Assembly (NCBI GenBank): GCA_028286605.1
Contig: JAQBRE010000002.1
Span: 326,011-390,010 of the forward strand
Origin: Parcubacteria group bacterium
GTDB lineage: Bacteria; Patescibacteriota; Minisyncoccia; Phycocordibacterales; Phycocordibacteraceae
Direction of reading: 5' to 3'
Length of the DNA: 64,000 bases
Below, one piece after another: positions 1 to 64,000 of this stretch (positions within the stretch are counted from its first letter, which is position 1; the number at the start of each line of letters is the position of its first letter). The position numbers and the translations under genes were made by a program. The notes under the pieces were generated by a model, which was not told the origin of the DNA, made no database searches, and saw nothing but the letters and a program-made list of their open reading frames with translations.

Positions 1-1512
1 TTTACGAACGGTCAGGGATGGGTGAATCCAGGAACGGCTTCCTATCTATCTGGTACGGTAACTCCACCAGCGATTTCCGCAATTTCAGTCGGCTCAATCG
101 CTACCACAAGCGCGACGGTAGCATGGACCACCGACGTTCTTGGTTCGTCCCGAGTTAGTTACGGTCCTACATCAACCTATAGCGCTTCAACGACCCAGAC
201 TGATACGAGCCCGCGCGTTATGTCGCACAGTGTCGCTCTTGCTAACCTCGTCTCGTGTTCTACCTATCATTATCAAGTCGACTCTATCGGCGCATCTTCG
301 AACGAAGCTACATCGAGTGATCAGACCTTCACGACGACGTGTCCAGGATCGGTGGCCATTACGTCTTCTACAGCGGCTCCTATTACTACGGGTGCCGGAG
401 GCACACTCGTCTTCGGAAGTACCAGTGTGACCGTTCCAACCTCATACACTGGCACCACTACCAGCGCAACTTTTGCAGCACAGCAACTCGACCCTACGAG
501 CTTCTTCGCTGCGGCAAGCAGGCCTGTAGGAATGAGTTCTGTTGGTGGCTATGTTGTGGATCTCAAAGCTTTCGTTACCGCGACGACGACACTGAGCACG
601 TTCACTCATCCGATCAGCGTCATTCTTACCTACAACCCAAGCGATGTCGCACATATCGATATTTCTTCACTTCTGATATATCGCTACGATGTCGGGACAG
701 GATGGACTGCGCTTACTGGCTGCGTAACCGACACAGGAGCGCATACGGTTACGTGTCAGACATCCAACTTCTCGGACTTCTCACTCTTCGGAACAGCAAC
801 GGCTAGTACGCCGATAGCTACAGGCCTCACCTCATCAACGAGTGGTCGCACCTCAGGCGGCGTCACCTACGGCTGTAAGGACACGAATGCAACTAACTAC
901 AACGCATTCTCCGGAAGCAATCCTGCACTCTGCGTCTACGCGAACGGTTCAGGTTCTGCACAGTCGGGTAGCACTGCCAGCAGCGTATTCACTCGCGACC
1001 TCACCCTGAAGAGTTCAGGCTCCGATGTTACCGCGCTTCAGACGTTGCTTATCGCGAAGGGATACCTGGCAGCAGGCAACACCACCGGATACTTCGGCGC
1101 CATGACGCAGACAGCGCTTATGCAGATGCAAGCAGCTGTGGGTATCAGTCCTTCTACCGGATACTTCGGTGCCAAGACTCGCGCTGCAGTTGGTGGAACC
1201 ACGGTATCTGCTTCAGTGAACACCACCGCCGTTGCAACCGCACCTACAGGAACTACGGCTCCAGTATCCGGCTCATTCACCCGTGACCTCACCATTGCTT
1301 CGACCGGTGCAGACGTATCAGCTCTTCAGGCCTTCCTGAACGCGAACGGTTACGCCGTCGCGCAGACGGGTCCCGGTTCTTCCGGTCACGAGACGACGAT
1401 GTTCGGCTTTGCAACGCAGGCAGCGCTCGCGCGCTTCCAGACTGCAGACGGCATCGTTCCTGCTACCGGATACTTCGGCGCGAAGACGCGCGCGGCGATT
1501 TCGGGGAAGTAA
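1..1512 (+). CDS. Secreted cell-wall-associated protein with an FN3-like domain and C-terminal peptidoglycan-binding (PG_binding_1-type) repeats. The 5' end is probably truncated by the window edge, since frame 1 is open from nt 1.
   Basis: N-terminal pattern TVAWTT...VSYG...YHYQV is typical of FN3/purple-acid-phosphatase N domains. Two repeats of FTRDLT..G.DV.ALQ..L...GY....TGYFG..T..A match the PG-binding domain. The ORF has no stop upstream to nt 1. Confidence 0.6.
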   Translation, partial: FTNGQGWVNPGTASYLSGTVTPPAISAISVGSIATTSATVAWTTDVLGSSRVSYGPTSTYSASTTQTDTSPRVMSHSVALANLVSCSTYHYQVDSIGASSNEATSSDQTFTTTCPGSVAITSSTAAPITTGAGGTLVFGSTSVTVPTSYTGTTTSATFAAQQLDPTSFFAAASRPVGMSSVGGYVVDLKAFVTATTTLSTFTHPISVILTYNPSDVAHIDISSLLIYRYDVGTGWTALTGCVTDTGAHTVTCQTSNFSDFSLFGTATASTPIATGLTSSTSGRTSGGVTYGCKDTNATNYNAFSGSNPALCVYANGSGSAQSGSTASSVFTRDLTLKSSGSDVTALQTLLIAKGYLAAGNTTGYFGAMTQTALMQMQAAVGISPSTGYFGAKTRAAVGGTTVSASVNTTAVATAPTGTTAPVSGSFTRDLTIASTGADVSALQAFLNANGYAVAQTGPGSSGHETTMFGFATQAALARFQTADGIVPATGYFGAKTRAAISGK

Positions 1513-1516
1513 CAAA

Positions 1517-1538
1517 CGCGCCCCTGGGAAGGGGCGCG
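1517..1538. terminator. Bidirectional hairpin terminator between convergent genes
   Basis: 9 bp GC-rich stem cgcgcccct/aggggcgcg with a 4 nt loop. T-rich on the minus-strand side. Confidence 0.5.
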
Positions 1539-1562
1539 AGGCGTTATAAAAACTTTTGATCA

Positions 1563-1850
1563 CTAGGGATCAGGACTGCCGGGTTCGTCGGCGATAAACA
1601 GCTCCACTCGGTGAACCCATGGTTCTTGCGGAATGTCGCTCAGTAGTCCGAACACCTTCTCCCATTCTTCGTGCACGACAGATCCGGCCGTGCGCTCTTC
1701 AAGGCGGTGCTCGATATCTACGAATGCGTCAATGACGCGCCTATAGTTCGCTGATGTTTCCGGAATCCATAGCGAGGCAGTGTGGAGTCTTCGAAGAAGG
1801 ATGCCAGGCGATCCTTCGCGTGCATGAGCAATCGTTCGTGCGCTAAGCAT
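1563..1850 (-). CDS. Hypothetical protein (95 aa)
   Basis: ORF with non-biased composition and no recognised motif. It is co-directional with msrAB. Confidence 0.4.
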   Translation of the reverse strand: MLSARTIAHAREGSPGILLRRLHTASLWIPETSANYRRVIDAFVDIEHRLEERTAGSVVHEEWEKVFGLLSDIPQEPWVHRVELFIADEPGSPDP

Positions 1851-1985
1851 CTCTTCCTCCTTTCCTATTGTGAGAAGAACTCGTTCCTATTTTTTATAGC
1901 ACGCATATGCCTGTGCAAATGTGCATGCGCACCCGCAAAACAAAAGAAGCCAGACAAATGTCTAGCTTCAGGCGAAAGGGAATTA

Positions 1986-2210
1986 TTAGCGAGTGATGTT
2001 GGCGACGCGAGGGAGGGAAGGTTCAGCATTCATTCCGGAGAATTGAATAGCACTGGCTGCACCTGCGATCTGCGAGCCTACATTTGCTGATACTTCGCCG
2101 GCTTTCAGAAATGCGACGATCGTATTCTGAAGCTGGCTGAATATAACAGGAACGAGAAGCTGAAGAATAAGGATGGTAACACCGAGACCGAATGCACGAA
2201 AGATGGACAT
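1986..2210 (-). CDS. Small hydrophobic 2-TM membrane protein (74 aa), hypothetical
   Basis: Two hydrophobic segments (FGLGVTILILQLLVPVIF; GSQIAGAASAIQF). No motif recognised. Confidence 0.35.
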   Translation of the reverse strand: MSIFRAFGLGVTILILQLLVPVIFSQLQNTIVAFLKAGEVSANVGSQIAGAASAIQFSGMNAEPSLPRVANITR

Positions 2211-2333
2211 GGCGTGGTGGTTGTTTGATAAGCGTGGAATCTGGGAAGATTACACACGCGAAATTCGTACGAATTTCAACCGATCCTTTTCAAGCTCCTT
2301 CCGCTATATAGAACCTGCCGCTTAGGGCAAAGG

Positions 2334-2903
2334 TTACAGCCCCTTATCCTTCAGTAACTGAGCGTAGTGTTCCTGCACTTTCTGCAGCTTCGGCGCGATT
2401 ATCACCTGACAATATCCCTGCTGCTTGTTGTTCGCGTAGTAGTTCTTGTGATAGTCCTCGGCAGGGTAGAAGGTAGCGTCTTCTTCGATGGTTGTGACGA
2501 TCGGGTCGCCGTCCGGTGATGAATCACTCAACTCTTTTATGAATGCTTCCGTGTCTGCGCGCTGGTCAGGAGTCGTGGGGAATACGACGGAACGATACTG
2601 CGTGCCTATATCGTTACCCTGACGGTTCAGCTGTGTTGCATCGTGCGAGCCGAAGAAGACGGTGAGCAGATCTTTGTACGAAACCTGCGATGGATCGAAC
2701 TCGATTCGTATCACTTCTGCATGGCCTGTCGTACCGGTACAGACTTCCTGGTAGGTGGGATTCGGGGAACGTCCGCCGGCATAGCCAGGTTCCACGGATG
2801 TCACGCCTTTGAGCATCTTGAATACGGCTTCCGTGCACCAGAAGCAGCCGCCGCCGAATAGTGCTACCTCAGTCATGCTGGTCCTCTTCTTTCTCGAACT
2901 CAA
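2334..2903 (-). CDS. msrA: Peptide methionine sulfoxide reductase MsrA
   Basis: Active-site motif GGGCFWCTE near the N-terminus. Length 189 aa. Confidence 0.9.
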   Translation of the reverse strand: MSSRKKRTSMTEVALFGGGCFWCTEAVFKMLKGVTSVEPGYAGGRSPNPTYQEVCTGTTGHAEVIRIEFDPSQVSYKDLLTVFFGSHDATQLNRQGNDIGTQYRSVVFPTTPDQRADTEAFIKELSDSSPDGDPIVTTIEEDATFYPAEDYHKNYYANNKQQGYCQVIIAPKLQKVQEHYAQLLKDKGL

Positions 2904-3276
2904 GGCTCACCGAGTTGATGCAATAGCGCTTGCCGCCTTTGTCTGCAGGGCCATCATCGAACACGTGACCGAGGTGGCTATTGCAATGTTTGCAGAACAC
3001 TTCGGTGCGATGCATGCCGTGCGCGTCATCGGAACGGGTGCCGACGTTCTCGGCGACTGCCGGATCAGTGAAAGAAGGCCAGCCGCTCTTAGAATCGAAC
3101 TTCGAGTCGGATGAAAAGAGCACATTTCCGCAGACCTTGCAGCGGTACATGCCATGCTCGTGATTATCTACATAGATGCCTTTAAACGGGGCTTCTGTGC
3201 CGCCTTCGCGCAGAACGTTATATTCTTCGGGGGTCAGTTTCTGACGAATCTCATCTTCGTTCATAGGTTCATTCAT
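2869..3276 (-). CDS. msrB: Peptide methionine-R-sulfoxide reductase MsrB
   Basis: Zn-binding CxxC pairs (CKVCG...CKHCNSHLGHVF) and RYCINS catalytic motif. Overlaps msrA by 35 nt, forming an operon. Confidence 0.9.
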   Translation of the reverse strand: MNEPMNEDEIRQKLTPEEYNVLREGGTEAPFKGIYVDNHEHGMYRCKVCGNVLFSSDSKFDSKSGWPSFTDPAVAENVGTRSDDAHGMHRTEVFCKHCNSHLGHVFDDGPADKGGKRYCINSVSLEFEKEEDQHD

Positions 3277-3327
3277 GTGCTAATTATACCCCTGACAAAG
3301 GCCTCCCGATAGGCTAGGATTAAGGGA

Positions 3328-3810
3328 ATGACCCGCACGGCTCTCCTCTGCCTCCTCCTCGTGCTGACGTTCCTGGGCCTTGCAGATGCGTGGTATCTGA
3401 CACAGGCAGCACTTAATGGAACAGCGCTCGCATGCAGCTTTACCGGACTTCAGGCGCTCAGCGGATGTAATCAGGTTGCGCAGAGTCCGTTCTCTCATTT
3501 CCTTGGTCTGCCTCTCGCGCTTTACGGTGTCGTGTTCTATGTGGTGTTGTTCGTAATCGCTGCGGTTCTATTCGTCGTACACGCACGGATGCTGTATCGC
3601 GCGACAATCGCGCTCGGCATCATTGGGTTCGTACTTTCGTTGTATTTCGTGTTCCTGCAGATTTTCGTAATCAAGGCGCTCTGCGTTTACTGCCTCGCTT
3701 CGATGGTGATCGCGCTTTTTATCTTCTTCGTTACGTGGCGATTGTGGAAGCGCTTCGCGGTGGTGAAAGTTTCAGAGCCGGTCGTACCCACTGTGTCGAT
3801 AGTTTCATAA
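3328..3810 (+). CDS. Vitamin K epoxide reductase (VKOR) family membrane protein
   Basis: About 4 TM helices with a loop Cys pair (CSF...SGC) and a membrane-embedded CVYC redox motif. It is a functional analogue of DsbB. Confidence 0.6.
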   Translation: MTRTALLCLLLVLTFLGLADAWYLTQAALNGTALACSFTGLQALSGCNQVAQSPFSHFLGLPLALYGVVFYVVLFVIAAVLFVVHARMLYRATIALGIIGFVLSLYFVFLQIFVIKALCVYCLASMVIALFIFFVTWRLWKRFAVVKVSEPVVPTVSIVS

Positions 3811-3817
3811 TATTCGT

Positions 3818-4984
3818 ATGCAGGCACGACGCATCATTCTTCCCGCACTCTTGATACTGATGCTTCCGGCCTTTGCGAATGCCGCGACATTCGCCGAACA
3901 GAAGACGCTCGTTCTTTCTGCGGCGCCTCCGGATAACACGTACCTTGCCGGCGCAAGTGTAACGGTGAGTGCTCCATTGCCTGCTGATCTTTCAGCAGCA
4001 GGCGGCACTGTAACGACATATTCGCCGATTGGAGGTGATGCGCTTATTGCAGGCGGTACGGTAGATTTGCAGCAGGCCGTTGCAGGCGACGTGCGCGCGG
4101 TTGGCGGACGCATCATGATTGATGCGCCGGTGGCCGGCGACGTAGTCGCCGGTGGAGCAACGATAAACGTTTCTGCGCCAGCGCGTGATATGCGCCTGTT
4201 CGGCGTGAACGTGCAGGCAACGGGCGGTGCGTACGGACCGGTCACTATCTACGGGGCAGACGTAACGCTTGCGGGAAATTATGACGGTGATGTGGAGGTA
4301 ATCGCTTCAGACCACTTCACGGTTGGCCCGAATACGCACATTCATGGCGTGCTGAAATACAATGCACCTCAGCAGGCTGAGATTCCTGCATCATCCATCG
4401 TGGATGGGGGAGTAACGTACACGGGCTCCTACGCATACGTACCGACGAATGCAGAAGCGCAGAAGTTCGCGATTGCCGGCGCGGGAGTATTCTTCATTGT
4501 GCGGGCGCTTGCGGTGATGATAGCGGCCGGCCTCCTGGCCGGCCTGTTCCCGCAATTCAGCGAAGCGCTCGCCACACGCATATTCACGCGCCGCTACGCA
4601 CGCACGAGCCTGCTCGCACTTCTTGGCTTCGGCGTGCTTATCGCCACGCCCGTTCTTATTCTGCTTCTCACGGTTTCATTCGTGGGCGGCGGCCTCGCAT
4701 TACTGCTCGGTTCTGGGTATGTCTTCCTTATTTTCCTTTCCTACATATACACGGGCATTCTTGCGGGAGGCGCGCTTCGTCAACTAATTACGAAGCGATC
4801 CGCTACGCTCATCTCCTGGCAGGATGCTCTCGCCGGCACTCTCGTATTTTTCATACTCGGTAGCATTCCCTACTTAGGCGGCATCATCACGCTCATCGCA
4901 GTGTGTCTTACGCTTGGCTTCATGGTCTCTGGTCTATACTTATTCACATTCCGCAGGGATACCTCGTGGCAGGAATCACTCTAA
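3818..4984 (+). CDS. Membrane protein with N-terminal signal peptide, extracytoplasmic beta-solenoid-like G-D-V repeat region and C-terminal polytopic membrane domain
   Basis: Signal peptide LLILMLPAFANA. Repeats AGDVRAVGG / AGDVVAGG / GADVTLAG. Four C-terminal hydrophobic helices. Confidence 0.45.
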   Translation: MQARRIILPALLILMLPAFANAATFAEQKTLVLSAAPPDNTYLAGASVTVSAPLPADLSAAGGTVTTYSPIGGDALIAGGTVDLQQAVAGDVRAVGGRIMIDAPVAGDVVAGGATINVSAPARDMRLFGVNVQATGGAYGPVTIYGADVTLAGNYDGDVEVIASDHFTVGPNTHIHGVLKYNAPQQAEIPASSIVDGGVTYTGSYAYVPTNAEAQKFAIAGAGVFFIVRALAVMIAAGLLAGLFPQFSEALATRIFTRRYARTSLLALLGFGVLIATPVLILLLTVSFVGGGLALLLGSGYVFLIFLSYIYTGILAGGALRQLITKRSATLISWQDALAGTLVFFILGSIPYLGGIITLIAVCLTLGFMVSGLYLFTFRRDTSWQESL

Positions 4985-4996
4985 TTTATCTACTCT

Positions 4997-5470
4997 ATGG
5001 CACTACCAACCATCGGTTCTATCGCTCCCGATTTTACGCTTGAAGATCAAGATGGCGTAGAACATTCGCTTTCGCAATATAAAGGGAAATACGTACTCGT
5101 CTATTTCTATCCGAAAGACGACACTCCTGGCTGCACGAAAGAAGCCTGCTTGCTTGGCGAATATATGCCGGATTTCTCGAAGAGCGATGCGGTGATACTC
5201 GGCATATCTCCGGACACTGTTAAGAGCCATAAGAAGTTCGCAGAGAAGTACGGACTGAAGTTTACATTGCTCGCAGACCCGGAAAAGAAATCAATCAGCG
5301 CATACGATGTGTGGGGCCTGAAGAAGTTCATGGGCAAAGAATACGAAGGAGTATTCCGTACGTCGTTCCTGGTTGCGCCAGATGGAACCGTAGCTAAGGT
5401 GTACGAAAATGTGAAGCCAGAAAAGCACGCAGAGGAAGTGCTCGCAGACCTGCAGGAACTTCACGGATAA
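4997..5470 (+). CDS. bcp: Thiol peroxidase / peroxiredoxin Bcp
   Basis: FYPKDDTPGCTKEAC peroxiredoxin active-site motif. 157 aa. Confidence 0.85.
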   Translation: MALPTIGSIAPDFTLEDQDGVEHSLSQYKGKYVLVYFYPKDDTPGCTKEACLLGEYMPDFSKSDAVILGISPDTVKSHKKFAEKYGLKFTLLADPEKKSISAYDVWGLKKFMGKEYEGVFRTSFLVAPDGTVAKVYENVKPEKHAEEVLADLQELHG

Positions 5471-5472
5471 TC

Positions 5473-6141
5473 ATGGCTGAAGGGAAGTTCGAAGAACGAA
5501 AAGCGCGAGCGAAGAAGATGCTTGCGTACTTGAAGAAGGCGTATCCGGAACCGAAAACGGAACTCACCTACAAGACGCCGATACAGCTCGTTGCGAGCGT
5601 TATGCTTTCGGCACAGTCTACCGACAAGCGGGTGAATCTCGTTACCGATACGCTATGGAAAAAATATAAGACGGTGGACGATCTTGCGAATGCGGACCTG
5701 GCTGAATTCACGAAAGAGATTTCAAGCATCACATTTTATAGAAATAAGGCGAAGGCGATTATCGGCACCGCGAAGATGATCCGTAATGAGTTCGGCGGAA
5801 AGATTCCCAAAACGGAAAAGGAACTCGTGCTGCTTCCTGGCATCGCGTATAAATCTGCGCACGTGATCATGGGTGAGTTGCACGGCATATACGAAGGCAT
5901 ACCGACCGACACGCACGTGCGGCGTTTCGCGCTCCGTTTCGATCTTACCGACAGCAAAGACCTCACGAAGATTTCGAAAGATCTCGAAGCATTGATTCAG
6001 AAGTCAGATTGGAAATACGTGAACAACGGTCTGGTGTTGTATGGACGCTATGTATGTAGGGCGTTACCGCACCCGTGCGAAGACCATCCGCTCACCAAGA
6101 TCTGGCCGCCTGCCGCGCATCGCTGGCCCAAGGCGAAATAG
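5473..6141 (+). CDS. nth: Endonuclease III family DNA glycosylase (HhH-GPD)
   Basis: FYRNKAK, LPGIAYKSAHVIM (HhH) and DTHV motifs. Only 2 of the usual 4 Fe-S cluster cysteines are present at the C-terminus. Confidence 0.75.
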   Translation: MAEGKFEERKARAKKMLAYLKKAYPEPKTELTYKTPIQLVASVMLSAQSTDKRVNLVTDTLWKKYKTVDDLANADLAEFTKEISSITFYRNKAKAIIGTAKMIRNEFGGKIPKTEKELVLLPGIAYKSAHVIMGELHGIYEGIPTDTHVRRFALRFDLTDSKDLTKISKDLEALIQKSDWKYVNNGLVLYGRYVCRALPHPCEDHPLTKIWPPAAHRWPKAK

Positions 6142-6143
6142 CT

Positions 6144-6953
6144 ATGGAGGTTCGTGCATTCAGGAAAACTATATGGGATTTTTATAAGAAGCAGGGAAGG
6201 CATGATCTTCCGTGGCGAACGACGACGGACCCGTACAAGATCCTCGTTTCAGAAGTGATGCTGCAGCAGACGCAGGTGGAAAGAGTTTGCAGCTATTACG
6301 CAGCGTGGCTAAAACAGTTTCCGAACGTGAAGGCGCTCGCGGCTTCGCCGCTCGCCGACGTACTAACCGCGTGGCAAGGTCTCGGCTATAACCGGCGCGC
6401 GAAGATGCTGCACGATGCAGCAAAGGTAGTGGTACGAGAATACAAAGGAAAGATGCCGACCAATCCGGAACTGCTGGTAAAGTTGCCTGGCGTCGGCCCG
6501 TATACAGCGCGTGCGGTCGCAGCATTCAGTACGAATGCAGATGTCGTATTCATCGAGACGAATCTGCGCACCGTCGTATTGCATCATTTCTTTCCGAAGA
6601 AAAAGGTAGTGAGTGATGCAGAAATCCTTGAGGTTCTGACAGATGCCTTTCCTAAAGGAAAGGCTCGCGAATGGTATGCCGCACTTATGGACTACGGCTC
6701 GTACCTGAAGCGGAGCGGCGTAAGGGTGAATGCAAAGAGCAAGACGTATGCGAAGCAGTCTGCGTTTAGCGGCTCTGGGCGCGAAGCACGTGGTGCCGTG
6801 TTGAGAGAGCTTGCGAAAGGAGCGGTAACGCAGAAGCGCCTTGTTGGCTTGCTTGGTGATGACCGTACGGCACAAATCAGCGAGCAGCTTATGAAGCTGC
6901 TCGCTGAAGGGATGGTACAGAAAAGCGGCGTGCGCTATTCGCTTCCACGCTAA
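6144..6953 (+). CDS. A/G-specific adenine glycosylase (MutY)-like HhH-GPD protein without a NUDIX-like C-terminal domain
   Basis: LPWR...PY.ILVSEVMLQQTQV and GLGYNRRAKMLH, LPGVGPYTA motifs. The ATG at 6144 directly follows the nth stop. The longer ORF from 6075 overlaps nth. Confidence 0.7.
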   Translation: MEVRAFRKTIWDFYKKQGRHDLPWRTTTDPYKILVSEVMLQQTQVERVCSYYAAWLKQFPNVKALAASPLADVLTAWQGLGYNRRAKMLHDAAKVVVREYKGKMPTNPELLVKLPGVGPYTARAVAAFSTNADVVFIETNLRTVVLHHFFPKKKVVSDAEILEVLTDAFPKGKAREWYAALMDYGSYLKRSGVRVNAKSKTYAKQSAFSGSGREARGAVLRELAKGAVTQKRLVGLLGDDRTAQISEQLMKLLAEGMVQKSGVRYSLPR

Positions 6954-8143
6954 ACACGGTTCGCATCTACGTGCGTCATCTGGCGTACGGGGCGGAAACT
7001 GCGCACATGGGTCGCCGTAATCATGCCGACGAGCATCACGATTAAGCCCATGCATACGAAGAATATTTGGTATGTGCTGATAAGCAGGAAGATGCTGCCG
7101 ACAACCGGGGCAATCAGCGCGCTCAAGGGGCGCATCATGCGGAACACACTTACGGTGTCCGCGTCCCGTTCTGATACGCGACGGAAGAAATGTCCTTCAG
7201 TCATAGCCTCGACGAGCGCAGCACCGACGCGGCTGATGAACAGGATAAGCAAGATGATGAGGATAGAGGTACTTGCGGTGACGTACGCGATGAGTGCGAA
7301 TGCGGTGCCCATAATTATGAAGCCCGCAATGAGCAGCGCGCGATCACCGAGCTTCGTATCTGCAAGGATTCCTGCTGGATACTCCACCAGCACGAACGGT
7401 GCAAGCATAAGTGCGAATACCCAGCCAAGCTCGCTCCAGGGGATGCCAAGCACCGTATGCAGATAGAGTGGTATATATAGCTGCGCGAACTGATAGAAGG
7501 TCTGCAACATGAGCATAGATGCGGCGATGGCACGCAGGTCTGAATCTTTCATCACGTTGCGGATCGCTTCACGCGTACTGCTCTTGATCGCAGTGAGGCC
7601 GTGCGGCAGTTTCGCGCCAAACATAAGCAGGATGAATGGAACGAGCGAAAGGGAAGCGACGAAGAATATGCGGTCGTAGCGGTCGCCGCCATCCAGAAGC
7701 GTACCGATAATCAGAGGTGCCACGAGTAAAGCAGTATTACCTGCGGTGAGGAATGCAGTACGTATGCGGCCGGTCGAATTCTCATTCTCAACCGTTGCTT
7801 CAACGAGGATGTCGAGCTGATACGCAAGCAATGGTGCAATTGCGCAGGTAAGCGCGGCAAGTACGATGGCAGCGAACGGCGTCGGCGAAAGCGCAAGGCA
7901 AAGTAGTATGAATGCCTGCAGCAGACTGAAACCTAGGGCAAGCTGTTGTGCGCCGTATCTGCGCACGAGTTTCGGTATGAACGGAAATACTATCAAGGTT
8001 ACTACTGCGCCGAATGATATGACGAAGCCGGTAAGCGAGGCTGGCATGAACATGGCCAAATACGGGCCGAGCACGTACACGATAAGAAAGAAGTACGCAG
8101 ACGCGAAGAAATTACCGAACGAAAGTATCCGACGCGTGCGCAT
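6950..8143 (-). CDS. MFS-family transporter
   Basis: About 12 predicted TM helices in a 6+6 arrangement, 397 aa. Confidence 0.7.
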   Translation of the reverse strand: MRTRRILSFGNFFASAYFFLIVYVLGPYLAMFMPASLTGFVISFGAVVTLIVFPFIPKLVRRYGAQQLALGFSLLQAFILLCLALSPTPFAAIVLAALTCAIAPLLAYQLDILVEATVENENSTGRIRTAFLTAGNTALLVAPLIIGTLLDGGDRYDRIFFVASLSLVPFILLMFGAKLPHGLTAIKSSTREAIRNVMKDSDLRAIAASMLMLQTFYQFAQLYIPLYLHTVLGIPWSELGWVFALMLAPFVLVEYPAGILADTKLGDRALLIAGFIIMGTAFALIAYVTASTSILIILLILFISRVGAALVEAMTEGHFFRRVSERDADTVSVFRMMRPLSALIAPVVGSIFLLISTYQIFFVCMGLIVMLVGMITATHVRSFRPVRQMTHVDANRV

Positions 8144-8306
8144 GATTCACTCATTCTAGCATTCACATTCAATCCACAGGCTTTTGATATATTGTGCGCC
8201 TATGCGAAAACGTTTGAAACCCTGTGGTATTTAATTACATTCCGCACGAAATAGTTTATAAATTCTTTAGAATTACTTTATCTCCGTGCTGTATACTCGC
8301 GGAGCC

Positions 8307-8696
8307 ATGTCCTACGAAAAGAATTTTGATAGTTGGAATGAATCAAAGAAAACACTTGAGCACGGGCCTATTTTGCACTATGGTCATCCCGGCGAGGTGT
8401 GGTGGTGTTCTTTGGGAATTAATCTTGGTGTAGAAGTAGACGGCAGGAATGATAACTTCGAAAGACCTGTAGTGGTGTTGCGGACATATAATCGAGAATC
8501 TCTACTTGTCCTGCCACTTACCAGCAAAGAGAAGAATGACAGATTTCATCATCCTATTCACTTTGGGAAATACACGTCTTGGGCAAAACTTACGCAAGTT
8601 CGAGTTGTGAGCGCCAAGCGTCTTTTGCGCAAACTAGACTCAATAGATGAGAATGAGTTTTCCTTGTTAAGGAAAGCATGGATTGATTCTCAATAA
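8307..8696 (+). CDS. MazF/PemK-family endoribonuclease-like toxin paralog 1 (orphan, no adjacent antitoxin)
   Basis: GEVWWCSLG.N.G.E.DG...FERPVVVL....RESLLVLPLTSK matches the Kid/PemK/MazF fold signature (RP.lV.. / vP.TS). It sits in a low-GC islet. A TATACT -10 is 11 nt before the ATG at 8307, which suggests a leaderless mRNA. The track's GTG start at 8286 is also possible. Confidence 0.6.
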   Translation: MSYEKNFDSWNESKKTLEHGPILHYGHPGEVWWCSLGINLGVEVDGRNDNFERPVVVLRTYNRESLLVLPLTSKEKNDRFHHPIHFGKYTSWAKLTQVRVVSAKRLLRKLDSIDENEFSLLRKAWIDSQ

Positions 8697-8704
8697 TAAA
8701 CGAA

Positions 8705-8730
8705 TACCCGCAGAAATGCGGGTATTCTCG
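8705..8730 (+). terminator. Rho-independent terminator after mazF-like 1
   Basis: gaatacccgc-agaaa-tgcgggtattc hairpin. Confidence 0.55.
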
Positions 8731-8782
8731 AGGACCGAGCCCTAATAGACCTATTCTAACAAATCAGTGTCTGCTGCGTCAA

Positions 8783-10792
8783 CTAAACCCCGATCAGAAC
8801 GGGAATCACCATCGGTGCCTTGTTCGTGCGGTTGAAGAGGTAGCCGCTCACGACATCCGAAAGATTATTCTTTACGTAGTCGAGGTCTACCGGATTCATT
8901 CCCTGCGTGGAATCTTCAACGGTCTTCTTGATGAGCAGGCGTGCCTGATTGAGCAGGTCCTGGCTCTCGCGTAGATATACGAAGCCGCGCGAGATGATGT
9001 CCGGAGATTTGCGAAGCTTGCCGGTCTTCAGGTTAACGGTCGCGATGATGACGAACATGCCATCCTTCGCGAGTGCCTGACGATCACGGATAACCACTTC
9101 CTGCATGTCGCCGATAGCGAAGCCGTCAACGATGAGCGGAGAGGAAGGAACTTTATCCTTGTGAATCTCCATCTTCTCGCCATCGATGATGTCGATAACG
9201 GTACCGTTGTCTGCAACGACGATAGTGTCACGCGGACGTCCAGCCTGTTCCACCGCTTTCGCATGCGAAGCAGTCATAGAATAGTAGCCGTATGCAGGCA
9301 TGAAGAACTTCGCGTTGACCTTCTTGTTGATCCAGATGAGCTCGCCGGTGTTGCCGTGGCCTGTGGAGTGCACGTCGCTCGAGCGGTAATGGATGAGCGT
9401 CACGCCGTTGCGATACAGGTTGTCCTTCAGCGTCTGCACGGAGATCTCGTTTCCTGGAATGACCGAGGAAGAGAGGACGATCGTGTCGCGCGGATTGAGC
9501 TGGATGAACTTGTGCTGCTTCGTCGCGATGCGCATGAGCGCAGCGAACTGCTCGCCCTGGGCGCCGGTCGAAAGGATGACGATCTTATCGGGCGGATAGT
9601 CGGCCATTTCCTGTGCAGGAATGATCGTATCCTTCTTGATATCGATAAGGCCCGTCTTCTGTGCGATCTCGAGGTTCGTCTTGATAGAGCGACCTTCCGT
9701 CACGACTTTCTTTCCGAGCTTCTCGCAGGTCTCGATGATGTGGACCATACGCTCGAACTGCGAAGCGAACGTACCGATGATGAGTCGGCCGTGCACGTTC
9801 TTGATGATGTCTTCGAGAGTCTCGTGCACTTTGCGCTCTGGCATAGAGAAGCCGTCACGTTCAGCGTTCGTAGAGTCCGCGATGAAGAACAGGTTCTTCT
9901 GCGCAGCGAGAACGCCCCAGGTCTTCTCTTCAGCCGGCGTCGGAACGCCGTCATTGTGATCGAGCTTAAGGTCTCCTGTAACGACGACGTTGCCGTACGG
10001 AGTCTCGATAGCGATTCCCATGGAATCAGGAATCGAATGCGTTACGGCGAAGAACTGAACCTTGGTCGAGCCGATGGTCATGGTCTGACCAGCCTGCACG
10101 ACGACGAGGTTCGGCTTCGGTACGTCGGGATACTCTTCCTGACGCTTCGCGATCATCACGGCAGTGAGATTCTGCGTGTAGATCGGCGGATTGCCGAAAC
10201 GATTCATGAGGAACGGGATGCCGCCGATGTGGTCGAGGTGGCCGTGCGTGATGAATACGCCGCGGACGCGGTCTGCATTCTTTTCAAGATATGCGGTGTT
10301 CGGGAGCATGTAGTCCACGCCAGGATTCGCTTCCTCGGAAACGAACTGGAAGCCGACGTCGAAGATGAAGATGTCTCCATTGGTCTCGACGCAGAACATG
10401 TTGCGGCCCACTTCTTCTACGCCGCCGAGCGGAATGATGCGAACGACATTCGATGCCGGTGCGGCAGGAAAGTAGTCGGCAGTTCGCTTGGTGAGAGTCG
10501 GTGCGGGGCGACGCATGCGCATGCGGTCGCGGGATGAACCGTTGCGGCCGCCGGGGCTGCGTGATCCTTGCGGACGAGGTCCGTCGGAACGGGGAGCGCC
10601 TCCTTCGGAACGCTGGCCTTCAGGGCGCGGTCCATCAGGACGAGGTCCTCGTCCTTGGCCGCCACGACGTGAAGGACGGCGCGGACCCATAGATCGGTCG
10701 CCTTCAGTGCGTGCGCCTTCGGGACGCGGTGCGCTCGAACGGTCCTCGTTATTAGAGCGAGGTGCCGGAGCGGGTGCGGGTGCTGATGCCAT
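8783..10792 (-). CDS. rnj: Ribonuclease J (metallo-beta-lactamase/beta-CASP) with ~110 aa N-terminal Arg/Gly/Pro-rich disordered extension
   Basis: HGHLDHIGG motif and the beta-CASP/RNase J architecture, about 555 aa. The N-terminus is MASAPAPAPAPRS...RGGQGRGPRPDGPRPEG..., a low-complexity RGG-like tail. Confidence 0.85.
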   Translation of the reverse strand: MASAPAPAPAPRSNNEDRSSAPRPEGARTEGDRSMGPRRPSRRGGQGRGPRPDGPRPEGQRSEGGAPRSDGPRPQGSRSPGGRNGSSRDRMRMRRPAPTLTKRTADYFPAAPASNVVRIIPLGGVEEVGRNMFCVETNGDIFIFDVGFQFVSEEANPGVDYMLPNTAYLEKNADRVRGVFITHGHLDHIGGIPFLMNRFGNPPIYTQNLTAVMIAKRQEEYPDVPKPNLVVVQAGQTMTIGSTKVQFFAVTHSIPDSMGIAIETPYGNVVVTGDLKLDHNDGVPTPAEEKTWGVLAAQKNLFFIADSTNAERDGFSMPERKVHETLEDIIKNVHGRLIIGTFASQFERMVHIIETCEKLGKKVVTEGRSIKTNLEIAQKTGLIDIKKDTIIPAQEMADYPPDKIVILSTGAQGEQFAALMRIATKQHKFIQLNPRDTIVLSSSVIPGNEISVQTLKDNLYRNGVTLIHYRSSDVHSTGHGNTGELIWINKKVNAKFFMPAYGYYSMTASHAKAVEQAGRPRDTIVVADNGTVIDIIDGEKMEIHKDKVPSSPLIVDGFAIGDMQEVVIRDRQALAKDGMFVIIATVNLKTGKLRKSPDIISRGFVYLRESQDLLNQARLLIKKTVEDSTQGMNPVDLDYVKNNLSDVVSGYLFNRTNKAPMVIPVLIGV

Positions 10793-10873
10793 AGTAGTAG
10801 TTTAATTTAGAATAATTGGCGAAATAAACAGTGAGCAGCGGGTGACGCGAGGCGTCCGCCCACTACTTTCTAG

Positions 10874-12571
10874 TTACTTCTTCACGAAGATCGGCCACAC
10901 GAGCTCCTCGTTGCGATACCAGTGCGACACATCGTCGAACCGGTCTGATGGTGCCGCGACGTGATTCAGATGCACGCCACGCAGGCTGGCCGGTATCGCG
11001 TACACGAAGTCTGGCGTGTGCGTGAACGCGGCAGGGTAGTCGTTCGCGATTGTCGTGTTAAGCGTCGCAAGGTCAGTGAGATCAGGCGTCTGCGCGCTGC
11101 GAATCTTTTCGAGCAACGCATCCGTAGTCTTGCTCGAGTAGTCTGCGATGTTCAGGCCCGGGTCTGCGCGCTCCGCCGTATCCCAGAACGCATAGAGGTC
11201 TGGGCTCCGGCCTATGATTTCTCCGAAGAGGAGCGCGCCGTAGGCGCGCGGACGGATAACATTCTGCGTCAAAGAACTCGGATCCTGCAGCTGGATAGTG
11301 GTCGGAACGCCAAGCGCTTGCCAGTCTTTCTGTATCTGCGAAGCGACCGCTTTCAGTTCCGGCACATTGCTCGTGGTGAGCGGTACCGAAAGATTCACGC
11401 CAGCCTTGCTCCACGTTTGCGTACTGGTAGCGAATTTCCATTTTCCCGCTATCAATACCGTGCGCGCATCCGCGATACGCGTGCTTGCGTCAGGAAGTGC
11501 GATAGCGGGAACGCCATTGCCAGGCGGCACAGGACCGTTGATTGGCGTCGCATATCCGCCGAGCGCGTCACTTACGATCGCCTGGCGGTCGATCGCGATA
11601 GAAAGCGCTTCGCGTACGCTCGTGTCTGTAAATAGCGCATTGTTCGCAGGATTGAAGAAGACACCGAAGACTCGATCATACGGCACGCGAAGTGCACTCT
11701 TCGTCGCGACTCCGTACCCACTTTCAACGCTGCCGCTCTTGAGTGCTGCAGCGAGTGATTCCTGGTCTGCAAAGAATACCAGGCGCATGCCGTTCAAGTA
11801 TGCGCGGCTGGGTGCATATCCTTTGAATACGCTGAGATCATACGAAGCGATCGAGCCGTCTTTCGCACGAGCCACGTTCGATACTTCGAATGGCCCTGCC
11901 CCCACTGCATTTACCTGATAGTTCGAGAACGCGAATTCCGAATCTGAAACATTCTTCCATATATGCATAGGAAGAATGCCGAGCGTCGTGTCTTCTAGGA
12001 AGGGTTGATATGCCTTGGGCAGTGTGAAGCGAACCGTACGTGCATCTATCGCTTCTGCACGAATATTCGCCCAGTTCGCCAGCACGGGGCTACGTAACGC
12101 AGGATCTTGTGCCTTCGTAACCGTATACACCACATCGCTTGCTGTTACGGGCGTACCGTCCGAGAACGTCGCATTCGAGCGCAGTATAAAGGTGTACGTC
12201 TTTCCATCGGGCGAAACGGTATAGCTTTGCGCGAGTATAGGTACGAGCGCTCCGGTACTATCGTGGCCCATAAGGCCGGCGAAGGTAAGTGCCGTGAGGT
12301 CGCGGTCTGTATCTGAAATGGCAAGGATCGGGTTCACGAACCGTGGCGCTCCTACGATTCCTTCAGTAAGCGAACCGCCATACGAAGGTTCTGCTATAAG
12401 GAATCGCAATTCAATGCCATAGAGCGCGATAACGCACGCAAGCAGAACCAGTCCGCCAAGAACCTGCGCGATAAGGCGATCACCAGGTGAAAGGGCACGT
12501 AAGTAGCGAAAGGGAGAGGTCATGCTTTGCACAGAGGACACGGACAAAAGGGAAGCATAGCTTCCCGCCAC
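10874..12571 (-). CDS. ABC transporter substrate-binding protein, family 5 (oligopeptide/nickel type)
   Basis: N-terminal TM anchor, then an SBP_bac_5-like region (YTF.LR....FSDGTP.TA.DVV.T). 565 aa. No adjacent permease genes. Confidence 0.65.
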   Translation of the reverse strand: MAGSYASLLSVSSVQSMTSPFRYLRALSPGDRLIAQVLGGLVLLACVIALYGIELRFLIAEPSYGGSLTEGIVGAPRFVNPILAISDTDRDLTALTFAGLMGHDSTGALVPILAQSYTVSPDGKTYTFILRSNATFSDGTPVTASDVVYTVTKAQDPALRSPVLANWANIRAEAIDARTVRFTLPKAYQPFLEDTTLGILPMHIWKNVSDSEFAFSNYQVNAVGAGPFEVSNVARAKDGSIASYDLSVFKGYAPSRAYLNGMRLVFFADQESLAAALKSGSVESGYGVATKSALRVPYDRVFGVFFNPANNALFTDTSVREALSIAIDRQAIVSDALGGYATPINGPVPPGNGVPAIALPDASTRIADARTVLIAGKWKFATSTQTWSKAGVNLSVPLTTSNVPELKAVASQIQKDWQALGVPTTIQLQDPSSLTQNVIRPRAYGALLFGEIIGRSPDLYAFWDTAERADPGLNIADYSSKTTDALLEKIRSAQTPDLTDLATLNTTIANDYPAAFTHTPDFVYAIPASLRGVHLNHVAAPSDRFDDVSHWYRNEELVWPIFVKK

Positions 12572-12573
12572 TC

Positions 12574-12804
12574 TTATCCGAGGATAAATCCTGCTATAGC
12601 ACTGGCTACGAAGAGAATTGCGATGACTATCGTCGCATTGAATAGGAACTTCTCCGCGCCTCGGCGCTTATAGAAAGTCGATGCGAAATTATCACCTCCG
12701 AAGGCGCCCCCGAGGCCGGCACCGCGCTGTTGTAGCACGATACCTACGATTAGGAGCAGGGAGGTGGTGATTTCCGCGTATGGCAATATCGCCGTGAGTG
12801 TCTC
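12574..12804 (-). CDS. secG: Preprotein translocase subunit SecG
   Basis: LLLIVGIVLQQRGAGLGGAFGG motif plus a second TM helix. The likely start is the internal ATG (METLTA...). The track's ORF extends to 12870. Confidence 0.65.
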   Translation of the reverse strand, partial: ETLTAILPYAEITTSLLLIVGIVLQQRGAGLGGAFGGDNFASTFYKRRGAEKFLFNATIVIAILFVASAIAGFILG

Positions 12805-12850
12805 CATCTGTAGCCCGTAGGGTACCACATCAAGCGGGGTCCGAGCAAGC

Positions 12851-13201
12851 CTAGCGTTCTGGAGTATCAATCGCGACGCTCTTGCTTTCTCCGAGGCTTA
12901 TTGTCTTATCTCCTTCGCGTCCGAGAGAAATCGTTTGCCCTTCCGATGAGGGAACATTAATAGCGTGCGGCGCATCAGCCGAAGTCATGCCAGCCGTTGG
13001 ATTTACGTATTCAGCAGGCATTGTTGAAACAGTGGGCGTTGGAGGATGCTGTAGTCCGTGTGCCATTTCGTCAGCACTATGAACTATTTCTGCTGCGCCT
13101 ATGATTCCTGCCGCAGCGCCAGCAATCATTGCTCCTTCCCTTACGCCTTTCTTCTTAAACAAATTTTCAAAACCCATACAAATGTAATTACGATTATCCA
13201 T
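12851..13201 (-). CDS. Hypothetical protein (116 aa)
   Basis: ORF with N-terminal MGFENLFKKKG and a Gly/Ala-rich amphipathic segment. No motif recognised. Confidence 0.35.
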   Translation of the reverse strand: MDNRNYICMGFENLFKKKGVREGAMIAGAAAGIIGAAEIVHSADEMAHGLQHPPTPTVSTMPAEYVNPTAGMTSADAPHAINVPSSEGQTISLGREGDKTISLGESKSVAIDTPER

Positions 13202-13261
13202 TTATGATAACGTCCCACATTTAATTATCGGTCAAGAGGAGGGAAGGGTGGGGATAAGAAA

Positions 13262-13284
13262 AACCTCCGGAGTGTAAGTCCGGA
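13262..13284. terminator. Hairpin terminator downstream of membrane protein gene 13313..13726
   Basis: cctccggag-tgtaagt-ccggagg, with T-runs on both sides. Confidence 0.5.
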
Positions 13285-13312
13285 GGTCCTTTTCTGGAGG
13301 TGGCATGTCGCT

Positions 13313-13726
13313 TTAGTCGGTGCCGCAGCCGCCGACGATCTTGGGTTGGCTGCTCAACACGAAAACTGTTTGGAGCAGGCCAACCATGGCGACAACGCAC
13401 CAGGTGATGCGGAACATGTCCTGCCATCCGTTGAGGTAGAACTCGTTCTGAGTGTGGCTGGTGGTCATGACCCAGCCGGCCCAGATGGCCGTGAAGACTA
13501 GCATGACATTGACCAGGACCATCACCGGCTTCGCCAGAGATCCACGCTCGAGCATGTCCATCAGGAAATAGTTCCTCATGGCGACGCCGCCCAGCGCACA
13601 TACAGTGATGACGCCGGCCGGGAAGATCTCGAAGGAGTTGTCCGAAAGGACACCCCAGCGAACTGCCAGGACGGCGCCGATAAGCAGAGTAGCGAGGCCG
13701 AAACCGAAATGAACACGGTGTTGCAT
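13313..13726 (-). CDS. Hypothetical 4-TM membrane protein (137 aa)
   Basis: Four hydrophobic helices. The Arg-rich 173 aa ORF in the other frame (13221..13742) is rejected. Confidence 0.45.
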   Translation of the reverse strand: MQHRVHFGFGLATLLIGAVLAVRWGVLSDNSFEIFPAGVITVCALGGVAMRNYFLMDMLERGSLAKPVMVLVNVMLVFTAIWAGWVMTTSHTQNEFYLNGWQDMFRITWCVVAMVGLLQTVFVLSSQPKIVGGCGTD

Positions 13727-13845
13727 GGCTCGGTTCTCCCAATAGCCGTTGATTTGGACTGGATATACTATAGCACTATAATTGTGTATTTGTCAAGTTA
13801 AGCAAATAATGTGACAGGGAAGCAGAAGTACTATTTGGAGATATC

Positions 13846-13875
13846 AAATAATGACCAGATTTCTGGTCATTATTT
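13846..13875. promoter_or_regulatory. 30 bp palindrome AAATAATGACCAGA-TT-TCTGGTCATTATTT. Candidate operator, 178 bp upstream of groES.
   Basis: Perfect 14 bp arms. A near-identical copy lies at 56862..56901. No CIRCE (TTAGCACTC-N9-GAGTGCTAA) or HAIR element is present upstream of groES. Confidence 0.5.
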
Positions 13876-14052
13876 AGAGTTGACGAAATAGAACTATCTA
13901 CGCGTACAGGGCGATAAAACAGCTTTATTTGACGCGTTTCTTGCATCTTCATATACTTAGCCTACCTGTGGATAACTTTTTGAGGCAGGGAAGCGTCTTG
14001 CCTCAGAATCCACGCATTTACAAGCGTTCTTCAACTCCCTAAGAGCGTATTT

Positions 14053-14355
14053 ATGGCTAAAAACAAAGTATCTATTTCACCGCTTGCCGATCGCGTCGTC
14101 GTACAGCCGTTCGCAAAGGAAGAAATCTCTGCTTCAGGCATCATAATTCCTGACACGGCAAAACAAGATAAACCTGAAAGGGGTACGGTTGTCGCAGCTG
14201 GTCCCGGTAAGTTCGAAGACGGTGCTCGCTCCCCTATGACCGTTAAAGTCGGAGATGTCGTCCTGTTCAGCAAGTATGGATATGACGAAGTGAAGATCGA
14301 CGGTCAGGAATACTTTATCTTGGCTGAATCCGCTATCCTCGCGAAAATCGACTAG
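14053..14355 (+). CDS. groES: Co-chaperonin GroES
   Basis: 100 aa. Canonical sequence (VSISPLADRVVV...GIIIPDTAK...GTVVAAGPG). Confidence 0.95.
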   Translation: MAKNKVSISPLADRVVVQPFAKEEISASGIIIPDTAKQDKPERGTVVAAGPGKFEDGARSPMTVKVGDVVLFSKYGYDEVKIDGQEYFILAESAILAKID

Positions 14356-14404
14356 CAACTCCCCCATTCAATTCCCTTTTATTTCTTTTCATTTAATCCT
14401 TTAA

Positions 14405-16057
<1,653 letters not shown>

Positions 16058-16095
16058 AAAACTGACTTCCCTGCCAGACGATATATAAAATGAGA

Positions 16096-16122
16096 CCCCG
16101 CCGACCATTCTGGTCGGCGGGG
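16096..16122 (+). terminator. Rho-independent terminator after groEL
   Basis: 12 bp GC-rich stem ccccgccgacca/tggtcggcgggg, followed by a T-rich tract. Confidence 0.65.
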
Positions 16123-16336
16123 TTACTCGTTTGAAATAGTATCTATCGATACCGTACGCCTGAAGTAATCAGGCTGACAATGATAAAGAGCGTTGCAGCG
16201 ATGAATTTTGCAGCATAGACATGCATTAGTATCCCCCTGTTTTTACTTCCATAACAATAAATCCAGAATGCTTCTTTCGCAACGCTTGAACACCTTTGAC
16301 AACGGAGTATACTGACTGCATAACCAATCTATTCCT

Positions 16337-16903
16337 ATGATTACTCTCTACATCGTGCTCGGCATCATTGTCGTTATCGTTCTCTGGGTTATCGCTGCTT
16401 TTAACGGATTCGTCTCGCGCGTTAACCATACGAAGGAAGCACTTGCTGATATCGATGTGCAGTTGAAGCGCCGGTATGACCTCATCCCTAACCTCGTTGA
16501 AACGGTGAAGGGATATGCCGCACACGAATCTGCTGCGTTCGAGAATGTAACCAAGGCTCGCGCGGCAGCCATGGGCGCAAGCTCAGGCACTCCTGCTGAA
16601 AAGGCCGCTGCTGAAAACCAGCTTTCCGGCACACTTAAAACGCTCTTCGCGGTTACGGAAGCGTACCCAGACCTTAAGGCGAATCAGAACTTCCTTCAGC
16701 TTCAGAAAGAGCTTGGCGACACGGAAGACAAGATTCAGGCTGCACGCCGCTTCTACAACACCAACGTTCAGGACCTCAACACTGCACTCCAGTCTTTCCC
16801 TGGAAACATTATCGGTTCTTCGTTCCACTTCCAGAAAATGGATCTCTTCCAGCTCGATGCGACTGATTCTGCTGCTCGCGAACCGGTTAAAGTCAGTTTC
16901 TAG
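16337..16903 (+). CDS. lemA: LemA family protein
   Basis: N-terminal TM, then the LemA signature (NGFVSRVNHTKEALADIDVQLKRRYDLIPNLVETVKGYA). Confidence 0.85.
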   Translation: MITLYIVLGIIVVIVLWVIAAFNGFVSRVNHTKEALADIDVQLKRRYDLIPNLVETVKGYAAHESAAFENVTKARAAAMGASSGTPAEKAAAENQLSGTLKTLFAVTEAYPDLKANQNFLQLQKELGDTEDKIQAARRFYNTNVQDLNTALQSFPGNIIGSSFHFQKMDLFQLDATDSAAREPVKVSF

Positions 16904-16994
16904 GCTGCGTAGAAGCATTCTTCAGATTTTCTTTATCTCGTCTTGATATCTTTTTGAAGGCGAGCAAAAGCTTCGATTGATATACTGACAAGAT

Positions 16995-17273
16995 ATGATT
17001 AAAAAAGAACTCACACTCAAAAAAGACACTAAGAAAGAAAGCGAAATCGCAGCACTGGCTCGTATGGTAGCGAATGGATTTAACCATATGCTCGAAGTGA
17101 TGGACGAAAAATTTGAGGCAGTCGATAAGCGATTCGATAAATTAGAGGATCGCGTGGATATTTTAGAAAATAAAGTTGATGGAATTAGTGACCTTCTCCA
17201 CAGTGTGGTTATGCCGACACTTGAAGCTCACGACGGACGTATTAAACGTATAGAAAAAACAGCATTCGCATAA
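16995..17273 (+). CDS. Hypothetical coiled-coil protein (92 aa) in a low-GC islet between lemA and htpX
   Basis: Heptad-like region EVMDEKFEAVDKRFDKLEDRVDILENKVDGISDLL. Local GC is about 40% against about 57% in the flanks. Confidence 0.4.
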   Translation: MIKKELTLKKDTKKESEIAALARMVANGFNHMLEVMDEKFEAVDKRFDKLEDRVDILENKVDGISDLLHSVVMPTLEAHDGRIKRIEKTAFA

Positions 17274-17277
17274 AACA

Positions 17278-18189
17278 ATGGCTACCTTATACCAAGAACG
17301 ATCAAGCAATATATGGCGAACGGCATTCCTGATGGCGTTCTTTCTGGCCGTCGTACTTGGAATCGGCTATTTCATAGCGTGGTATTACAATTCACTGGCA
17401 ATCTTGATCGTGGCAGTGATATTTGCGGTGGCAATGAACTTCTGGAGCTACTGGTTCTCTGATTCGACCGTGCTTTCCATGACCGGTGCGAGGCCCGCCT
17501 CCCGCGAAGAATTCTTCGATTTCTATACCGTCACAGAGAATCTTGCCATTACGGCTGGTCTCCCGATGCCGAAGCTATATGTGCTCGACGACCCTTCTCC
17601 CAATGCATTCGCAACCGGGCGCAATGAGAAACACGCTGTTGTTTGTGCAACCAGCGGCTTGCTTGCTATGATGACGCGCCAGGAACTGGAAGGCGTTATC
17701 GGGCACGAGCTTTCGCACGTGAAGAATCGCGACATCCTCGTGATGACGGTTGCCGTGGTTCTTGCAGGATTCTTGGCTATTATCGCTGACATTTTCATAC
17801 GCGTTTCGTTCTGGGGCGGCGGTCGCGGCAATAATGATCGTGGTGGTAACCCTATCGTTCTTATCCTTGGTATCGTCGCGATAATCCTTGCCCCTATCGC
17901 GGCACAGCTCATTCAGCTCGCTATTTCGCGTCGTCGTGAATACCTTGCAGACGAATCGGGCGTATTGCTTACGCGCTATCCCGAAGGGTTGGCCTCGGCG
18001 CTTCAGAAAATCGGTGCGTATGCGCTACCGATGCGCCGCGCTTCGCATGCAACAGCTCATCTATTTATCGGGGACCCGTTCGGTGCTCAGAAGAGCAACT
18101 GGATCAACAATCTGTTCTCTACGCACCCGCCTATCGCAGACCGCGTTCGTCGTTTGCTCGGGCAGGCGTCTGCACCGGCAGCTGAGTAA
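17278..18189 (+). CDS. htpX: Zinc metalloprotease HtpX (peptidase M48)
   Basis: HELSHV (HExxH) zinc motif, 4 TM topology, and LemA-HtpX gene pairing. Confidence 0.85.
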   Translation: MATLYQERSSNIWRTAFLMAFFLAVVLGIGYFIAWYYNSLAILIVAVIFAVAMNFWSYWFSDSTVLSMTGARPASREEFFDFYTVTENLAITAGLPMPKLYVLDDPSPNAFATGRNEKHAVVCATSGLLAMMTRQELEGVIGHELSHVKNRDILVMTVAVVLAGFLAIIADIFIRVSFWGGGRGNNDRGGNPIVLILGIVAIILAPIAAQLIQLAISRRREYLADESGVLLTRYPEGLASALQKIGAYALPMRRASHATAHLFIGDPFGAQKSNWINNLFSTHPPIADRVRRLLGQASAPAAE

Positions 18190-18213
18190 GATTCGTGCTA
18201 TAACAATCCCACT

Positions 18214-18300
18214 GGAGGCGTCGCATAGTGGTCTAGTGCACCACCTTGGAAAGGTGGCAGACTCGAAAGGGTCTCGAGAGTTCGAATCTCTCCGCCTCCG
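18214..18300 (+). tRNA. tRNA-Ser (anticodon GGA), type II with long variable arm. CCA not encoded.
   Basis: Acceptor GGAGGCG/CGCCTCC, anticodon stem CCACC/GGTGG, loop TTGGAAA, T-loop GTTCGAATC. Confidence 0.85.
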
Positions 18301-18314
18301 CTATTGAGATAGAA

Positions 18315-18349
18315 AAAAGGAATGGCCCGCGAAGCGGGCCATTCCTTTT
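18315..18349. terminator. Bidirectional terminator between tRNA-Ser/htpX (+) and the dsbA-like gene (-)
   Basis: 16 bp stem aaaaggaatggcccgc / gcgggccattcctttt, with A/T runs on both sides. Confidence 0.6.
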
Positions 18350-18374
18350 ACTCGCAGCGTATTATCTTAGGTAC

Positions 18375-19082
18375 CTACCGCGAAATAAGTGCCACATCTA
18401 TTGCCTTTGCCATGTCTGCGTAGGCCTCTGCACCACTTATAAGCTGTCTGCCGATAACGAACGATGGAGTCGAATTGATTCCAAGGTCGCTACCTTCAGA
18501 ACGATCTGCACTAATGCGCGCCTCATACACCGTCTTATTTGCATTCGTGTCGTTCGTTAGCATAGCGAAATCCATACCTGGAATGCTTTGCGTTACTGAA
18601 CGAATATGAGCAAGGTTAGCATCAGCATTCAGAATATTTTCCTGAGGCTGAGAAGCGTACATTGCCTGGTGCCAGGCACCGAATTTATCCGGGTACATAT
18701 GCCACACCGCACGCGCATAGAGCGCGTCCATATCGGAGTCAGACCCTATGAACTGGAAGTCTTTGAAGACAATACGTATCTTCCCGGTATCCACGTAATT
18801 CTGGATTATTTGAGGAAGTTCCGTAGTGTCGAAGCGACTGCAGAACGGACATTGATAATCAGACCAATACGCCATTGCTATCGGCGCATTCGGATCGCCT
18901 ATAGTTGGCTCGTTCGTGGTGTTAATCTTACTAATTTCAACAGCGACGGATGGATTCGTATTCGGGTTCTTCATCGGTTGTGATGACGGTTCGCCCCGTA
19001 TATACATCACCCCTGCAATGAGAACACCTGCTGCAAGTACTGCGATCGGTGTTGCCACCTTCGCGAGTGCTGATAGATTCAT
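18375..19082 (-). CDS. DsbA-family thiol:disulfide oxidoreductase, membrane-anchored
   Basis: CPFC thioredoxin-fold active site and the DsbA-like context (YVDTGKIRIVFKDFQF). The likely start is MNLSALAKV at 19082 (TM anchor). The track's start at 19199 overlaps the next gene. Confidence 0.7.
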   Translation of the reverse strand: MNLSALAKVATPIAVLAAGVLIAGVMYIRGEPSSQPMKNPNTNPSVAVEISKINTTNEPTIGDPNAPIAMAYWSDYQCPFCSRFDTTELPQIIQNYVDTGKIRIVFKDFQFIGSDSDMDALYARAVWHMYPDKFGAWHQAMYASQPQENILNADANLAHIRSVTQSIPGMDFAMLTNDTNANKTVYEARISADRSEGSDLGINSTPSFVIGRQLISGAEAYADMAKAIDVALISR

Positions 19083-19125
19083 ATATTTGCATGCTACTAG
19101 TAAGTAATGACTGGAGCGGTATTCA

Positions 19126-19482
19126 CTAGTGCAGCTTTGGATGAAGGATGCCGTCAGAAAATAGTTGTTGCAGCGGGCTTCGCGGAAGATGCGAATCACA
19201 CTGGGGATAGAGCGGACAGAAGTATGAAATGAGCGCCAGAAGTACTATAAAAAGTTCGCTGATGAGCGCAACGAACAAGAGCGCCGCGAGCTGCGGTATG
19301 GAAGAGGCAAGCGCATGCTGCCAGGCGACGACGCTTTCACCAAGATCCTGGCAAAGTGCCGGTGCATTGCCCACGTTTGCGCACGATGCGACACGTGCAG
19401 ACACATCCGCGTGTACTGCAGCGTATCCAGCGAAAATACCGATGATGGCAAGTATGGCAGCGGCAGCAAAGAACCTTCTCAT
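19126..19482 (-). CDS. Small 2-TM membrane protein with two extracytoplasmic Cys pairs (C-X9-C and C-X5-C). Hypothetical, possible redox partner of the adjacent DsbA.
   Basis: TM1 FFAAAAILAIIGIFAGYAAV, loop SCANVGNAPALC, TM2, then CPLYPQC. Start at ATG 19482; the track's GTG 19509 would overlap ogt. Confidence 0.4.
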   Translation of the reverse strand: MRRFFAAAAILAIIGIFAGYAAVHADVSARVASCANVGNAPALCQDLGESVVAWQHALASSIPQLAALLFVALISELFIVLLALISYFCPLYPQCDSHLPRSPLQQLFSDGILHPKLH

Positions 19483-19484
19483 AA

Positions 19485-19820
19485 TTAGCGAGAAACCTTC
19501 GGGTGCCACTGGCTCGTCTTGAGGTCTACTTTCTCTCCGCGGAACTGAACTCCTTCTTTAACGAGGAGCTTCTTTTTCGTAGTGATGCCATCGCCATACG
19601 CGTAGCCAGAGAGTGCTCCGGTTGAACCGACGACGCGGTGGCAGGGAGTCGCCTTCGTATCTTGGTTGTGACTCATGACTGAGCCGACCGCACGTGCAGC
19701 GCCAGGGCGACCGGCAAGTTCCGCGACTTGGCCGTATGTTGCGACTGATCCTTTCGGAATGCTCGCAACGACGGCGTGAACCGTTTTTTGGAAGTTGGTT
19801 TGTGTGCTGTTCTTCATCAA
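19485..19820 (-). CDS. ogt: Methylated-DNA-protein-cysteine methyltransferase (Ogt/MGMT), C-terminal domain only
   Basis: PCHRVV active-site motif and winged-helix domain. 111 aa. Confidence 0.8.
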   Translation of the reverse strand: MMKNSTQTNFQKTVHAVVASIPKGSVATYGQVAELAGRPGAARAVGSVMSHNQDTKATPCHRVVGSTGALSGYAYGDGITTKKKLLVKEGVQFRGEKVDLKTSQWHPKVSR

Positions 19821-19865
19821 TTTAGTATATCAAATATGCTTTTATAAAGCTGGTATCATAGGCGT

Positions 19866-20369
19866 ATGTATGAAGGCGTAGACACCGCGCATAAAAGACA
19901 ATATGTCCGATACGGCATCGTCGCCTTCGTGGTGCTCGGCGCACTGGTCGGCTGGGCCTGGTATGCGCACCCGATGTCCGATAGTCATCTTTCCATATTC
20001 CCCACTGCTACCACCACGCCTTCAAGCGCCATATCCTATGAAATCGTTACAAGTACGGCAGATCAAGAAAGGGGACTAGGTGGTCGTGCGAATATTCCCC
20101 CTGATTACGCGATGCTTTTCGTGTTTCCGAAGGACGGAACGTACGGATTCTGGATGAAAGACATGCTCGCAACCATCGACATGATCTGGCTCTCGGACAA
20201 TGGAACGGTCGTGCACCTCGAGCAGAACGTCGCACCTTCAACCTACCCGCATGTCTTTTATCCGAACACGCCGGCACGATACGTCCTAGAGATGCGCGCA
20301 GGGCAGGCAGCCGCACGAGACCTCGGCATCGGTTCTAAAATTTCCCTTCCCTTGCCATACGGAAAATAG
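19866..20369 (+). CDS. DUF192-family protein (secreted/anchored)
   Basis: N-terminal TM, then a DUF192-like pattern (MLFVFPKDGTYGFWMKDMLATIDMIWLSDNG...YVLEMRAG). Confidence 0.55.
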   Translation: MYEGVDTAHKRQYVRYGIVAFVVLGALVGWAWYAHPMSDSHLSIFPTATTTPSSAISYEIVTSTADQERGLGGRANIPPDYAMLFVFPKDGTYGFWMKDMLATIDMIWLSDNGTVVHLEQNVAPSTYPHVFYPNTPARYVLEMRAGQAAARDLGIGSKISLPLPYGK

Positions 20370-20482
20370 ATTTCAAAGTGACCGGTATCCACAGTAAGAA
20401 TTGATGAAGCGAGGGTACAATTTACCTACGTCGACATAGCTCCACGTTCTTCGACGCCTATTATCTTTTAACCGCATCGCGT

Positions 20483-23332
20483 ATGAAACAGATCAAAAAA
20501 AGGGATGGTCGAGTCGTTGAATTCGAGCCGCTAAAGATAGCGGCCGCGATGCGGAAAGCGTTCGAGGCGAACAACACGCCGATCGCGGATGATGATCTGG
20601 ATCTTTTGATACTTGCTATAGAAGTCGATCTGGAATCCTCATTCCTCGAGTCCACTCCTTCTGTTGAATACGTGCAGGATACGGTTGAGAGAACGCTGAT
20701 GAAGGCGGGGCATCTGGATGTCGCGAAGTCGTACATCGTGTATCGCTATCAGCACGAGAAGATACGCGAAGCGAAACAGGAGGAAGTGCTCGAAAAGATC
20801 GAGGAGAATCAGCTCATGGTGAAGACACGTACCGGCCGCATGGTTGCGTATAGCGAAGATGAAGTACGGGCGAATCTTATGCGCCTGAAGGGTTTGAACA
20901 TGGAAGTGCTCGATATCGAGAACATCCTGGCGAACCTCAAGTACGAGCTCTATGAGGGAATGACGACGGACGAAGTGAGTCGTGGCCTTATCATGGTGGC
21001 GCGTTCGATGATCGAGCGCGATCCGGCATATTCTATGCTCGCCGCTCGCCTTCTCCTGAACAACTGGTATGGAGTCGTCTTCGGTGCAGATTTCGAGAAA
21101 GAGAAGCTTATCGATGCGCATGAGCGCGTCTTCGTGCGTAACATGACGCGCTTGGTGAAGGAGGGCGATCTTGATGAGCGCATGGCTGAATACGACCTCG
21201 GCAAGATGGCACGCGCGATGATCGTTCAGAACGATCAGCTCTTCGAGTACATGGGCCTTGAGATCATGTCGAGCCGTTACTGCCTTGAGGATCCTAAGAC
21301 GAAGAAGTCGCTCGAGACGCCGCAGATGCTCTGGATGCGCATCGCTATGGGCCTTGCTATCGCCGAGAAGAAGGAAGATCGCGAGCGCGTCGCTATGGAA
21401 TTCTATGATGTGCTTTCAAATTTCTATTACACGCCAGGCGGTCGCACGCTCTTCCAGGCAGGCGCGAAGAAGGCGCAGCTTTCGAACTGCTTCCTCAACG
21501 TCGTTCCGGATTCGCTCGACGGCATCTTCAAGTCCTTCAGCGACAACGCGCAGTACCTTAAGTGGTCTGGCGGTACCGGAACATCATGGAGCCGCGTCCG
21601 CGCGACCGGTTCGTTCATCAAGGGTACGGGTGTCGGGTCACAGGGACCTATCCCATTCCTCAAGATCGCTAACGATGTGAACATCGCCATCAATCGTTCA
21701 GGCAAGCGTCGTGGCGCAGGCTGTGTGTATCTGGAGAGCTGGCACCTCGATATCGAGGACTTCCTTGAGCTTCGTAAGAACACGGGTGATGAGCGTCGTC
21801 GTACGCATGATGTTAATACCGCGAACTGGATTCCAGACCTATTCATGAAGCGCGTCCGCGCGAATGGCGACTGGACACTGTTCTCTCCGGAAGAAGTTCC
21901 TGAGCTGACTGAAATCTACGGTGCAGCGTTCGAGAAGAATTATCAGGAATATGAGGCGAAGGCAGACCGCGGCGAGATCGCGCTCTTCAAGCGCATTCCT
22001 GCAGCAGACCTCTGGAGGAAGATGATCGGTATGCTCTTCGAGACCGGCCACCCATGGATTACCTGGAAGGATCCTTCGAACGTTCGCAGTCCGCAGGATC
22101 ACGCGGGTGTCATCCACAACTCGAACCTCTGCACGGAAATCACGCTCAACACTTCGGATGATGAGACGGCAGTGTGTACGCTCGGCTCGCTCAACTTCGC
22201 GCTGTTCGTTACTCCTGACGCGAATGGCGTACTTCGCTTCGACAGCGAGATGGTGAAGCGCGTAACGAAGACGGCAGTCCGCATGCTCGATAACGTTATC
22301 GACCTCAACTATTATCCGACCATCGATTCGTACAACGGGAACTCGCGCCATCGCCCGATCGGCCTCGGCGTACGCGGCTATCATGATGCGCTCTACAAGC
22401 TCGGTATCCGTTTCGACAGTAACGAGGCACTCGACTTCGCAGACGAAAGCATGGAAGTGATGGCGTATCACACGATCATGGCATCGAGCGAGCTCGCGAA
22501 AGAACGCGGCACGTATTCCACGTACAAGGGTTCGAAGTGGGATCGCGACATCTTCCCGCAGGACACGCTTAAGCTTCTTGAAAAAGAACGCGGCGAAACC
22601 ATCGCGATGCCGGAAGGCGGCAAGCTTGACTGGTCACCAGTACGCACGCACGTGAAAGAGTTCGGCGTTCGTAACTCGAACATGATGGCTATCGCACCAA
22701 CTGCATCGACGGCGAATCTCGTCGGTTGTATCCCGTGCGTAGAACCTATCTACAAGAACATCTACGTGAAGAGTAATAAGGAAGGCGAGTTCGTCGTGGT
22801 GAACAAATACCTCGTCGAAGACCTCAAGAACCTGAATCTCTGGAACACCGACATGCTCAACAAGATAAAGGTTGCAGACGGCAGCGTGCAGCAGATTCCC
22901 GAGATCCCGCTCGCGCTTAAGGCGAAGTACAAGGAAGTGTTCGAGATCGATGCGCGCTGGCTCATCGAGGCGGCTGCACGTCGCGGCCGTTGGATGGACC
23001 AGTCCCAGTCCCTCAACATCTTCTATTCAGGCACTTCAGGAAAAGAGCTTTCCGACATCTACTTCCTCGCGTGGGAGCGCGGCCTCAAGACCACCTATTA
23101 CCTCCGTACCCTCGGCGCGTCGCAGGTAGAGAAGGCAAGCGTTTCAACAGCCGAATACGGATCAACGCATACCCGCGGAACCGTTACGGCCGAAGCGATG
23201 TCTATTCCTACGCCGTCACCCATCGCTGCTTCAGTGGCGTCCCCGGTACAGCAAACCAAGTTCGATGCAGCCTTCCTTGCGAAAGTCGCTTCAGGCGAAG
23301 AGGTGGGTATCTGCGAATCGTGCGAGTCCTAG
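20483..23332 (+). CDS. nrdA: Ribonucleoside-diphosphate reductase alpha subunit (class I) with N-terminal ATP-cone
   Basis: ATP-cone (VVEFEPLKIAAAMRKAF) and catalytic-core motifs (NLCTEI, the C-terminal Cys pair CESC). 949 aa. Confidence 0.95.
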   Translation: MKQIKKRDGRVVEFEPLKIAAAMRKAFEANNTPIADDDLDLLILAIEVDLESSFLESTPSVEYVQDTVERTLMKAGHLDVAKSYIVYRYQHEKIREAKQEEVLEKIEENQLMVKTRTGRMVAYSEDEVRANLMRLKGLNMEVLDIENILANLKYELYEGMTTDEVSRGLIMVARSMIERDPAYSMLAARLLLNNWYGVVFGADFEKEKLIDAHERVFVRNMTRLVKEGDLDERMAEYDLGKMARAMIVQNDQLFEYMGLEIMSSRYCLEDPKTKKSLETPQMLWMRIAMGLAIAEKKEDRERVAMEFYDVLSNFYYTPGGRTLFQAGAKKAQLSNCFLNVVPDSLDGIFKSFSDNAQYLKWSGGTGTSWSRVRATGSFIKGTGVGSQGPIPFLKIANDVNIAINRSGKRRGAGCVYLESWHLDIEDFLELRKNTGDERRRTHDVNTANWIPDLFMKRVRANGDWTLFSPEEVPELTEIYGAAFEKNYQEYEAKADRGEIALFKRIPAADLWRKMIGMLFETGHPWITWKDPSNVRSPQDHAGVIHNSNLCTEITLNTSDDETAVCTLGSLNFALFVTPDANGVLRFDSEMVKRVTKTAVRMLDNVIDLNYYPTIDSYNGNSRHRPIGLGVRGYHDALYKLGIRFDSNEALDFADESMEVMAYHTIMASSELAKERGTYSTYKGSKWDRDIFPQDTLKLLEKERGETIAMPEGGKLDWSPVRTHVKEFGVRNSNMMAIAPTASTANLVGCIPCVEPIYKNIYVKSNKEGEFVVVNKYLVEDLKNLNLWNTDMLNKIKVADGSVQQIPEIPLALKAKYKEVFEIDARWLIEAAARRGRWMDQSQSLNIFYSGTSGKELSDIYFLAWERGLKTTYYLRTLGASQVEKASVSTAEYGSTHTRGTVTAEAMSIPTPSPIAASVASPVQQTKFDAAFLAKVASGEEVGICESCES

Positions 23333-23346
23333 TATACTGATAGCCT

Positions 23347-24381
23347 ATGCCAATCAATAAAGGCGCGAAGCCAGTCGACGTTAATAATCGCAAAGTAATC
23401 AACGGCGGTGATGCCGATGTGATGCAGCTCTATCCGATGCGCCACACGTTCGCGTGGGAAGCGTACAACGTAGGGAATGCGAATCACTGGTTGCCAACAG
23501 AGATCTCGATGCAGCGCGATATCGAGCAGTGGAAGAGCCCGACGGCTCTCACGGCAGACGAACGCCAGGCGTTCGAGACTGTCCTCGGTTTCTTCACCAC
23601 AGCCGATTCCATCGCTGCGAACAATGTCGTACTCGCGCTCTATAAGCACATCACGAGCCCTGAGTGCCGCATGTATCTCCTTCGTCAAGGGTATGAAGAG
23701 GCGGTTCACACGCACGCCTATCAGTACATCGTGGAATCTCTCGGCATGGACGAGAGCAAGATCTTCAACATGTATCGCGATGTGGATGCTATCTATCAGA
23801 AGGACAATCTCATACTTTCGCTGAACGAAGGCATCTTCGATCCTGAATTCAAGACCGGCACCTTCGAGAATGATCAGAAGTTCCTCGAGAATCTCTGCGT
23901 CTTCTCACTCATCCTTGAAGGAATCTTCTTCTACTCTTCCTTCGCGGTCATGTTCGGTTTCCAGCGCCAGAACAAGCTCACCGGTTCCGCAGAGCAGATC
24001 CAGTACATCATGCGCGACGAATCGCAGCACCTGAACTTCGGCATCAACCTTATCAATGCGATCAAGGAAGAGCAGCCGGAGCTTTGGACGCCTGAATTCC
24101 AGCAGCGCATCATCGATCTCGTGAAGCGCGCCGTTAAGCTCGAATACACGTTCGCAACAGAGGTGTTCCCGCGCGGCATCTTCGGCATGAATGCAGACGG
24201 CTTCAAGCAGTACATCGAGCACATCGCGGATCGCCGCCTCGAGCGCGTCGCTCTGCCTCTTCAGTACAATGTTGAAAATCCGTTCCCGTGGATGAGCGAA
24301 GCAGTGGACCTCAACAAGGAAAAGAACTTCTTCGAGACTCGCGTTACCGAATACAAGACCGGCGGCACGTTGAATTGGTAA
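23347..24381 (+). CDS. nrdB: Ribonucleoside-diphosphate reductase beta subunit
   Basis: Ferritin-like di-iron ligands (EEAVHTHAY; ...EGIFFYSSFA...; DESQH). 344 aa. Confidence 0.95.
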   Translation: MPINKGAKPVDVNNRKVINGGDADVMQLYPMRHTFAWEAYNVGNANHWLPTEISMQRDIEQWKSPTALTADERQAFETVLGFFTTADSIAANNVVLALYKHITSPECRMYLLRQGYEEAVHTHAYQYIVESLGMDESKIFNMYRDVDAIYQKDNLILSLNEGIFDPEFKTGTFENDQKFLENLCVFSLILEGIFFYSSFAVMFGFQRQNKLTGSAEQIQYIMRDESQHLNFGINLINAIKEEQPELWTPEFQQRIIDLVKRAVKLEYTFATEVFPRGIFGMNADGFKQYIEHIADRRLERVALPLQYNVENPFPWMSEAVDLNKEKNFFETRVTEYKTGGTLNW

Positions 24382-24402
24382 TTAACAATCTTATAGTTTG
24401 TA

Positions 24403-24432
24403 AGAAAAGCGTCCGGTGGACGCTTTTCTTAC
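24403..24432 (+). terminator. Rho-independent terminator after nrdB
   Basis: aagaaaagcgtccgg-tggacgcttttctta. Confidence 0.6.
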
Positions 24433-24448
24433 GTTATAATTTAATATA

Positions 24449-25111
24449 ATGTTCTCGAACTTCGAGCTACCGCAAAAAGTAATAGATATAACTGCAAGCA
24501 TCATAATCTTCGTAGCAATGCACGTGCCACTTTTGAGTCATGCTTTGCTTGCGGGACCAACTATTAATGAGCCTCAATATACTCAAATTGCTCATACACA
24601 GCCTGTAATTATTCCAACGCAATCAATTCAACCTGTTCAGCAAAAATCTCCCTCAGGTATGTCCAGCTCAACACCACAACAGGTTGGAGAGTTTACTGTA
24701 GTTGTAAACTGCAAAGACTTTAATCCTGTAAGTGCTATTATCTTAAAAAATGAATCGATAGTACAAACGATTTCTATTCTAGGTGCAGGAATAACGGGAA
24801 TTCATATGTGTGTACCAGCAGAAGTAAAGGATATTAATTTTGATAGCTATCCTGACTTTATGGTTCCATCTGATAATGGTAGTGGAGGTGCCACTTATGA
24901 TTATTGGCTATTTAGCTCAACAACACAGCAATTTTCGTGTCCAGAGGGAAATTATAGATGTGGTTTGATGAATCCAGAATTTGATTCAACGGCTAAAACT
25001 GTTATTAGTGTAGAACCGACTGGGGCAGGTCATGTCACTACAGACACTTATCGAATTCTTAATGGAAGGTTAGTTCTCTTGAAAGAGGTAAAGGAGAATG
25101 ATTACGAATAA
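24449..25111 (+). CDS. Hypothetical secreted/anchored Cys-containing protein (220 aa) encoded in a low-GC (~38%) islet
   Basis: N-terminal hydrophobic anchor and a Gln/Pro-rich linker. A TATAAT box lies 12 nt upstream. Local GC is far below the flanks. Confidence 0.5.
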   Translation: MFSNFELPQKVIDITASIIIFVAMHVPLLSHALLAGPTINEPQYTQIAHTQPVIIPTQSIQPVQQKSPSGMSSSTPQQVGEFTVVVNCKDFNPVSAIILKNESIVQTISILGAGITGIHMCVPAEVKDINFDSYPDFMVPSDNGSGGATYDYWLFSSTTQQFSCPEGNYRCGLMNPEFDSTAKTVISVEPTGAGHVTTDTYRILNGRLVLLKEVKENDYE

Positions 25112-25153
25112 TTTCGAAGCACGCCCGATTTATTTGTAAGCGAAACGCTCGCG

Positions 25154-26131
25154 GTGCGTCATACGTACTATAAAGGTATGGGTATATCACTTGGTTTCAT
25201 GAACATGAAGAAAATAATCTATGGATTCGTGGCTGTAGGAATGCTGCTGATCTCAGCGCCTGCATATGCGCAAACGGCTCCGAATACAGGCACAGGCAGT
25301 AGCGGCACATCAAGCAACTGGTCAGGCTATGCGGCTGCAGGAGGAAATTACACGGGCGTTAACGGAAGCTGGACGATACCGGCGGCATCTCCGATTTCGG
25401 GAACGAAGCTTTCAGCGGACGCCGCATGGGTGGGTATCGGCGGCCTCACCACGAAGGACCTGATCCAGGCAGGCACGGAATCAGAGGTACAGAACGGTTC
25501 GGTTATTTATCAGGCGTGGTATGAGGCACTTCCTGCTGGGCAAGTGCAGGTTCCGGTGACTGTTCATGCGGGCGATAAAGTGACCGTTTCTTTGAACGAA
25601 ACCTCAACGAATGTCTGGCATCTTATATTTACGAATACGACGACGGGAAATGCATACCAGACGGATATCAATTACAGTTCCTCGCAGTCTTCCGCAGACT
25701 GGATAGAGGAAATGCCGGTCGGGCAGTTCGGTACTACGTCTTCGTATGTCCCGCTCGATATGTTCGGTACGATCCAGTTCAGTAATGCGTACGACACGAC
25801 GAACGGAAACGTGCAGACACTTACGAGTGGAGGAGCGCTCCCGCTTACGATGATGAATACGAATCGTCAGGCGCTCGCTACACCTTCAAGTATCGGTACG
25901 GACGCAGAAAGCTTCAGCGTGGCGCGTACGAATGCGACGGTTTCATCGACAGAAGTATCGCAAGTAGTGCAGAGCAGTCGTGGTTTCCGTCGCGGTGGCG
26001 AGGGCGTGACAAGCTATACGCCTGGAACACGCTATGTACAGCACACGCAGCAGGTCATCATGCGACAAACGCAGCAGATCATAACCCGTTCGGGCAATAC
26101 GATAAGCGTTCAGTTTTATTTGAGTCGCTAG
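25154..26131 (+). CDS. Peptidase G1 (eqolisin / scytalidoglutamic peptidase) family homolog, secreted
   Basis: Motifs SSNWSGYAAAG, AAWVGIGG, DLIQAGTE (catalytic Gln), AWYEA, SADWIEE (catalytic Glu), in the order and spacing of fungal eqolisins. Signal peptide from MKKIIYGF (the ATG at 25205 is the likely true start). Confidence 0.7.
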   Translation: MRHTYYKGMGISLGFMNMKKIIYGFVAVGMLLISAPAYAQTAPNTGTGSSGTSSNWSGYAAAGGNYTGVNGSWTIPAASPISGTKLSADAAWVGIGGLTTKDLIQAGTESEVQNGSVIYQAWYEALPAGQVQVPVTVHAGDKVTVSLNETSTNVWHLIFTNTTTGNAYQTDINYSSSQSSADWIEEMPVGQFGTTSSYVPLDMFGTIQFSNAYDTTNGNVQTLTSGGALPLTMMNTNRQALATPSSIGTDAESFSVARTNATVSSTEVSQVVQSSRGFRRGGEGVTSYTPGTRYVQHTQQVIMRQTQQIITRSGNTISVQFYLSR

Positions 26132-26144
26132 ATCTCATTAGTTG

Positions 26145-26153
26145 TGGTATAAT
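26145..26153 (+). promoter_or_regulatory. Extended -10 promoter element (TGgTATAAT) for RNase P RNA
   Basis: TGGTATAAT lies 7 nt upstream of the predicted rnpB 5' end. Confidence 0.45.
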
Positions 26154-26159
26154 CCACAC

Positions 26160-26513
26160 GGACCGATCCAGACGACCGCTCCAAGATGCCGGAAGGCCTC
26201 AGGGGAGGAAAGTCCGAACACAGGCCGGCGGTTTCCGCCGGCAGAAGGGTAGCGGGTAACGCCCGTCCGCAGTAATGCGCGAGGTGCGAGCAGAGACGCT
26301 TTAGCGGAAACGCGAGAGCATCTGATTTCGGTCAGATGAATCCACTTGGTGACTTGTGGGGTGAAACGGCTAAATCCTTACTTCTGTGCAAGGCCGTGCC
26401 GGTAGTCTTTCGGGACATGCCGGAGCGCCGCTCGAGCCGGCTGGTAACAGCCGGCCCAGATAGATGGTCGTCCTTGCGCAAGCAGGACAGAATTCGGCTT
26501 ATCGGATCGGTTC
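26160..26513 (+). ncRNA. rnpB: RNase P RNA (bacterial type A)
   Basis: P4 halves GAGGAAAGTCCGAACAC and ACAGAATTCGGCTTATC, GGTAACGCC, GGTGAAA, GCTGGTAACAG. The 10 bp P1 pairs 26160-26169 with 26504-26513. Confidence 0.85.
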
Positions 26514-26524
26514 AAAAACATGAA

Positions 26525-26549
26525 GAAACCTACCCTCTGGGTGGGTTTC
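26525..26549 (+). terminator. Terminator after rnpB
   Basis: gaaacctaccc-tct-gggtgggtttc hairpin, then ttcgctttt. Confidence 0.55.
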
Positions 26550-26656
26550 TTCGCTTTTATATGCTCTGGTTTTCTATCCACATAGTTAGTATTGAGGTCT
26601 CGTACAGAACGTATACTTAAGAGGTTCTCTTACTAAGGGTTAATCCCGTAATTACG

Positions 26657-29116
26657 GTGTACAACAATATGCAAACAGAAACTGCTAAAACCGCGGTATC
26701 TGTCGCGCCTCACCCTAAGCGCTTTTCGTTCGACACGCTAGCCATATGGGCCCTCACGCTCACGATAGCTGTCGCAGCGATAGCGTTTATTCCGGTCGCG
26801 ACGATTCCGTTCCTTTATACGAAAGTGTCGATCATCGCCATCGGCGGTCTGATCGCACTCGTCCTCTTCGTGCTGGCACGCCTCACGCGTGGCAACATCA
26901 TCGTGCCTCCGATCGCACTGATCGGTGCGCTTTGGCTGGTGCCGCTTGCCTATGCGCTTTCGATGCTCTTCTCGGGTGTCGGAATCATGGCAGGCGCCTT
27001 CGGTATCGAGCTTGAACCGGATACGTTCGGCTTCATCCTCATACTGGCATCGTTCGCCACGCTTATCGCGTTGGTGTTCCGCCGCACGAATCATTACCGC
27101 ACCTTCTTTAAAGTCGGTGGGGTATTGCTCGCAATCACGCTTCTTTCGGAAGTTATCTTCGTTATCGTAGGTAAGCTTTCGCCAAGCACCGTCTCGCCGA
27201 CCGCGAACCTGATCGGATCCTTCACGGACCTCGGCATGGTGGTCGGTCTCGGCTTGATTTGCGCGCTCCTCGCTATTCGCTTCCTTGCGCTTACCTCGCG
27301 TGTTCGTATCGCGACGTGGGTGTTCGGAGCACTCGCGCTGTTCGTTCTTGCGTTGGTGAATGCGAAGCTTATCTGGATCCTCGTAACGCTCGTTGCGCTC
27401 GGCCTCTTCATCGAATCGATCATGAAGCGCCGTGGCCAGCCAGAAGATGAAGATCTTGATGGCGTGGCGACGCTTGAAGTGCCTACGGGTCGCGAAGCGA
27501 CCATGGGCGAATCACGCGCTCTTGCGCCTGCGCTCATAACTATCATCGTCGCCCTGTTCTTCATCATCGGCGGTAATACGATAGGCGCGGCGCTCTCGAA
27601 CGCGCTCGGTACTAACTTCATCGACGTGCATCCGTCTTGGCAGTCCACGCTCGCCGTTGGCAGCCACACGTACGCTTCTTCACCGCTCTTCGGATCGGGT
27701 CCTGGCACGTTCGGCGAACAGTGGCTCAAGTACCGTGATCCTTCGTTGAACGACACGATCTTCTGGAACGTAGACTTCAACTCAGGCATCGGCATGATCC
27801 CGACGTCATTCGTAACGACCGGTATTCTCGGCGTTCTTGCCTGGCTCGTCTTCATCGGCCTGTTCCTGTTCATCGGTATCCGCGCACTGCTATTCCGCAC
27901 GCCGGAAGACCCGTATGCTCGTTTCGTTTCTATCGCTTCGTTCGTCGGCAGCATCTATCTCTTCGTCGCGATGATCTTCTCGACGCCGGGGCCATTGGTA
28001 TTGCTCGTAGGTTTCTTCATGGTCGGCCTCTTCGTCTCGTCGCTTCGCTATAGCGGAACGCGTCGTGAATGGGGAATCGTCTTCGCGAAGAATCCGCGCG
28101 TCGGCTTCGTCATCGTGTTCGGTCTCACTATCCTGCTTCTGGCATCGGTGGTTGCGGCATACACGATCACTGAACGCTATCTCGCAGATGTTGCGTATGC
28201 AGACGGTTCTGCAGCGCTCGCGAAGGGTGACCTTACCGGAGCAGCGACCGATGTGAATCGCGCGCTTCTCTTCGCAAAGAACGATCGTACCTATCAGCTC
28301 GCTGCCGCTATCGGCATCGCGCAGATGAATAAGATCGCTGCAGACACGACGCTCGCACCGAGCGACGCCCAGCAGCAGTTCCAGGCAGCGCTTTCTTCCA
28401 GCATCCAGGCTGCGACGACGGCAGTGAACCTGGACGGAAAGAACTACCAGAACTGGGAAGCGCTCGCGTCTGTGTACCAGACCGTGGTGCCGCTCAATCT
28501 GAGCGGGGCATACGATAAGGCGAAGGACGCATACACGCATGCGATCGCGCTTAATCCTTCCAGCCCGGTTCTCCCGTACTCGCTCGCGCAGCTCGAAATC
28601 GCGCAGAAGAGTTACACAGCAGCGGAGACTGATCTCACGAATGCGATCAATCTGAAGCATGACTACACCGCCGCTATATTCCTCTTCTCGCAGCTCGAAG
28701 TGCAGCAAGGCAAGACGAAGGAAGCATTGCAGGCTGCAGAAGCTGCAGCAGTCTTCGCTCCGACTGATCCGAACGTACAGTTCCAGCTCGGCATACTTCG
28801 CTCGGGCAATGGAGACACGGACGGTTCTATCGTAGCGCTTATGGCAGCAGTGAAGGCGAATCCGCAGTATGCGAACGCGCTCTTCTTCCTCGCCGTTGAT
28901 TACGCGACTAAGAACGACTTTGCTGATGCGATTACGCAGCTCAATGCGATCGCAGCACTCTCACCAGCGAATGCGACCGCCGTAGCTCCAGACCTCGCGC
29001 AGCTCAAGGCTGGTAAGAATCCGTTCCCGCCTTCACGCCTCGGCGCGCTCGGCATCCCTCAGACTCCGATTCCAGACGCTACCAAGGCTCCTGCAACCGC
29101 AGCGAACCCAGGGTAG
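26657..29116 (+). CDS. Polytopic membrane protein (O-antigen-ligase/Wzy_C-like region) with C-terminal TPR repeats
   Basis: More than 10 TM helices, an extracytoplasmic loop GSGPGTFGEQW, and a C-terminal ~300 aa of TPR-like repeats. Adjacent to murJ. Confidence 0.5.
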   Translation: MYNNMQTETAKTAVSVAPHPKRFSFDTLAIWALTLTIAVAAIAFIPVATIPFLYTKVSIIAIGGLIALVLFVLARLTRGNIIVPPIALIGALWLVPLAYALSMLFSGVGIMAGAFGIELEPDTFGFILILASFATLIALVFRRTNHYRTFFKVGGVLLAITLLSEVIFVIVGKLSPSTVSPTANLIGSFTDLGMVVGLGLICALLAIRFLALTSRVRIATWVFGALALFVLALVNAKLIWILVTLVALGLFIESIMKRRGQPEDEDLDGVATLEVPTGREATMGESRALAPALITIIVALFFIIGGNTIGAALSNALGTNFIDVHPSWQSTLAVGSHTYASSPLFGSGPGTFGEQWLKYRDPSLNDTIFWNVDFNSGIGMIPTSFVTTGILGVLAWLVFIGLFLFIGIRALLFRTPEDPYARFVSIASFVGSIYLFVAMIFSTPGPLVLLVGFFMVGLFVSSLRYSGTRREWGIVFAKNPRVGFVIVFGLTILLLASVVAAYTITERYLADVAYADGSAALAKGDLTGAATDVNRALLFAKNDRTYQLAAAIGIAQMNKIAADTTLAPSDAQQQFQAALSSSIQAATTAVNLDGKNYQNWEALASVYQTVVPLNLSGAYDKAKDAYTHAIALNPSSPVLPYSLAQLEIAQKSYTAAETDLTNAINLKHDYTAAIFLFSQLEVQQGKTKEALQAAEAAAVFAPTDPNVQFQLGILRSGNGDTDGSIVALMAAVKANPQYANALFFLAVDYATKNDFADAITQLNAIAALSPANATAVAPDLAQLKAGKNPFPPSRLGALGIPQTPIPDATKAPATAANPG

Positions 29117-29128
29117 TACTATAGAGGA

Positions 29129-30811
29129 ATGGTTCGTGCATTTCTCTCGAAGCTAACAGCACCGGTACGCGGCCTGCATCAGGCCGCGTACTTGCTTGCC
29201 CTGCTGACGCTTGCATCGCAGATACTGGCGCTCGCTCGCGACCGCATATTCGCCCACACCTTCGGTGCGGGCGAAGTGCTGGACATGTACTACGCAGCGT
29301 TCAAGATTCCGGATCTGGTCTTCGCGATCGTCGCATCGCTCGTATCCGCATACGTGCTCATACCGCGCATCAGCGGCATGGATACGAAAGCTGCACGCAA
29401 GCTGCTCTCTGAAACCTCCTCATTCCTGATCATCGCAGGAGGTATCGTCTGCATCTTGCTTGCAGTCTTCGCACCCTTGTATCTGTTCCTGCTGTTCCCG
29501 ACGTTCGCGCATTCCGTGAACGCGCCAAGCTTCGTGATGCTCGTGCGCATCCTGCTGCTGCAGCCGATACTGCTGGGCCTCTCCGGCATCCTTGGCAGCG
29601 TTACGCAGATTAAGCGCCGCTTCGTTCTGTTCGCGCTTTCACCCGTGCTGTATAACCTGGGCATCATCCTGGGAACGGTGTTCCTGTATCCGAAGTTCGG
29701 CATCCTTGGAATCGGCGCGGGTGTCGTGATAGGAGCCATAGCTCACTTGTCATTGAATATTCCGATAGCGATAAATGCTGGCCTCATGCCGCGCCCGACT
29801 ATTCCATCGGTCAAGACGATTCTATCTGTAGTGCGCAGCTCTGTACCGCGTTCGCTCGCGCTTGGCATGGGAACCGTAACGACACTCGGCTTGCTTTCGC
29901 TCTCGAGCCGCCTGGGCGCAGGTTCGGTCTCGGTGTTTACGCTCGCTGGAAACTTGGAAGCCGTGCCGCTTTCGCTTATTGGTGCGGCATATGCAACGGC
30001 TGCATTTCCGGTTCTTGCGGAACAGCATGGAAAGGGAGAGAAGGATGCATTCCAATCCACTATAGGCGCTGCGGCGCGGCAGATAATCCTTTGGTCTTCG
30101 GTTATTCTCGTGCTCACGGTCGTACTGCGCGCACAGATAGTACGCGTGGTGCTTGGTTCGGGTGCCTTCGACTGGAACGCGACGCGCCTCACCGCAGCGA
30201 TCCTTGGCATCATGGTGCTTTCACTCATGGCGCAAGGAATCATCCTGCTTGCGGCGCGCGCCTTCTATGCGGCGCACCGTTCGTGGAATCCGCTTTTGGT
30301 GCAGCTTGCAGACTGCGGCATATCGGTAGCGAGCGCATGGGGCTTGGTACGGCTCGGTCAGGATGTGCCGATGGTGCGGTACTTCATCGAATCGCTCTTC
30401 CGCGTAAGCGATGTGCCTGGCGCACAGATATTGTTCGTTGCCTGTGGCTTCACGATAGGGCAGCTGATTATGGGTCTCGTCGCGCTTATAACGCTGCGTA
30501 CGGTTGCGCCCGGAACGGCGAGCAAGCTCATTCGCCCGATACTGGAATCATTCGGGGCGGCGCTCCTAGGAGGTACTGCGGCTTATGGCGCCCTCGCGCT
30601 GATGGGTAACATCGCGCCGCTCACGAAGCTCTACTACGTGGTTGCGGAGGGCGCTGTGGCTGGTATGGTAGGTCTAGCAGTGGCTTGTGCCGTGCTTTCC
30701 TTGCTTCAGAATCAGGAAATGCGCGAAGTCTGGAGCGCTCTTGCGAAGCTTCGCAACTTGCGCCCGCTCAAGCCCTACGCACCCATAAGCAATGACCAAA
30801 CCAATCCGTAA
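29129..30811 (+). CDS. murJ: Lipid II flippase MurJ (MviN)
   Basis: N-terminal LASQILALARDRIFAHTFGAGEVLDMYYAAFKIPDL signature. 14 TM. 560 aa. Confidence 0.85.
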   Translation: MVRAFLSKLTAPVRGLHQAAYLLALLTLASQILALARDRIFAHTFGAGEVLDMYYAAFKIPDLVFAIVASLVSAYVLIPRISGMDTKAARKLLSETSSFLIIAGGIVCILLAVFAPLYLFLLFPTFAHSVNAPSFVMLVRILLLQPILLGLSGILGSVTQIKRRFVLFALSPVLYNLGIILGTVFLYPKFGILGIGAGVVIGAIAHLSLNIPIAINAGLMPRPTIPSVKTILSVVRSSVPRSLALGMGTVTTLGLLSLSSRLGAGSVSVFTLAGNLEAVPLSLIGAAYATAAFPVLAEQHGKGEKDAFQSTIGAAARQIILWSSVILVLTVVLRAQIVRVVLGSGAFDWNATRLTAAILGIMVLSLMAQGIILLAARAFYAAHRSWNPLLVQLADCGISVASAWGLVRLGQDVPMVRYFIESLFRVSDVPGAQILFVACGFTIGQLIMGLVALITLRTVAPGTASKLIRPILESFGAALLGGTAAYGALALMGNIAPLTKLYYVVAEGAVAGMVGLAVACAVLSLLQNQEMREVWSALAKLRNLRPLKPYAPISNDQTNP

Positions 30812-32597
30812 TTTCAGCATCATCGCCCATATCGACCACGGAAAGTCTACGCTTGCAGACCGTATGTTGGAGCGTACCGGTACGATTGAAGCGCGAAAGA
30901 TGCGTGATCAGGTGCTCGACAAGATGGACCTTGAACGCGAGCGCGGCATCACTATCAAGATGCAGCCAGCTCGCATGCAATACAAGGCGAAGGATGGAAC
31001 TGAGTTCATTCTGAATCTTATCGATACGCCCGGGCACATCGACTTTGCGTATGAAGTGTCACGTGCGCTTTCCGCAGTTGAAGGCGTGATTCTTCTCGTG
31101 GATTCCACGCAGGGCGTGCAGGCACAGACACTCACGACGCTCGGTATGGCGAAGGCTGCGGGCTGCGTGATCATTCCGGTGATATCGAAGATAGACGCGC
31201 CTGCGGCGCGTCCTGAAGAAGTCTCCATGGAGCTCGCAGAACTCCTAGGCGTTGATATCGATACGGTGATGGCTGTTTCTGGCCGCACCGGCGAAGGAGT
31301 TGAGGCTCTTCTTGAAGAGATCATTCGGTTGGTACCAGCACCGCGTGCGAGCGAATCTGGCACAAGCGGTGATGCGCGCGCGCTCATTTTCGACTTTTCC
31401 TATTCAACGCATCGCGGTATCGCCGTGTATGCGCGCGTTTTCGATGGCACCCTTAAGAAAGGGGATCTGCTTCGCTTCGCTGCAGCAGGCACACGCTTCA
31501 CTGCGCTTGAAACAGGAATCTTCATGCCGGACGAAACGCCCACAGAAACGCTTTCCGCAGGCGAAATCGGCTACATCGTTACGGGAGTGAAGGAGGCAGG
31601 CGTTGTGGCGGTGGGTGACACAATCTACTCAGACCGGGCAAATATCGAACCGCTTGCGGGCTTCGACCGCCCGCGCCCCGTGGTATGGGCATCGGTGTAT
31701 CCAGAAAGCCAGGATGACCTTACGGCACTTCGTCAGGCGCTTGAACGACTTCGCCTTTCTGATTCTTCGCTTTCTTTCGAAGAGGAATCATCTGGCGTGC
31801 TCGGTCGCGGCTTCCGCTGTGGTTTCCTCGGCATGCTCCACTTGGAAATCGTTACCGAGCGCCTGAAGCGCGAGTTCAATCTTTCCCTCATTGTAACCAT
31901 TCCGACCATTGCCTACAGCGTTACCGATAAGAACGGAAAGAAGGAAACGGTATACACGCCGTCGAAATTCCCTATGTTCGGCGATATCAGCATGATTGAA
32001 GAGCCGTGGGTGAAGGTGGTGCTTATCACGCCACAGGAATCTCTCTCGGGAATGATCCAACTTTTCCATGATCACGAAGGCGCGGTGATGGACACATCGA
32101 CACACCTTGATGGTCGTATTGAGCTCACTGCCGAGATGCCTCTTCGCGAGCTTATGCGCGGTTTCTTCGACCGCGTGAAGAACGTTTCTTCGGGCTACGC
32201 ATCCCTTTCATACGAATTCCTTGATGAACGCGCGGCAGATGTCGTTAAGCTTGAAATATACGTTGCCGAAGAGCCAGTGCCTGCATTTGCGCGCGTGGTA
32301 TCGCGCCGCCGCGTCGTAACGGATGGCGAGAAGATGGTGGAGAAGCTGCACGAGATACTTCCGCGACAGATGTTCGTATTGAAGATTCAGGCGCACGCGC
32401 TCGGCCGCATCGTGGCATCGAAATCAATCTCCGCGCTGCGCAAGGATGTTACGGGATATTTGTATGGTGGCGACATTACCCGCCGCATGAAGTTGCTGGA
32501 AAAGCAGAAGAAGGGAAAGAAGCGCCGCGGCGCGCACGCCAAGATGGAAATCCCGCAGGAGGTATATCAGAAGATGGTACAAGATAGCGGGCAGTAA
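30792..32597 (+). CDS. lepA: Elongation factor 4 (LepA)
   Basis: IRNFSIIAHIDHGKSTLADR G-domain and the LepA-specific C-terminal domain. 601 aa. Confidence 0.95.
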   Translation: MTKPIRNFSIIAHIDHGKSTLADRMLERTGTIEARKMRDQVLDKMDLERERGITIKMQPARMQYKAKDGTEFILNLIDTPGHIDFAYEVSRALSAVEGVILLVDSTQGVQAQTLTTLGMAKAAGCVIIPVISKIDAPAARPEEVSMELAELLGVDIDTVMAVSGRTGEGVEALLEEIIRLVPAPRASESGTSGDARALIFDFSYSTHRGIAVYARVFDGTLKKGDLLRFAAAGTRFTALETGIFMPDETPTETLSAGEIGYIVTGVKEAGVVAVGDTIYSDRANIEPLAGFDRPRPVVWASVYPESQDDLTALRQALERLRLSDSSLSFEEESSGVLGRGFRCGFLGMLHLEIVTERLKREFNLSLIVTIPTIAYSVTDKNGKKETVYTPSKFPMFGDISMIEEPWVKVVLITPQESLSGMIQLFHDHEGAVMDTSTHLDGRIELTAEMPLRELMRGFFDRVKNVSSGYASLSYEFLDERAADVVKLEIYVAEEPVPAFARVVSRRRVVTDGEKMVEKLHEILPRQMFVLKIQAHALGRIVASKSISALRKDVTGYLYGGDITRRMKLLEKQKKGKKRRGAHAKMEIPQEVYQKMVQDSGQ

Positions 32598-32628
32598 CCT
32601 GCGCGCCGCCGCTTGCTATACTAGTTCA

Positions 32629-32982
32629 ATGGCAAGAAGGAGAGTCGTACCTGTTAAGGAATATCTGATCGCGGCAGCGCTCGCGCTCGCGCTGGTATGG
32701 CTCGCATTTCTTACGTTCGGTATCGCACGTAAGGAAGAGATCGCGCGTCATGCCGTGCAAGATACGCAGGCACAGCTCGCGCAGCTTAATGCACGTCGCG
32801 GAACGCTCCAGCAGAACATCAATGACCTTTCCACCCAGCGCGGCCAGGAAGCGGTGATGCGCCAGACGTACGGCGTTGCGAAACCGGGGGAGGAAGTCAT
32901 CATCGTGGTGCCTCCTAAGACGCCTCCGCCCGCACCGAAGCTCTCGTGGTACCAGAAGCTTTTGGTCTGGTTCGGACTTTAA
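32629..32982 (+). CDS. Septum formation initiator (FtsB/DivIC-like) protein
   Basis: N-terminal TM and a coiled-coil (LAQLNARRGTLQQNINDLSTQ). 117 aa. Confidence 0.5.
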   Translation: MARRRVVPVKEYLIAAALALALVWLAFLTFGIARKEEIARHAVQDTQAQLAQLNARRGTLQQNINDLSTQRGQEAVMRQTYGVAKPGEEVIIVVPPKTPPPAPKLSWYQKLLVWFGL

Positions 32983-33002
32983 TTCACGAGATGATATAAT
33001 CT

Positions 33003-33248
33003 ATGCATATGGACAAGAACATCACTATCTACAGCACCCCGACGTGTCACTTTTGCCAGATGACTAAGGAATTCCTTACGGAGCACAATATTCCTTACAC
33101 GGAATTCAACGTTGCTGCCGATATGGAGAAGCGCCAGGAAATGATCGAGAAGAGCGGCCAGATGGGCGTACCGGTTATTACCATCGGCGACGATCTCATC
33201 GTCGGATTCGACAAAGCGAAGCTTTCAGCGCTCGTTGGCGTTGCGTAA
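33003..33248 (+). CDS. Glutaredoxin-like protein (NrdH/YruB type)
   Basis: TIYSTPTCHFCQ CxxC thioredoxin-fold motif, then GVPVI. 81 aa. Confidence 0.75.
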   Translation: MHMDKNITIYSTPTCHFCQMTKEFLTEHNIPYTEFNVAADMEKRQEMIEKSGQMGVPVITIGDDLIVGFDKAKLSALVGVA

Positions 33249-33263
33249 CTGACGCGAAAAAGT

Positions 33264-33298
33264 AAAAACAGCCCCGACCTCCGGTCGGGGCTGTTTTT
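33264..33298 (+). terminator. Rho-independent terminator after the glutaredoxin gene
   Basis: 16 bp stem aaaaacagccccgacc / ggtcggggctgttttt. Confidence 0.65.
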
Positions 33299-33317
33299 AT
33301 GCTACGCTCGCAGTATC

Positions 33318-33389
33318 GTCCTCGTAGTTCAATGGATAGAACTCCGCACTCCTAACGCGGGAACCCAAGTTCGACTCTTGGCGAGGACA
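33318..33389 (+). tRNA. tRNA-Arg (anticodon CCT). CCA not encoded.
   Basis: Acceptor GTCCTCG/CGAGGAC, D-stem GTTC/GAAC, anticodon loop CTCCTAA, T-arm CCAAG-TTCGACT-CTTGG. There is one A-C mismatch at 31-39. Confidence 0.7.
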
Positions 33390-33435
33390 CCTGGAAGAGA
33401 AAAGTACCGATTTTCCCTGTGGTACGATATTTACA

Positions 33436-35295
33436 ATGGCTGATGAGAAGCTCCTAGAGCAGATACTTAAAGAGCGCGGTGCGGGAAAATCTGAAGAAGC
33501 CCTCCATGAGGAACTGAAGAAAGATGGGTGGCCTGAAGCGGACATTTACGGCGCATTTGCGGTGGCGAAGTTGCGCAGCAACCCCATGACCGCATCACGT
33601 CTTGCGCCCCCTGCGGTAGCGCCGCGCCGATCTAAGGGCAATCTGGTTTTCCAGATACTCATCGTTATCGTCCTGCTGGTTTCGGCACCGGCAGTATTCG
33701 GCTTCGTTACGGGTACGGTGCTTCCTGCGATCACCGCTCAGGCGAACGGTACCGCGACCAGCACGAGCCTCGCTACGCTCGGCCAATCCATCTTCGGTAT
33801 CGTGCCGCTCATTCCGGTAAAAGGTTCAGGTACGGGCTCGATCTTTTCGGCTCCTGCATCGAAATCAAGCGGATCGAGCGCGGCGGTATCGCACTCAACC
33901 ATAACTACGCAACCGACCGCGGCCACTCCTGCGCCTAACGCGGGGGCACCGATAACGACACAGACGCAAACCACTGTGCCGGTCGTAACAACGACGCAGA
34001 CCCCATTTTCTGTCCCTGATCAAGCGCCTGTCGTTACAGTTCCAAATCCTGTTGTTCCTGTTACTCCAGTCGTCACACCGCCCGTTGTACCGGTTGTACC
34101 AGTAACTCCTGTAACCCCGGTCGTACCCGTGGTGCCGGTCGTTCCTCCTGTCGCATCGCTCGCAACGGCGACAGATACGCCAAGCTTGCTTAAGGCATTG
34201 AAGGCGGCAAAGCCCGGCGACACTATTACGCTCGCTTCGAATACCTATTCAGGGCTTGGCACTATTGCAAACCTGAATTTCTCTTCACCCGTAACTGTTA
34301 CGTCGTACGATACGAGCCACAAGGCGATTCTTACGAATTTCAGCATGATGCGCGTTAACGGTCTAAGCTTCACCAACCTCGAATTCAGCAACCAAACTCC
34401 TACAGCATTTACGGTGAACACCTCGAGCTCGCAGAATATACGATTTGATTCCGATTATATCCACGGCTCGCTGGATGGTAATTCTGATGATGATGGCGGA
34501 GGTCTCGGCTTCCTTGATACCTCAAACGTAACGGTTTCGAATTCAACTCTTGAACAGCTTCGCCAGGGTATCAGCAACGGCGCTAATGTTACGCCAAGCG
34601 TTTCGAACATAACGATCACGGGAAATACTATAAAGGGAATGGAGAAGAGCGGTATGGTATTTGCAGGCGCAAGTAATGTTACGGTTACAGGAAACTCAAT
34701 AAGCGATATTGAGGTAGTACCTCCCGATCACCCGGATGGCATGCAGTTCTTCACGACCGGTACGACCGTTGCTGCGCATGACATTACCGTTGCGAATAAT
34801 GTGATCGTTAAAGGAAAGGGGCAGGCGGCGCAGGGCATTTTCTTCCGGGATCAGGTTGGAACGCTGCCATATCAGAATGTGCACATAGACAACAACCTTA
34901 TTATTGATACGGGATATGGCGGCGTGTATGCGGAAGGAGTCGGCTCAGGTGAATTGAGTGGTAACTTCCTTACCTCTGAACCAGGCTCAACAAACAATAC
35001 CTTCTTCTTGGTTCAGAACGGAGGTACTATTGCCGCAACTAATAACACTGCAACGGCAATCAGCTTTGATAATGTCACGAATCTTACGCAGTCGGGTAAC
35101 GCGACCACTACTCCGGTAACAGACCAAGGCTTGCAGGCGATGCGCGACTGGTCACAGAGCCATCCCGCAAGCGCAGCGCAGCTCGCGCCTTTCATCGGAG
35201 CGCTCAGCATCGCTGATTCCCATAGCATGCTTGCTTCGGCCGAAGCAGCCCTCGCCTCTGCACTGCACTATCTTTTGGGTCTGTTGCGATTGTAA
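33436..35295 (+). CDS. Single-pass membrane protein with a ~45 aa cytoplasmic N-domain, TM, Pro/Thr/Val-rich linker and extracellular right-handed parallel beta-helix domain (paralog of 44384..46483)
   Basis: The N-domain EKLLEQILKERGAGKSEEALHEELKKDGWPEADIYGAFAVAK aligns with the N-terminus of the 44384..46483 protein. TM NLVFQILIVIVLLVSAPAVFGF. Linker PVVPVTPVVTPPVVPVVP. PbH1-like repeats (ITITGNTI, VTVTGNSI, ITVANNVI). Confidence 0.6.
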   Translation: MADEKLLEQILKERGAGKSEEALHEELKKDGWPEADIYGAFAVAKLRSNPMTASRLAPPAVAPRRSKGNLVFQILIVIVLLVSAPAVFGFVTGTVLPAITAQANGTATSTSLATLGQSIFGIVPLIPVKGSGTGSIFSAPASKSSGSSAAVSHSTITTQPTAATPAPNAGAPITTQTQTTVPVVTTTQTPFSVPDQAPVVTVPNPVVPVTPVVTPPVVPVVPVTPVTPVVPVVPVVPPVASLATATDTPSLLKALKAAKPGDTITLASNTYSGLGTIANLNFSSPVTVTSYDTSHKAILTNFSMMRVNGLSFTNLEFSNQTPTAFTVNTSSSQNIRFDSDYIHGSLDGNSDDDGGGLGFLDTSNVTVSNSTLEQLRQGISNGANVTPSVSNITITGNTIKGMEKSGMVFAGASNVTVTGNSISDIEVVPPDHPDGMQFFTTGTTVAAHDITVANNVIVKGKGQAAQGIFFRDQVGTLPYQNVHIDNNLIIDTGYGGVYAEGVGSGELSGNFLTSEPGSTNNTFFLVQNGGTIAATNNTATAISFDNVTNLTQSGNATTTPVTDQGLQAMRDWSQSHPASAAQLAPFIGALSIADSHSMLASAEAALASALHYLLGLLRL

Positions 35296-35339
35296 GAATC
35301 GTAAAAGCGGCCCGTCTGCATATAATATAATTAAGCGAT

Positions 35340-35849
35340 ATGAATAAAACGAACTGGATTATCGCGATACTCGTAGGTATTGCGTTCGTGTGCACACTTA
35401 TTACGTATGCGGAAAGCCTTCATACTATGCCGGAAGCGCCGGCCGCTCCTGTGATTTCAACGACGACACAAACGAAACCGGTATCTACAACCCACACGCA
35501 GCCATCTTCCGGAGGAATTCTTATCCACACATTTGGCGATGTAACGCTTTCAGTAGGACAGACGGCAAAATTCAGCGATGTAACTATCGTGCCAGTAAGT
35601 ATCGATCAAGACAGTCGTTGCCCGCTCGGAACACTCTGTACGGTAGGATTCCAGGCAGGAACCGTAGAAGTTTCTACTCGTATTACTTCAGCTTCAGGTA
35701 CCCTCATACAAACGCTCGCACTAGGGAAGTCATTTACCATAGGTCATGATGTTATTACCCTTACGGGAGTAGAACCTGTAAAGCGTCGAGAGACGACCAT
35801 TCCTCAATCAAGCTACCAGCTGACCTTCAGTGTGGAACCGACTTCATAG
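35340..35849 (+). CDS. Hypothetical lipoprotein/secreted protein (169 aa)
   Basis: Signal peptide with Cys (IAFVCTLITYA), a Thr-rich linker, and a ~100 aa beta-rich domain with 2 Cys. Confidence 0.4.
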   Translation: MNKTNWIIAILVGIAFVCTLITYAESLHTMPEAPAAPVISTTTQTKPVSTTHTQPSSGGILIHTFGDVTLSVGQTAKFSDVTIVPVSIDQDSRCPLGTLCTVGFQAGTVEVSTRITSASGTLIQTLALGKSFTIGHDVITLTGVEPVKRRETTIPQSSYQLTFSVEPTS

Positions 35850-35917
35850 CTCTTGCGTGAAAAACCGAGTGGTATACTTAGGACATACCAAACTAGAAGG
35901 ATATATTCCCGCACACC

Positions 35918-36346
35918 ATGAAAACGATGATTCACCGCACCAGCCGCGCATTCTATGATCCTTCGCTCGGCATCTTCCTTATCCGCCTGATGGTTGGTCT
36001 TGTCTTTCTTTCGCATGGATGGGGCAAGGTAGTAGCGCTTTCGGCAACCATGATGATGTTCGTGCATCTTGGCATGTGGCCCGTCGTCGGCGTCTTCATC
36101 GGATGGCTCGAAGTGGTCGGCGGTCTCGCGCTTGTCCTTGGCGTCGCGACTCGTTTCTTCGGCATCCTGTTCGCGATCGAGATGCTCGTCGCAGCTATCC
36201 TTATCGGCGTTTCTCACGGCTTCGGCGCGGTTGAGTTCGAACTCCTCCTCGCCGTCTGTTCGCTCGGCATCGTCTTCATCGGTTCAGGCAAGTACTCTAT
36301 ATACAAGATGGAGCGTCACCTGAATCCAGACGTCGCAGCCGCATAA
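35918..36346 (+). CDS. DoxX family membrane protein
   Basis: LIRLMVGLVFLSHGWGKV motif and 4 TM. 142 aa. Confidence 0.75.
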   Translation: MKTMIHRTSRAFYDPSLGIFLIRLMVGLVFLSHGWGKVVALSATMMMFVHLGMWPVVGVFIGWLEVVGGLALVLGVATRFFGILFAIEMLVAAILIGVSHGFGAVEFELLLAVCSLGIVFIGSGKYSIYKMERHLNPDVAAA

Positions 36347-36355
36347 TATTCGTTC

Positions 36356-36688
36356 ATGCCCGAAGGGAGCGAAAGCGAATCAGAGATATTCGAACGGTTA
36401 GACGTATTGTCTGATCTTATCGAAGAGAATATAAAGCTCGCGCACGATACGAACCGTATCGTGCGCGACATGCGACGTACCGGGCGCATCGCGTTCTGGT
36501 TCAAAGTGATCCTGTGGATCATCGTGCTCGGTCTGCCGCTCCTGTTCATCGGGCCGATCATGCAGTACTTCACCGCGCTCACCGGGTACTCGATTCCGGC
36601 CGGTACGAGCGCCTTCGGCATACCTTCCAGCACCCAGATACAGCAGGCCGTAACGGAGTTCAAGGCGAAGAATACGGCTACGCCGTAA
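36356..36688 (+). CDS. Hypothetical small membrane protein (110 aa)
   Basis: Acidic N-terminus, then a single TM (FWFKVILWIIVLGLPLLFIGPI). Confidence 0.35.
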   Translation: MPEGSESESEIFERLDVLSDLIEENIKLAHDTNRIVRDMRRTGRIAFWFKVILWIIVLGLPLLFIGPIMQYFTALTGYSIPAGTSAFGIPSSTQIQQAVTEFKAKNTATP

Positions 36689-36728
36689 AGGTGAAATACG
36701 GCCCCTGCTATGGTAGGATAGCCGTATT

Positions 36729-36801
36729 GCTTGGGTAGCTCAGTTGGTAGAGCGCTTCCCTGAAGAGGAAGATGTCCCCGGTTCGAATCCGGGCCCAAGC
36801 A
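36729..36801 (+). tRNA. tRNA-Phe (anticodon GAA). CCA not encoded.
   Basis: GCTTGGG-TA-GCTC-AGTTGGTA-GAGC-G-CTTCC-CTGAAGA-GGAAG-ATGTC-CCCGG-TTCGAAT-CCGGG-CCCAAGC-A. Confidence 0.9.
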
Positions 36802-36805
36802 CCTG

Positions 36806-37906
36806 ATGATCGACATGGTCACACTTAATTCGATCTTTTCCTGGGCACGTCGATATGAACGCCATCTTTCTGGTATCGCATTCGTGCTCGGATTTATCGG
36901 CGATTTATTCACGTTCGCCGTACTGGATCTATCGCTCGCGAATCTAGCCTTCATCGGGTATCTTGTCGCTGCTGCATTTGCGACGTTTCTGGCACACGTC
37001 GTTTCTTCGCGCTTCAGCGAGCACGACGCGCTTTGGCGTCGTGCCACCTCTGCACTCGCGCCCCTAATAGTTAATTTCACGACGGGCAGCTTGCTTTCGG
37101 GTACGCTCATTTTCTATACGAAAAGCGCAACGCTTTCTGTCTCATGGCCTTTTATCGTATTGCTCGTACTTGTATTTCTGGGTAATGAAATCTTCCGTGA
37201 ATATCGCGCGCACCTTGCGTTCCAGACCGTTCTTTTCTTTTTTTCGCTCTACGCCTATGCGATATTCTCACTCCCGCTCATTCTTGGCCGTCTTGGCCCC
37301 ATGGTCTTTCTTGAAAGTACCGGAGCTGCAATACTCATTTTCGCATTATTCCTTGGGTTGCTCGCACTTGCAGGCTGGAGGCGCTTACAGGAGACACTCG
37401 TACCTATTTTGGGCGGTTCAGTGGTAGTTCTTATCATATTGGTCGGCTCCTACTTCACCTCGCTTATACCGCCGATTCCGCTCACGCTGCGCGATAGTGG
37501 CATCTATCACGATGTACAGCATGTAAACGGCGGTTACGCGCTCTCTACTGAGGCTGAACGTCCGTGGTGGCAGTTTTATGAGCCTGTGGTTATACATCAC
37601 GTTGCCGGTACGCCGCTCTACGCCTTCAGTGCCGTGTTCGCTCCTGGCGCGTTTTCTGCGAACATCATCCATGAATGGTCTCGCTACGACACTACGCAGA
37701 AGAAATGGATTCCGGAATCTACCGTGGCGTTTCCGCTTTCAGGCGGTCGTGCCGGCGGGTATCGCGGCTATTCAGAAATAACGAATGCGCCCGCAGGGAA
37801 ATGGCGCGTCTCTATTAAGACGATCTCAGGCCAAACCATCGGCCGCATAACGTTCACGGTCGTCGATTCTTCAACCGAACCAATCGTACACACCGTAACT
37901 GAATAG
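36806..37906 (+). CDS. Membrane protein with N-terminal polytopic domain and C-terminal extracytoplasmic domain (DUF2914-like architecture). Hypothetical.
   Basis: About 7 TM helices, then a ~130 aa soluble C-terminal domain. The track's start abuts tRNA-Phe, so the true start is probably a downstream ATG. Confidence 0.45.
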   Translation: MIDMVTLNSIFSWARRYERHLSGIAFVLGFIGDLFTFAVLDLSLANLAFIGYLVAAAFATFLAHVVSSRFSEHDALWRRATSALAPLIVNFTTGSLLSGTLIFYTKSATLSVSWPFIVLLVLVFLGNEIFREYRAHLAFQTVLFFFSLYAYAIFSLPLILGRLGPMVFLESTGAAILIFALFLGLLALAGWRRLQETLVPILGGSVVVLIILVGSYFTSLIPPIPLTLRDSGIYHDVQHVNGGYALSTEAERPWWQFYEPVVIHHVAGTPLYAFSAVFAPGAFSANIIHEWSRYDTTQKKWIPESTVAFPLSGGRAGGYRGYSEITNAPAGKWRVSIKTISGQTIGRITFTVVDSSTEPIVHTVTE

Positions 37907-37922
37907 GCGCGATAGATACGTA

Positions 37923-38016
37923 AAAAGCACTCTAAAAAGGGGCTGCGGAGCGTGACGACGCGAGCCGGAGCAAATTCCCAGCAGGGAATTATGCGTACCC
38001 TTTTTAGAGTGCTTTT
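37923..38016. repeat. Copy 1 of a ~95 nt conserved structured element. 19 bp perfect outer stem, enclosing a 56 nt core with two internal hairpins. Candidate structured RNA or bidirectional terminator.
   Basis: AAAAGCACTCTAAAAAGGG-[gctgcggagcgtgacgacgcgagccggagcaaattcccagcagggaattatgcgta]-CCCTTTTTAGAGTGCTTTT. The copy at 49740..49835 has the same 56 nt core with 5 substitutions and a different outer stem. Confidence 0.6.
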
Positions 38017-38023
38017 GAAGTGT

Positions 38024-38563
38024 CTAGGTAGACTTCACCTTCAGCTTCGTCTGACGGCTCTTATCAAGCTTCGGCATAACGATGGTGAGCAAACCATCCT
38101 TAGCACCCGCTGATGCATTGTCCACATCAACTTCCTGTGGAAGAAGGATGGTACGGGAGAATGAACCCCAGAAGAGTTCGCGTATAAAATAATCCTCGTC
38201 GTTCACGGCATCACGCTCTTCGCGCGAACCTTCAATAACAACCATATCGCGGCTAAGCGAAAGGCTTATCTCATCGGGACGAACGCCTGCGATGAAAGTG
38301 CGAATGACGATCTCGCCTGCGGTCTGATAGACGTCTACAGGAAGCTCGCCATCGCTCTGCTTTTCCTCAAGCGCGTTGATCATGGTCGCATGCGCTGGAG
38401 CTGGAGCGACGGAAGGAATAGAACCCATTGAACCGGTAGGAGAATTAGCCGACATTTTGCGGATGGGCTGCTGCTGCGGAACGAAATCGTCTTCGAACGC
38501 ATCGTAGTCATCCGAGATCGGAACCGATCCGGAGAGCCGTTCGAAGAAAGATCGTTTTTTCAT
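38024..38563 (-). CDS. Hsp20/alpha-crystallin family small heat-shock protein
   Basis: Alpha-crystallin domain with DGLLTIVMPK (the G-x-L motif). 179 aa. Confidence 0.85.
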   Translation of the reverse strand: MKKRSFFERLSGSVPISDDYDAFEDDFVPQQQPIRKMSANSPTGSMGSIPSVAPAPAHATMINALEEKQSDGELPVDVYQTAGEIVIRTFIAGVRPDEISLSLSRDMVVIEGSREERDAVNDEDYFIRELFWGSFSRTILLPQEVDVDNASAGAKDGLLTIVMPKLDKSRQTKLKVKST

Positions 38564-38584
38564 AGGAAATAGATAAGAGATTGG

Positions 38585-39298
38585 TTAGCAAACATTCTTC
38601 GTCGACTCCGCGTATCGGAAATACTTCAGGATCTCGAAGAGAGCGAAGAATACGATAGCGCCGGTCCAGACGATGAAGAAGGCGAGCAGGGTGTGCGAAC
38701 CGCCTCCACTGATTATAAAGAAGTTAAATACGGTGTGCAATGTGATTGCAAGGACAAGTCCGACGATCGCAGCGACTGCGCGCCATACCCGCGGCCATTT
38801 ATAGGAGAACGCGAGTGAGAATCCGATGACGGATGACGCGATAACGTGCAGAAGCGTCGAACCAACGAAGCGCAGGTTGTCGGTAGCGATTCCAATAAGG
38901 AATTGGCCGTCGCCGAACGGCTGAATAAGGAAAAGGGTATTTTCAAGCGCCGCAAAGCCGAGCGCGACGGTGAGCATATAGATAACGAGATCAATAGACT
39001 CGTTCACGTCGCGTCGCCACAGAACGAACAGGGCAGCGAGGCCGAACTTTACGGTTTCCTCGATAGCCGCCCAGGCAAGTATCACTGGGGTACCGTCTGG
39101 TAGAAGCGTCTGTGCGAGCGTTTCGAGCGGAAGCACCACTGGCACCGCGAGCATGCCGGCCATGAAGGCAACGGTAATCAGTGTGCGCGGTTCAGGGCAC
39201 CGCTCATCTTCTTTCAGGAGGAAGTGGAGCCAGATAAGCGCGGGCAGTATGCCGCCAAGAAAGGCATAGCCGAATGTCGCGATAGAAGGGACCATCAA
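38585..39298 (-). CDS. prsW: PrsW-family intramembrane metalloprotease
   Basis: EExxK (AAIEETVKF), FxxxEN (FAALENTLF) and HxxxN (LHTVFNFFI) motifs. Polytopic. Confidence 0.7.
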   Translation of the reverse strand: MMVPSIATFGYAFLGGILPALIWLHFLLKEDERCPEPRTLITVAFMAGMLAVPVVLPLETLAQTLLPDGTPVILAWAAIEETVKFGLAALFVLWRRDVNESIDLVIYMLTVALGFAALENTLFLIQPFGDGQFLIGIATDNLRFVGSTLLHVIASSVIGFSLAFSYKWPRVWRAVAAIVGLVLAITLHTVFNFFIISGGGSHTLLAFFIVWTGAIVFFALFEILKYFRYAESTKNVC

Positions 39299-39342
39299 AA
39301 TGATTATACAACACGCGGTGTGTCGTAATGCATGCTACGGCG

Positions 39343-41487
39343 CTAATTACTTGGCCAGCTGGCGACGATGAGCATACCGTCGTGTTCAGGAAGGCTCTGC
39401 CAGATCTCTTCAGTTACGAATGGCATGAAGGGGTGGAGGAGGATGAGGACGTCCTTCAAGAGGGCGCGCAGCGTAGCTGCGCGCGATGCAGCCGCTTCCT
39501 TATCATCCCCAAGAAGTATCGGCTTCGATTCTTCCAGAATACGATCCGCTAATTCCTTCCACGCATATTGATACATTTTGTCGGCAGCAAGATACATGCG
39601 ATACGCTTCCATATCTTTCGTTACATCTGCAGCTATATCGGCGAGTTCGGTTTTCAGTGCCATGTCCACTTCTGTGAGCGGCGCATCCAAATCTGCACCC
39701 TCGGTGCTCTCAAGTATGAAGCGCGTGATATTCCAGAGCTTGTTCGCGAAGTGCTTATAACCCTTTATCTTATCGTCTGAAAGTCGCGTGTCCATTCCGG
39801 GCGTATTGCCCACGACTATAGCCATGCGTGACGCATCAGCGCCGAACTTATCGATCATGACAATTGGATCAATACCGTTACCAAGAGACTTAGAGAACTT
39901 CTGCCCCTTCGCGTCGCGAATGAGGCCGTGCAGATAGACGGTCTTGAATGGAATATCGCCAAGCACGAACTGCGTCATAAGGATCATGCGCGCGACCCAG
40001 AAGAAAAGGATGTCGTGTCCGGTTTCAAGAACATCAGTCGGATGGAAGCGCGCGAGGTCTGGTGTTTCATCCGGCCAGCCAAGGGTTGAGAAGGTCCACG
40101 AGCCCGAAGAGAACCACGTGTCGAGCGTGTCTTCATCCTGTACCCAGCCATCGGTAGCCCAGTCTCCTTCAGGCGGTTCACCTACGGTTATTTCATCGCC
40201 GCGCGTCCATACCGGTACGCGATGTCCGTACCAGATCTGACGGCTGATGCACCAGTCCCGAAGATTTTCAATCCAGTGGTAATACGTCTTATCAAGATAT
40301 TCAGGAAGAATCGTTATTGCGCCAGAACGTACGGGCTCAAGCATAAGCTCCTTCAGTGATTTGTTGCCGCGCTCCTTGATCGGCTTATTCACATCGATGA
40401 ACCACTGCAGTTTCGGAAGAGGCTCGATAACGCCGCCCGTGCGTTCAGCCGTAGAGATGTTCTGCGTGATGTCTTCTTCGTTTTCAAGCAAGCCCTGTTC
40501 CTTCAGCCACTCAACGACTTTCTCGCGCGCTTCTCCGACCTTAAGTCCATTAAGTGGCCCAGCAACCATCATCTTTGCGCGCTCATCGATAACCTGCGGA
40601 TGCGGCAGATTGTGGCGCTCAGCGATTTCCCAGTCTATCTGTGAATGTGCGGGCGTAACGCCAAGGGCACCGGTGCCGAATTCAGGCTCAACGCTCGTAT
40701 CGCCGACGATCTTTATATGAAGCGGTACGCCCATGAATTCAAGATCGTATTCTTTTCCGATGAATTCCTTATAGCGAATGTCGTCGGGATGTACCGCAAC
40801 TGCCGTATCGCCAACCTTCGTTTCAGGACGGCTCGTGGCAATAGTGATAGGGAAGTCCTTAGAATATTTAAAGGTATAGAGTTTTCCTGCGCGCTCCTGA
40901 TGAACGATCTCATCATCTGAAATCGTCGTCTGGCCTTTCGGATCCCAGTTAACGATACGTAAGCCTTTATAGATAAGGCCGGCATCATACATATCCTTGA
41001 ACATCGTGTTAACGGCTCGGTTGCGCTTCTGGTCCAGGGTGAAGGCTTCGCGAGACCAATCGCAGGACGCACCCGTCGCACGGATCTGCATGCGGATAGT
41101 ATCGCGACTTTCTTCAACGAACGTGTCGATTCGTTTCAGGAGCTCTTCGCGACCAAGATCATGACGACTCTTGCCTTCGGCTTTCTGAACGTCTTTCTCG
41201 ACGCGCGATTGCGTAGCAATCGCGGCGTGGTCCGTACCAGGCAGCCAGAGTGCTTCGTACCCCTGCATACGCCTGAAGCGAATCATCATGTCCTGAAGCG
41301 TCATGCCGAGCATGTGGCCCATATGCAGAACGCCTGTGGCATTCGGTGGCGGCATCATGATGGTGAAGGGTCCCTTCGTGGCGTTCGGAAGATTGTCCGG
41401 GTTGAAATAGCCCGATTCTTCCCACATCTGGTAGATGCGGGTCTCGGTATCTGCAGAGTTGTACGGCTTCTTGAATTTATCAATCAT
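39343..41487 (-). CDS. valS: Valine--tRNA ligase (short form lacking C-terminal coiled coil)
   Basis: PPPNATGVLHMGH (HIGH region), KFSKSLGN (KMSKS), and editing-domain features. 714 aa. Confidence 0.85.
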   Translation of the reverse strand: MIDKFKKPYNSADTETRIYQMWEESGYFNPDNLPNATKGPFTIMMPPPNATGVLHMGHMLGMTLQDMMIRFRRMQGYEALWLPGTDHAAIATQSRVEKDVQKAEGKSRHDLGREELLKRIDTFVEESRDTIRMQIRATGASCDWSREAFTLDQKRNRAVNTMFKDMYDAGLIYKGLRIVNWDPKGQTTISDDEIVHQERAGKLYTFKYSKDFPITIATSRPETKVGDTAVAVHPDDIRYKEFIGKEYDLEFMGVPLHIKIVGDTSVEPEFGTGALGVTPAHSQIDWEIAERHNLPHPQVIDERAKMMVAGPLNGLKVGEAREKVVEWLKEQGLLENEEDITQNISTAERTGGVIEPLPKLQWFIDVNKPIKERGNKSLKELMLEPVRSGAITILPEYLDKTYYHWIENLRDWCISRQIWYGHRVPVWTRGDEITVGEPPEGDWATDGWVQDEDTLDTWFSSGSWTFSTLGWPDETPDLARFHPTDVLETGHDILFFWVARMILMTQFVLGDIPFKTVYLHGLIRDAKGQKFSKSLGNGIDPIVMIDKFGADASRMAIVVGNTPGMDTRLSDDKIKGYKHFANKLWNITRFILESTEGADLDAPLTEVDMALKTELADIAADVTKDMEAYRMYLAADKMYQYAWKELADRILEESKPILLGDDKEAAASRAATLRALLKDVLILLHPFMPFVTEEIWQSLPEHDGMLIVASWPSN

Positions 41488-41505
41488 TAGCTAAAATATA
41501 GCAAA

Positions 41506-41527
41506 AACCGCGCTTTTTTGCGCGGTT
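41506..41527 (-). terminator. Terminator after tsaD (minus strand)
   Basis: aaccgcgc-tttttt-gcgcggtt hairpin, with a T-run on the minus strand. Confidence 0.5.
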
Positions 41528-42742
41528 CTAGGATGCAGAGAGGGACAGGTTGCCGTTTGCCTTCAGTTCATCGATATCAGCGAAATCCTTACGAAGCCAG
41601 GAATAGAAACCAGCGATGGCGATCATAATGGCGTTGTCGCCGGTGAGAAAGGCAGAAGGTATGAAAAGAGAAACCTCAGGGTGATCCTGCGGCAGGCGCT
41701 CACGGAAGACGCGGCGTATGTGTGCGTTCGCAGAAACGCCTCCGCCGATAGCGAGCGTAAGCGCGCCGGTCTGTGCAAGTGCTTTCGATGCTTTTGCATA
41801 CAGCACGTCGCTTGCGGCATCTTCGAAGGCGCGAGCGAGCTGTTCCTTCTCGAGCTCAGTCAGTTCCTTTCCTTTCGTAAGATAGAGCACTGATGTCTTG
41901 AGGCCGCTGAAGGAGAAGTCGCAATCGTTCGTGTCGATCATCGGACGGGGAAGCTTGTATGGGTTTGTGCGGGAATCTTCGCGATCGCGTTCCGCAAGTT
42001 TAGACACCTCGGGGCCTCCCGGGTACGGGAGGCCCAGCATGCGCGCCACTTTATCGAATGCCTCACCGACCGCATCATCGCGCGTCTGGCCGATGAGCTG
42101 GTATTCACGCCACACATTCGCTGCATCCAGTTCTGTGTGTCCGCCAGAAATAAGCAGCGCGAGCAGCGGCATCTGTACGTCTTTCAATTCGTACGTACGC
42201 TCGCCTGCTTCGGTCAGGAGCGCAGAAAGCGTATGGCCTTCCATGTGATTCACGGCGATAAGCGGCTTGTCCCAAATAATAGAAAGTGCCTTAGCGAAGT
42301 TCACGCCAACCCAGAGCGCGGGCTCAAGGCCAGGGCCCGCCGTTACGGCAATCGCATCGATATCCGGAACTTCCATTTCAGAAACGGAAGCAAGGAACGC
42401 TTCGTCAAGATCAGGCTCGCGTTCAAGCAGCTTGGCGATACGCTCAGGCAGACCTTCTGCGAAGGTCTGCCTGTCTTCGCGCAGCATCTCTGCTTCTTCA
42501 AGCGCCGCTTCTAGTATGGGTACGAGATTCTTCGCATGTTCGCGCTTGGCGACGGCAGGAAACACGCCGCCGAATTCACGATGAATCTCGATCTGCGAAA
42601 GCAGCGCATTTCCTAAGATAGTGAATCGCGCAGCGTTCTCGTCGCCTTCGCATTCAAGGATAGCGATGGCCGTTTCGTCGCACGAGGTCTCAATTGCCAG
42701 CAGTTTCATCTTCGATAAGGGTCCACGGGAAGGGGCCTTCAC
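41528..42742 (-). CDS. tsaD: tRNA N6-adenosine threonylcarbamoyltransferase TsaD (Kae1/YgjD family) with a ~60 aa insertion
   Basis: N-terminus MKLLAIETSCDETAIAI and metal-binding His motifs. 404 aa against about 340 typical. Confidence 0.8.
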   Translation of the reverse strand: MKAPSRGPLSKMKLLAIETSCDETAIAILECEGDENAARFTILGNALLSQIEIHREFGGVFPAVAKREHAKNLVPILEAALEEAEMLREDRQTFAEGLPERIAKLLEREPDLDEAFLASVSEMEVPDIDAIAVTAGPGLEPALWVGVNFAKALSIIWDKPLIAVNHMEGHTLSALLTEAGERTYELKDVQMPLLALLISGGHTELDAANVWREYQLIGQTRDDAVGEAFDKVARMLGLPYPGGPEVSKLAERDREDSRTNPYKLPRPMIDTNDCDFSFSGLKTSVLYLTKGKELTELEKEQLARAFEDAASDVLYAKASKALAQTGALTLAIGGGVSANAHIRRVFRERLPQDHPEVSLFIPSAFLTGDNAIMIAIAGFYSWLRKDFADIDELKANGNLSLSAS

Positions 42743-43547
42743 GCGGGATAAGGAAACCAGATGCGCTCGGATGGCCGTTGCCGCCGAACTTCTGCGCGAT
42801 CTTGCTTACATCTATCGTGCCATCGCCGCGAATAGAAACGCCGTATCCGTTCGGATGCGCGGTTATCACGAGCGCGAACGGGCCCTTCTTGCGCGCAAGC
42901 TTATTGCCGATAAGTGATTTCATGGATTTCATCGGATGGCTCGATGCGAAATATATTTTATGGCCTTCGAATGATACGAGCTTCGCGTGACCAGCCGCCT
43001 CTTCTGCTAACAACTCGAAATATTCAGCGTAAATACGAGTCTTTTCGAAAAACGGTTCACGTTCGATAGGATCATCAAGCTTCTTTGCCATTTCGTCCCA
43101 TGATTCGAACGTAAGAGGATGTACTTCGAGATATGCCATCAGAGCTTTCGTGTCAGGAAGTGCGAACAGGAAGAGATCGTCATCCTGCACGTGAGCAAGC
43201 AGTGTTGGAAGGGGAGTTTCCGGATGAAAATAACGCCAAGCAATGCCCGCACCAGACAGTTCAGTTTCGTACACGTATTCAGGCATCGCCTGTATGACGT
43301 CAGCGACACCTTCGTGATGATCGAGCACCGTTACTTTAGAGGCGATTGATACGAAGTGATCCATATCTTCCTTCGCATAGCAGAAATCTATAAAATAGAG
43401 ATGCGCCCCCTCAAGACCTTCCTGCAAAGGAGTACCGCGATGTAGCGGGAAGTATTCAGCCGAATCACCGAACTTTTTCCACGCGGCATAAGCCCCTCCG
43501 AAGCCGTCGGGGCAGTTACCGTGATAGAGAATTACTGTGCGTCCCAT
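42690..43547 (-). CDS. DHH/DHHA1 phosphoesterase (NrnA-like oligoribonuclease / pAp phosphatase)
   Basis: DHH motif (VLDHHEG) and DHHA1 motif (GGNGHPSASG). The likely start is MGRTVILYHG. Overlaps the tsaD 3' end by about 50 nt. Confidence 0.65.
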   Translation of the reverse strand: MGRTVILYHGNCPDGFGGAYAAWKKFGDSAEYFPLHRGTPLQEGLEGAHLYFIDFCYAKEDMDHFVSIASKVTVLDHHEGVADVIQAMPEYVYETELSGAGIAWRYFHPETPLPTLLAHVQDDDLFLFALPDTKALMAYLEVHPLTFESWDEMAKKLDDPIEREPFFEKTRIYAEYFELLAEEAAGHAKLVSFEGHKIYFASSHPMKSMKSLIGNKLARKKGPFALVITAHPNGYGVSIRGDGTIDVSKIAQKFGGNGHPSASGFLIPREGPFPWTLIEDETAGN

Positions 43548-43577
43548 ATATAGGTTATAGCGCATTTCTGCCTAGTG

Positions 43578-43650
43578 TGCGCGGTGTAGGATTCGAACCT
43601 ACGACATCGTCAACGTCAATGACGCGCTCTACCAACTGAGCTAACCGCGC
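43578..43650 (-). tRNA. tRNA-Val (anticodon GAC). CCA not encoded.
   Basis: Reverse complement GCGCGGT-TA-GCTC-AGTTGGTA-GAGC-G-CGTCA-TTGACGT-TGACG-ATGTC-GTAGG-TTCGAAT-CCTAC-ACCGCGC-A. Confidence 0.9.
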
Positions 43651-43765
43651 ATATCGAACTGGAAGCAGAATAGCGCATCTCGGGGTTATCTTCAACATGA
43701 AGGGCGGTACTCATGTACGTGCAAAACTCCATTTGCGTTGCACGGAGGTCGTATACTATTTGTAT

Positions 43766-44317
43766 ATGAAAAACAATTACGCGTGGGCGATTATCGTGCT
43801 CGTTCTTGTAGTGGCAGCCGGAGCAATCTGGTTCATGATGAATAAGGCGAACGTTCCGCTTCCTGATGCCGCAACGACGGTTGGCACAGGAACCACCGGC
43901 GCAACTCATACCGGTACTGCAGGAGGAGTTAAGACGACTTCTTCAGGAACGGTGGTAACGACTGACACTCGTCCTAAGATCACGAGCATCAATCCTGCAC
44001 AGGGCAAGCCAGGCGCAGTTGCTCAGATCAAGGGTGTGAATTTTGACAGCTCGACGAACGTCATTACCTTCGGTCCTTCCAAAGGTCTTCATCGTGCGGA
44101 TGGTACTGCAGACAATCAGGTAGGATCACTTGCCTCATCGGATGGCACGACTCTTAGCTTCACGGTACCGACGACTCTCCAGAGCGGCATGCTCTGTGAC
44201 CAGTCCAACGTATGTAAGACCTATGGCACAGGTTCAATCGCAACGGGCGTATACGATGTTACGGTCATCAACAAGAATGGCCTCAGCAATACGTTCCCAT
44301 TCAGCGTCATTCAATAA
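43766..44317 (+). CDS. Hypothetical secreted protein with N-terminal TM anchor, Thr/Gly-rich linker and a beta-sandwich (IPT/TIG-like) domain
   Basis: MKNNYAWAIIVLVLVVAAGAIWF anchor, then TTGATHTGTAGGVKTTSSGTVVTT, then KITSINPAQGKPGAVAQIKGVNF. Start taken at the internal ATG. Confidence 0.4.
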   Translation: MKNNYAWAIIVLVLVVAAGAIWFMMNKANVPLPDAATTVGTGTTGATHTGTAGGVKTTSSGTVVTTDTRPKITSINPAQGKPGAVAQIKGVNFDSSTNVITFGPSKGLHRADGTADNQVGSLASSDGTTLSFTVPTTLQSGMLCDQSNVCKTYGTGSIATGVYDVTVINKNGLSNTFPFSVIQ

Positions 44318-44327
44318 TTAATCCTTT

Positions 44328-44364
44328 AAAAAACACGGCCTTGCTATGCAAGGCCGTGTTTTTT
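44328..44364. terminator. Bidirectional terminator between convergent genes
   Basis: aaaaaacacggccttgc-tatg-caaggccgtgtttttt. Confidence 0.65.
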
Positions 44365-44383
44365 AATACCCACCCACAAATAT

Positions 44384-46483
44384 CTAGAATAGATTCGCCA
44401 GGAACGTTCGTAACCAAGAAGCGAATACGCCAACCGAGGCAAGAAGGGAAGTGTGCGATACGACAGGAGCAATAGAGACCTGGCCCTGATATTCATAGGC
44501 GCCACGATCATAGGTTCCATCTGCGCCGCGAGTAACGCCGTATGCATCAACATTGTACGGTGAGCCGAGACTCACGCCTGGATTGAGTGGCGCACTCAGA
44601 TGGTAATCGCTCGTGAATACGTCAGTGCCGCTGCGAACGAATGGATCGGTACTCGAACCAATCTGAGCATTTGTATCATTCAGAGCTGCACCGGGGTTTT
44701 CGTCCACTGGAGTAGGAACACCGCTGGTTCGAACGTTTTTTGAGAAGTAATCGTTCGCGTGCGTTACGCCAAAGAAGCCGAATCCGTTACTTTGGTTGTT
44801 GTACCAGATATTGTTATAGACCAGATTGTTCGTGCCTTGTTCTATATGAAGCGCACCCACTGACGAGTTCTTCATATTCACCACGTCGTTGTTATAGAAC
44901 TGAAGATTATCCATTTCCTGCAAATCATTTCCCGTATGGTAGTAGTAGATGGTACTGACGCTGTCAGAGAAGATGTTTCCATAGATGCTCCAGTTCGTAG
45001 ATATTCCAAGATTAACTCCCGCGAATACGCCCGTCCCATTAATATCGTTCCAAATATTATTACGGAACGTCCAATTATCATTGGTTCCCTGTGAGGAGAC
45101 GCCTTCAGCATGATAGTTGGGGCAGATTGGATCGGTGTAGCCGGTGCTCTTCACGCCATCAATGGCATTATCTTCAATAAGAACGTTACTCCAATTGTTG
45201 AGATAGAATGCAGCACCGAACAAATTGTGCAGATAGTTGTCGCGGAAGGTGAAACCAGTTCCACCTGTCGTTCCGTTTATGCCGCGCATCGGGAACGTTA
45301 TGTCACCAGCATACGCGTTAACGTGCTCAATCGTGAGATTAGAGACCGTGTTAGTAAGCTGGAAGAGCATATGGAAGCCATTGCAGACTGGATTAGTCTG
45401 CGTAACGGTAATGCCGAAGCCGCTCGTCCAGTTTCCTGGGCCTCCCCCGGTTGAACCGTCAAGCACGTAGTACGGGGTCGTGTAGTTGAACATCGGGAAC
45501 GTGGCCGTTCCGGTTCCATAGGAAGAAATCCAGCCCGTATCAGTTCCGTGATTGCTCTGGGTGGCTTTCTTAACGGTTATTAGTGTACTGCCAGAGGCCG
45601 CATCGCTGAAGGTGTGGATGGCATATTCTGTTCCGGAGCCGCAGAGGTAATAGGTATCACCGCGCACCAATGATTTAGGAAGGTCGAGATAGGCGTTGGT
45701 CCAGTCAGCACCGGTATGTGTGCCTGCCGTTGCGTCAGGACACACATATACGAACGTAGGATCCGTAACCGTTGGAGTTACTGGCACTACCGGTAGTACT
45801 ACGGGAGGCTTATTGGATATCGGAGTAGGCGTAGGGTCCGGCGTCGGGGTAGGTGTGGGAGTAGGCGCTGGCGGAGTAACGGTGGTCGTTTGAGTATTCG
45901 TATCGGATGTACCGGTAACTGAAGAAACAGTATTCGTAACGGTCGAAATAATCGTGCCAAGCACGGATGTTGATACTGGCGTCGATGCAGGAGCCGGAGA
46001 CGGCGCAGAAGATACGGCTGGTGCAGGCGCGCCCGTGTTTGAGGAAATACGCGGAACGCTTGGCGACACATATGTGGATGGTGAAACTGCTGAATGTGCA
46101 GCAACAGGAATTTGAGGAGCAATACCCAAGAGGGAATAATCCTTGAGGCTGTCGCTTGCCTTGACGGGTTGTCCCTTGGTAGCAGGGATGATGACTCGCG
46201 TCATGAGTCCGTATGCTCCGGGTGCTGAAACGATGACAACCGCGATAAGTACTAACTGAAGGAAAATGCTCGTCTTGCTGTGCGCAGGAGCCCTTTGAAC
46301 CGAGGAATATTGGGTCTGTGAACGCAACGCGAAAGGTCCTGTCTGGATTTTCAGGATAGCAAATGCGCCATTTACGTCTTCCGCACTCGACCCTTTAGAA
46401 GTGAGGTCTTTAAGAATGTCTTCTTCAGAATGCCCTGAGGCCTGTTTCTGACGTATGGTGTCGAGAAGTTCCTGGCTAGCCAT
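44384..46483 (-). CDS. Single-pass membrane protein with a conserved cytoplasmic N-domain, Pro/Thr-rich linker and extracellular right-handed beta-helix domain (paralog of 33436..35295)
   Basis: The N-terminus QELLDTIRQKQASGHSEEDILKDLTSKGSSAEDVNGAFAILK matches the first paralog. TM IFLQLVLIAVVIVSAPGAYGL. Linker PTPTPTPTPDPTPTP. Repetitive N/G/T-rich beta-helix rungs (NNIWND, YGNIFSD, YNNDVVN). Confidence 0.6.
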   Translation of the reverse strand: MASQELLDTIRQKQASGHSEEDILKDLTSKGSSAEDVNGAFAILKIQTGPFALRSQTQYSSVQRAPAHSKTSIFLQLVLIAVVIVSAPGAYGLMTRVIIPATKGQPVKASDSLKDYSLLGIAPQIPVAAHSAVSPSTYVSPSVPRISSNTGAPAPAVSSAPSPAPASTPVSTSVLGTIISTVTNTVSSVTGTSDTNTQTTTVTPPAPTPTPTPTPDPTPTPISNKPPVVLPVVPVTPTVTDPTFVYVCPDATAGTHTGADWTNAYLDLPKSLVRGDTYYLCGSGTEYAIHTFSDAASGSTLITVKKATQSNHGTDTGWISSYGTGTATFPMFNYTTPYYVLDGSTGGGPGNWTSGFGITVTQTNPVCNGFHMLFQLTNTVSNLTIEHVNAYAGDITFPMRGINGTTGGTGFTFRDNYLHNLFGAAFYLNNWSNVLIEDNAIDGVKSTGYTDPICPNYHAEGVSSQGTNDNWTFRNNIWNDINGTGVFAGVNLGISTNWSIYGNIFSDSVSTIYYYHTGNDLQEMDNLQFYNNDVVNMKNSSVGALHIEQGTNNLVYNNIWYNNQSNGFGFFGVTHANDYFSKNVRTSGVPTPVDENPGAALNDTNAQIGSSTDPFVRSGTDVFTSDYHLSAPLNPGVSLGSPYNVDAYGVTRGADGTYDRGAYEYQGQVSIAPVVSHTSLLASVGVFASWLRTFLANLF

Positions 46484-46529
46484 GAAATTTCGTTTCCGGA
46501 TTCATGAGGAAATAATAGCACTAGTTTTG

Positions 46530-46601
46530 TGACTCCACGGGGAATCGAACCCCGATTTCAGCCGTGAAAGGGCCGCGTCCTAACCGTTAGACGATGGAGC
46601 C
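46530..46601 (-). tRNA. tRNA-Glu (anticodon TTC). CCA not encoded.
   Basis: Reverse complement GGCTCCA-TC-GTCT-AACGGTTAG-GAC..., anticodon loop CTTTCAC, T-arm CGGGG-TTCGATT-CCCCG, acceptor TGGAGTC. Confidence 0.85.
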
Positions 46602-46623
46602 TTCTGTGAAGGCGGCACCAGCC

Positions 46624-46659
46624 TATCCTAGCATTTTTGGGCCCAAAAATGCTAGGATA
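46624..46659. repeat. 36 bp perfect palindrome (TATCCTAGCATTTTTGGG|CCCAAAAATGCTAGGATA) in the divergent intergenic region between tRNA-Glu (-) and tRNA-Ser (+)
   Basis: Arms are exact reverse complements, with a GGGCCC centre. Confidence 0.55.
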
Positions 46660-46684
46660 CCAAGGTTCAACCAATTTTTACCCT

Positions 46685-46769
46685 GGAGAGGTGGCAGAGT
46701 GGTCGAATGCACCGGTTTCGAAAACCGGCGTACCGCAAGGTACCGGGAGTTCGAATCTCCCCCTCTCCG
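46685..46769 (+). tRNA. tRNA-Ser (anticodon CGA), type II. CCA not encoded.
   Basis: Acceptor GGAGAGG/CCTCTCC, anticodon stem CCGGT/ACCGG, loop TTCGAAA, long variable arm, T-loop GTTCGAATC. Confidence 0.85.
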
Positions 46770-46774
46770 CAAAT

Positions 46775-46804
46775 AATGAACGCCTGCTTCAGCAGGCGTT
46801 CATT
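46775..46804 (+). terminator. Hairpin terminator after tRNA-Ser(CGA)
   Basis: aatgaacgcctgc-ttca-gcaggcgttcatt. Confidence 0.55.
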
Positions 46805-46845
46805 CGTATCTGCTAGTATAGATAAATATCAGTTATTGCACTGTC

Positions 46846-47226
46846 ATGATCCAGCACCTCACTATTCACGTTAATGACATTGAGAAGAGTAAAGAATTCT
46901 ATCTCGAAGCACTGAAGCCGCTAGGTTATGAATTGATTAGTGATCATCCAGAATGGAAACTCGCCGGCATCGGGAAAAACGGAAAATCTGAGCTGTGGAT
47001 ATATGCAGCTGAAGGAGCAAAGCAAGTGGGGCACGTTGCGTTCGCAGCACTTAGTAAGGAGGAAGTGGATGGTTTCCATGCCGCAGCGCTTACTCATGGT
47101 GGCACCGATAATGGTGCGCCGGGATATCGCAAGGATTATGCTCCGAACTATTACGCATCGTTCGCGTTTGATCCGAGCGGTAACAACATCGAGACAGTGT
47201 TCATGGATCCCGATCCAACGATCTAG
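46846..47226 (+). CDS. VOC (glyoxalase/bleomycin-resistance) family protein
   Basis: MIQHLTIHVNDIEKSKEFY N-terminus with paired beta-alpha-beta-beta-beta modules. 126 aa. Confidence 0.7.
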   Translation: MIQHLTIHVNDIEKSKEFYLEALKPLGYELISDHPEWKLAGIGKNGKSELWIYAAEGAKQVGHVAFAALSKEEVDGFHAAALTHGGTDNGAPGYRKDYAPNYYASFAFDPSGNNIETVFMDPDPTI

Positions 47227-47232
47227 CGATTC

Positions 47233-47808
47233 ATGGTGACATCCGCCGAGTGGCTAGAACTTTTCTTGAACCTGATCGTCTTGGCCTTCGGATTCAAACT
47301 CGTGTCCGAAATAGCCCGCAACGGAAAGGTACCGCCTTTCATACGTACGCGTACCCTGATTGCGCAAGAGATCGCTGATGCGTTCGGAACGCTTCCGAAA
47401 GGAAGCGTCGTGTATGACCCTGGCTGCGGCGATGGACGAGTGCTTTTTGCTATCGCCGCGAAGAATCCGGGCGTGCAGTGCGTCGGCATCGAATTGCGCC
47501 TGTTCCCATACTTTCTGGCACTGCGTCGCCGCGCTGCATTCCTGCGAGAGTATCCGGAAGCGAAAGTCAGGGTTATTCGCGGCAACAGCTTCAAACAGGA
47601 TCTTTCGTCCGCAACGCATGTGTATACGTATCTTTATCCTGAAGTGCTAGATAGATTGTTACCTAAGTTCGAGAAAGAGCTTCACCCCGGCACTATACTT
47701 ATTTCGCTGGATTTCAAATTCTTGAAGAAGATATCAGAACGAATAATTCCGCTTGCGCACGCAGAGAAAGGGAAGCTGGGTGAAACGTTATATGTATACC
47801 GCTTCTGA
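47233..47808 (+). CDS. Class I SAM-dependent methyltransferase
   Basis: Motif I VYDPGCGDGR and downstream VGIELR. 191 aa. Confidence 0.65.
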   Translation: MVTSAEWLELFLNLIVLAFGFKLVSEIARNGKVPPFIRTRTLIAQEIADAFGTLPKGSVVYDPGCGDGRVLFAIAAKNPGVQCVGIELRLFPYFLALRRRAAFLREYPEAKVRVIRGNSFKQDLSSATHVYTYLYPEVLDRLLPKFEKELHPGTILISLDFKFLKKISERIIPLAHAEKGKLGETLYVYRF

Positions 47809-48487
47809 TTTTAAGGTAACGCCGAAGGAAGCAGTGCAGCTGCAGAAGCAGCTGCGTGAACAGGTGAAGCTCGTGCCGCTTGAGAAAGCGCCCGTACTGA
47901 TAGGTGGTTGCGATGTGAGCATGAATCGATTCGCGAAAGAAGGGTTCGCCGGCTTCGTTACGCTTACGTATCCCGAACTGGTACTCATCGATCATGCAGT
48001 GGTGAAAGATACGATTCCATTCCCGTATGTGCCGGGCTTGCTTTCGTTCCGGGAGATTCCGATGCTTGCGAAGGCATGGGAGAGGCTGAAAACGAAACCG
48101 GATGTATTGGTGGTTGATGGTATCGGTATTGCGCACCCGCGACGGCTGGGCATCGCGACGCATCTGGGGCTCGTGCTTGGTATTCCAACAATAGGTTGTG
48201 CGAAGTCAGTACTCACAGGCATATATGAGGAGCCGGGAAATGAGCCGGGTGATATTTCATATTTGTATGACAAATATAATAAAGAAGAGATTATCGGAGC
48301 TGCGCTCCGCACGAAGCGAAATGTGAAGCCGGTCTTCGTGTCGCCGGGGCACCTCATCACGCTGCAGGAATCGATCGATCTGGTGTATTCCTGCGTCCGT
48401 AAACATCGCCTTCCTGAGGCGACGCGCTTCGCTCATAATACGGTGAATGAGTACCGCATTGCAGATATGCAGCAGGTTGCTCTTTGA
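47792..48487 (+). CDS. nfi: Endonuclease V (deoxyinosine 3' endonuclease)
   Basis: GGCDVS..., DGIGIAHPRRLGIATHLG, PTIGCAKS motifs. Start taken at MYTASDF; the track's start at 47753 overlaps the upstream gene. Confidence 0.8.
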   Translation: MYTASDFKVTPKEAVQLQKQLREQVKLVPLEKAPVLIGGCDVSMNRFAKEGFAGFVTLTYPELVLIDHAVVKDTIPFPYVPGLLSFREIPMLAKAWERLKTKPDVLVVDGIGIAHPRRLGIATHLGLVLGIPTIGCAKSVLTGIYEEPGNEPGDISYLYDKYNKEEIIGAALRTKRNVKPVFVSPGHLITLQESIDLVYSCVRKHRLPEATRFAHNTVNEYRIADMQQVAL

Positions 48488-48579
48488 GGCGGGCCACGTA
48501 TACTGCGGATACAGGTCGAATCATTGCCAGCCAATCTTGGACTGGCCTTTGCTTTTGTAAGGGCCGTCTACCAAATACT

Positions 48580-48717
48580 ATGGATTCAGAAGAAGAAAAG
48601 ATCGTCGCCCCAGAGACCGAAGAGGCTGCTGAGGAAGGCGCGGAGGTTGTTGCTCCTGCAGAAGATGCAGAGGAAGCAGCTCCTGCAGCTGACAATGATG
48701 AGGAAGTTGCTGCATAA
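48580..48717 (+). CDS. Possible small acidic protein (45 aa, Glu/Ala-rich). Low confidence.
   Basis: ATG-initiated ORF MDSEEEKIVAPETEEAAEEG..., immediately followed by a strong terminator. No clear Shine-Dalgarno sequence. Confidence 0.25.
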   Translation: MDSEEEKIVAPETEEAAEEGAEVVAPAEDAEEAAPAADNDEEVAA

Positions 48718-48740
48718 GCAGTCGCACTCATCTCCAACAG

Positions 48741-48769
48741 AAAAGCCGCGAGCGAAGCTCGCGGCTTTT
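48741..48769. terminator. Bidirectional terminator (downstream of trxB on the minus strand and of the small acidic ORF on the plus strand)
   Basis: aaaagccgcgagc-gaa-gctcgcggctttt. Confidence 0.65.
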
Positions 48770-48790
48770 CTTATTCTCACCATTCTTTCA

Positions 48791-49714
48791 TTAGTGCATC
48801 TTCACCCAAAGGTAAATATCCTCGAGTGCCTTCACCGCGTCGCCTGCAGCGATATTGTTCTGATGATAGAGCTCGTCCGTGCAATCACCGGCTGCCCAGA
48901 CACCCTCCACGCTCGTGTGCTGATTCTTGGGGTCCGTCACGACGCGTCCGATCGCATCTAGTTCGACAAGGTCCTTTGCGAAGCTCGTGTTCGGTACGAC
49001 GCCGATCTCAACGAATATGCCTGTAACCGGAAGGGTAGTTTCTGCACCGGTCGTACGTTCCTTAACGACGAGGCCAGAAACGAATTTCTCTCCCTTCACC
49101 TCGACCGGTTCGCTGTTGCAGATCATATGCATCTTCGGATTCGAAATCAGCTTCTCCACCGTAATCGCATCACCCTTCAGCTCGCCGTGACGATGAATGA
49201 GCGTAACCGATTTCGCATACGCAAGCAGCTGCGCTGCGCTCTCAAGCCCAGCATTCCCGCCACCAACCACAGCCACGTCTTGGCCTGCAAAGATGGGCCC
49301 GTCACATGAGGCGCAGTAGGTGAGTCCCTTGTGTTCGAACGTGTCTGCGCCAGGCACCATAAGACGCCGGCGCGCAGCGCCGGAAGCGATGAGCACTGCT
49401 TTCGCGTCGAACGTATCTCCTTTCGTGGTCGTTGCGCGGAAACCCTCTTCAAACCGCTCCAGATGCTCTACACGGCTTCCTTCCTGTATAGATAGCACTT
49501 CGCCCGCATAGGTTTCCAAATGCTTCTGGAGGGACTTCTTCAGGTTCTCACCAGAAATCACCGGCGTGCCGATCCAGTTCTCGATACCCTCTGAAACCAC
49601 CGACTGCCCGCCGAATTCTTCTGCGACAAGAACCGTCTTCAATCGCTTGCGTGATGCATATACACCCGCTGCGACTCCTGCCGGCCCGCCTCCAATAATT
49701 ATCAAATCGTTCAT
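48791..49714 (-). CDS. trxB: Thioredoxin-disulfide reductase
   Basis: IIGGGPAG FAD motif, CASC redox-active disulfide, VVGGGNAG NADPH motif. 307 aa. Confidence 0.9.
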   Translation of the reverse strand: MNDLIIIGGGPAGVAAGVYASRKRLKTVLVAEEFGGQSVVSEGIENWIGTPVISGENLKKSLQKHLETYAGEVLSIQEGSRVEHLERFEEGFRATTTKGDTFDAKAVLIASGAARRRLMVPGADTFEHKGLTYCASCDGPIFAGQDVAVVGGGNAGLESAAQLLAYAKSVTLIHRHGELKGDAITVEKLISNPKMHMICNSEPVEVKGEKFVSGLVVKERTTGAETTLPVTGIFVEIGVVPNTSFAKDLVELDAIGRVVTDPKNQHTSVEGVWAAGDCTDELYHQNNIAAGDAVKALEDIYLWVKMH

Positions 49715-49739
49715 TTTTAAATTATATCAGGTACAGCAA

Positions 49740-49835
49740 AAAACACTCCGATAAAAGGGGCTGCGGAGCGCGACGGCGCGAGCCGGAGCAATTTTCCAGC
49801 AGGAAAATATGCGTACCCTTTTATCGGAGTGTTTT
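49740..49835. repeat. Copy 2 of the ~95 nt conserved structured element, located between the ftsZ stop and the trxB start
   Basis: AAAACACTCCGATAAAAGGG-[gctgcggagcgcgacggcgcgagccggagcaattttccagcaggaaaatatgcgta]-CCCTTTTATCGGAGTGTTTT. It has a 20 bp perfect outer stem. The core is identical to copy 1 except for compensatory changes. Confidence 0.6.
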
Positions 49836-49842
49836 GAGCTGT

Positions 49843-51117
49843 CTATTTCTTGTGGCGACGAAGGAAGCTTGGAATCGCGCCCCAGGTGTCGTCCTCTTCT
49901 TCGACGATAGGCGGCGTGATGGCCTGTGCGGTTTCGCGAGGCTTCGGCATTGCCGTTACGATAGGCTCTTCGCGTTCGCGGCGAGGAGGAAGGATAGGTC
50001 CCTCGTCTTCTGGCATTGGCATAGATGCTGGCGCTTCTTCGCGCGGTGCAGGGCGGCCGAGCACGTCATTGAAGATCTTTCCGCGGCTTTCTTCCTGCTC
50101 CTTCGCAGGCATCGTGAAGAGCGAGCGTTCGCCACCTGTGTATGACGCGGATCCATCCTGTTCAGGGAAACCGGTCGCGATGACGATGATGCGGAGCTGG
50201 CCCTTCTTAAGCTTCTCATCGCGCATGATACCGAAGATGACCTTCGCGCTCTTATCAACGGATTCGCCGATAACCTTCGCTGCTTCCTGTACTTCAAGGA
50301 TGCCGAGGTCGTCTGAACCTGCGACCACAAAGAGGATGCCACGAGCGCCGGTGATGGAAACATCGAGGAGCGGGGAATTAACGGCTGCTGCAGCGGCGTC
50401 CTTGGCACGGTTGTCGCCGTCTGCGATACCGATACCCATGAGCGCTGGGCCGGCACCTTCCATGATCGCCTTGATGTCGTTGAAGTCCGTGTTGATTTCA
50501 CCAGGAGTGGTGATGATATCGGAAACACCTTCCACTGCCTGACGAAGGATTTCATCGCAGAGCGCGAATGCATTCTTCGCGGAGGTCTGTGCTTCTACGA
50601 TAGAGAGAAGCTTGTCGTTAGGAATAACGAGATATGCGTCTACTTCCTTCTTAAGAGAAGCAAGACCGACTTCAGCGATCTCGGTGCGCTGTGCGCCTTC
50701 GAAGGTGAACGGCTTGGTGACGACGGCAACGGTGAGCGCGCCGAGCTCCTTCGCGATCTTCGCGACGACGCCTGCTGCGCCTGTTCCTGTTCCGCCACCC
50801 ATGCCGCAGGTGATGAAGACCATGTCTGAACCCTGAAGCGCTTCCTGAATCTCCTGACGTGTCTCTTCAGCGGCACGACGGCCGAGCTCTGGGTTCATTC
50901 CAGCACCGAGGCCCTTCGTGAGGTTCTTGCCGATGTGGATCTTACGCTTCGCGAGGCTGCGGTGCAGATCTTGCGCGTCCGTATTGATAGCGATGAACTC
51001 CACGCCCTTCACCTTGGAGTTGATCATGTGATTAACAGCATTGCCGCCAGAACCTCCACAGCCGACGACGCGGATGCGTGCGAACGTTTCGATTTCAGGG
51101 GTTACGCGCTTGGACAT
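49843..51117 (-). CDS. ftsZ: Cell division GTPase FtsZ
   Basis: GGGTGTGAAGVVAKIAKE tubulin signature. 424 aa with a C-terminal tail. Confidence 0.97.
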   Translation of the reverse strand: MSKRVTPEIETFARIRVVGCGGSGGNAVNHMINSKVKGVEFIAINTDAQDLHRSLAKRKIHIGKNLTKGLGAGMNPELGRRAAEETRQEIQEALQGSDMVFITCGMGGGTGTGAAGVVAKIAKELGALTVAVVTKPFTFEGAQRTEIAEVGLASLKKEVDAYLVIPNDKLLSIVEAQTSAKNAFALCDEILRQAVEGVSDIITTPGEINTDFNDIKAIMEGAGPALMGIGIADGDNRAKDAAAAAVNSPLLDVSITGARGILFVVAGSDDLGILEVQEAAKVIGESVDKSAKVIFGIMRDEKLKKGQLRIIVIATGFPEQDGSASYTGGERSLFTMPAKEQEESRGKIFNDVLGRPAPREEAPASMPMPEDEGPILPPRREREEPIVTAMPKPRETAQAITPPIVEEEDDTWGAIPSFLRRHKK

Positions 51118-51249
51118 AGGGGTATACGAAGAATGTGCCGGTTAGTCAACACATAGTACCAAATCCTTTAACAATGCAAACCTTGACGGGTTAATAGCCT
51201 GTGTTCGGGTTTATAAGCACTTTATCTCTTTTTAGTACGATAGAGGGCT

Positions 51250-51636
51250 ATGAAAAAAGATTTTAAAGGGTGGAATAAACAAAAAAGCGATATTGATGAT
51301 TCAGCACCACGACCATTCTTTCGTGAAGGTGAAGTATGGTGGTGCTCTTTAGGTGCGAACATTGGTTTTGAAATGGATGGAAAGAATGAAATATTCGAAC
51401 GTCCAGTATTTATACTTAAAAAATTCAATAATGAGACATGTTTGGTTCTCCCTACAACGTCTCAATCTAAGTCTGGACGTTTCTATTATCCATATATGAG
51501 TAATGGAAAGAAATTTGCAATTAATCTGTCACAAGTTCGACTTCTTGATGTAAAACGTTTGAGGCGTAGAGCGTATGTTCTGTCCCAAAAGCAACACAGT
51601 GAAATTAAAACTAAATTCATATCACTCCTTGAATAG
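51250..51636 (+). CDS. MazF/PemK-family endoribonuclease-like toxin paralog 2 (orphan), in a low-GC islet between ftsA and ftsZ
   Basis: GEVWWCSLGANIGFEMDG...FERPVFIL...ETCLVLPTTSQ aligns with the 8307..8696 protein over its full length. No antitoxin-sized ORF is adjacent. Confidence 0.6.
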   Translation: MKKDFKGWNKQKSDIDDSAPRPFFREGEVWWCSLGANIGFEMDGKNEIFERPVFILKKFNNETCLVLPTTSQSKSGRFYYPYMSNGKKFAINLSQVRLLDVKRLRRRAYVLSQKQHSEIKTKFISLLE

Positions 51637-51638
51637 AC

Positions 51639-51662
51639 GAAACCGCCCTTTCGGGCGGTTTC
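51639..51662 (+). terminator. Rho-independent terminator after mazF-like 2
   Basis: gaaaccgccc-tttc-gggcggtttc. Confidence 0.6.
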
Positions 51663-51780
51663 TCAGGGGCATGAAGCCGTATCAGATCGAAACTATGCAC
51701 TGCATAGAATCTCGGGGGCACGAAGGCCGTAATGTAGTTAGTATATCAGGCATCAAAATAGCGTCAACAAAAACAAGTTT

Positions 51781-51798
51781 GCCCCGCGTAAGCGGGGC
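51781..51798 (-). terminator. Terminator after ftsA (minus strand)
   Basis: gccccgc-gtaa-gcggggc, followed on the minus strand by cttgttttt. Confidence 0.5.
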
Positions 51799-51852
51799 GA
51801 GGCCGAAGCCATTTGTATCTATAGCTTAGCAAATGGCCAGGCAGGCAGTCAA

Positions 51853-53019
51853 CTATGGCATGAACTGCTTTATGAATCGTGCGAAGCCGCGTGTCAGATC
51901 GCCCATGACGTTTTTCTTCGGCGTATCGGTGTCTCCGGTGAGTCCCCAGAGCGCGAGACCATACGCGACTGCCCAGGTCGCGTCACGGATCTTCGTTTCA
52001 GAAGTGATGCGCATATCTGCAAGGCGCGACGGAAGGCTGAGCGTTCCTTTCGCAATATCACTGATCGTTCCCTGGCCTGCGCCGCCGCCGGAAAGGATGA
52101 TGCCGGCAGGAAGCGAGCCGTGACGATTGAGCGAACGAAGATGCTTCTCAATTAATTCGAACATCGTACGGAAACGAAGCGCGATTATTTCTTCGACTTT
52201 CTTTTTCGGATACATCGTGCCGGAAAGACGTCCGAGCTTGATGCGCTCCGCATCCTCAAGAGAGATCTTGAAACCGAGCGCGAGGTCGTCAGTGATATTA
52301 GTCGAACCGGTCTGGAATACTTTTACGGAAATGGGAAGGCCTTCATCGTAGACGACGATGGAAACGGTCTCGGCGCCGATGTTCGCGAGGACGCAGCCCT
52401 TCATCTTCTGATCTTTCGTAAGCGTTACGTACGAACCAGCAAGTGGGGAAGCCATGCGATCTATCACTTCGATGTCTGCGCCCTCTACGGCAGCGGTAAG
52501 CTGCTCTGCGTGCTGCGAAAGGCACGTAACGAACAGGAACTCACCTTCGAGGCGCGTACCCTTCATGCCGATGGGCGCGCCGAGCGTCTTCACGCCGTCA
52601 ACACGAAATTCCAAAGGAATTTCGTGCAGGACCTTGCGGTTCAGGAACTGAGGCTCGGCGGTACGTCGAGCCTCGTCACGCACCTTCTCCATATCTAAAT
52701 CGGTGATCTCCTGATCTGCGCGTGAGATTATCGTCTGGCCGCTTGCACGCGTCTCATCAAGTGACACGCCGCCCACTGCAAGGAAGGCAGACTTGATCGG
52801 CATGTGGATGATGCTCTCTGCCTGGCCCTTCGCGAGCTGAATGCTTTCGATGGCATCCTGCAGATCAACCACGTAGCCATGACGCAACCCCTGCGTCTCA
52901 CTGAGCCCGGTACCGATGATGCGTACCTGCGGACCCTCCTCGGTTATGACCTCTTCAACCACCACGACTTTCGTCTGGTGCGTGCCGATGTCAATTCCTG
53001 TTGCGATTCTTCGAGCCAT
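51853..53019 (-). CDS. ftsA: Cell division protein FtsA
   Basis: Actin-fold N-terminus GIDIGTHQTKVVV, and the SHS2 insert. 388 aa. Confidence 0.9.
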   Translation of the reverse strand: MARRIATGIDIGTHQTKVVVVEEVITEEGPQVRIIGTGLSETQGLRHGYVVDLQDAIESIQLAKGQAESIIHMPIKSAFLAVGGVSLDETRASGQTIISRADQEITDLDMEKVRDEARRTAEPQFLNRKVLHEIPLEFRVDGVKTLGAPIGMKGTRLEGEFLFVTCLSQHAEQLTAAVEGADIEVIDRMASPLAGSYVTLTKDQKMKGCVLANIGAETVSIVVYDEGLPISVKVFQTGSTNITDDLALGFKISLEDAERIKLGRLSGTMYPKKKVEEIIALRFRTMFELIEKHLRSLNRHGSLPAGIILSGGGAGQGTISDIAKGTLSLPSRLADMRITSETKIRDATWAVAYGLALWGLTGDTDTPKKNVMGDLTRGFARFIKQFMP

Positions 53020-53431
53020 GAGGAGAGGAGGAATTGGGTGTACTAATAAATCGGGAAAGGTATTCCCGTTCGTATCTATCCATTGTAGTGCCGTGTGGCA
53101 GTCCTTTCAAATGCAATAAACCGTGGATAAACAAAAAAGCAGTGAATGATGAGTATGAAAGGTCGTAATCCGGAGCCTGCTTCTTAGCTATTGTCGGACA
53201 AATGATGATTTCACCGGAGCGTTCTTTCTTCGTCGAACTGGTCTCATAGGAGAGCACATTCGGTATGTATTCTTTCTTGCGAAGCTGCTGATTCAATTTC
53301 TTCGCGCGAATCGTTCCGGCGAAGACGAGAGATATTTCCCACCCTGGAAGGATAGCGGCAGCGATTTTTTGATATGGCAAACCCGGCGCTGCGCGCCGGG
53401 TGAAATTTCGTACGTCAACCGTACTTGCCAT
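52991..53431 (-). CDS. ybeY: rRNA maturation RNase YbeY-like
   Basis: HGLLHLKGLPHG (H-x3-H-x5-H-like zinc motif) and VLSYE. 146 aa. Confidence 0.65.
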   Translation of the reverse strand: MASTVDVRNFTRRAAPGLPYQKIAAAILPGWEISLVFAGTIRAKKLNQQLRKKEYIPNVLSYETSSTKKERSGEIIICPTIAKKQAPDYDLSYSSFTAFLFIHGLLHLKGLPHGTTMDRYEREYLSRFISTPNSSSPHGSKNRNRN

Positions 53432-53439
53432 GTATAGGA

Positions 53440-53700
53440 TTACTTGCGGCCCTTCGTCTTGCGAGCTGCAGGGTCGATCTTGCCGAGCTTTACGAGCTGA
53501 TTGTATTCAGCGATGCGTTCGCCCTTAACCATAGCGCGCATGTGCTCTACGTTCTTGGACTTGCCACGAACGTAATAACGGGCAGCACGGAGGCCGCGGA
53601 CGATGTTGAGGCCCTGTGCACGGCGTGAGAAACGGCGAATAAGCGACGTAGCGCTTTCGTTCTTGCCGCGGCGGACTTCTACTCGGGTTGCTTTAGTCAT
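53440..53700 (-). CDS. rpsU: 30S ribosomal protein S21
   Basis: MTKATRVEVRRGKNESATSLIRRFSRRAQ... matches the bS21 pattern. The longer Arg-rich N-terminal extension in the track is rejected. Confidence 0.7.
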   Translation of the reverse strand: MTKATRVEVRRGKNESATSLIRRFSRRAQGLNIVRGLRAARYYVRGKSKNVEHMRAMVKGERIAEYNQLVKLGKIDPAARKTKGRK

Positions 53701-53753
53701 AATAGAGCGAACTGTAGCATAAATAAGCCTTTTTTGTCCAGAAACAGAAAACC

Positions 53754-53777
53754 CCTGAAGCGAATGCTTCAGGGGTG
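53754..53777 (-). terminator. Terminator after membrane protein gene 53796..54209 (minus strand)
   Basis: cccctgaagc-attcgc-ttcagggg, then ttttctgtttc on the minus strand. Confidence 0.55.
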
Positions 53778-53795
53778 CGGACAAGGAACCGTGGA

Positions 53796-54209
53796 TCAGG
53801 CGAGTTGCGGACAAAGCTCCTTGCGGATGTCGCCGTAGGCGCCGAGGATCGAAAGGCCGATCATCGACACCGTGACGCCGAAGACGGTGCCGCAATCGGT
53901 GAGGAGCTCCATCGGAGCCGTAAAGAACGTTCGTTCTTCGGGCTGCAGAGACAGGATGCCCCAGTGCAGGAGCGGCAGAAGGATTACCACGCCGGCAATC
54001 CAGCATGCCGTGAGCTTGAGGTTGAACCTCAGTCCATCGCTCCGGTTTTCGTGAACGCCCATCGAGGTGAGCAGGACCGCAGCGAAGACAGAGGCGAGAA
54101 GGCCGAAGGGGATCTCGATAGTGAGATTCCCTTGCATGCCGGCTCGCAGGAAGATGCTGTAGCAGAGCAAAGTAAGACCGTTGCTCGCCAAGAATGAACC
54201 AGTATTCAT
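53796..54209 (-). CDS. Hypothetical 4-TM membrane protein (137 aa)
   Basis: Strong SD (AAGGAGG, 9 nt spacer) and a consensus promoter upstream. Four hydrophobic helices. Confidence 0.55.
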   Translation of the reverse strand: MNTGSFLASNGLTLLCYSIFLRAGMQGNLTIEIPFGLLASVFAAVLLTSMGVHENRSDGLRFNLKLTACWIAGVVILLPLLHWGILSLQPEERTFFTAPMELLTDCGTVFGVTVSMIGLSILGAYGDIRKELCPQLA

Positions 54210-54249
54210 GTCAGTGGGCCTCCTTAGCCCGATTCAATTACCTGAAAAC

Positions 54250-54278
54250 ACTATACTCTTTAATATAAGTATTGTCAA
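54250..54278 (-). promoter_or_regulatory. Sigma-70-type promoter TTGACA-N17-TATAGT driving 53796..54209
   Basis: On the minus strand: TTGACAatacttatattaaagagTATAGT. Confidence 0.5.
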
Positions 54279-54290
54279 GTATATCGATCG

Positions 54291-55427
54291 TTACGCGACG
54301 ATCTTGAGGCGTTCGATGAGGGAATCCAGCGGGATGAAGGTTTCCGTGTGATTCGCGCGCTCACGAAGGATAACAGAGCGCTCCAGAGCCTCCTTACGGC
54401 CCATGATAAGCACGTACTGTGGGTTTATGGTGTCTACCAAGCGCATCTGCTCCGTAAGGGACTGTACGCCGATAGACTGAACCATCGGGATGCGTGCACG
54501 GCGGAGGTCATCGGTCATACGCATGCTTTCGCGCTTCGCTTCATCGCCGATGTGCACGAAGACGAATCGTGGCGTGCCGCGTTCCTTCGTTGCAGGAATG
54601 GTATCGCGTGAATCTACATTAATACGGATAACAGCGCCGATAGACGGCATGCTGCTCTTAAAGAAGAGCTTCGCCATATCGTTATAGCGAGAACCCCAGG
54701 CGGCGAGTTTCTCTTCCTGATGCACTTCGAAACAGGTTTCGGTCCACGAGGTGCCGCGCGAAAGAAGCTGTGGCGCAAGTTCGTACGGAGTGTCGGTCGA
54801 TTCAAGGTATTCAAGGACCGTTTCGAAATGCTTGCGGCTTACTTCGGAAAGATGATCGGTCGGGCTCGGCATGATGGCGCCATCCTCAGTAACAGCGAGG
54901 AGTTCCGCGGCTTCGAAGATGTCGCGCTTCGCGCAATTCACGCAGTTCTCGGGAAGCGCATTGCCGTGCTTGCGGAAGAACGTGTTCAGTTCGCGTGCGA
55001 ATCGGCCCCGTGTCTCTTTATCACCCATGCTGTTAATGCGAATAGTGAGCGGCCCTTTGCCAAGGTCCTGCATGAGCGCACGGACGGCACGGATAAGCAC
55101 GGCATCAGCGATCGCATGCTCTACGCCGAGCGCATGAAATTGAATGACGATCTGTTTCGGCGACGGACGGCCTGCGGCCGCATTCGTGTGCCAAAGAAAC
55201 AGCGGCTGCGCTGCGGAAGGCGTGAGTCCTGCGTCGCGGACATGCTTAAGGAATCCTGCTACTTCGCGCGCGTTCGGGTCGAGCGTATCGAGGGGGAGAT
55301 TTTCTGGATAGGGAACTTTCGAGGTGCTTTTCTTTCCTGCAGCGGCAGATGCGAGCGACGTGAATCCGTAATACGTGCCGATAGCACTCGTTCGCTTCAA
55401 TATGTCGTCTGGACGGAGAGTACTCAT
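54291..55427 (-). CDS. Histidyl-tRNA synthetase-like class II protein (HisS/HisZ family) with degenerate motif 2
   Basis: C-terminal HGTP anticodon-binding-like domain (PRFVFVHIGDEA...YVLIMGRKEALERSVILRE), GSRYNDMA (~GGRYD), QFHALGVE (~REFhQ.G.E). The FRYE-type motif is replaced by LWHT. Start MSTLRPDD overlaps the lepB stop (ATGA). Confidence 0.55.
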   Translation of the reverse strand: MSTLRPDDILKRTSAIGTYYGFTSLASAAAGKKSTSKVPYPENLPLDTLDPNAREVAGFLKHVRDAGLTPSAAQPLFLWHTNAAAGRPSPKQIVIQFHALGVEHAIADAVLIRAVRALMQDLGKGPLTIRINSMGDKETRGRFARELNTFFRKHGNALPENCVNCAKRDIFEAAELLAVTEDGAIMPSPTDHLSEVSRKHFETVLEYLESTDTPYELAPQLLSRGTSWTETCFEVHQEEKLAAWGSRYNDMAKLFFKSSMPSIGAVIRINVDSRDTIPATKERGTPRFVFVHIGDEAKRESMRMTDDLRRARIPMVQSIGVQSLTEQMRLVDTINPQYVLIMGRKEALERSVILRERANHTETFIPLDSLIERLKIVA

Positions 55428-55996
55428 TGCTGTGGCTGGTGTGAAATTCCTGGTAAGAGGCCGATCGAACTCAGTGGGAACAGGCGTACGTCTACACGAC
55501 CGATGATATTCTCGCGCGGCAGCGTGCCCCATGAGCGAGAATCGGAGCTAACGGGGCGATTATCCCCCATAACGAAGTACTGACCTGCGCCAAGCGTCGT
55601 GTCATTCGTGTAGGTAGCGTCTTCAGCGACCACATACGGTTCAGAAAGTTTCAGCGTAGCGCCTGCGGGGGTGATTATTGAAACAACACCTTCATTTATG
55701 CGAACTGTTTCGCCTGGCAAGCCAACAATGCGTTTGATCAGGAACTTATTCGGGTCACCGGGGAGACGGAATACGATAACTTCGCCGCGCTTCGGCGCTT
55801 CGAAGTGATAAATGAGTTCGTCAACGACGAGGTAGTCAGTATTCTCGAACGTGGGGTGCATCGATTCGCCTTCAACGACGAATGGCTGTGCAACGAATAA
55901 ACGGATGGGGACGACAATGATGACAGCAAGAATCAGGAACGTAAGAGTTTCCCTGAGCGCGCCACCGAGGAACTTCATGCACGCATTGTATTCCAC
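55424..55996 (-). CDS. lepB: Signal peptidase I
   Basis: Catalytic-Ser region (VVEGESMHPTF), FIKRIVGLPGE, GDNRPVSSDSR. 190 aa. Confidence 0.85.
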   Translation of the reverse strand: MEYNACMKFLGGALRETLTFLILAVIIVVPIRLFVAQPFVVEGESMHPTFENTDYLVVDELIYHFEAPKRGEVIVFRLPGDPNKFLIKRIVGLPGETVRINEGVVSIITPAGATLKLSEPYVVAEDATYTNDTTLGAGQYFVMGDNRPVSSDSRSWGTLPRENIIGRVDVRLFPLSSIGLLPGISHQPQQ

Positions 55997-56230
55997 TTTA
56001 TTCGCTCGTCAAATGTTCTGTATTCGTTTCATTATTTACGCACGCTACTTGCTGAAAGAGAATCTATTTTCTTATCAAGAATATCTATTTTCATTGATTG
56101 TTTCTGCGCATCTTCTCAGTATTTCGTGAGTAAAGAAAAATATGCACCGACTTGAGCTGCGTTTACGAATAACTCTTCAGTTTTTCTTTATCTCGGCTAC
56201 AGGCCCTTATGAATGCTATGATTCGGTGCA

Positions 56231-56830
56231 ATGGGATATGTACTGATAGGTCTTGGAAACCCCGGGGGTGAATATGCGAAAACACGCCATAATGCAGGCC
56301 GTATGGCCGTTGAGCTTCTCGCAAAGGAAGAGGGATTCCCTGAATTCACGTTGAAAAAGACCGCAAATGCGATGGTGAGCGAAGGAACGATCGGCGGCGA
56401 GAAAGTAACGCTCGTGCTGCCGGATGTCTCGATGAACCTTTCAGGAAAGGTCGCGCCATCATTCGTGAAGTCAAAGCCTGCTGCGAAGAAAATGATCGTC
56501 ATTCGCGATGAATTGGATCTACCGCTCGGCGTGATAAAGATGACCGTGCCAGGACGTGGCTCAGGCGGCCACAAAGGCGTTGAGAGCATCATGCGCGCGC
56601 TCAAGACTAAAGACTTCGTACAGATAAAGATCGGCATCTCTGCAGAGACAGCGAAAGGGAAGCTGAAGAAGCCAGCAGCAGGAGAAAAAGTAATCAAGCA
56701 CGTGATTGGAAAATTCAAGCCTGCAGAAGAAGCTACGCTCAAGGATACGCTTGCGCGTACGACTCAAGCAGCACGGCTTTTCATTACTGACGGCATCGAA
56801 GCGGCCGCAATGAAAGCGAACACGCGCTAA
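56231..56830 (+). CDS. pth: Peptidyl-tRNA hydrolase
   Basis: YVLIGLGNPGGEYAKTRHNAGRMAV N-terminal signature. 199 aa. Confidence 0.9.
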   Translation: MGYVLIGLGNPGGEYAKTRHNAGRMAVELLAKEEGFPEFTLKKTANAMVSEGTIGGEKVTLVLPDVSMNLSGKVAPSFVKSKPAAKKMIVIRDELDLPLGVIKMTVPGRGSGGHKGVESIMRALKTKDFVQIKIGISAETAKGKLKKPAAGEKVIKHVIGKFKPAEEATLKDTLARTTQAARLFITDGIEAAAMKANTR

Positions 56831-56861
56831 GTTTTGAGATAGTGCGGCACCTGATTTAGGC

Positions 56862-56901
56862 GAAACAAATAATGACCAGAATTCTGGTCATTATTTGTTT
56901 C
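56862..56901. promoter_or_regulatory. 40 bp perfect palindrome GAAACAAATAATGACCAGA-AT-TCTGGTCATTATTTGTTTC. Second copy of the candidate operator, upstream of the small membrane-protein gene 57008..57313.
   Basis: Shares 28/30 positions with 13846..13875. Lies about 55 bp upstream of a TTGACA-N17-CAGTAT putative promoter. Confidence 0.5.
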
Positions 56902-57007
56902 CTCGCATTTAGATGTTCTCTGTCTGGAACGATGTTGGAACCTTGTTTGACAAACACACTATTGTGTAACAGTATCTTTCCAGACCAAACAGGATCGGAG
57001 ACCCCCT

Positions 57008-57313
57008 ATGAAGATCGCTGCTTTTCTTGATCGTTGGAGCTATGTGGTAATCGGCGTCAGCCTGCTGACCGGACTCTTCATGCACTTCATCCTCTTCACT
57101 ATGTTGGACGGGGTCAGTTGGTATGTCGACGGGTTCTACTACTGCTCCACCAACTACTGCGAGCAGAACAAGTACTACTGGATGAACCTCGTCGAAGGAT
57201 CATTCTTTGTCATGCCATTCGTCATCGCCGCGTTCTTCATCTTCTACAAGCTGATCCGGCTAATTGATTCAGAAACACGTCGTATCAAGCAAAGCCTGTC
57301 CGTCACAAATTGA
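57008..57313 (+). CDS. Hypothetical small 3-TM membrane protein with a CSTNYC motif (101 aa)
   Basis: Hydrophobic helices and a Cys pair in the first loop. Candidate member of the same regulon as groESL through the shared palindrome. Confidence 0.4.
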   Translation: MKIAAFLDRWSYVVIGVSLLTGLFMHFILFTMLDGVSWYVDGFYYCSTNYCEQNKYYWMNLVEGSFFVMPFVIAAFFIFYKLIRLIDSETRRIKQSLSVTN

Positions 57314-57510
57314 CCAACCGTTTCTTCGGCGGAACGAAACCTAAACCCCTTCGTTTCGTGCGGAGGGGCGGTTTTCTTTTCTATAAATTGAGTACTGGGA
57401 TACTGGGATGATGTTGGAACTTTTCTGAAGTGGCGCAGACTAGGGATCGAACTAAAAGACAAAAGGCCGGAGCGAAGCTCCGGCCTTTTGTCTTTTGCAC
57501 CGTGCGTGCG

Positions 57511-58641
57511 TTACTTCTTCGCCTTCGGCGCGCCTGCGTAGGCAAGCGTCATGCGCTGATCCTTAGGCTCGAAGAGCGTGATCGTGAACGGATACGTCTT
57601 TCCAAGCTCGAGCGCGTCGCGAAGCGTCGCAGGGGATTCGAACTCGCTGATGTGCACCAATCCGGCAACACCTTCCTCGATAGAAGCGAGCGCGCCATGC
57701 TTGTTGTACTTGATAACGACGCCGTGCACCTCCATACCCTTCTTGTATCGGTCTGCAGCGGTCTTCCAAGGATTCTCCTTGAGCGCCTTGATCGAAAGGG
57801 AAACCTTTCCATCCTTGATCTCAATAACCTTCACGCGGACCTTGTCGCCGACCTTGAAGAGAGTGCGAGGATCCTCAACGAGACCCCAATCGAGCTCGCT
57901 GATGTGCACGAGTCCTTCAAGACCATGCTCGAGCTTAACGAAGACTCCGAAATCAACCGCGCCAGTCACTTCACCTTCAACAGTGTCGCCAACCTGGTAC
58001 TTGTCGATGAGAGAGCCCTTTTCGGTCTCCTCGTCGCCGGTGCGCTCGCTGAAGATAAGCTTTCCTTCCTTAGGATCAGCCGTGATGATGCGAACCTGGA
58101 GCGTCTGGCCCGTAAGCTTCTGCAATTCGCCGAAGATCTTGTCCTTATCGCCTTCCGGTACGCGAGGGTAGTGATCCTTCGAAAGCTGGGAAGCAGGGAG
58201 GAAGCCCTGGATACCCTGCCATGAAAGGATGAGTCCGCCCTTGTTAGCCTCATCAACCGTAACGGTGAAGACGCTCTGTGCAGCGATAGCCTGTTCAGCC
58301 TCGCCCCAGATAGCAGCCTGACGAGCCTCCTTAAGGGAAAGCTCGATATAACCATCAAGACCTGCGGGGTCTACGACCTTCGCGGTGATAGAGTCGCCCG
58401 GGTTCGTCTTACGAAGAACGTCTGCGGCGTTAAGATATTCGCGTCCGTAGATGATGCCGGCACCGAATGGGGGCAAGTCAACATAGAGGCGGCCGCGTAC
58501 CAATTCGATGATGGTACCTTCGACCAAATCACCCATCTTAGGCGGGGTGGCGATGTCATCGATCTTCGAGGCCATTGGATGGCTCGGATCGAGAGTGAAC
58601 GTAGGGACAACCACAGGGGCTGCCTTTACTTCTTCGGGCAT
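57511..58641 (-). CDS. rpsA: 30S ribosomal protein S1 (4 S1 domains)
   Basis: Four repeats of the OB-fold S1 pattern (GDLVEGTII; GDTVEGEVTG; GDKVRVKVIE; G.EVHGVVIK). 376 aa. Confidence 0.85.
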   Translation of the reverse strand: MPEEVKAAPVVVPTFTLDPSHPMASKIDDIATPPKMGDLVEGTIIELVRGRLYVDLPPFGAGIIYGREYLNAADVLRKTNPGDSITAKVVDPAGLDGYIELSLKEARQAAIWGEAEQAIAAQSVFTVTVDEANKGGLILSWQGIQGFLPASQLSKDHYPRVPEGDKDKIFGELQKLTGQTLQVRIITADPKEGKLIFSERTGDEETEKGSLIDKYQVGDTVEGEVTGAVDFGVFVKLEHGLEGLVHISELDWGLVEDPRTLFKVGDKVRVKVIEIKDGKVSLSIKALKENPWKTAADRYKKGMEVHGVVIKYNKHGALASIEEGVAGLVHISEFESPATLRDALELGKTYPFTITLFEPKDQRMTLAYAGAPKAKK

Positions 58642-58768
58642 ATTAGATAAATACAGGCTGCTTTTTGCGATAGGTACTGAACGCTTGCGCCTTCAGGGAT
58701 AGCCTATTCGCGTTCTTTTGCGGCCCGTGGAACTCAGGCAATATAACAGGAATAGGTATAAAAAGAAA

Positions 58769-58791
58769 GGCCCGAACACGAGGTTCGGGCC
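58769..58791 (-). terminator. Terminator after gene 58818..59822 (minus strand)
   Basis: ggcccgaac-acgag-gttcgggcc, then tttcttttt on the minus strand. Confidence 0.6.
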
Positions 58792-58817
58792 AGTTTGTTT
58801 TGTGGACGGAGCAGAGC

Positions 58818-59822
58818 CTACTTCTTTTTCTTCGAAGTGACTTGCTTGCCGCCGCTGGATGCGCCGCGCATGCCAAGGCGTTCTTGGCGATTCCGTTCCG
58901 CACGTTCGGCGAGTTTCGCCTTACGTTCGGCCGGAGCTCCTTTGCTGCTGGTCACGCTGGTGAAGCGCATTTCCGTCAGGCACAGCTGCGCCAGATCGCC
59001 GCAGTAGTTATCGCGGAAGTACTCGTACTCGAGTCCAGCCTTACCCAGAGCGTCCAGAACGTGCTTGCGCACGCCCTTGGTCAGCTTGCCGGCCTGCGCC
59101 TCCTGTTCCAGCAGATCGAAAACCTGCTGGAAGATCGGCGTGGACCGGATGCTCTTGATCGCGAGGATCGCAGCGAGCTGGTGATAGCCGGCATCCGCAC
59201 GCTTCACGCCTTGATCGGTCGACCTTTCAGCCGAGTTGATCACCGCGAGCGCGTGCTCGATGCGCAAGTTTCCTTGCGTAAGCAGAGGAAGCTCCACCAA
59301 CTTGAACTCGTCGCCGACACGCTCCACCCGACGGACGAAACCGTCTTCAGTGAAAATGTCAGCAAAATCGTTGACGTCGAAAGAGATCAGGATCTCCTGC
59401 GACGTTTGCTGGACGATGCTGCCGTTGGTGTCGACGCCGGCCCACAGGCGTTCTTTGGGCGTGATGCCCGCAGCGTAGCCGATGGTGACCTGCAGGAGCA
59501 TGGTCTTGTCGACGGTATGCGGACGAACGAGCAACGGGATGCCGTTGTCACGACCTTCCCACTCAATGGTGGCACGGCGCACGAAACCGACCTTGCGATC
59601 GTCAATTTCGTACACGCAGCCCCTGATGCCATCCCGGCGACGCGTAAAGCGCGAACCAGTGAAGAGCAGAACGGAGCCCATGGCGTGATTGAGTTCGAGT
59701 TCGAAGCCCGTCGTGAGCTTGCCTTCGAACGAAAGCTTGAAGCAATTCGATCGAAGGTTCGCATCCTCCTGTAAAAGGGCAGTCGGAGAAAACGAGGTGC
59801 GGCGAGTCAGTTGGTGAAGCAT
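58818..59822 (-). CDS. Hypothetical protein (334 aa) with a Lys/Arg-rich C-terminal tail. Possibly NA37/YejK-like nucleoid-associated protein; family assignment tentative.
   Basis: Coding on the minus strand is supported by its composition, terminator and neighbours; the antisense 324 aa ORF is rejected. Length matches the ~335 aa NdpA family. The tail is ERKAKLAERAERNRQERL...KKKK. No motif-level proof. Confidence 0.45.
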   Translation of the reverse strand: MLHQLTRRTSFSPTALLQEDANLRSNCFKLSFEGKLTTGFELELNHAMGSVLLFTGSRFTRRRDGIRGCVYEIDDRKVGFVRRATIEWEGRDNGIPLLVRPHTVDKTMLLQVTIGYAAGITPKERLWAGVDTNGSIVQQTSQEILISFDVNDFADIFTEDGFVRRVERVGDEFKLVELPLLTQGNLRIEHALAVINSAERSTDQGVKRADAGYHQLAAILAIKSIRSTPIFQQVFDLLEQEAQAGKLTKGVRKHVLDALGKAGLEYEYFRDNYCGDLAQLCLTEMRFTSVTSSKGAPAERKAKLAERAERNRQERLGMRGASSGGKQVTSKKKK

Positions 59823-59942
59823 AACTGCTCCTTTTCAAGGAATAGAGACGTGCGAAATGCTCGCCTTTCAGTTCCATACTAAATATAACACACAATAATA
59901 AAATATGTCAATACTTTAAAATAGTATCCATATAAATGAAAA

Positions 59943-59970
59943 CCCCCGCTCGCGTGATGCGAAACGGGGG
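59943..59970 (-). terminator. Hairpin terminator after the 47 aa ORF (minus strand)
   Basis: cccccg-N16-cggggg, with ttttcattt following on the minus strand. Confidence 0.45.
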
Positions 59971-60011
59971 CGCTTTCATAAGTCCGAAGACCTAAGAAAG
60001 ATTGTTGGCGG

Positions 60012-60155
60012 TTAGCCGCGGCCGAGGGCGTCGTTGCTCAGGCTGCCGGCGCCGGCGATGTTCTGGTTGTTGGCGATGTTGCAGTCCATATCGTTCCCAA
60101 GAGCCCTGTTGAGGCAGCGGGCACCGATCTGTTCGGTCATGGTGGCGATCTTCAT
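60012..60155 (-). CDS. Small protein (47 aa) MKIATMTEQIGARCLNRALGNDMDCNIANNQNIAGAGSLSNDALGRG
   Basis: Strong SD AGGAAGG 8 nt upstream of the ATG. Own extended -10 promoter and own terminator. No recognised family. Confidence 0.45.
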   Translation of the reverse strand: MKIATMTEQIGARCLNRALGNDMDCNIANNQNIAGAGSLSNDALGRG

Positions 60156-60209
60156 CAGAAAATCCTTCCTGGTTGGAACGTGCCCTCCTGTGTGGTAAGG
60201 CTCATATAA

Positions 60210-60236
60210 ACTATACCACGTAAGAATATTTGTCAA
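60210..60236 (-). promoter_or_regulatory. Promoter for the 47 aa ORF: TTGACA-N15-tgGTATAGT (extended -10) on the minus strand
   Basis: Reverse complement of 60210..60236 reads TTGACAaatattcttacgtggTATAGT. Confidence 0.4.
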
Positions 60237-60266
60237 TAGCAGTAAAATGTGGCCTCATATATAGGA

Positions 60267-60290
60267 AAACGCCCGTCAAAAAGACGGGCG
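60267..60290 (-). terminator. Terminator after the 56 aa ORF (minus strand)
   Basis: acgcccgtc-ttttt-gacgggcgt, followed by ttttcc on the minus strand. Confidence 0.55.
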
Positions 60291-60414
60291 TTGGAAGACC
60301 AGTAAACAAGAGGGGTGGGAGGAGGCGCGCTGAGGGGCGGTGCACCTCCTCCCCGGCTCGTCAGCTATCTACGTCCCTCGGGGGAAGGGGTGAGACTGCC
60401 AACGTGCCGTTCTC

Positions 60415-60585
60415 TTAAGCGCTATTGCGCGTGGTCATGTGGGTTCGACCCACAGTATCGGGATAGCTTCCGCGCGTACCGCGCAAATCCCTTGGGGTGT
60501 GGGCAGGGCTCTGCACACGCGTTTGCGACTGAATAGTGCGAGCGCGCTGGTGATGCTCTTCTGCCACCTTTTGATTATATGCCAT
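60415..60585 (-). CDS. Small basic protein (56 aa) MAYNQKVAEEHHQRARTIQSQTRVQSPAHTPRDLRGTRGSYPDTVGRTHMTTRNSA. Below the ORF-track size cutoff.
   Basis: Consensus SD AAGGAG 8 nt upstream of the ATG at 60585. A TTGACC-N16-TACTCT putative promoter. A 125 nt structured 3' UTR ends in a terminator. Confidence 0.4.
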   Translation of the reverse strand: MAYNQKVAEEHHQRARTIQSQTRVQSPAHTPRDLRGTRGSYPDTVGRTHMTTRNSA

Positions 60586-60879
60586 GTAAGGAACTCCTTA
60601 GAAACAAAACAACTGCCGCGAGGCAGTTCTCATTCAGAGTAACATATTTTGCGTTAGGGTCAAATGAAGAACGCCTCACTGAAAGTGAGGCGTGTGATGT
60701 GGAGGCGGGCGGGCTCAGTAAGATTTGGGATCGTTTACCTTCACCTACCCGCCTCCACGGAGACGAAATAACGGGTCTGTCCTCCTTTCAGTTAGAATGG
60801 AGTAACAGCGCTACAATACCACTATTTTTTGATTCGGGAAGAGCGCGTATACACCGTTCATGCTATAATCAAGGTACTT

Positions 60880-61521
60880 ATGGTTATCACCCACCACGGC
60901 GGCCAGTGCTTCAAGGTGACCTTCGGAGACTTCACGCTCGTCTTCGACCCTATCGCGAAAGGCTCATCGCTTCCGGGCGTACGTTTCGGTGCTGATATCG
61001 CGCTTGTCTCACGAAACCATGTAGACATGAATGGCATTGCGGAAGTTACCTACGGAGAAAAGGAACCCTTCGCTATCACGGGCCCCGGCGAATATGAAAA
61101 GGAAGGCATTACGATCCAGGGGTTCCTGACGAAGAGCGATTATGCGCTTGGAAAGGGTCAGGCTGAAGCTATTAATACGGTATATGCCGTGAAGCTCGAA
61201 GGAATGACGCTCGTGCACCTAGGTGCACTGGTGGATAAGACGCTTTCGCTCGAAGCACGTGAAGCTATCGATGAGATAGACGTGCTCTTCGTGCCGGTTG
61301 GCGGCGATGGCGTGCTTGATGCCGCTGAAGCGGCGAAAATCGCCACGTTCCTTGAGCCGAAGATCATTATTCCGATGCATTGGAGCGGCATGGGCGAAGC
61401 GGGTTCGCTTGAGACCTTTATAAAGGCAGCAGGCGGCGAATCTGAGAAGATGGACAAGCTTACGCTCAAGAAGAAAGATGTCGCTGAAAAAGACGGTGCT
61501 ATCATGGTGATAACTCCATAA
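60880..61521 (+). CDS. MBL-fold metal-dependent hydrolase (COG2220-like)
   Basis: MVITHHGGQCFKV N-terminus, and motifs HxHxDH-like (SRNHVDMNG) and VLFVPVGGDG...IIIPMHW. A TATAAT box lies 11 nt upstream, suggesting a near-leaderless mRNA. Confidence 0.65.
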   Translation: MVITHHGGQCFKVTFGDFTLVFDPIAKGSSLPGVRFGADIALVSRNHVDMNGIAEVTYGEKEPFAITGPGEYEKEGITIQGFLTKSDYALGKGQAEAINTVYAVKLEGMTLVHLGALVDKTLSLEAREAIDEIDVLFVPVGGDGVLDAAEAAKIATFLEPKIIIPMHWSGMGEAGSLETFIKAAGGESEKMDKLTLKKKDVAEKDGAIMVITP

Positions 61522-61526
61522 CCTCT

Positions 61527-61913
61527 ATGGCACTTTCACATCACATTGAGAACCTGCGCGCGAAGCCGCATCATGTGCGCGAGCGCATCGCGTTCGGTAC
61601 GGCAGCGGGCATAACAGTATTGGTCGGTTTGGTCTGGGTCGGGACGCTTGCCGCTACCGGAGCGCTTTCGCTTAAGTCTGATAACACGGTTGTGACTGAC
61701 GGTACGAATGGCTCGGGTGATGCGCAGAGCGCTATCGCGCAGACGCAGACGAACTTCTCGCAGCTGATGGGCGCCGTAGGCGCCGCAACGGGCGTTTCAA
61801 CTACCAGCGCGCCTGCGCTCCGCATCGTTGACGATGGTACGAACTCGACGCTCGATTCGAAGAGTGCTGCCGTCGCGACGAATAATTCGAATGCCTCCGT
61901 CATTCCTTTTTAA
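61527..61913 (+). CDS. Hypothetical membrane-anchored protein (128 aa)
   Basis: Single TM (AGITVLVGLVWVGTLAATGA), then a Thr/Ser/Ala-rich region. Confidence 0.35.
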   Translation: MALSHHIENLRAKPHHVRERIAFGTAAGITVLVGLVWVGTLAATGALSLKSDNTVVTDGTNGSGDAQSAIAQTQTNFSQLMGAVGAATGVSTTSAPALRIVDDGTNSTLDSKSAAVATNNSNASVIPF

Positions 61914-61932
61914 TACTGTTTAGATATTTTTC

Positions 61933-64000
61933 ATGGCACGCAAGAAAGAAGAACCATTGGCAGAGGGCGTCACGCCCCGCGTCAACATAATCGATCAGTC
62001 CATCACGACGGAAATGCGCCAGTCGTATATCGACTACGCGATGACCGTTATCACGAGCCGCGCATTGCCGGACGTACGTGACGGCCTGAAGCCGGTGCAT
62101 CGCCGCATCCTGTACGCGATGCGTCAGACCGGACTAACGCCGACGGCGAAGTTCCGCAAGAGCGCGACGGTAGTGGGAGAGGTGCTCGGTTCGTATCACC
62201 CGCACGGTGATGCTTCGGTGTACGACGCGATGGTGAAGCTCGTGCAGGATTTTACAACGCGCTATCCGCTCGTTGCCGGTCAAGGAAACTTCGGTTCTAT
62301 CGATGGGGATCCGCCTGCAGCGTATCGTTATACGGAAGCGAAGATGGCACGCCTCGCGGACGAGATGCTGCGTGACCTTGAAAAGGAAACGGTGGAATGG
62401 GCACCGAACTTCGACGGCTCGAAGCAGGAGCCGACGGTGCTGCCTGCGGCAGCCCCGAACCTCCTCCTTAACGGCGCGCTCGGTATCGCCGTCGGTATGG
62501 CGACGAACATTCCTCCGCACAACCTGCGCGAACTCATCGCTGCGACCACGCACCTCATAGATAATCCAGAAGCAACCACTGACGACCTTCTTCAGTTCGT
62601 GAAAGGTCCGGATTTCCCGATGGGCGCTATCGCCTTCAATCAGAAAGATATTCATCAGGCATACACCACCGGCCGTGGCGGCGTCGTCGTGCGTGGTGAA
62701 GCAGACATCGTAGAAGACAAGCGCGGCACGAGCATCATCATCACCTCAATTCCATATCGCGTTAATAAGGCAGACCTCATTACGCGTATCGCAGACCTCG
62801 TGCGTGATAAGAAGCTCGAAGGCATACGCGACCTTCGTGATGAATCTGCAGGGGATGATCATGGCCGCCCTGATATCCGTGTCGTCGTCGAACTGAAGGG
62901 TACGGCGCACCCGCAGGCTGTTTTGAATAATCTCTATAAGCACACCGAGCTCGAGAGCGCCTTCCACTACAACATGCTCGCGCTCGTTGATGGCGTGCCG
63001 CAGACGCTCTCACTCCTCGGGTTCCTCGAGAACTTCGTCGCGCATCGCCGCATCGTGGTGAAGCGTCGTACGGAATACGAGCTGCGCAAAGCGCAGGAAC
63101 GCGAGCACATCTTGCTCGGCCTTTCGATAGCGCTCGATCATATCGACGAAGTCATCAAGATCATTCGCGCATCGAAGGATGTGCCGACGGCGAGCGAGGC
63201 GCTCCAGAAGCGTTTCAAGTTCACTCCTATACAGACTGCAGCTATCCTCGCGATGCGCCTGCAGACGCTTGCCGGCCTCGAGCGCAAGAAGATCGAAGAC
63301 GAGCTCGCCGTCATACAGGCTGAGATAAAGCGTCTTCAGAAGATTCTTGCCACCGACAAGAACATCCTTTCCGTCGTACGCGAAGAACTCGTCATCATCG
63401 GCGAGAAGTTCGGTGATGATCGCCGTACGAAAATAGTGAAGGGCGGCGTGAAGAATATTTCCGTAGAAGACCTCGTGCCGGATGAGGAGTCCGTACTCGT
63501 ACTTACCGCAGGCGGCTACGTGAAGCGTACGAACCCTGATGAATACAAGATCCAGAAGCGCGGAGGCATCGGCGTCGTCGATATCGCGACCAAGGAAGAA
63601 GATGTGGTAACGCACCTTATCGGCACGTCTGCGCATAGCGAGCTCTTGTTCTTCACGGACTTCGGAAAGGCATATCAGATGAAGATGTATGAGATTCCGG
63701 AAGGACGACGCGCAACCAAGGGTAAGTCCATCATGAACTTCCTGCAGCTCGCTGCAGACGAGAAGGTGACCAGTGTTTTGCCTGTTCCTAAGGGAGCGGC
63801 TCGCGATGCGCTCGCCATATTCTTCGTTACTGCCGAAGGCGTCGTTAAGAAAGTGGAATCGAAGAACTTCGCGGATGTACGCCGTTCCGGCATCATCGCT
63901 ATCGCGCTTAAGGGCGGCGACAAGCTTATATCTGCAGAACTCTGCGCGAGCGAAGACAGTATTTCTATCGTTACGGCGCAGGGCCAGTCCATTCGTTTCA
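61933..64000 (+). CDS. gyrA: DNA gyrase subunit A (3' partial, runs off the window end)
   Basis: Translation MARKKEEPL...ITSRALPDVRDGLKPVHRRILYAM, AYRYTEAKMARLADEML (active-site Tyr region), and GyrA-box-like downstream motifs. No stop before nt 64000. Not in the ORF track because it is open-ended. Confidence 0.95.
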   Translation, partial: MARKKEEPLAEGVTPRVNIIDQSITTEMRQSYIDYAMTVITSRALPDVRDGLKPVHRRILYAMRQTGLTPTAKFRKSATVVGEVLGSYHPHGDASVYDAMVKLVQDFTTRYPLVAGQGNFGSIDGDPPAAYRYTEAKMARLADEMLRDLEKETVEWAPNFDGSKQEPTVLPAAAPNLLLNGALGIAVGMATNIPPHNLRELIAATTHLIDNPEATTDDLLQFVKGPDFPMGAIAFNQKDIHQAYTTGRGGVVVRGEADIVEDKRGTSIIITSIPYRVNKADLITRIADLVRDKKLEGIRDLRDESAGDDHGRPDIRVVVELKGTAHPQAVLNNLYKHTELESAFHYNMLALVDGVPQTLSLLGFLENFVAHRRIVVKRRTEYELRKAQEREHILLGLSIALDHIDEVIKIIRASKDVPTASEALQKRFKFTPIQTAAILAMRLQTLAGLERKKIEDELAVIQAEIKRLQKILATDKNILSVVREELVIIGEKFGDDRRTKIVKGGVKNISVEDLVPDEESVLVLTAGGYVKRTNPDEYKIQKRGGIGVVDIATKEEDVVTHLIGTSAHSELLFFTDFGKAYQMKMYEIPEGRRATKGKSIMNFLQLAADEKVTSVLPVPKGAARDALAIFFVTAEGVVKKVESKNFADVRRSGIIAIALKGGDKLISAELCASEDSISIVTAQGQSIRF

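Follow-up and report, generated by a model that had tools for sequence, protein, structure and literature searches.

A gene for a MazF/PemK-like toxin in a Parcubacteria group bacterium is met at its 3′ end by a predicted convergent gene for a small structured RNA (sRNA). In the window (the whole 64,000-nt stretch of DNA analysed, GCA_028286605.1 JAQBRE010000002.1:326011-390010), the toxin gene (8307..8696; 129 aa, ATG start) lies on the plus strand between the genes for an MFS transporter (6950..8143) and RNase J (rnj; 8783..10792), both on the minus strand, as an earlier note on this DNA had observed, and the predicted sRNA gene (~55 nt) occupies 8692..8746 on the minus strand. The earlier note had described a lone orphan toxin, a description that we abandon: the convergent sRNA gene is present at the toxin 3′ end in ~95% of family members. 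From comparison of these sequences, the existence of the sRNA gene and its coupling to the toxin appear hardly open to doubt, and the sRNA probably regulates or neutralises the toxin, whatever the mode. Our main interpretation, offered tentatively, is that the locus represents a compact toxin/RNA-antitoxin module of two genes, which entered between rnj and the MFS gene by insertion and would act by an antisense mechanism. The control of solo toxins is an old open question, and here one large MazF/PemK subfamily carries a linked sRNA instead of a protein antitoxin.

The assignment of the 129-aa product to the Kid/PemK/MazF-like proteins, made in the earlier note from sequence motifs, is borne out. 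The protein scores 54.6 bits against Pfam PemK_toxin (PF02452; cut-off 23.1), and an AF2 model made from a 40-sequence alignment (pLDDT 85.7) has the MazF fold: the 50 best Foldseek matches listed against the PDB are all MazF-family toxin structures (probability 1.0, TM 0.58-0.65), and those listed include M. tuberculosis MazF-mt1, S. aureus MazF, B. subtilis YdcE, B. anthracis MoxT and a B. cereus mRNA interferase. Single-protein searches of the toxin against NCBIfam and PDB sequences returned no match. When the family profile was compared with the PDB, the feRPv and lpLTsk segments of the toxin aligned with gvRPV and aaITgr of S. aureus MazF, respectively, and we take the aligned Arg and Thr to be the catalytic R25 and T48 of B. 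subtilis/S. aureus MazF. The first of these residues, R53, is invariant in the toxin family, and T72 is conserved at a level of at least 90%. The fold and the catalytic residues, both of which the earlier note had wanted checked, are thus those of a MazF protein. Because the Arg53/Thr72 equivalents are conserved, an inactive decoy, one of the options raised earlier, is unlikely, and the gene product is probably an active MazF/PemK-fold RNase. The subfamily is further set apart by an extra N-terminal helix, KDFDxWNxxKK (KNFDSWNESKK in the window), with invariant W10 and K14, and by an unusually invariant beta1-beta2 loop, G37-N39-E43-G46-K47. It comprises 488 loci among 185,579 species-representative genomes, nearly all of them CPR/Patescibacteria, and 1,937 clusters at 50% identity (E<=1e-10).

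At the protein level, the toxin family is really solitary. As claimed previously, no antitoxin-sized ORF adjoins the gene: antitoxin-like ORFs of at least 20 aa were sought in 8144-8306 and 8697-8782 and none was found. Whether homologues elsewhere are equally solitary had been posed as a question, and a survey of 75 of the 80 fetched loci, in which three genes per side were clustered from crude gene calls, revealed no neighbour family in more than three loci. An AlkB-like gene considered as a partner of the toxin was discarded on the same grounds, being non-recurrent among the neighbours of the 75 loci. The region 8100-8800 contains no tandem or direct repeats beyond chance 8-12-mers and hence no type III-style array.

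The segment is AT-rich, as had been noted, with a GC content of 0.40-0.44 over 8100-8700 against 0.53-0.575 in the flanks. This composition is in part a trait of the toxin family: the toxin CDS is lower in GC than its flanks in 71 of 75 loci, with a mean gap of 8 points, and its GC tracks that of the host (r = 0.79, 75 loci). The segment was indeed inserted between the MFS and RNase J genes. The window derives from a Parcubacteria-group MAG, with an MFS protein 100% identical to JWM39_416. In relatives with MFS proteins 86%, 77% and 68% identical to that of the window, MFS comes immediately after RNase J, across a gap of 76-102 nt that holds another terminator. This identifies ~610 bp at 8170-8782 as an insertion; R2, the covariance model of the sRNA introduced below, has no match at four related empty-site loci. 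The view of the insert as a fresh single-gene cassette fares less well, given that the site is also occupied in relatives with 80-84% identical toxins and that the insert of one of them, L084, holds an extra gene. This gene, an intact 2OG-Fe(II)/AlkB-like gene between MFS and toxin, survives in the window as a C-terminal relic (8192..8254, plus strand) that retains only the last ~11 codons, ETLWYLITFRT. In the L082 lineage, toxin identity (84%) exceeds MFS identity (70%), which, together with the patchy presence of the module, suggests that the locus either spread by recombination transfer or was repeatedly lost. In the window, the insertion cost rnj its native terminator, a function that the module now provides.

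The sRNA gene emerged from an alignment of the window with L083 (99% identical), L081 and L082 (84%) and L084 and L085 (80%). Among these close relatives, the stretch of ~85 bp that separates the stop codons of the toxin and RNase J genes is far better conserved than the CDS, the hairpin within it shows two compensatory changes, and the minus strand folds, with z-scores of -3.9 to -4.2, into a short 5′ hairpin followed by a terminator hairpin of 11 bp with its U-tract. Five close sequences alone served to build a first covariance model (R1), whose matches fell on the minus strand, precisely over the stop codon of the toxin, in the majority of the 80 CPR-species loci (E-values down to 1e-9). 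A second model (R2), rebuilt from 44 matches, recovers the sRNA in 75 of the 80 loci at E<5e-7, and the remainder of 647 kb yields next to none. Of the five loci that R2 misses, at least three (L060, L071 and L072) hold recognisable divergent copies. The 80 surveyed loci come from different CPR species, and the position of the sRNA is constant whatever the neighbouring genes, with the toxin stop codon lying at a fixed offset, 9 nt from the R2 3′ end, in most copies. The window itself harbours a second pemK-like paralog (51250..51636, plus strand; 128 aa, PF02452 score 39.4 bits) in another low-GC island, between ftsZ and ftsA, and here, too, a second, more divergent sRNA copy is situated at the stop codon (51622..51687, minus strand; R2 match 33.6 bits, E 1.7e-8).

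The sRNA represents an RNA family absent from Rfam: cmscan with Rfam 15 gave no match at the sRNA positions, whether in the window (E<=10) or in seven typical loci (E<=1), and full-text literature searches yielded no description of the toxin/sRNA pairing. Matches of a hairpin pattern scan of metagenome contigs (25 in total) were all chance GC-rich sequence and none was related, and those of the 16-mer GGCTTCGGCCTCCGAG in viral contigs were CDS of unrelated high-GC phages with no pemK nearby, which speaks neither for nor against carriage of the module by phages. Of the possibilities listed in the earlier note, an RNA antitoxin proved to be the productive lead, in that a conserved convergent sRNA gene exists in ~95% of the loci; the proposed search of the 5′ UTR and the antisense strand succeeded on the antisense strand, with the difference that the sRNA gene overlaps the 3′ end of the toxin gene and not its 5′ UTR.

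The family consensus of the sRNA reads 5′-AUUA-[GGGC-UUCG-GCCU]-CCGAG-[8-11-bp variable stem, GNRA loop]-CGAUUUUUUAUA-3′. The copy in the window, a clade-specific variant, has the same layout of 5′-AUUA, hairpin 1, a linker (CUCGAG), hairpin 2 and a U-tract. Its hairpin 1 (8731..8743, minus strand) is AGGGC-UCG-GUCCU versus GGGC-UUCG-GCCU in most of the family, and its hairpin 2 (8702..8727, minus strand), an 11-bp perfect stem that constitutes an intrinsic terminator, has a flipped loop, UUUC versus GAAA in close relatives. The U-tract (8701..8692, minus strand) spans the toxin stop codons at 8694-8699. The segment AUUA-GGGCUUCGGCCUC-CGAG is ~90-99% conserved, whereas the toxin proteins are only 40-60% identical. 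In hairpin 2, all 11 pairs covary and 97.5% of cells pair; over the whole sRNA, 88.9% of cells pair and double changes occur in 14 of 16 pairs. RNAalifold likewise found covariation in 13 of 13 predicted pairs. These pair counts come from an alignment fitted to the model, and the controls argue against an artefact: none of 500 shuffles reached the observed pairing, and sliding the partners collapsed the signal. UUCG caps hairpin 1 in 59 of 84 copies and GNRA caps hairpin 2 in ~51 of 84, and G·U pairs outnumber A·C pairs by 62 to 7, which together fix the sRNA strand as minus, opposite the toxin.

The predicted promoter of the sRNA in the window (8753..8782, minus strand) comprises a -35 box TTGACG (8782..8777), an 18-nt spacer and an extended -10 box TGtTAGAAT (8761..8753), with the predicted start, A8746, being the A of the conserved AUUA. 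Close relatives share TTGACR-18 nt-TGnTAnAAT, in which the two hexamers and the distance between them are preserved although the intervening sequence has diverged in L081, L084 and L085. Across the family, where promoters are mostly TTGACA/T with 16-18 nt and TATACT/TATAAT, a sigma-70 promoter with at least 9 of 12 matches at the fixed distance is present in 66 of 83 copies (80%), compared with 55 of 5000 random positions (1.1%). The T-run of the 8702-8727 hairpin is found on the minus strand only, so the hairpin ends the sRNA, along with RNase J read-through, and not the toxin mRNA; the toxin's 'own terminator' of the earlier note should be struck from the annotation. A reading of the hairpin primarily as the RNase J terminator, and of the conserved block as the RNase J 3′ UTR, was rejected, because the element follows the toxin in 75 of 80 loci, mostly without rnj, and the rnj terminator of empty-site relatives is a different one. 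Moreover, in 50 of 68 loci the toxin gene and the gene that follows it point the same way, so that a minus-strand terminator there serves no neighbouring gene; the sRNA is accordingly its own transcription unit.

Upstream of the toxin gene, a -10-like box, TATACT (8292..8297, plus strand), is invariant among the relatives (A2/A3), while the GGAG adjoining the ATG is not conserved. The earlier proposal of a TATACT promoter giving a leaderless mRNA is upheld as regards the box and its plausible consequence, with the spacing to the ATG amended from 11 to 9 nt. More broadly, a -10-like box ends 4-12 nt before the toxin start in 49 of 79 loci versus 19% at random positions, a full promoter is present at only 7 of the 79 toxin genes and a Shine-Dalgarno-like core at only 3, so that the toxin mRNA is plausibly leaderless or nearly so and transcribed from a weak promoter without a -35 box. 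Pairing of the CCUCC of the sRNA with the Shine-Dalgarno sequence of the toxin was dropped as a mechanism in view of the same 3 of 79. Farther upstream, the motif TCTTTAGAATTACTTTATCTC (8264..8284, plus strand) is kept in relatives of the window clade and recurs in L007, L031, L045 and L005 and in the second window copy; it may be an operator or a second promoter. No U-tract follows the hairpins on the plus strand, which implies that the toxin transcript must run through the sRNA gene.

As the main mode of action of the sRNA we lean, with limited conviction, towards antisense pairing. Gene 1 would encode a MazF/PemK-fold endoribonuclease, expressed from a weak promoter as a leaderless or near-leaderless mRNA without its own terminator, and gene 2 would produce, from the opposite strand and a strong canonical promoter, a highly structured sRNA of ~55-65 nt with a terminator ending on the toxin stop. 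In any toxin transcript crossing 8697-8746, complementarity to the sRNA is automatic, and the 3′ end of the toxin mRNA would be fully complementary to the sRNA. The abundant sRNA would pair with the toxin mRNA around the stop codon and in the 3′ UTR, with contact initiated by the single-stranded U-tail/A-tract and the CCGAG linker, and duplex-dependent decay or blocked termination would then lower toxin synthesis in a type I-like fashion with 3′ overlap. We prefer this scheme because the complementarity is built in, because the promoters are strong for the RNA and weak for the toxin, and because 3′-overlap precedents exist. Unequal promoters of this kind, strong for the antitoxin and weak for the toxin, are the classic mark of type I, and convergent antisense RNAs overlapping the toxin 3′ end are familiar from the type I systems txpA/RatA and bsrG/SR4 of B. 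subtilis and the par system, fst/RNA II, of E. faecalis. Several features of the family nevertheless strain an antisense scheme. A cis-antisense RNA needs no conserved primary sequence, yet the sRNA motif is conserved to the extent given above; rigid UUCG/GNRA tetraloops make poor kissing loops, and stable hairpins would lock both partners; and the N-terminal helix and the invariant beta1-beta2 loop of the toxin fit direct RNA recognition better.

These features would find a ready explanation if the sRNA acted in a type III-like manner, with its unpaired AUUA and CCGAG contacting the MazF-like dimer and the RNA serving as pseudo-substrate or inhibitor, which we consider possible but doubtful. 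The convergent overlap may then mainly secure linkage and perhaps add a second layer of control. Across CPR, the unpaired segments and tetraloops are strongly conserved while the stems vary by compensatory change, the toxin family has its own N-terminal helix (W10, K14) beside the invariant beta1-beta2 loop, and the fold of the toxin, that of MazF/Kid, is also found in ToxN. Two further observations tend the same way, namely the occurrence of two tandem sRNA genes at L002 and the presence, in Helicobacter plasmid relatives with a different RNA, of a similar linker, CCAGAG, between covarying hairpins. Yet to our knowledge all type III antitoxins are tandem repeats located upstream on the toxin's own strand and processed by the toxin, and there are no repeats here; nor does protein binding need a fixed overlap at the stop codon. 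Direct binding would amount to a new toxin-antitoxin (TA) class, in which a MazF/PemK RNase is neutralised by a non-repeated structured sRNA, and we would give this class a minority chance of being real. Equally uncertain is its delineation as a repeat-less, convergent counterpart of type III, possibly with 3′ antisense control in addition, that extends over hundreds of CPR/Patescibacteria species and has analogues in the RNAs of Helicobacter/Nitratiruptor plasmids. If true, such a class would explain a sizeable share of the 'solo' MazF genes. Antisense pairing and protein binding may also coexist.

It is unlikely, though less so than an orphan toxin, that the sRNA is a real RNA with a function other than that of an antitoxin, either as an insulator, its convergent promoter and terminator blocking read-through into and out of a mobile gene, or as the RNA of a non-toxic protein that processes it or partners it in a protein-RNA complex (RNP), for example in defence sensing. 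The module does occur in unrelated contexts, often between co-directional genes, its role as the replacement rnj terminator in the window would suit an insulator, and solo toxin homologues with other roles are common (PMC2701414). For an insulator, however, UUCG/GNRA loops, unpaired sequence conserved at ~95% and a strong promoter would all be superfluous, the toxin retains the catalytic residues of a sequence-specific RNase, and relatives reside on small Helicobacter plasmids, a setting in which one would look for an addiction module; as to defence, PADLOC-DB anti-phage profiles were matched by neither paralog (0 families). Least probable by far is a true orphan with an unlinked protein or RNA antitoxin, or an inactive decoy, whose downstream hairpin is the toxin terminator: the lack of an adjoining antitoxin ORF and the precedent of the solitary MazF-mx of Myxococcus xanthus, reportedly neutralised by the unlinked MrpC (PMC4803016), are outweighed by a U-tract on the other strand, by a hairpin that forms part of a covarying RNA gene with its own promoter, present in 75 of 80 relatives, and by catalytic residues whose conservation makes a decoy unlikely.

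Read as a toxin with an RNA antitoxin, the module is neither type II, nor canonical type I, nor type III. With type II MazEF/PemIK (Kis-Kid) it shares the PF02452 toxin family, the SH3-like barrel and the catalytic Arg/Thr, but no MazE/PemI-type (AbrB or RHH) gene adjoins the toxin here or in the 75 relatives, the window toxin adds an N-terminal helix with invariant Trp and Lys, and its partner is a convergent sRNA gene. The txpA/RatA, bsrG/SR4 and fst/RNA II systems resemble it in their convergent sRNA with a strong promoter, the 3′ overlap at a shared terminator hairpin, the weak toxin promoter, compactness and horizontal mobility, and the type I hallmark of a cis-encoded, opposite-strand sRNA gene overlapping the toxin was found, as a predicted gene, at 75 of the 80 loci. 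Type I toxins, however, are small (<60 aa) hydrophobic membrane peptides, in contrast to the 129-aa soluble RNase fold here, and the antisense RNAs of these systems are not known to be conserved in sequence across phyla; the present RNA family also carries UUCG and GNRA tetraloops. In SymE/SymR of E. coli, likewise type I, a protein toxin that cleaves RNA is controlled by a cis-encoded antisense RNA, and the system is comparable in having an enzyme-like, RNA-targeting toxin rather than a membrane peptide; SymR, though, overlaps the 5′ end and start codon, and the SymE fold is AbrB/MazE-like, not MazF. The pemK RNA motif of Rfam, reportedly described by Weinberg et al. 2017 as a candidate structured RNA upstream of pemK genes in Firmicutes, also adjoins pemK, but on the upstream side and in Firmicutes, and the Rfam 15 cmscan has no match here.

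The type III systems ToxIN, CptIN and TenpIN consist of tandem 34-40-nt repeats upstream of the toxin on the same strand, with a terminator before the toxin, which cuts the repeats (PMC3401426, PMC5086642). They are similar to the module in pairing an endoribonuclease of MazF/Kid-like fold with an RNA antitoxin, a candidate one in the present case, and differ from it in that here the RNA is single, non-repeated and encoded on the opposite strand with its own promoter, and the toxin is of the PemK family rather than the ToxN family. MazF-mx, also a mazF homologue without an adjoining mazE, differs in that an unlinked transcription factor is the reported neutraliser and no linked RNA is known (PMC4803016). 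Makarova et al. 2009 counted over half of the toxin homologues in the largest families as 'solo' and raised RNA antitoxins as a possibility (PMC2701414).

Relatives of the toxin beyond CPR, 30-36% identical and with the same N-terminal extension, were retrieved by tblastn from Helicobacter/Nitratiruptor plasmids and Campylobacter CJIE4 prophages; the copies on Campylobacter megaplasmids are frameshifted pseudogenes. R2 gave no significant match at the Campylobacterota and Lactobacillus relatives, and a sigma-70 consensus scan there found nothing, as expected of -35-less promoters. On the strand opposite the toxin, four Helicobacter plasmids nonetheless carry an extended -10 (TGnTAnAAT) followed by covarying hairpins that are joined by CCAGAG and end at the stop codon (five-sequence alignment), which is suggestive of a toxin/convergent-RNA arrangement older than the CPR RNA family. 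CPR bacteria have very small genomes, lack genetics and have few known defence or regulatory RNAs, and the sRNA may be among the first candidate regulatory sRNAs for them; the relatives on small Helicobacter plasmids may be more tractable. The sRNA gene also bears on protein annotation: in one subclade, the toxin ORF crosses the whole sRNA gene, yielding LGGRSH and SEAEATN tails, and conserved C-terminal 'tails' of this sort, seen in some members of the family, result from translation running on into the RNA gene.

The window carries a complete second toxin/sRNA module at 51250-51687, set in an island with a GC content of 0.36 and flanked by ftsZ (49843..51117, minus strand) on one side and ftsA (51853..53019, minus strand) on the other. 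Its toxin is a pemK-like paralog of 128 aa (PF02452, 39.4 bits), and the convergent sRNA copy is divergent, scoring 33.6 bits against R2, the rebuilt covariance model of the predicted sRNA; no canonical promoter was seen upstream of this copy. One or more further toxin paralogs probably exist in this MAG beyond the window: P0012 (JWM39_652), 55% identical, would be the third, to judge from the locus-tag prefix that JWM39_652 and the MFS protein of the window, JWM39_416, have in common. Two weak R2 matches on the minus strand may represent either ordinary terminators or leftovers of lost modules: one, at 16075-16141 (21 bits, E 0.002), lies immediately past the groEL stop, and the other, at 59922-60000 (17 bits, E 0.06), falls within an AT-rich gap and comprises an AGGUC-UUCG-GACU hairpin and a terminator, with no toxin gene.

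In the window, hairpin 2 has an inverted tetraloop (8713-8716), which reads UUUC on the RNA strand; the loop is GAAA in the 99% identical relative L083 and in the remaining close relatives. The loop appears to have flipped very recently, inside a perfect palindrome. At locus L002 (4370-4526), a tandem pair of sRNA genes, each with its own TTGACA/TATAMT promoter, is found downstream of a single toxin gene. Several family proteins (P0051, P0058, P0060, P0063, P0065, P0070, P0073 and P0076, and those of loci L001, L065 and L077) end in seemingly conserved C-terminal tails, ..IKIGPRISAGSSEAEATN.. and ..LGGRSH. In this subclade the toxin ORF extends across the sRNA gene, and the tails are the conserved sRNA gene (CTCGGAGGCCGAAGCC) translated on the plus strand.

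Upstream of the main toxin gene, an ORF of 20 codons (8192-8254; MCAYAKTFETLWYLITFRTK) is the C-terminal relic of a 2OG-Fe(II)/AlkB-like gene, which is intact in the close relative L084 (189-770), with the MFS gene on one side and the toxin gene on the other. In a subset of the toxin family, a conserved motif, TTTAGAATT-N-CTTTATCTC, is located 20-45 nt 5' of the start codon, occurring in the window at 8264-8284 and 51226-51236 and in the upstream regions of loci L007, L031, L045 and L005. Its distance from the -10 box is too short for a -35 element, so that an operator or an additional promoter is possible.

Distantly related toxins, with 30-36% identity, were found on Helicobacter plasmids (L111, L236, L237 and L238), a Nitratiruptor plasmid (L112) and Campylobacter prophage CJIE4-3 (L114). 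In these, an extended -10 box opposite the toxin 3' end is followed by 2-3 hairpins finishing at the stop codon; the Helicobacter hairpin copies display covariation and have a CCAGAG linker in common, and L238 additionally carries an RHH-domain gene 122 nt upstream. Among the 36 Campylobacter plasmids with a toxin copy, the one inspected, on a 105-kb megaplasmid of Campylobacter coli (L113, 1500-1960), is unannotated and, being broken by frameshifts, is a pseudogene; the other Campylobacter matches listed are also in two pieces and unannotated.

Five further low-GC islands in the window (13601-14400, 16801-17200, 24401-25200, 44801-45200 and 56001-56400), with GC contents of 0.38-0.46 compared to the 0.50-0.58 typical elsewhere, may be additional inserted cassettes. 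RNase J carries an N-terminal low-complexity extension of ~100 aa (10400-10792), rich in Pro, Arg and Gly and with a GC content of 0.66-0.70, in which no Pfam domain was matched, the first domain match starting from residue 130; the protein is 669 aa long in the window versus 579 aa in the relative at locus L240.

Follow-up and report, generated by a model that had tools for sequence, protein, structure and literature searches.

The peptidase gene and its predicted precursor

The window, a stretch of 64,000 nucleotides, contains an uninterrupted open reading frame (ORF) at positions 25154..26131 (+ strand, as are all features below), with 325 codons from a GTG and a TAG stop codon at 26129-26131. 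We confirmed that this gene encodes an eqolisin-type (family G1) glutamic peptidase that is predicted to be secreted and has both catalytic residues intact. The gene is located on a 532,551-bp contig of a Parcubacteria MAG with a small genome, the kind of host that had been assumed from the sequence. Residues are counted from GTG 25154 unless M18 numbering is indicated.

The GTG at 25154 is merely the longest-ORF start. In-frame alternative starts are found at ATG 25178, ATG 25199 and ATG 25205. Based on homolog N-termini and the shape of the signal peptide, we favour ATG 25199 or 25205 (MNMKK.../MKK...) as the biologically most plausible. The mature peptidase is identical for every candidate start. 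The identical protein is already present in public databases as 'Peptidase family [Parcubacteria group bacterium]': the deposited form (P0001) begins at ATG 25178 and has 317 aa, and an exact look-up with the 325-aa GTG-start product gave no match. The sole indexed contig for the deposited form (L001), a Logan fragment of 1,974 bp, comes from the same locus and gave no further information.

A predicted Sec-type signal peptide, MKKIIYGFVAVGMLLISAPAYA, spans positions 25205..25270, with probable cleavage at AYA|Q after Ala39. It holds the single hydrophobic segment of the whole peptidase (Kyte-Doolittle maximum of 2.33 at residues 4-18 in M18 numbering, with an AF2 helix at 5-16), and a P-A-[YF]-A motif is kept in homologs at the predicted cleavage site. 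The peptidase contains zero Cys and thus no lipobox. This signal-peptide-like segment with its predicted AxA site agrees with the initial annotation, which had described the protein as secreted.

Fungal eqolisins are typically pre-pro precursors from which a basic N-terminal prosegment is removed autocatalytically at acid pH. These prosegments are rich in positive charge (PMC6154417). In the gene described here, an uncharged linker of 13 aa (QTAPNTGTGSSGT, 25271..25309) is all that stands between the predicted signal peptide and the catalytic domain, which starts with SSNWSGY. Judged by its sequence, this linker has neither the length nor the charge of a basic prosegment of the fungal type. 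Similarly, in 165 homologs whose N-terminus is short, the median length of the post-signal linker is 15 aa and it contains 0.31 K+R on average; a basic N-terminal prosegment of the fungal type is absent from the peptidase and its clade. This absence concerns the zymogen architecture and not membership in G1.

The catalytic domain (residues 53-258, 25310..25927), delimited by Pfam, AF2 and Foldseek as a Peptidase_A4/eqolisin beta-sandwich, has a pI of 4.19. It is followed by a C-terminal tail of 67 aa (residues 259-325, 25928..26128) with a pI of 11.3.

Fold and catalytic dyad

The initial annotation had proposed an eqolisin homolog, and profile searches bear this out: PF01828.24 (Peptidase_A4) matches residues 54-248 over profile positions 1-197 of 206 with E=1.2e-34 and 120.1 bits, compared to a gathering score of 22.3. 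A sequence search of the PDB returned aspergilloglutamic peptidase (2.4e-9) and scytalidoglutamic peptidase (4.4e-9). The AF2 model is all-beta with a domain pLDDT mostly >90, and in this model the peptidase has the eqolisin fold, two antiparallel beta-sheets with a concave cleft. The best five PDB matches of the model in Foldseek (2ifw, 2ifr, 1s2b, 1y43 and 3trs) are all SGP or AGP, with TM 0.83-0.87 and rmsd 2.5-3.0 A. A superposition of the kind suggested earlier gives TM 0.86 for 2ifw_A (E=1e-13, rmsd 2.5 A) and 0.87 for 1y43_B. Legume lectins were found among the weak Foldseek matches.

All five eqolisin motifs quoted from the translation are present and in order, far beyond chance: SSNWSG (53-58), AAWVGIGG (90-97), LIQAGTE (103-109), AWYEA (121-125) and DWIEE (182-186). 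Across 120 homologs, SxNWxGY, WVGIGG, LIQxGT, AWYE.LP and SAEWIxE are invariant or nearly so. The segment YQAWYEAL (119-126) matches the conserved YDAWYEWY segment described for SGP Y64-Y71 (PMC6154417), with Y119, A121 and W122 97% and E124 100% conserved in the same 120 homologs.

Both residues of the catalytic dyad align as had been proposed. The catalytic Gln105 (codon CAG, 25466..25468) corresponds in the alignment to SGP Q53, AGP heavy-chain Q24 and pepG1 Q117; the catalytic Gln of these enzymes is numbered Q53, Q133 and Q117, respectively. It is invariant in 120 homologs, in 75 homologs and in the taxon-labelled set. The catalytic Glu186 (codon GAA, 25709..25711) corresponds to SGP E136, pepG1 E199 and AGP E219. 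Because both HMMER and MAFFT open a gap at this point, the match of Glu186 to SGP E136 rests on the ungapped ADWIEEM/AEFIIED register together with invariance: Glu186 is invariant in 120 homologs, while its neighbour Glu185 varies (E, Q or L in relatives). The two dyad residues are separated by 81 residues, compared to 83 in SGP and 82 in pepG1.

One position differs from the archetype. Gly96 (25439..25441) occupies the position of SGP Asp43, giving AWVGIGG instead of AWVGIDG in the alignments. Without exception, the Patescibacteria/Chloroflexota clade has Gly here; a relative from Actinomycetes retains Asp. SGP with the D43A mutation retains only about 20% activity, and G43 is found in fungal, bacterial and archaeal eqolisins and was judged acceptable (PMC6154417). 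Accordingly, Gly in place of Asp43 does not disqualify the protein from G1.

The Gly is also one of the points that could be read in favour of a homolog that binds but does not cleave, a lectin- or glucanase-like beta-sandwich. MEROPS G1 includes such non-peptidase homologs. The eqolisin fold does resemble concanavalin-A-like lectins and glucanases (PMC6154417), in line with the weak lectin matches of our model. Nevertheless, by definition non-peptidase homologs have lost one or both residues of the dyad (PMC3009609), and here both are retained. Furthermore, the near invariance of the dyad and its surrounding motifs across 120 homologs is the pattern expected under selection for catalysis. We therefore regard a non-catalytic role as very unlikely.

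Relatives and origin of the gene

G1 peptidases were long considered fungal, and the initial annotation called them overwhelmingly so, with bacterial members rare. This fits the 2010 MEROPS census, in which 60 of 66 G1 ORFs came from Ascomycetes (PMC3009609), but not present data. An exhaustive search with the peptidase returned 6,031 clusters (50% identity). Of these, 2,949 have E<=1e-10, and all of the 2,949 are nearer to the peptidase than the fungal archetypes, which would score around E=1e-5 at the same library size. Close relatives are found in MAGs of Patescibacteria, Chloroflexota, Acidobacteriota and Actinomycetes, including orthologs 61-62% identical in other Parcubacteria MAGs, and some are named 'G1 family glutamic endopeptidase' at NCBI. 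The names of cluster members added almost no taxonomy. The first characterised bacterial G1 peptidase, pepG1, was published as early as 2010 (PMC3009609).

G1 peptidases are thus common in uncultured soil bacteria, and the peptidase is an ordinary new member of its family, set apart solely by its basic C-terminal tail. With relatives in several phyla, other Patescibacteria among them, its presence in a small-genome bacterium can no longer be called unexpected.

The gene had also been suggested to result from horizontal acquisition. As described before, it lies downstream of a low-GC islet and itself has host-like GC: GC is 0.37-0.39 directly upstream (24400-25199) compared to 0.52-0.55 in the peptidase gene. 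Its GC3 of 0.56 compares to 0.61+/-0.06 in the 27 other genes of the window, and its codon-usage score of -1.145 to -1.081+/-0.105 in the same genes, within 1 SD. The flanking genes include core genes (nrdAB, rnpB, murJ and lepA). On composition, the peptidase gene shows no sign of recent or inter-domain transfer.

Three observations could nonetheless be read as traces of a recent acquisition, possibly from fungi. First, the adjoining ORF at 24449-25111 is compositionally foreign, with a GC3 of 0.27, >5 SD below the other genes. Second, the gene neighbourhood is not conserved among relatives: when eight window neighbours were compared by phmmer with the ORFs of 17 related loci, only the peptidase was shared, except in L001, which is from the same genome, and an all-vs-all clustering recovered only shadow ORFs and ubiquitous response regulators and ABC transporters. 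Third, the family is patchily common to Patescibacteria and Chloroflexota. Against these observations stand the native composition of the gene itself and the identity of its nearest relatives, which are bacterial (44-62% identical) and include other Parcubacteria and Patescibacteria, compared to 26-29% for the fungal SGP. Prokaryotic and fungal eqolisins separate in published trees (PMC3009609, PMC6154417), and in our neighbour-joining tree, which carries no support values, SGP is found on a long branch. Taken together, a recent acquisition appears extremely improbable, while the patchy sharing between Patescibacteria and Chloroflexota leaves room for an older exchange from bacterium to bacterium.

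As the neighbourhood is not conserved, we dropped any operon-based functional inference, and rejected the upstream XAC2610-like ORF as a cognate inhibitor of the peptidase for the same reason. Counts from promoter and terminator scans did not exceed those of shuffled sequence, and we use them for description only.

The C-terminal tail and the proposed function

In the clade, a basic C-terminal tail appears to take the place of the basic N-terminal prosegment, an architecture that, judged from the sequences, is mildly new. In the 165 short-N-terminus homologs, tails have a median length of 62 aa and contain 6.8 K+R compared to 2.3 D+E, with 6.4 aromatics. The median pI in the clade is 4.1 for the catalytic domain and 11.5 for the tail.

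Two elements can be distinguished in the tail. The first is a conserved motif, SRGFRRGGEGVTSYTP (25976..26023), for which the clade consensus is GRW[SR]R[TG]GxG[VI]QG[YF]TP. The peptidase deviates from this consensus (GFRRGGEGVTSYTP). The pLDDT of the motif is <50 in the AF2 model of the peptidase and 71-77 in that of the homolog P0039, where the motif shows two isolated beta-bridges. The second is a terminal beta-hairpin (26066..26125, ...IITRSGNTISVQFYLS), predicted with low confidence (AF2 strands 288-296 and 299-307 in M18 numbering, pLDDT 56-68) and semi-conserved in close relatives as [FS]GNxx[RK]x[EQ]Fx[LF]xR.

Neither a hydrophobic stretch that could serve as an anchor nor LPXTG was found in a scan of the tail. 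As Cys is absent as well, anchoring of the peptidase by sortase, as a lipoprotein or through the membrane was discarded. A six-frame regex scan found the tail motif in the peptidase gene alone within the 64-kb window. A tail-only profile run against 5.8 billion proteins gave two matches, both C-terminal fragments of G1 proteins, at the low sensitivity of such a short motif. We accordingly set aside the idea of the tail as a portable module found in other protein families, this being a weak negative given the short motif.

The tail may have a role in latency or in retention at the cell surface. More specifically, the clade may have relocated its regulatory element from the N-terminus to the C-terminus of the eqolisin. 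There it could serve latency or act as a chaperone, or it could tether the enzyme electrostatically to the surface of an ultrasmall epibiotic cell; we put this forward as speculative and, as it stands, unlikely. Alternatively, the tail could have no part in latency or anchoring and be a disordered spacer, with one more edge strand or hairpin stabilising the sandwich. Most of it is indeed predicted to be disordered, its length and sequence vary widely among homologs, the Chloroflexota relatives do without it, and the tail-only profile placed it on no other protein family. Such a spacer would hardly be expected to keep Arg280 of the tail motif in 91% of 120 homologs despite low-complexity surroundings, nor to show a strong and consistent basic and aromatic bias facing an acidic domain. 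We consider the spacer possible but doubtful.

Overall, the observations are very probably best explained by a secreted, catalytically competent G1 endopeptidase, native to a small-genome member of the Parcubacteria (Patescibacteria/CPR), with a basic C-terminal tail and no basic N-terminal prosegment. The protein would be exported by Sec and lose its signal peptide by cleavage at AYA|Q, after which its acidic beta-sandwich domain would hydrolyse peptide bonds by the eqolisin mechanism. This mechanism has been established in SGP and AGP, and we carry it over by homology: Glu186 would act as the general base that activates water, and Gln105 would help to polarise and stabilise the transition state. 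The likeliest role would be extracellular breakdown of proteins and peptides, which would feed an organism of limited biosynthetic capacity or act on the surfaces of its host or neighbours. Peptide scavenging, as had been proposed, is plausible in this respect. The basic tail might play at the C-terminus the part of the basic fungal propeptide and keep the acidic enzyme latent or stable, or it might tether the enzyme electrostatically to the anionic cell envelope. We found no literature linking glutamic peptidases to Patescibacteria biology.

The family assignment itself carries little weight: the protein already has a database entry under a name derived from Pfam, and G1 peptidases were known from bacteria by 2010. 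Of more consequence, the belief that eqolisins are essentially fungal is outdated, with about 2,950 nearer clusters, all unstudied. The G1 clade of Patescibacteria and soil bacteria comprises hundreds to thousands of clusters, all uncharacterised, and its precursor architecture, in which a conserved basic C-terminal tail is present and the N-terminal prosegment is missing, would be a cheap and tractable target. The tail could teach how bacteria without an outer membrane keep glutamic peptidases latent or localised, and the clade could show what extracellular proteolysis contributes to the CPR lifestyle. To our knowledge, all characterised eqolisins act at pH 2-5. If the tail were a C-terminal tether, the peptidase could act at the host-cell interface, perhaps at a pH above that of any known eqolisin.

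Among known systems, a distant likeness is seen to neprosin (family G3) and to B. subtilis YncM / CPAVM1. These share a beta-sandwich (Foldseek E=1e-4 to 1e-5, TM 0.4-0.6) at 10-12% identity and do not belong to the same family; neprosin relies on a pair of Glu residues, and its N-terminal prodomain is large and all-beta (PMC9343461).

The fungal G1 archetypes SGP (SCP-B; 1S2B, 2IFW) and AGP (1Y43, 3TRS) belong to the same Pfam family as the peptidase and share with its model the two-sheet beta-sandwich (TM 0.83-0.87, rmsd 2.5-3.0 A), as well as the Gln/Glu dyad at similar spacing (81 residues, and 83 in SGP). They are secreted, as is predicted for the peptidase, and the domain is acidic in both (pI 4.19, compared to 4.05 for SGP residues 3-192). 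Unlike SGP and AGP, the peptidase comes from a bacterial host (25-29% identity), has no disulfides (zero Cys) and has Gly where SGP has Asp43. It also has a basic 67-aa C-terminal tail in place of a basic N-terminal prosegment.

Another known system is pepG1 of Alicyclobacillus sp. DSM 15716 (PMC3009609), which is likewise bacterial, secreted (export is predicted for our peptidase) and free of disulfide bridges. The spacing of its dyad (Q117/E199) is 82 residues compared to 81, and its mature N-terminus is found just ahead of SNWxGY, as predicted for the peptidase. In pepG1, about 28 residues separate the predicted signal cleavage (residue 33) from the mature N-terminus (N62), compared to 13 uncharged residues here. 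The source of pepG1 is an acidophilic thermophile and its optimum is pH 3-4 at 60 C (PMC3009609), whereas our host is an uncultured Parcubacteria MAG. A C-terminal tail is not mentioned for pepG1 in PMC3009609, where the term 'C-terminal' occurs 0 times.

Finally, the G1/Peptidase_A4 proteins of Chloroflexota MAGs have catalytic domains 42-52% identical to that of the peptidase, with the same dyad motifs and the same G for D43. Unlike the peptidase, they are extended at the N-terminus by an acidic stretch of 170-220 aa, and their short tail (about 25-50 aa) lacks the GRWSRTG motif.

Family assignment and catalytic dyad

The peptidase gene is an uninterrupted ORF on the forward strand (25154-26131, 325 codons from a GTG, TAG stop). 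The initial annotation had read it as an eqolisin (family G1 glutamic peptidase), and this identity is correct, with the Pfam, structural superposition and dyad alignment checks all positive. The eqolisin motifs that it quoted are all found in the translation, in the order claimed, and the protein matches Pfam PF01828 (Peptidase_A4) with 120.1 bits (E=1.2e-34; gathering score 22.3) over profile positions 1-197 of 206. This match is far beyond chance. The only significant PDB sequence matches are eqolisins, namely the two fungal archetypes aspergilloglutamic peptidase (AGP, heavy chain, 2.4e-9) and scytalidoglutamic peptidase (SGP, 4.4e-9). No NCBIfam model matches the protein.

An AlphaFold2 model computed from a 75-sequence alignment is all-beta, with domain pLDDT mostly above 90. 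The five top Foldseek matches in the PDB are all SGP or AGP, with TM 0.83-0.87 (2ifw_A: E=1e-13, TM 0.86, rmsd 2.5 Å; 1y43_B: TM 0.87). Next, and far weaker, come YncM/CPAVM1, neprosin and, after them, legume lectins.

In the HMMER alignments, counted residue by residue, Gln105 (all residues are numbered from the GTG) corresponds to SGP Gln53 and AGP heavy-chain Gln24. For the catalytic Glu, alignment alone is ambiguous because HMMER and MAFFT each place a gap beside the Glu-Glu pair E185/E186. Read without a gap, ADWIEEM/AEFIIED pairs E186 with SGP E136, and relatives carry E, Q or L at position 185 while position 186 is invariant; we therefore assign E186 as the catalytic residue, so that Q105/E186 aligns with the SGP dyad Q53/E136. 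The spacing from Gln to Glu is 81 residues, compared to 83 in SGP and 82 in pepG1, the Alicyclobacillus enzyme with dyad Q117/E199 (PMC3009609). Across 120 homologs, conservation is complete or above 90% for Q105, E186 and the nearby blocks (SxNWxGY, WVGIGG, DLIQxGT, YxAWYE.LP and SSAEWIxE.P).

The position of SGP Asp43 (AWVGIDG) is occupied by Gly96, as it is by Gly across the Patescibacteria/Chloroflexota clade, while a more distant Actinomycetes relative keeps the Asp. The SGP D43A mutant retains about 20% of activity, and G43, known from fungal, bacterial and archaeal eqolisins, is deemed acceptable (PMC6154417).

By homology, the protein is a glutamic endopeptidase of family G1; Glu186 would be the water-activating general base and Gln105 its partner, a mechanism established in SGP and AGP (PMC9343461, PMC6154417). 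It is a new, so far uncharacterised member of a known family. All characterised eqolisins are, to our knowledge, active at pH 2-5.

Relatives and origin of the gene

An identical protein of 317 aa is public as P0001 ('MAG: Peptidase family [Parcubacteria group bacterium]'), encoded on a contig of 532,551 bp. A word-indexed search returned 1,676 homologs, the best 120 of which all fall below E=1e-56; some bear the NCBI name 'G1 family glutamic endopeptidase [Chloroflexota bacterium]'. When 1.84 billion representatives of 50%-identity clusters were searched exhaustively, 6,031 clusters matched at E<=1e-3; of these, 2,949 reached E<=1e-10 and 329 reached E<=1e-30. With the query, SGP and AGP each reach about 40 bits, roughly E=1e-5 at that library size, so the 2,949 clusters would all be nearer to it than the fungal archetypes are.

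Relatives in species-representative genomes include Patescibacteria (among them two Candidatus Doudnabacteria), many Chloroflexota, an Acidobacteriaceae and an Actinomycetes MAG. Catalytic-domain identity to the query is 44-57% for Patescibacteria and small uncultured genomes, 42-52% for Chloroflexota, 45% for the Acidobacteriaceae, 35% for the Actinomycetes and 29% for SGP. A neighbour-joining tree without support values, indicative only, places the query among the small-genome sequences with a Chloroflexota clade adjoining and SGP on a long branch. One Chloroflexia MAG locus (L006) has two G1 paralogs within about 4 kb on opposite strands (318-1787, reverse; 4128-5687, forward), 42% and 52% identical to the query catalytic domain.

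With 6,031 matching clusters and relatives in several bacterial phyla, the supposed rarity of bacterial G1 peptidases does not hold. The 'overwhelmingly fungal' picture reflects the MEROPS 9.1 census, in which 60 of 66 G1 ORFs came from Ascomycetes (PMC3009609). A bacterial member, pepG1, was purified in 2010 and is optimally active at pH 3-4 and 60 °C and insensitive to pepstatin (PMC3009609). Beyond fungi, eqolisins are known from bacteria and archaea, and the prokaryotic sequences form clusters apart from the fungal ones (PMC6154417).

The gene is compositionally native, since its GC3 (0.56 vs 0.61±0.06) and synonymous-codon log-likelihood (-1.145 vs -1.081±0.105) match those of the 27 other window genes. 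A low-GC islet does lie upstream, as described initially (0.37-0.39 at 24400-25199 vs 0.52-0.55 in the gene; 0.53 for the whole window). The horizontal origin that had been considered is opposed by this composition, by the core-gene surroundings and by orthologs at 61-62% identity in other Parcubacteria MAGs. Nothing here supports a recent transfer or one between domains; an ancient exchange between soil phyla is conceivable.

Gene neighbourhood

Upstream lie the core genes groEL, lemA, an M48 peptidase gene, a DsbA-like gene, nrdA and nrdB; downstream are RNase P RNA, a TPR-bearing membrane protein gene, murJ and lepA. None of the window neighbours travels with the peptidase in 17 related loci; when the ORFs of those loci are clustered all-vs-all, the only neighbours that recur are ubiquitous response regulators and ABC transporters. 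The peptidase gene looks like a stand-alone unit.

The bacterial class A RNase P RNA gene (rnpB, 26160-26517, forward; RF00010, 118 bits) begins 28 nt past the peptidase stop. In a scan whose counts do not exceed those of shuffled sequence, terminator-like hairpins were found after nrdB (24399-24433) and after rnpB (26521-26553) and none between peptidase and rnpB. Co-transcription of the two by read-through is possible.

The ORF directly upstream of the peptidase (24449-25111, forward, 220 aa) is strongly foreign in composition, unlike the peptidase gene: its GC is 0.38, its GC3 0.27 vs 0.61±0.06, and its codon score lies 3.6 SD under the mean. Its product combines a hydrophobic segment at the N-terminus and a Q/P/S-rich linker with an XAC2610-related domain at the C-terminus (NCBIfam NF047539, E=1.1e-18); that family is named for a Xanthomonas type IV secretion immunity protein. 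Against 5.8 billion proteins it matches nothing beyond itself ('hypothetical protein JWM39_434'), and it was not found beside G1 peptidases of other genomes. This is probably an orphan gene that was inserted recently.

An 819-aa protein (26657-29116, forward) has C-terminal TPR repeats (TPR_16, TPR_2, TPR_19 and others) and, read by eye from the translation, many hydrophobic, apparently membrane-spanning segments, which have no Pfam match; given its position just upstream of murJ, it may be an envelope-biogenesis protein. Right after a tRNA-Arg gene, a 619-aa protein (33436-35295, forward) with right-handed beta-helix repeats (PF13229, E=8.7e-16) may be one more protein of this CPR genome that is secreted or sits at the cell surface.

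Predicted export and the basic C-terminal tail

The peptidase start codon is ambiguous among four in-frame candidates on the forward strand: GTG 25154 (longest ORF), ATG 25178 (deposited), ATG 25199 and ATG 25205. We favour one of the last two on the basis of homolog N-termini and signal-peptide shape; no convincing, well-placed Shine-Dalgarno was found upstream of any of the four. Hydrophobicity is confined to one N-terminal segment, MKKIIYGFVAVGMLLISAPAYA (next residue Q), in which an n-region, an h-region and an AxA site are arranged as in a Sec signal peptide. Cys is absent from the protein, hence neither lipobox nor disulfides, and there is neither LPXTG nor a C-terminal hydrophobic stretch. 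These features point to Sec-dependent secretion, and the exported enzyme could degrade extracellular proteins and peptides for a metabolically reduced CPR bacterium.

Only 13 uncharged residues separate the predicted cleavage site from SSNWSGY. The catalytic domain (residues 53-258) is acidic, its pI of 4.19 being close to that of SGP (4.05 for residues 3-192); past it, the last 67 residues (259-325) reach pI 11.3. This C-terminal tail is the one non-standard feature of the protein.

Over 209 homologs, the median pI is 4.1 for the catalytic domain and 11.5 for the tail. Among the 165 homologs whose N-terminus is short, the linker after the signal peptide has a median length of 15 aa and contains on average 0.31 K+R; the tail, taken as the region past the conserved FSVxR domain end, has a median of 62 aa (at least 40 aa in 78%), with means of 6.8 K+R vs 2.3 D+E and 6.4 aromatic residues. 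The otherwise variable tail contains a conserved motif, GRW[SR]R[TG]GxG[VI]QG[YF]TP, of which the query variant is SRGFRRGGEGVTSYTP; Arg280 within it is kept in 91% of homologs. The tail appears specific to the family, as a tail-only profile search, of low sensitivity for so short a motif, matched G1 peptidase fragments only.

AlphaFold2 leaves the motif of the query disordered (pLDDT <50), and of the tail only a terminal beta-hairpin scores higher (56-68). The model of P0039, a homolog with the canonical motif, has pLDDT 71-77 and two isolated beta-bridges in the motif region within an otherwise disordered tail, suggesting that the motif packs against the domain. Speculatively, the basic tail might be the C-terminal counterpart of the basic propeptide of fungal enzymes and serve the acidic domain in latency or stabilisation; an equally speculative alternative is an electrostatic tether to the anionic envelope.

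An 818-aa homolog (P0259) carries several NTF2-like matches (TcaA_5th, SnoaL_4, ARC6-like IMS) ahead of its peptidase domain. Unlike the query, Chloroflexota relatives (P0069, P0077, P0092, P0095, P0096, P0104, P0112, P0116, P0119) bear an acidic N-terminal extension of 170-220 aa, and Chloroflexota tails are short and lack the GRW[SR]R[TG] motif. The extension has no Pfam match and could be another sort of prodomain or a targeting domain. The precursor architecture of the large bacterial clade to which the query belongs is distinctive and, as far as could be found, apparently undescribed.

Follow-up and report, generated by a model that had tools for sequence, protein, structure and literature searches.

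The 619-aa protein encoded between tRNA-Arg(CCT) and tRNA-Phe(GAA) was predicted, from the letters of the DNA alone, to carry a beta-helix on the cell surface and to share its N-terminus with a 699-aa protein encoded elsewhere in the same 64,000-nt stretch (the window, meaning all of the DNA analysed). We asked what kind of surface protein this is, how the two proteins came to have a common N-terminus and different ectodomains, and whether the tRNA genes mark an integrated element.

Architecture of the 619-aa and 699-aa proteins

The gene for this scaffolded beta-helix surface protein (JWM39_442; 33436..35295, + strand, 619 aa plus stop in the ORF list) has a product identical to the NCBI entry "hypothetical protein JWM39_442" of Parcubacteria group bacterium. 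The source of the entry is a Parcubacteria MAG, that of a tiny soil bacterium. All four parts originally proposed for the protein (N-domain, one TM helix, PVVPVTPVV-type stalk and beta-helix) are present. Residues 1-48 (33436..33579, + strand) form a cytoplasmic three-helix N-domain (helices 4-15, 20-29 and 34-48; AlphaFold pLDDT 88-98). The single TM helix (residues ~70-92; 33643..33711, + strand), seen in both the Kyte-Doolittle profile (mean 2.79) and the AlphaFold model, has four K/R before it and none after, and because RRSK precedes it the N-terminus is likely to face the cytoplasm. A conserved extracytoplasmic juxtamembrane segment ending ...GIVPLIPV follows (residues 93-130; 33712..33825, + strand), recognized by homology with the 699-aa paralog, and then a disordered Ser/Thr/Ala/Pro stalk (residues 131-240; 33826..34155, + strand; pLDDT <50) with PVVPVTPVV-type repeats at its end. 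Residues 241-595 (34156..35220, + strand) form the right-handed parallel beta-helix head, with two C-terminal cap helices. The PbH1/pectin-lyase type of fold claimed for this ectodomain was borne out by three lines of evidence: a PF13229 (Beta_helix) match of 58.4 bits (E=8.7e-16; Pfam gathering threshold 25.9 bits), an AlphaFold model with short stacked strands and pLDDT >92 at residues 241-580, and Foldseek matches of this model to beta-helix lyases, hydrolases and tailspikes, with a probability of 1.00 to lyases and tailspikes. Of the two paralogs, structure prediction covered the 619-aa protein.

The paralog, JWM39_453 (44384..46483, - strand; 699 aa plus stop), identified from the ORF list, BLASTP and its NCBI entry, has the same scaffold and an unrelated beta-helix head. 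The two N-termini are 33% identical over 131 residues (E=5e-19) in a BLASTP comparison with compositional adjustment, under which an explanation by low complexity fails. When all six-frame ORFs of the window were searched with phmmer, just these two proteins shared the N-terminus (E=1.6e-16, or ~1e-4 with only the first 48 residues). The homology had been placed in an N-domain of ~45 aa; this part stands, but the limit does not, since the TM helix and juxtamembrane segment are also homologous, to about residue 130. The N-module of the paralog, defined by BLASTP, phmmer and hydropathy, thus comprises all three elements (residues 1-130; 46094..46483, - strand). Both proteins are predicted to be single-pass and N-in. 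A paralog family that shares a conserved cytoplasmic module and displays beta-helices on stalks, as proposed, is supported. By its sequence matches, the paralog head (residues ~241-677; 44453..45763, - strand), which ends ...DGTYDRGAYEY, belongs to another family than the 619-aa head. It scored 24.3 bits with PF13229, slightly under the 25.9 threshold, and PF13229 is present in many of its homologs; NCBIfam NF041518 (choice-of-anchor Q) gave 15.7 bits (E=0.014; cut-off 25 bits) over residues 633-666, the ...DRGAYEY end.

Across the family, the N-domain has the conserved pattern MADxxLL...G..EE.I...L..KGW..EDINGALA. The N-domain and TM module, which has no Pfam or NCBIfam family, is widespread, with 338 cluster representatives including one Nanoarchaeia protein, a distribution that the original prediction had missed. 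The three-helix domain is common to many other CPR membrane proteins and to at least one DPANN (Nanoarchaeia) protein. A suggested likeness to SHOCT or T2SSE_N was not borne out, neither family being listed by Pfam even at E<=5; the matches at that threshold were weak ones to DUF494, RecX_HTH1 and UBA-type three-helix domains, mostly in multi-copy relatives. No N-domain relative with a solved structure was found.

A C-terminal "SLLASV + amphipathic helix" tail, unnoticed in the original prediction, is also part of the scaffold. It spans residues 596-619 of the 619-aa protein (HSMLASAEAALASALHYLLGLLRL; 35221..35292, + strand; helix pLDDT 81-86) and, by a tail profile match, residues 678-699 of the paralog (TSLLASVGVFASWLRTFLANLF; 44387..44452, - strand); its form is an S-[LM]-L-A-S-[AV] motif and then an amphipathic helix to the C-terminus. 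A tail profile made without the window proteins matched the 699-aa protein at its exact C-terminus (E=0.005). The same profile did not recover the 619-aa protein and found P0002, the ortholog of its head, at E=0.41 only, so that tail conservation for the 619-aa protein itself is statistically weak. The tails look amphipathic and not membrane-spanning because their mean hydrophobicity is lower than that of the TM helices (0.1-1.9 vs 2.0-2.6) and their hydrophobic moment higher (0.13-0.53 vs 0.04-0.13). A known sorting signal should have its signature motif and then a helix as hydrophobic as a TM segment, with a cluster of basic residues behind it; on these grounds we rejected the LPXTG-sortase, PEP-CTERM, PGF-CTERM, GlyGly-CTERM and T9SS CTD signals; the tails carry S-L-L-A-S-V instead. 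Their position is the place where homologs bear a T9SS CTD.

Heads and scaffold across the family

The two ectodomains had been described as diverged. The heads of the 619-aa and 699-aa proteins have no detectable similarity (BLASTP E=1.0), and each is far closer to proteins outside the family (best relatives 54-56% identical for the 619-aa head and 46-49% for the 699-aa head), which suggests that heads were exchanged and did not diverge in place. In the pairwise set of representatives, the N-modules of the same two proteins match with E=2e-21. Of the 171 pairs that 19 subfamily representatives form, 150 match in their N-modules but only 51 in their heads (E<1e-5), and the heads fall into at least five classes. 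Homologs of the 619-aa head that are 340-396 aa long begin and stop at the head boundaries, so the head corresponds to a whole stand-alone protein; this correspondence also holds for the relatives of the 699-aa head. For the 619-aa protein and P0002, the heads are 68% identical and the N-modules align over 48 residues only (E=3e-7). Two other members, P0054 and P0056, share one locus, next to histidine kinases that are orthologs of each other (54% identity); their heads match marginally (E=1e-3, 24% over 157 aa) and belong to different classes at the strict threshold.

These comparisons point to a Parcubacteria scaffold on which heads are interchangeable. It would consist of the ~48-residue cytoplasmic domain, the TM helix with its juxtamembrane segment, the stalk and the short C-terminal tail, and the long disordered Pro/Thr/Val/Ser stalk would hold the head off the membrane. 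The head itself would be a right-handed beta-helix of ~350-440 residues, equivalent end to end to free-standing proteins elsewhere. Phage tailspikes and EPS depolymerases likewise have beta-helix heads swapped between otherwise conserved attachment scaffolds, and the predicted viral structures that best match the 619-aa head are tailspikes and depolymerases; the phage scaffold, however, is a virion adaptor, whereas that of Parcubacteria is a cellular membrane anchor.

Relatives and possible function of the 619-aa head

The head has an apparent affinity to proteins of Alphaproteobacteria and viral contigs that was overlooked in the original prediction. Among 140 relatives in species-representative genomes, all of the 80 highest-scoring ones come from Alphaproteobacteria or unclassified Pseudomonadota MAGs, the plasmid matches are all from Alphaproteobacteria, and the Parcubacteria pair is nested inside alphaproteobacterial proteins in a neighbour-joining tree (drawn without bootstrap support). 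Against our preferred explanation we count that the closest stand-alone relatives, P0003-P0008, carry no taxon label, one of them lying on a contig of 63% GC. Sphingomonas and Phenylobacterium have RTX-fused proteins to which the head is directly related in sequence (29-41% identity), and all three head-relative loci for which gene content was examined lie in EPS biosynthesis clusters. Six IMG/VR viral-contig loci encode relatives with 27-37% identity, one near an endolysin gene. A tblastn search of 50,697 deposited phage genomes (INPHARED) gave no match to the head, and PHROG phrog_2234, "tail spike protein", matched weakly (E=3.6e-5). The head may have been transferred into Parcubacteria; its GC3 is lower, not higher, than that of housekeeping genes (0.53 vs ~0.60), implying that any transfer was old or that the donor was different.

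Six polar residues are invariant across the head family (H343, D353, H432, D434, Q437 and D472), in the motifs HGSLDG...ND, DHPDxIQFFTTGT and QGIFFRD, with the His, Asp and Gln positions invariant even across distant phyla. The nearest structures are polysaccharide lyases, hydrolases, epimerases and phage depolymerases, but the resemblance is of a generic kind, at 9-17% identity and E-values of 1e-6 to 1e-4, and extends to the non-enzymatic adhesin PfbA. The fold is common to PL31 alginate lyase 6kfn, PL6 lyases, RbmB, GH87, GH110 and AlgE4/AlgE6, and the solved beta-helix enzymes also have the N-terminal cap motif (L..AL..A.pGD.I.L..G.Y) and asparagine ladder of the head. A single-sequence search returned nothing, and a head-family profile searched against all PDB sequences matched only partially, with E-values of 7e-5 to 3e-3 (6kfn over residues 3-61; AlgE4 over 132-223), around 1e-4 for the solved enzymes. 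We found no significant full-length profile match to PL6, PL9, PL31 or AlgE/AlgG, and no CAZy-type family could be assigned. The catalytic motif specific to the AlgE family is YG(F/I)DPH(D/E). The DPH(D/E) of this motif was not seen in the head, which has the invariant D-H-P-D-x-I-Q instead.

A glycan-active or attachment role, as first suggested for these beta-helix proteins, is plausible. We consider it probable that they form a Parcubacteria-specific, single-pass N-in family with a constant scaffold and an exchangeable beta-helix head, and that the 619-aa head modifies acidic EPS. Its relatives occur mainly in Alphaproteobacteria, encoded within EPS clusters or fused to RTX repeats for type I secretion, with a few on viral contigs. 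On the surface of Parcubacteria the head would bind an acidic exopolysaccharide and cleave it, or else modify it. Tethered there, it is most likely a polysaccharide lyase or hydrolase. We infer topology, catalytic activity and substrate, as well as the roles of the N-domain and tail and the direction of transfer into Parcubacteria; the architecture, fold, homologies, mosaic pattern and gene contexts are direct observations. In Rhizobium leguminosarum, the secreted glycanases PlyA and PlyB act on EPS at the cell surface, and the glycanases are associated with polygalacturonase, pectate-lyase and PL6-type domains (PMC9298526). It is in EPS action and domain types, not by sequence comparison, that we liken PlyA and PlyB to the 619-aa head. 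They and the RTX-fused proteins leave the cell by type I secretion and have C-terminal RTX or cadherin-like modules, whereas an N-terminal TM anchor with its stalk keeps the 619-aa head attached to the cell, and the tail is of another kind.

An unlikely alternative is that the heads merely bind a partner-cell glycan or protein and that the family serves host-cell attachment, not polymer degradation. CPR bacteria are expected to be epibionts bearing attachment proteins (PMC4508563; PMC13059738), the reach required fits a long stalk, and the beta-helix adhesin PfbA of Streptococcus pneumoniae ranks among the best matches both by sequence profile and by structure. Like other Gram-positive wall-anchored proteins, PfbA resembles the Parcubacteria proteins in having a surface beta-helix module with a C-terminal element behind it. 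PfbA, however, is made with a signal peptide that is cleaved off and carries LPXTG for sortase, whereas in the Parcubacteria proteins the N-terminal domain and TM anchor stay uncleaved and the tail lacks LPXTG, PEP, PGF and GG motifs. The invariance of the His, Asp and Gln argues against a non-catalytic adhesin, as do the majority of enzymes among the structural neighbours and the settings in which relatives are encoded: EPS biosynthesis clusters, and viral contigs close to lysis genes, where enzymes are the norm.

If catalytic, the heads could instead process the surface glycan or wall polymer of the Parcubacteria themselves, with no other organism involved. PlyA/B, AlgL and PslG process their producers' own polymer. 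The alphaproteobacterial relatives are encoded with biosynthesis genes of a polymer that they presumably trim, and the Parcubacteria genes are located among housekeeping genes. In the window, however, EPS biosynthesis genes are absent beside either gene, and the head type differs at the same locus between related genomes, which is not expected for a conserved self-polymer. We regard such an envelope housekeeping function as quite improbable, and continue to favour exchangeable heads with action on acidic EPS.

tRNA neighbours and a possible display system

The genes tRNA-Arg(CCT) (33318..33391, + strand), which precedes the 619-aa gene by 44 nt in the same orientation, and tRNA-Phe(GAA) (36729-36803, + strand) were called where the original prediction had them. 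The 699-aa gene mirrors this layout, with tRNA-Glu(TTC) (46529..46601, - strand) 45 nt upstream on its strand. Because a strong hairpin terminator lies ahead of tRNA-Arg(CCT), at 33263-33299, and the stretch from this tRNA to the 619-aa gene showed no sigma-70-like promoter, tRNA and gene may be co-transcribed. Within the segment, a predicted DoxX was confirmed by Pfam (PF07681, E=5e-14). The predicted lipoprotein, a 169-aa ORF (35340..35849), matched nothing in Pfam or NCBIfam; its ...GIAFVC-T, with A at -3 and V at -1, departs from the canonical lipobox ([LVI][ASTVI][GAS]C, where the signal peptide ends).

The suggestion that the tRNA-bounded segment is an integration unit did not hold up. 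An island would be expected to have an integrase, atypical composition, a conserved gene set and, at its far boundary, the tRNA 3' end repeated in direct orientation. It is very improbable that 33318-36803 arrived by horizontal transfer as an island with a tRNA gene as its integration site: the same-strand tRNAs 44-45 nt upstream of both paralogs, the tRNA 3' end ahead of the P0002 gene and the divergent tRNA-Asn 171 nt upstream of P0056 speak for it, but no att-like direct repeat or repeat of the tRNA 3' end was found, no ORF of integrase size stands out among those listed for the segment (judged by size, not family profiles), GC is 0.50-0.55 vs 0.53 in the window, the downstream genes are not conserved at P0002, whose neighbours are rpsT, ruvA and a Mur ligase with the other segment genes absent, and five other family members have no tRNA close by. 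A DGR target, also suggested, is not supported. It would need a ~100-nt TR/VR pair with differences at A positions, close to the gene's 3' end, and no TR/VR-like repeat was seen in the window. No repeat of >=35 nt involving the 619-aa or 699-aa gene occurs anywhere in the 64 kb, and tandem repeats were sought and not found in the stalk-encoding DNA of the 619-aa gene.

Speculatively, and with low expectation, we suggest that the N-module, stalk and SLLASV tail constitute an undescribed Parcubacteria display-and-anchoring system, into which polysaccharide-depolymerase heads from other bacteria or their phages are plugged by recombination. If this is true, and if the heads fit the capsule or EPS of the organisms to which Parcubacteria attach, as tailspikes fit their hosts, head phylogeny could predict the partners of uncultivated Parcubacteria, and the 619-aa head would point to Phenylobacterium- or Sphingomonad-like Alphaproteobacteria. 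Heads that probably cut polymers hint at how uncultured Parcubacteria cope with the slime layers of other microbes.

The 619-aa gene and its tRNA-bounded segment

The segment between tRNA-Arg(CCT) (33318-33391, + strand) and tRNA-Phe(GAA) (36729-36803, + strand), both detected with ARAGORN and Rfam, contains four ORFs: the gene for the 619-aa beta-helix protein (33436..35295), a 169-aa ORF with an N-terminal hydrophobic segment (35340..35849), a 142-aa ORF that encodes DoxX as originally predicted (35918..36346; PF07681, E=5e-14) and a 110-aa ORF (36356..36688). The reading of the 169-aa ORF as a lipoprotein did not hold up, since its sequence (..IAFVC-T) lacks a canonical lipobox; the ORF is also unmatched in Pfam and NCBIfam. 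The sequence of the 619-aa protein corresponds exactly to 'hypothetical protein JWM39_442' in NCBI, from a Parcubacteria-group MAG (532-kb contig), and JWM39_453 of the same MAG is the 699-aa paralog (44384..46483, - strand).

The 619-aa protein was modelled using AlphaFold2 with an alignment of 65 sequences (mean pLDDT 79.9). The model comprises a three-helix N-domain (residues 1-50, pLDDT 88-98), helices across TM and juxtamembrane segment (residues 70-118), a disordered part (residues ~111-204, pLDDT <50) followed by a PVVPVTPVV-type segment, a beta-helix (residues 241-580, pLDDT >92) and a terminal helix (residues 577-618). Together with a Pfam match to PF13229 (58.4 bits), this bears out the proposed beta-helix ectodomain. 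Residues 70-88 form the sole proline-free hydrophobic segment of TM grade (Kyte-Doolittle 2.79) and, with four K/R residues before it and none after, the protein is predicted to be oriented N-in. A slippage-prone linker was considered and rejected since the linker DNA is without tandem repeats.

The 619-aa gene starts 44 nt downstream of tRNA-Arg on the same strand (gap 33392-33435), and the 699-aa gene starts 45 nt downstream of tRNA-Glu, again on the same strand (gap 46484-46528). For P0002, the head-ortholog of the 619-aa protein, the 3´ end of a tRNA stands at the start of the contig, ~70 nt ahead of the gene (L001 1-113), and a divergent tRNA-Asn lies 171 nt upstream of family member P0056 (L081 5757-6000); no tRNA is present near five other family members. 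This adjacency could reflect co-transcription or an insertion hotspot. A terminator is located upstream of tRNA-Arg, no sigma-70-like promoter was found between tRNA-Arg and the 619-aa gene, and co-transcription of the two is possible. The suggestion that the tRNA-bounded segment is an integration unit was rejected, as a tRNA-integrated island is not indicated by any att-like repeat, evident integrase, composition shift or conserved cargo. A role as DGR target was also not borne out, with no TR/VR pair found.

Several other features were noted in the window. Perfect 17-19-bp GC-rich hairpins with A/T runs on either side, which look like bidirectional terminators, are present after the glutaredoxin-like gene (33263-33299) and between the convergent 206-aa and 699-aa genes (44326-44366). 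A structured intergenic element occurs in two copies (37913-38026 and 49733-49843) with a 70-nt core of 91% identity. In each, two small conserved hairpins are enclosed by a long outer stem, which differs in sequence from copy to copy and keeps its pairing (MFE -64 and -66 kcal/mol; + strand z about -9). The element matched no Rfam family at the gathering threshold; its candidate identities are a novel small RNA, a REP-like repeat and a bidirectional terminator. RNase P RNA of bacterial class A is encoded at 26160-26517 (+ strand; 118 bits, E=1.7e-35).

A conserved N-terminal module and C-terminal tail

Over residues 1-128 (619-aa protein) and 1-127 (699-aa protein), the paralogs are 33% identical (BLASTP, E=5e-19), confirming the predicted shared N-terminus, and a six-frame search of the window revealed only these two members of the N-module family. 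The similarity extends over the N-domain, a TM helix with SAPxxxG at its end and the juxtamembrane segment (...GI.P.IPV), and is not compositional, so the caveat that it might be limited to low-complexity composition does not apply.

When 1.84 billion cluster representatives were searched exhaustively with an N-module profile (HMMER, cut-off E<=1e-3), 338 proteins of 85-1418 aa were detected, nearly all with a match beginning at residue 1. Among the 148 representatives listed, the TM helix starts at residues 40-140 (median 73) in 130, and 121 have exactly one TM. All of the named proteins are from Parcubacteria, apart from P0062 (Candidatus Nanoarchaeia), which has five tandem cytoplasmic copies of the N-domain; the three-helix domain is thus common to CPR bacteria and at least one DPANN archaeon. 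In P0062 and P0076, this ~40-residue domain is found in 4-5 tandem cytoplasmic copies adjoining TM segments. The N-module was absent from the viral contigs searched. The N-domain is without a relative in Pfam, NCBIfam or PDB, and a SHOCT or T2SSE_N identity was unsupported, the only matches being weak ones to DUF494, RecX-HTH and UBA-type three-helix domains. Heading hundreds of otherwise unrelated single-pass proteins, the ~48-residue cytoplasmic N-domain is a candidate targeting or organising module, worth defining as a family.

The last 22-24 residues are also alike in the 619-aa protein (HSMLASAEAALASALHYLLGLLRL), the 699-aa protein (TSLLASVGVFASWLRTFLANLF) and P0002 (TSMLASVEAAFSHIKEYLLSLWR), and S-L-L-A-S-V followed by a 15-30-residue helix up to the C-terminus closes 17 subfamily representatives. 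A tail profile built leaving out these three proteins picked up the 699-aa tail, placing it exactly at the C-terminus (E=0.005), matched the P0002 tail weakly (E=0.41) and missed the 619-aa tail; support for tail conservation is therefore moderate. The tails look like amphipathic helices, with a mean Kyte-Doolittle value of 0.1-1.9 compared to 2.0-2.6 for the TM helices and a hydrophobic moment of 0.13-0.53 compared to 0.04-0.13. A second TM helix was rejected given that the tails are too polar and amphipathic. Homologs of the 699-aa head carry other C-terminal modules at the tail position, for example a T9SS sorting domain in P0203, and a 'choice-of-anchor Q' motif, below threshold, marks the end of the 699-aa head. 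Judged by its position, the tail may serve in anchoring or sorting.

Different heads on a common scaffold

The original prediction that the ectodomains had diverged was not supported, as the 619-aa and 699-aa heads do not align (BLASTP E=1.0); they are different modules, not diverged copies. Stand-alone proteins of 343-389 aa that start and end where the 619-aa head does share 54-56% identity with it, and RTX-fused proteins 29-41%. For the 699-aa head, the corresponding identities are 42-49% to stand-alone proteins of ~450-530 aa, one from a Polyangiaceae MAG, and ~33% to some Patescibacteria proteins.

Among the 171 pairs formed by 19 subfamily representatives, significant similarity was seen between N-modules in 150 and between heads in only 51, giving at least five head classes. 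Within one genome, the 619-aa and 699-aa proteins have N-modules that match over 131 residues (E=2e-21) and unrelated heads; P0053 and P0056, likewise from a single genome, show 45% identity between their N-modules and a head match of only 71 aa (E=4e-10). The heads of the 619-aa protein and P0002 are 68% identical, and their N-modules match weakly (48 residues, E=3e-7). This mosaic argues either that heads were exchanged on a resident scaffold or that N-modules have been homogenised within each genome. P0056 (L081 2635-7992) and P0054 (L085 2347-6181) occupy the same locus, adjoining orthologous histidine kinase (54% identical) and response regulator genes. Similarity between the two heads is marginal (24% over 157 aa, E=1e-3), and a strict threshold assigns them to different classes, suggesting replacement in place. 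We also noted P0053, annotated 'putative glucanase' (Parcubacteria bacterium C7867-007), between fusA (EF-G) and tuf (EF-Tu) together with a small pilin-like (N_methyl) gene (L079 3459-6593), within an otherwise conserved ribosomal-protein gene region.

Relatives and likely function of the 619-aa head

A scan of 185,579 species, with one genome per species and the source MAG outside the collection, detected 140 relatives of the 619-aa head. The best 80 of the 140 are all from Alphaproteobacteria or unclassified Pseudomonadota MAGs, including Phenylobacterium (many copies), Sphingomonadales, Bradyrhizobium and others, with no Patescibacteria among them, and all plasmid-borne matches are from Alphaproteobacteria. 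In a neighbour-joining tree without bootstrap (126 sequences, 318 columns), the Parcubacteria pair nests in short metagenomic proteins and these in Phenylobacterium/Alphaproteobacteria clades. Base composition gave no sign of recent transfer of the head (GC3 0.53, compared to ~0.60 for housekeeping genes).

At all three loci examined, relatives of the head sit in exopolysaccharide (EPS) biosynthesis clusters with genes for Wzy/Wzx, glycosyltransferases, pyruvyl transferase, WelK, Wzz and export. Six IMG/VR viral contigs (L089-L094) encode relatives of 365-418 aa with 27-37% identity. On one of these (L090 2354-6017), the relative lies ~2 kb from an endolysin gene with a DNA methyltransferase nearby, consistent with a phage depolymerase or tailspike; the head was unmatched in deposited phage genomes. 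The nearest structures are PL31/PL6 alginate lyases, RbmB, GH87, GH110, AlgE epimerases, the adhesin PfbA and tailspikes, all at 9-17% identity. H343, D353, H432, D434, Q437 and D472 are invariant in a 12-sequence head alignment, and H432 and D434 are nearly invariant among 65 sequences that include other head classes. PlyA and PlyB provide a precedent for EPS glycanases acting at the cell surface (PMC9298526). Collectively, the EPS and viral context, the structures, the invariant residues and this precedent make a tethered polysaccharide lyase or hydrolase the best reading of the 619-aa protein, with both activity and substrate inferred.

Polysaccharide-active beta-helix proteins are well known, as are surface proteins displayed on stalks. 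Among the proteins known from CPR genomes are polysaccharide lyases, glycoside hydrolases and putative adhesins (PMC10031880; PMC4508563; PMC13059738). No description of the scaffolded beta-helix family was found in the literature searched; unreported there are the scaffold of unannotated three-helix domain, TM/juxtamembrane module and SLLASV tail, its combination with interchangeable heads, and the affinity of one head to Alphaproteobacteria and viral contigs. The family offers a concrete handle on how, and with which cells, the uncultivated, genome-reduced Parcubacteria interact: a lineage-specific surface scaffold with variable heads akin to EPS-processing enzymes that identifiable bacteria and a few viral contigs encode. 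Should the heads prove to be active depolymerases, the substrates would be directly testable and could point to partners or food sources.
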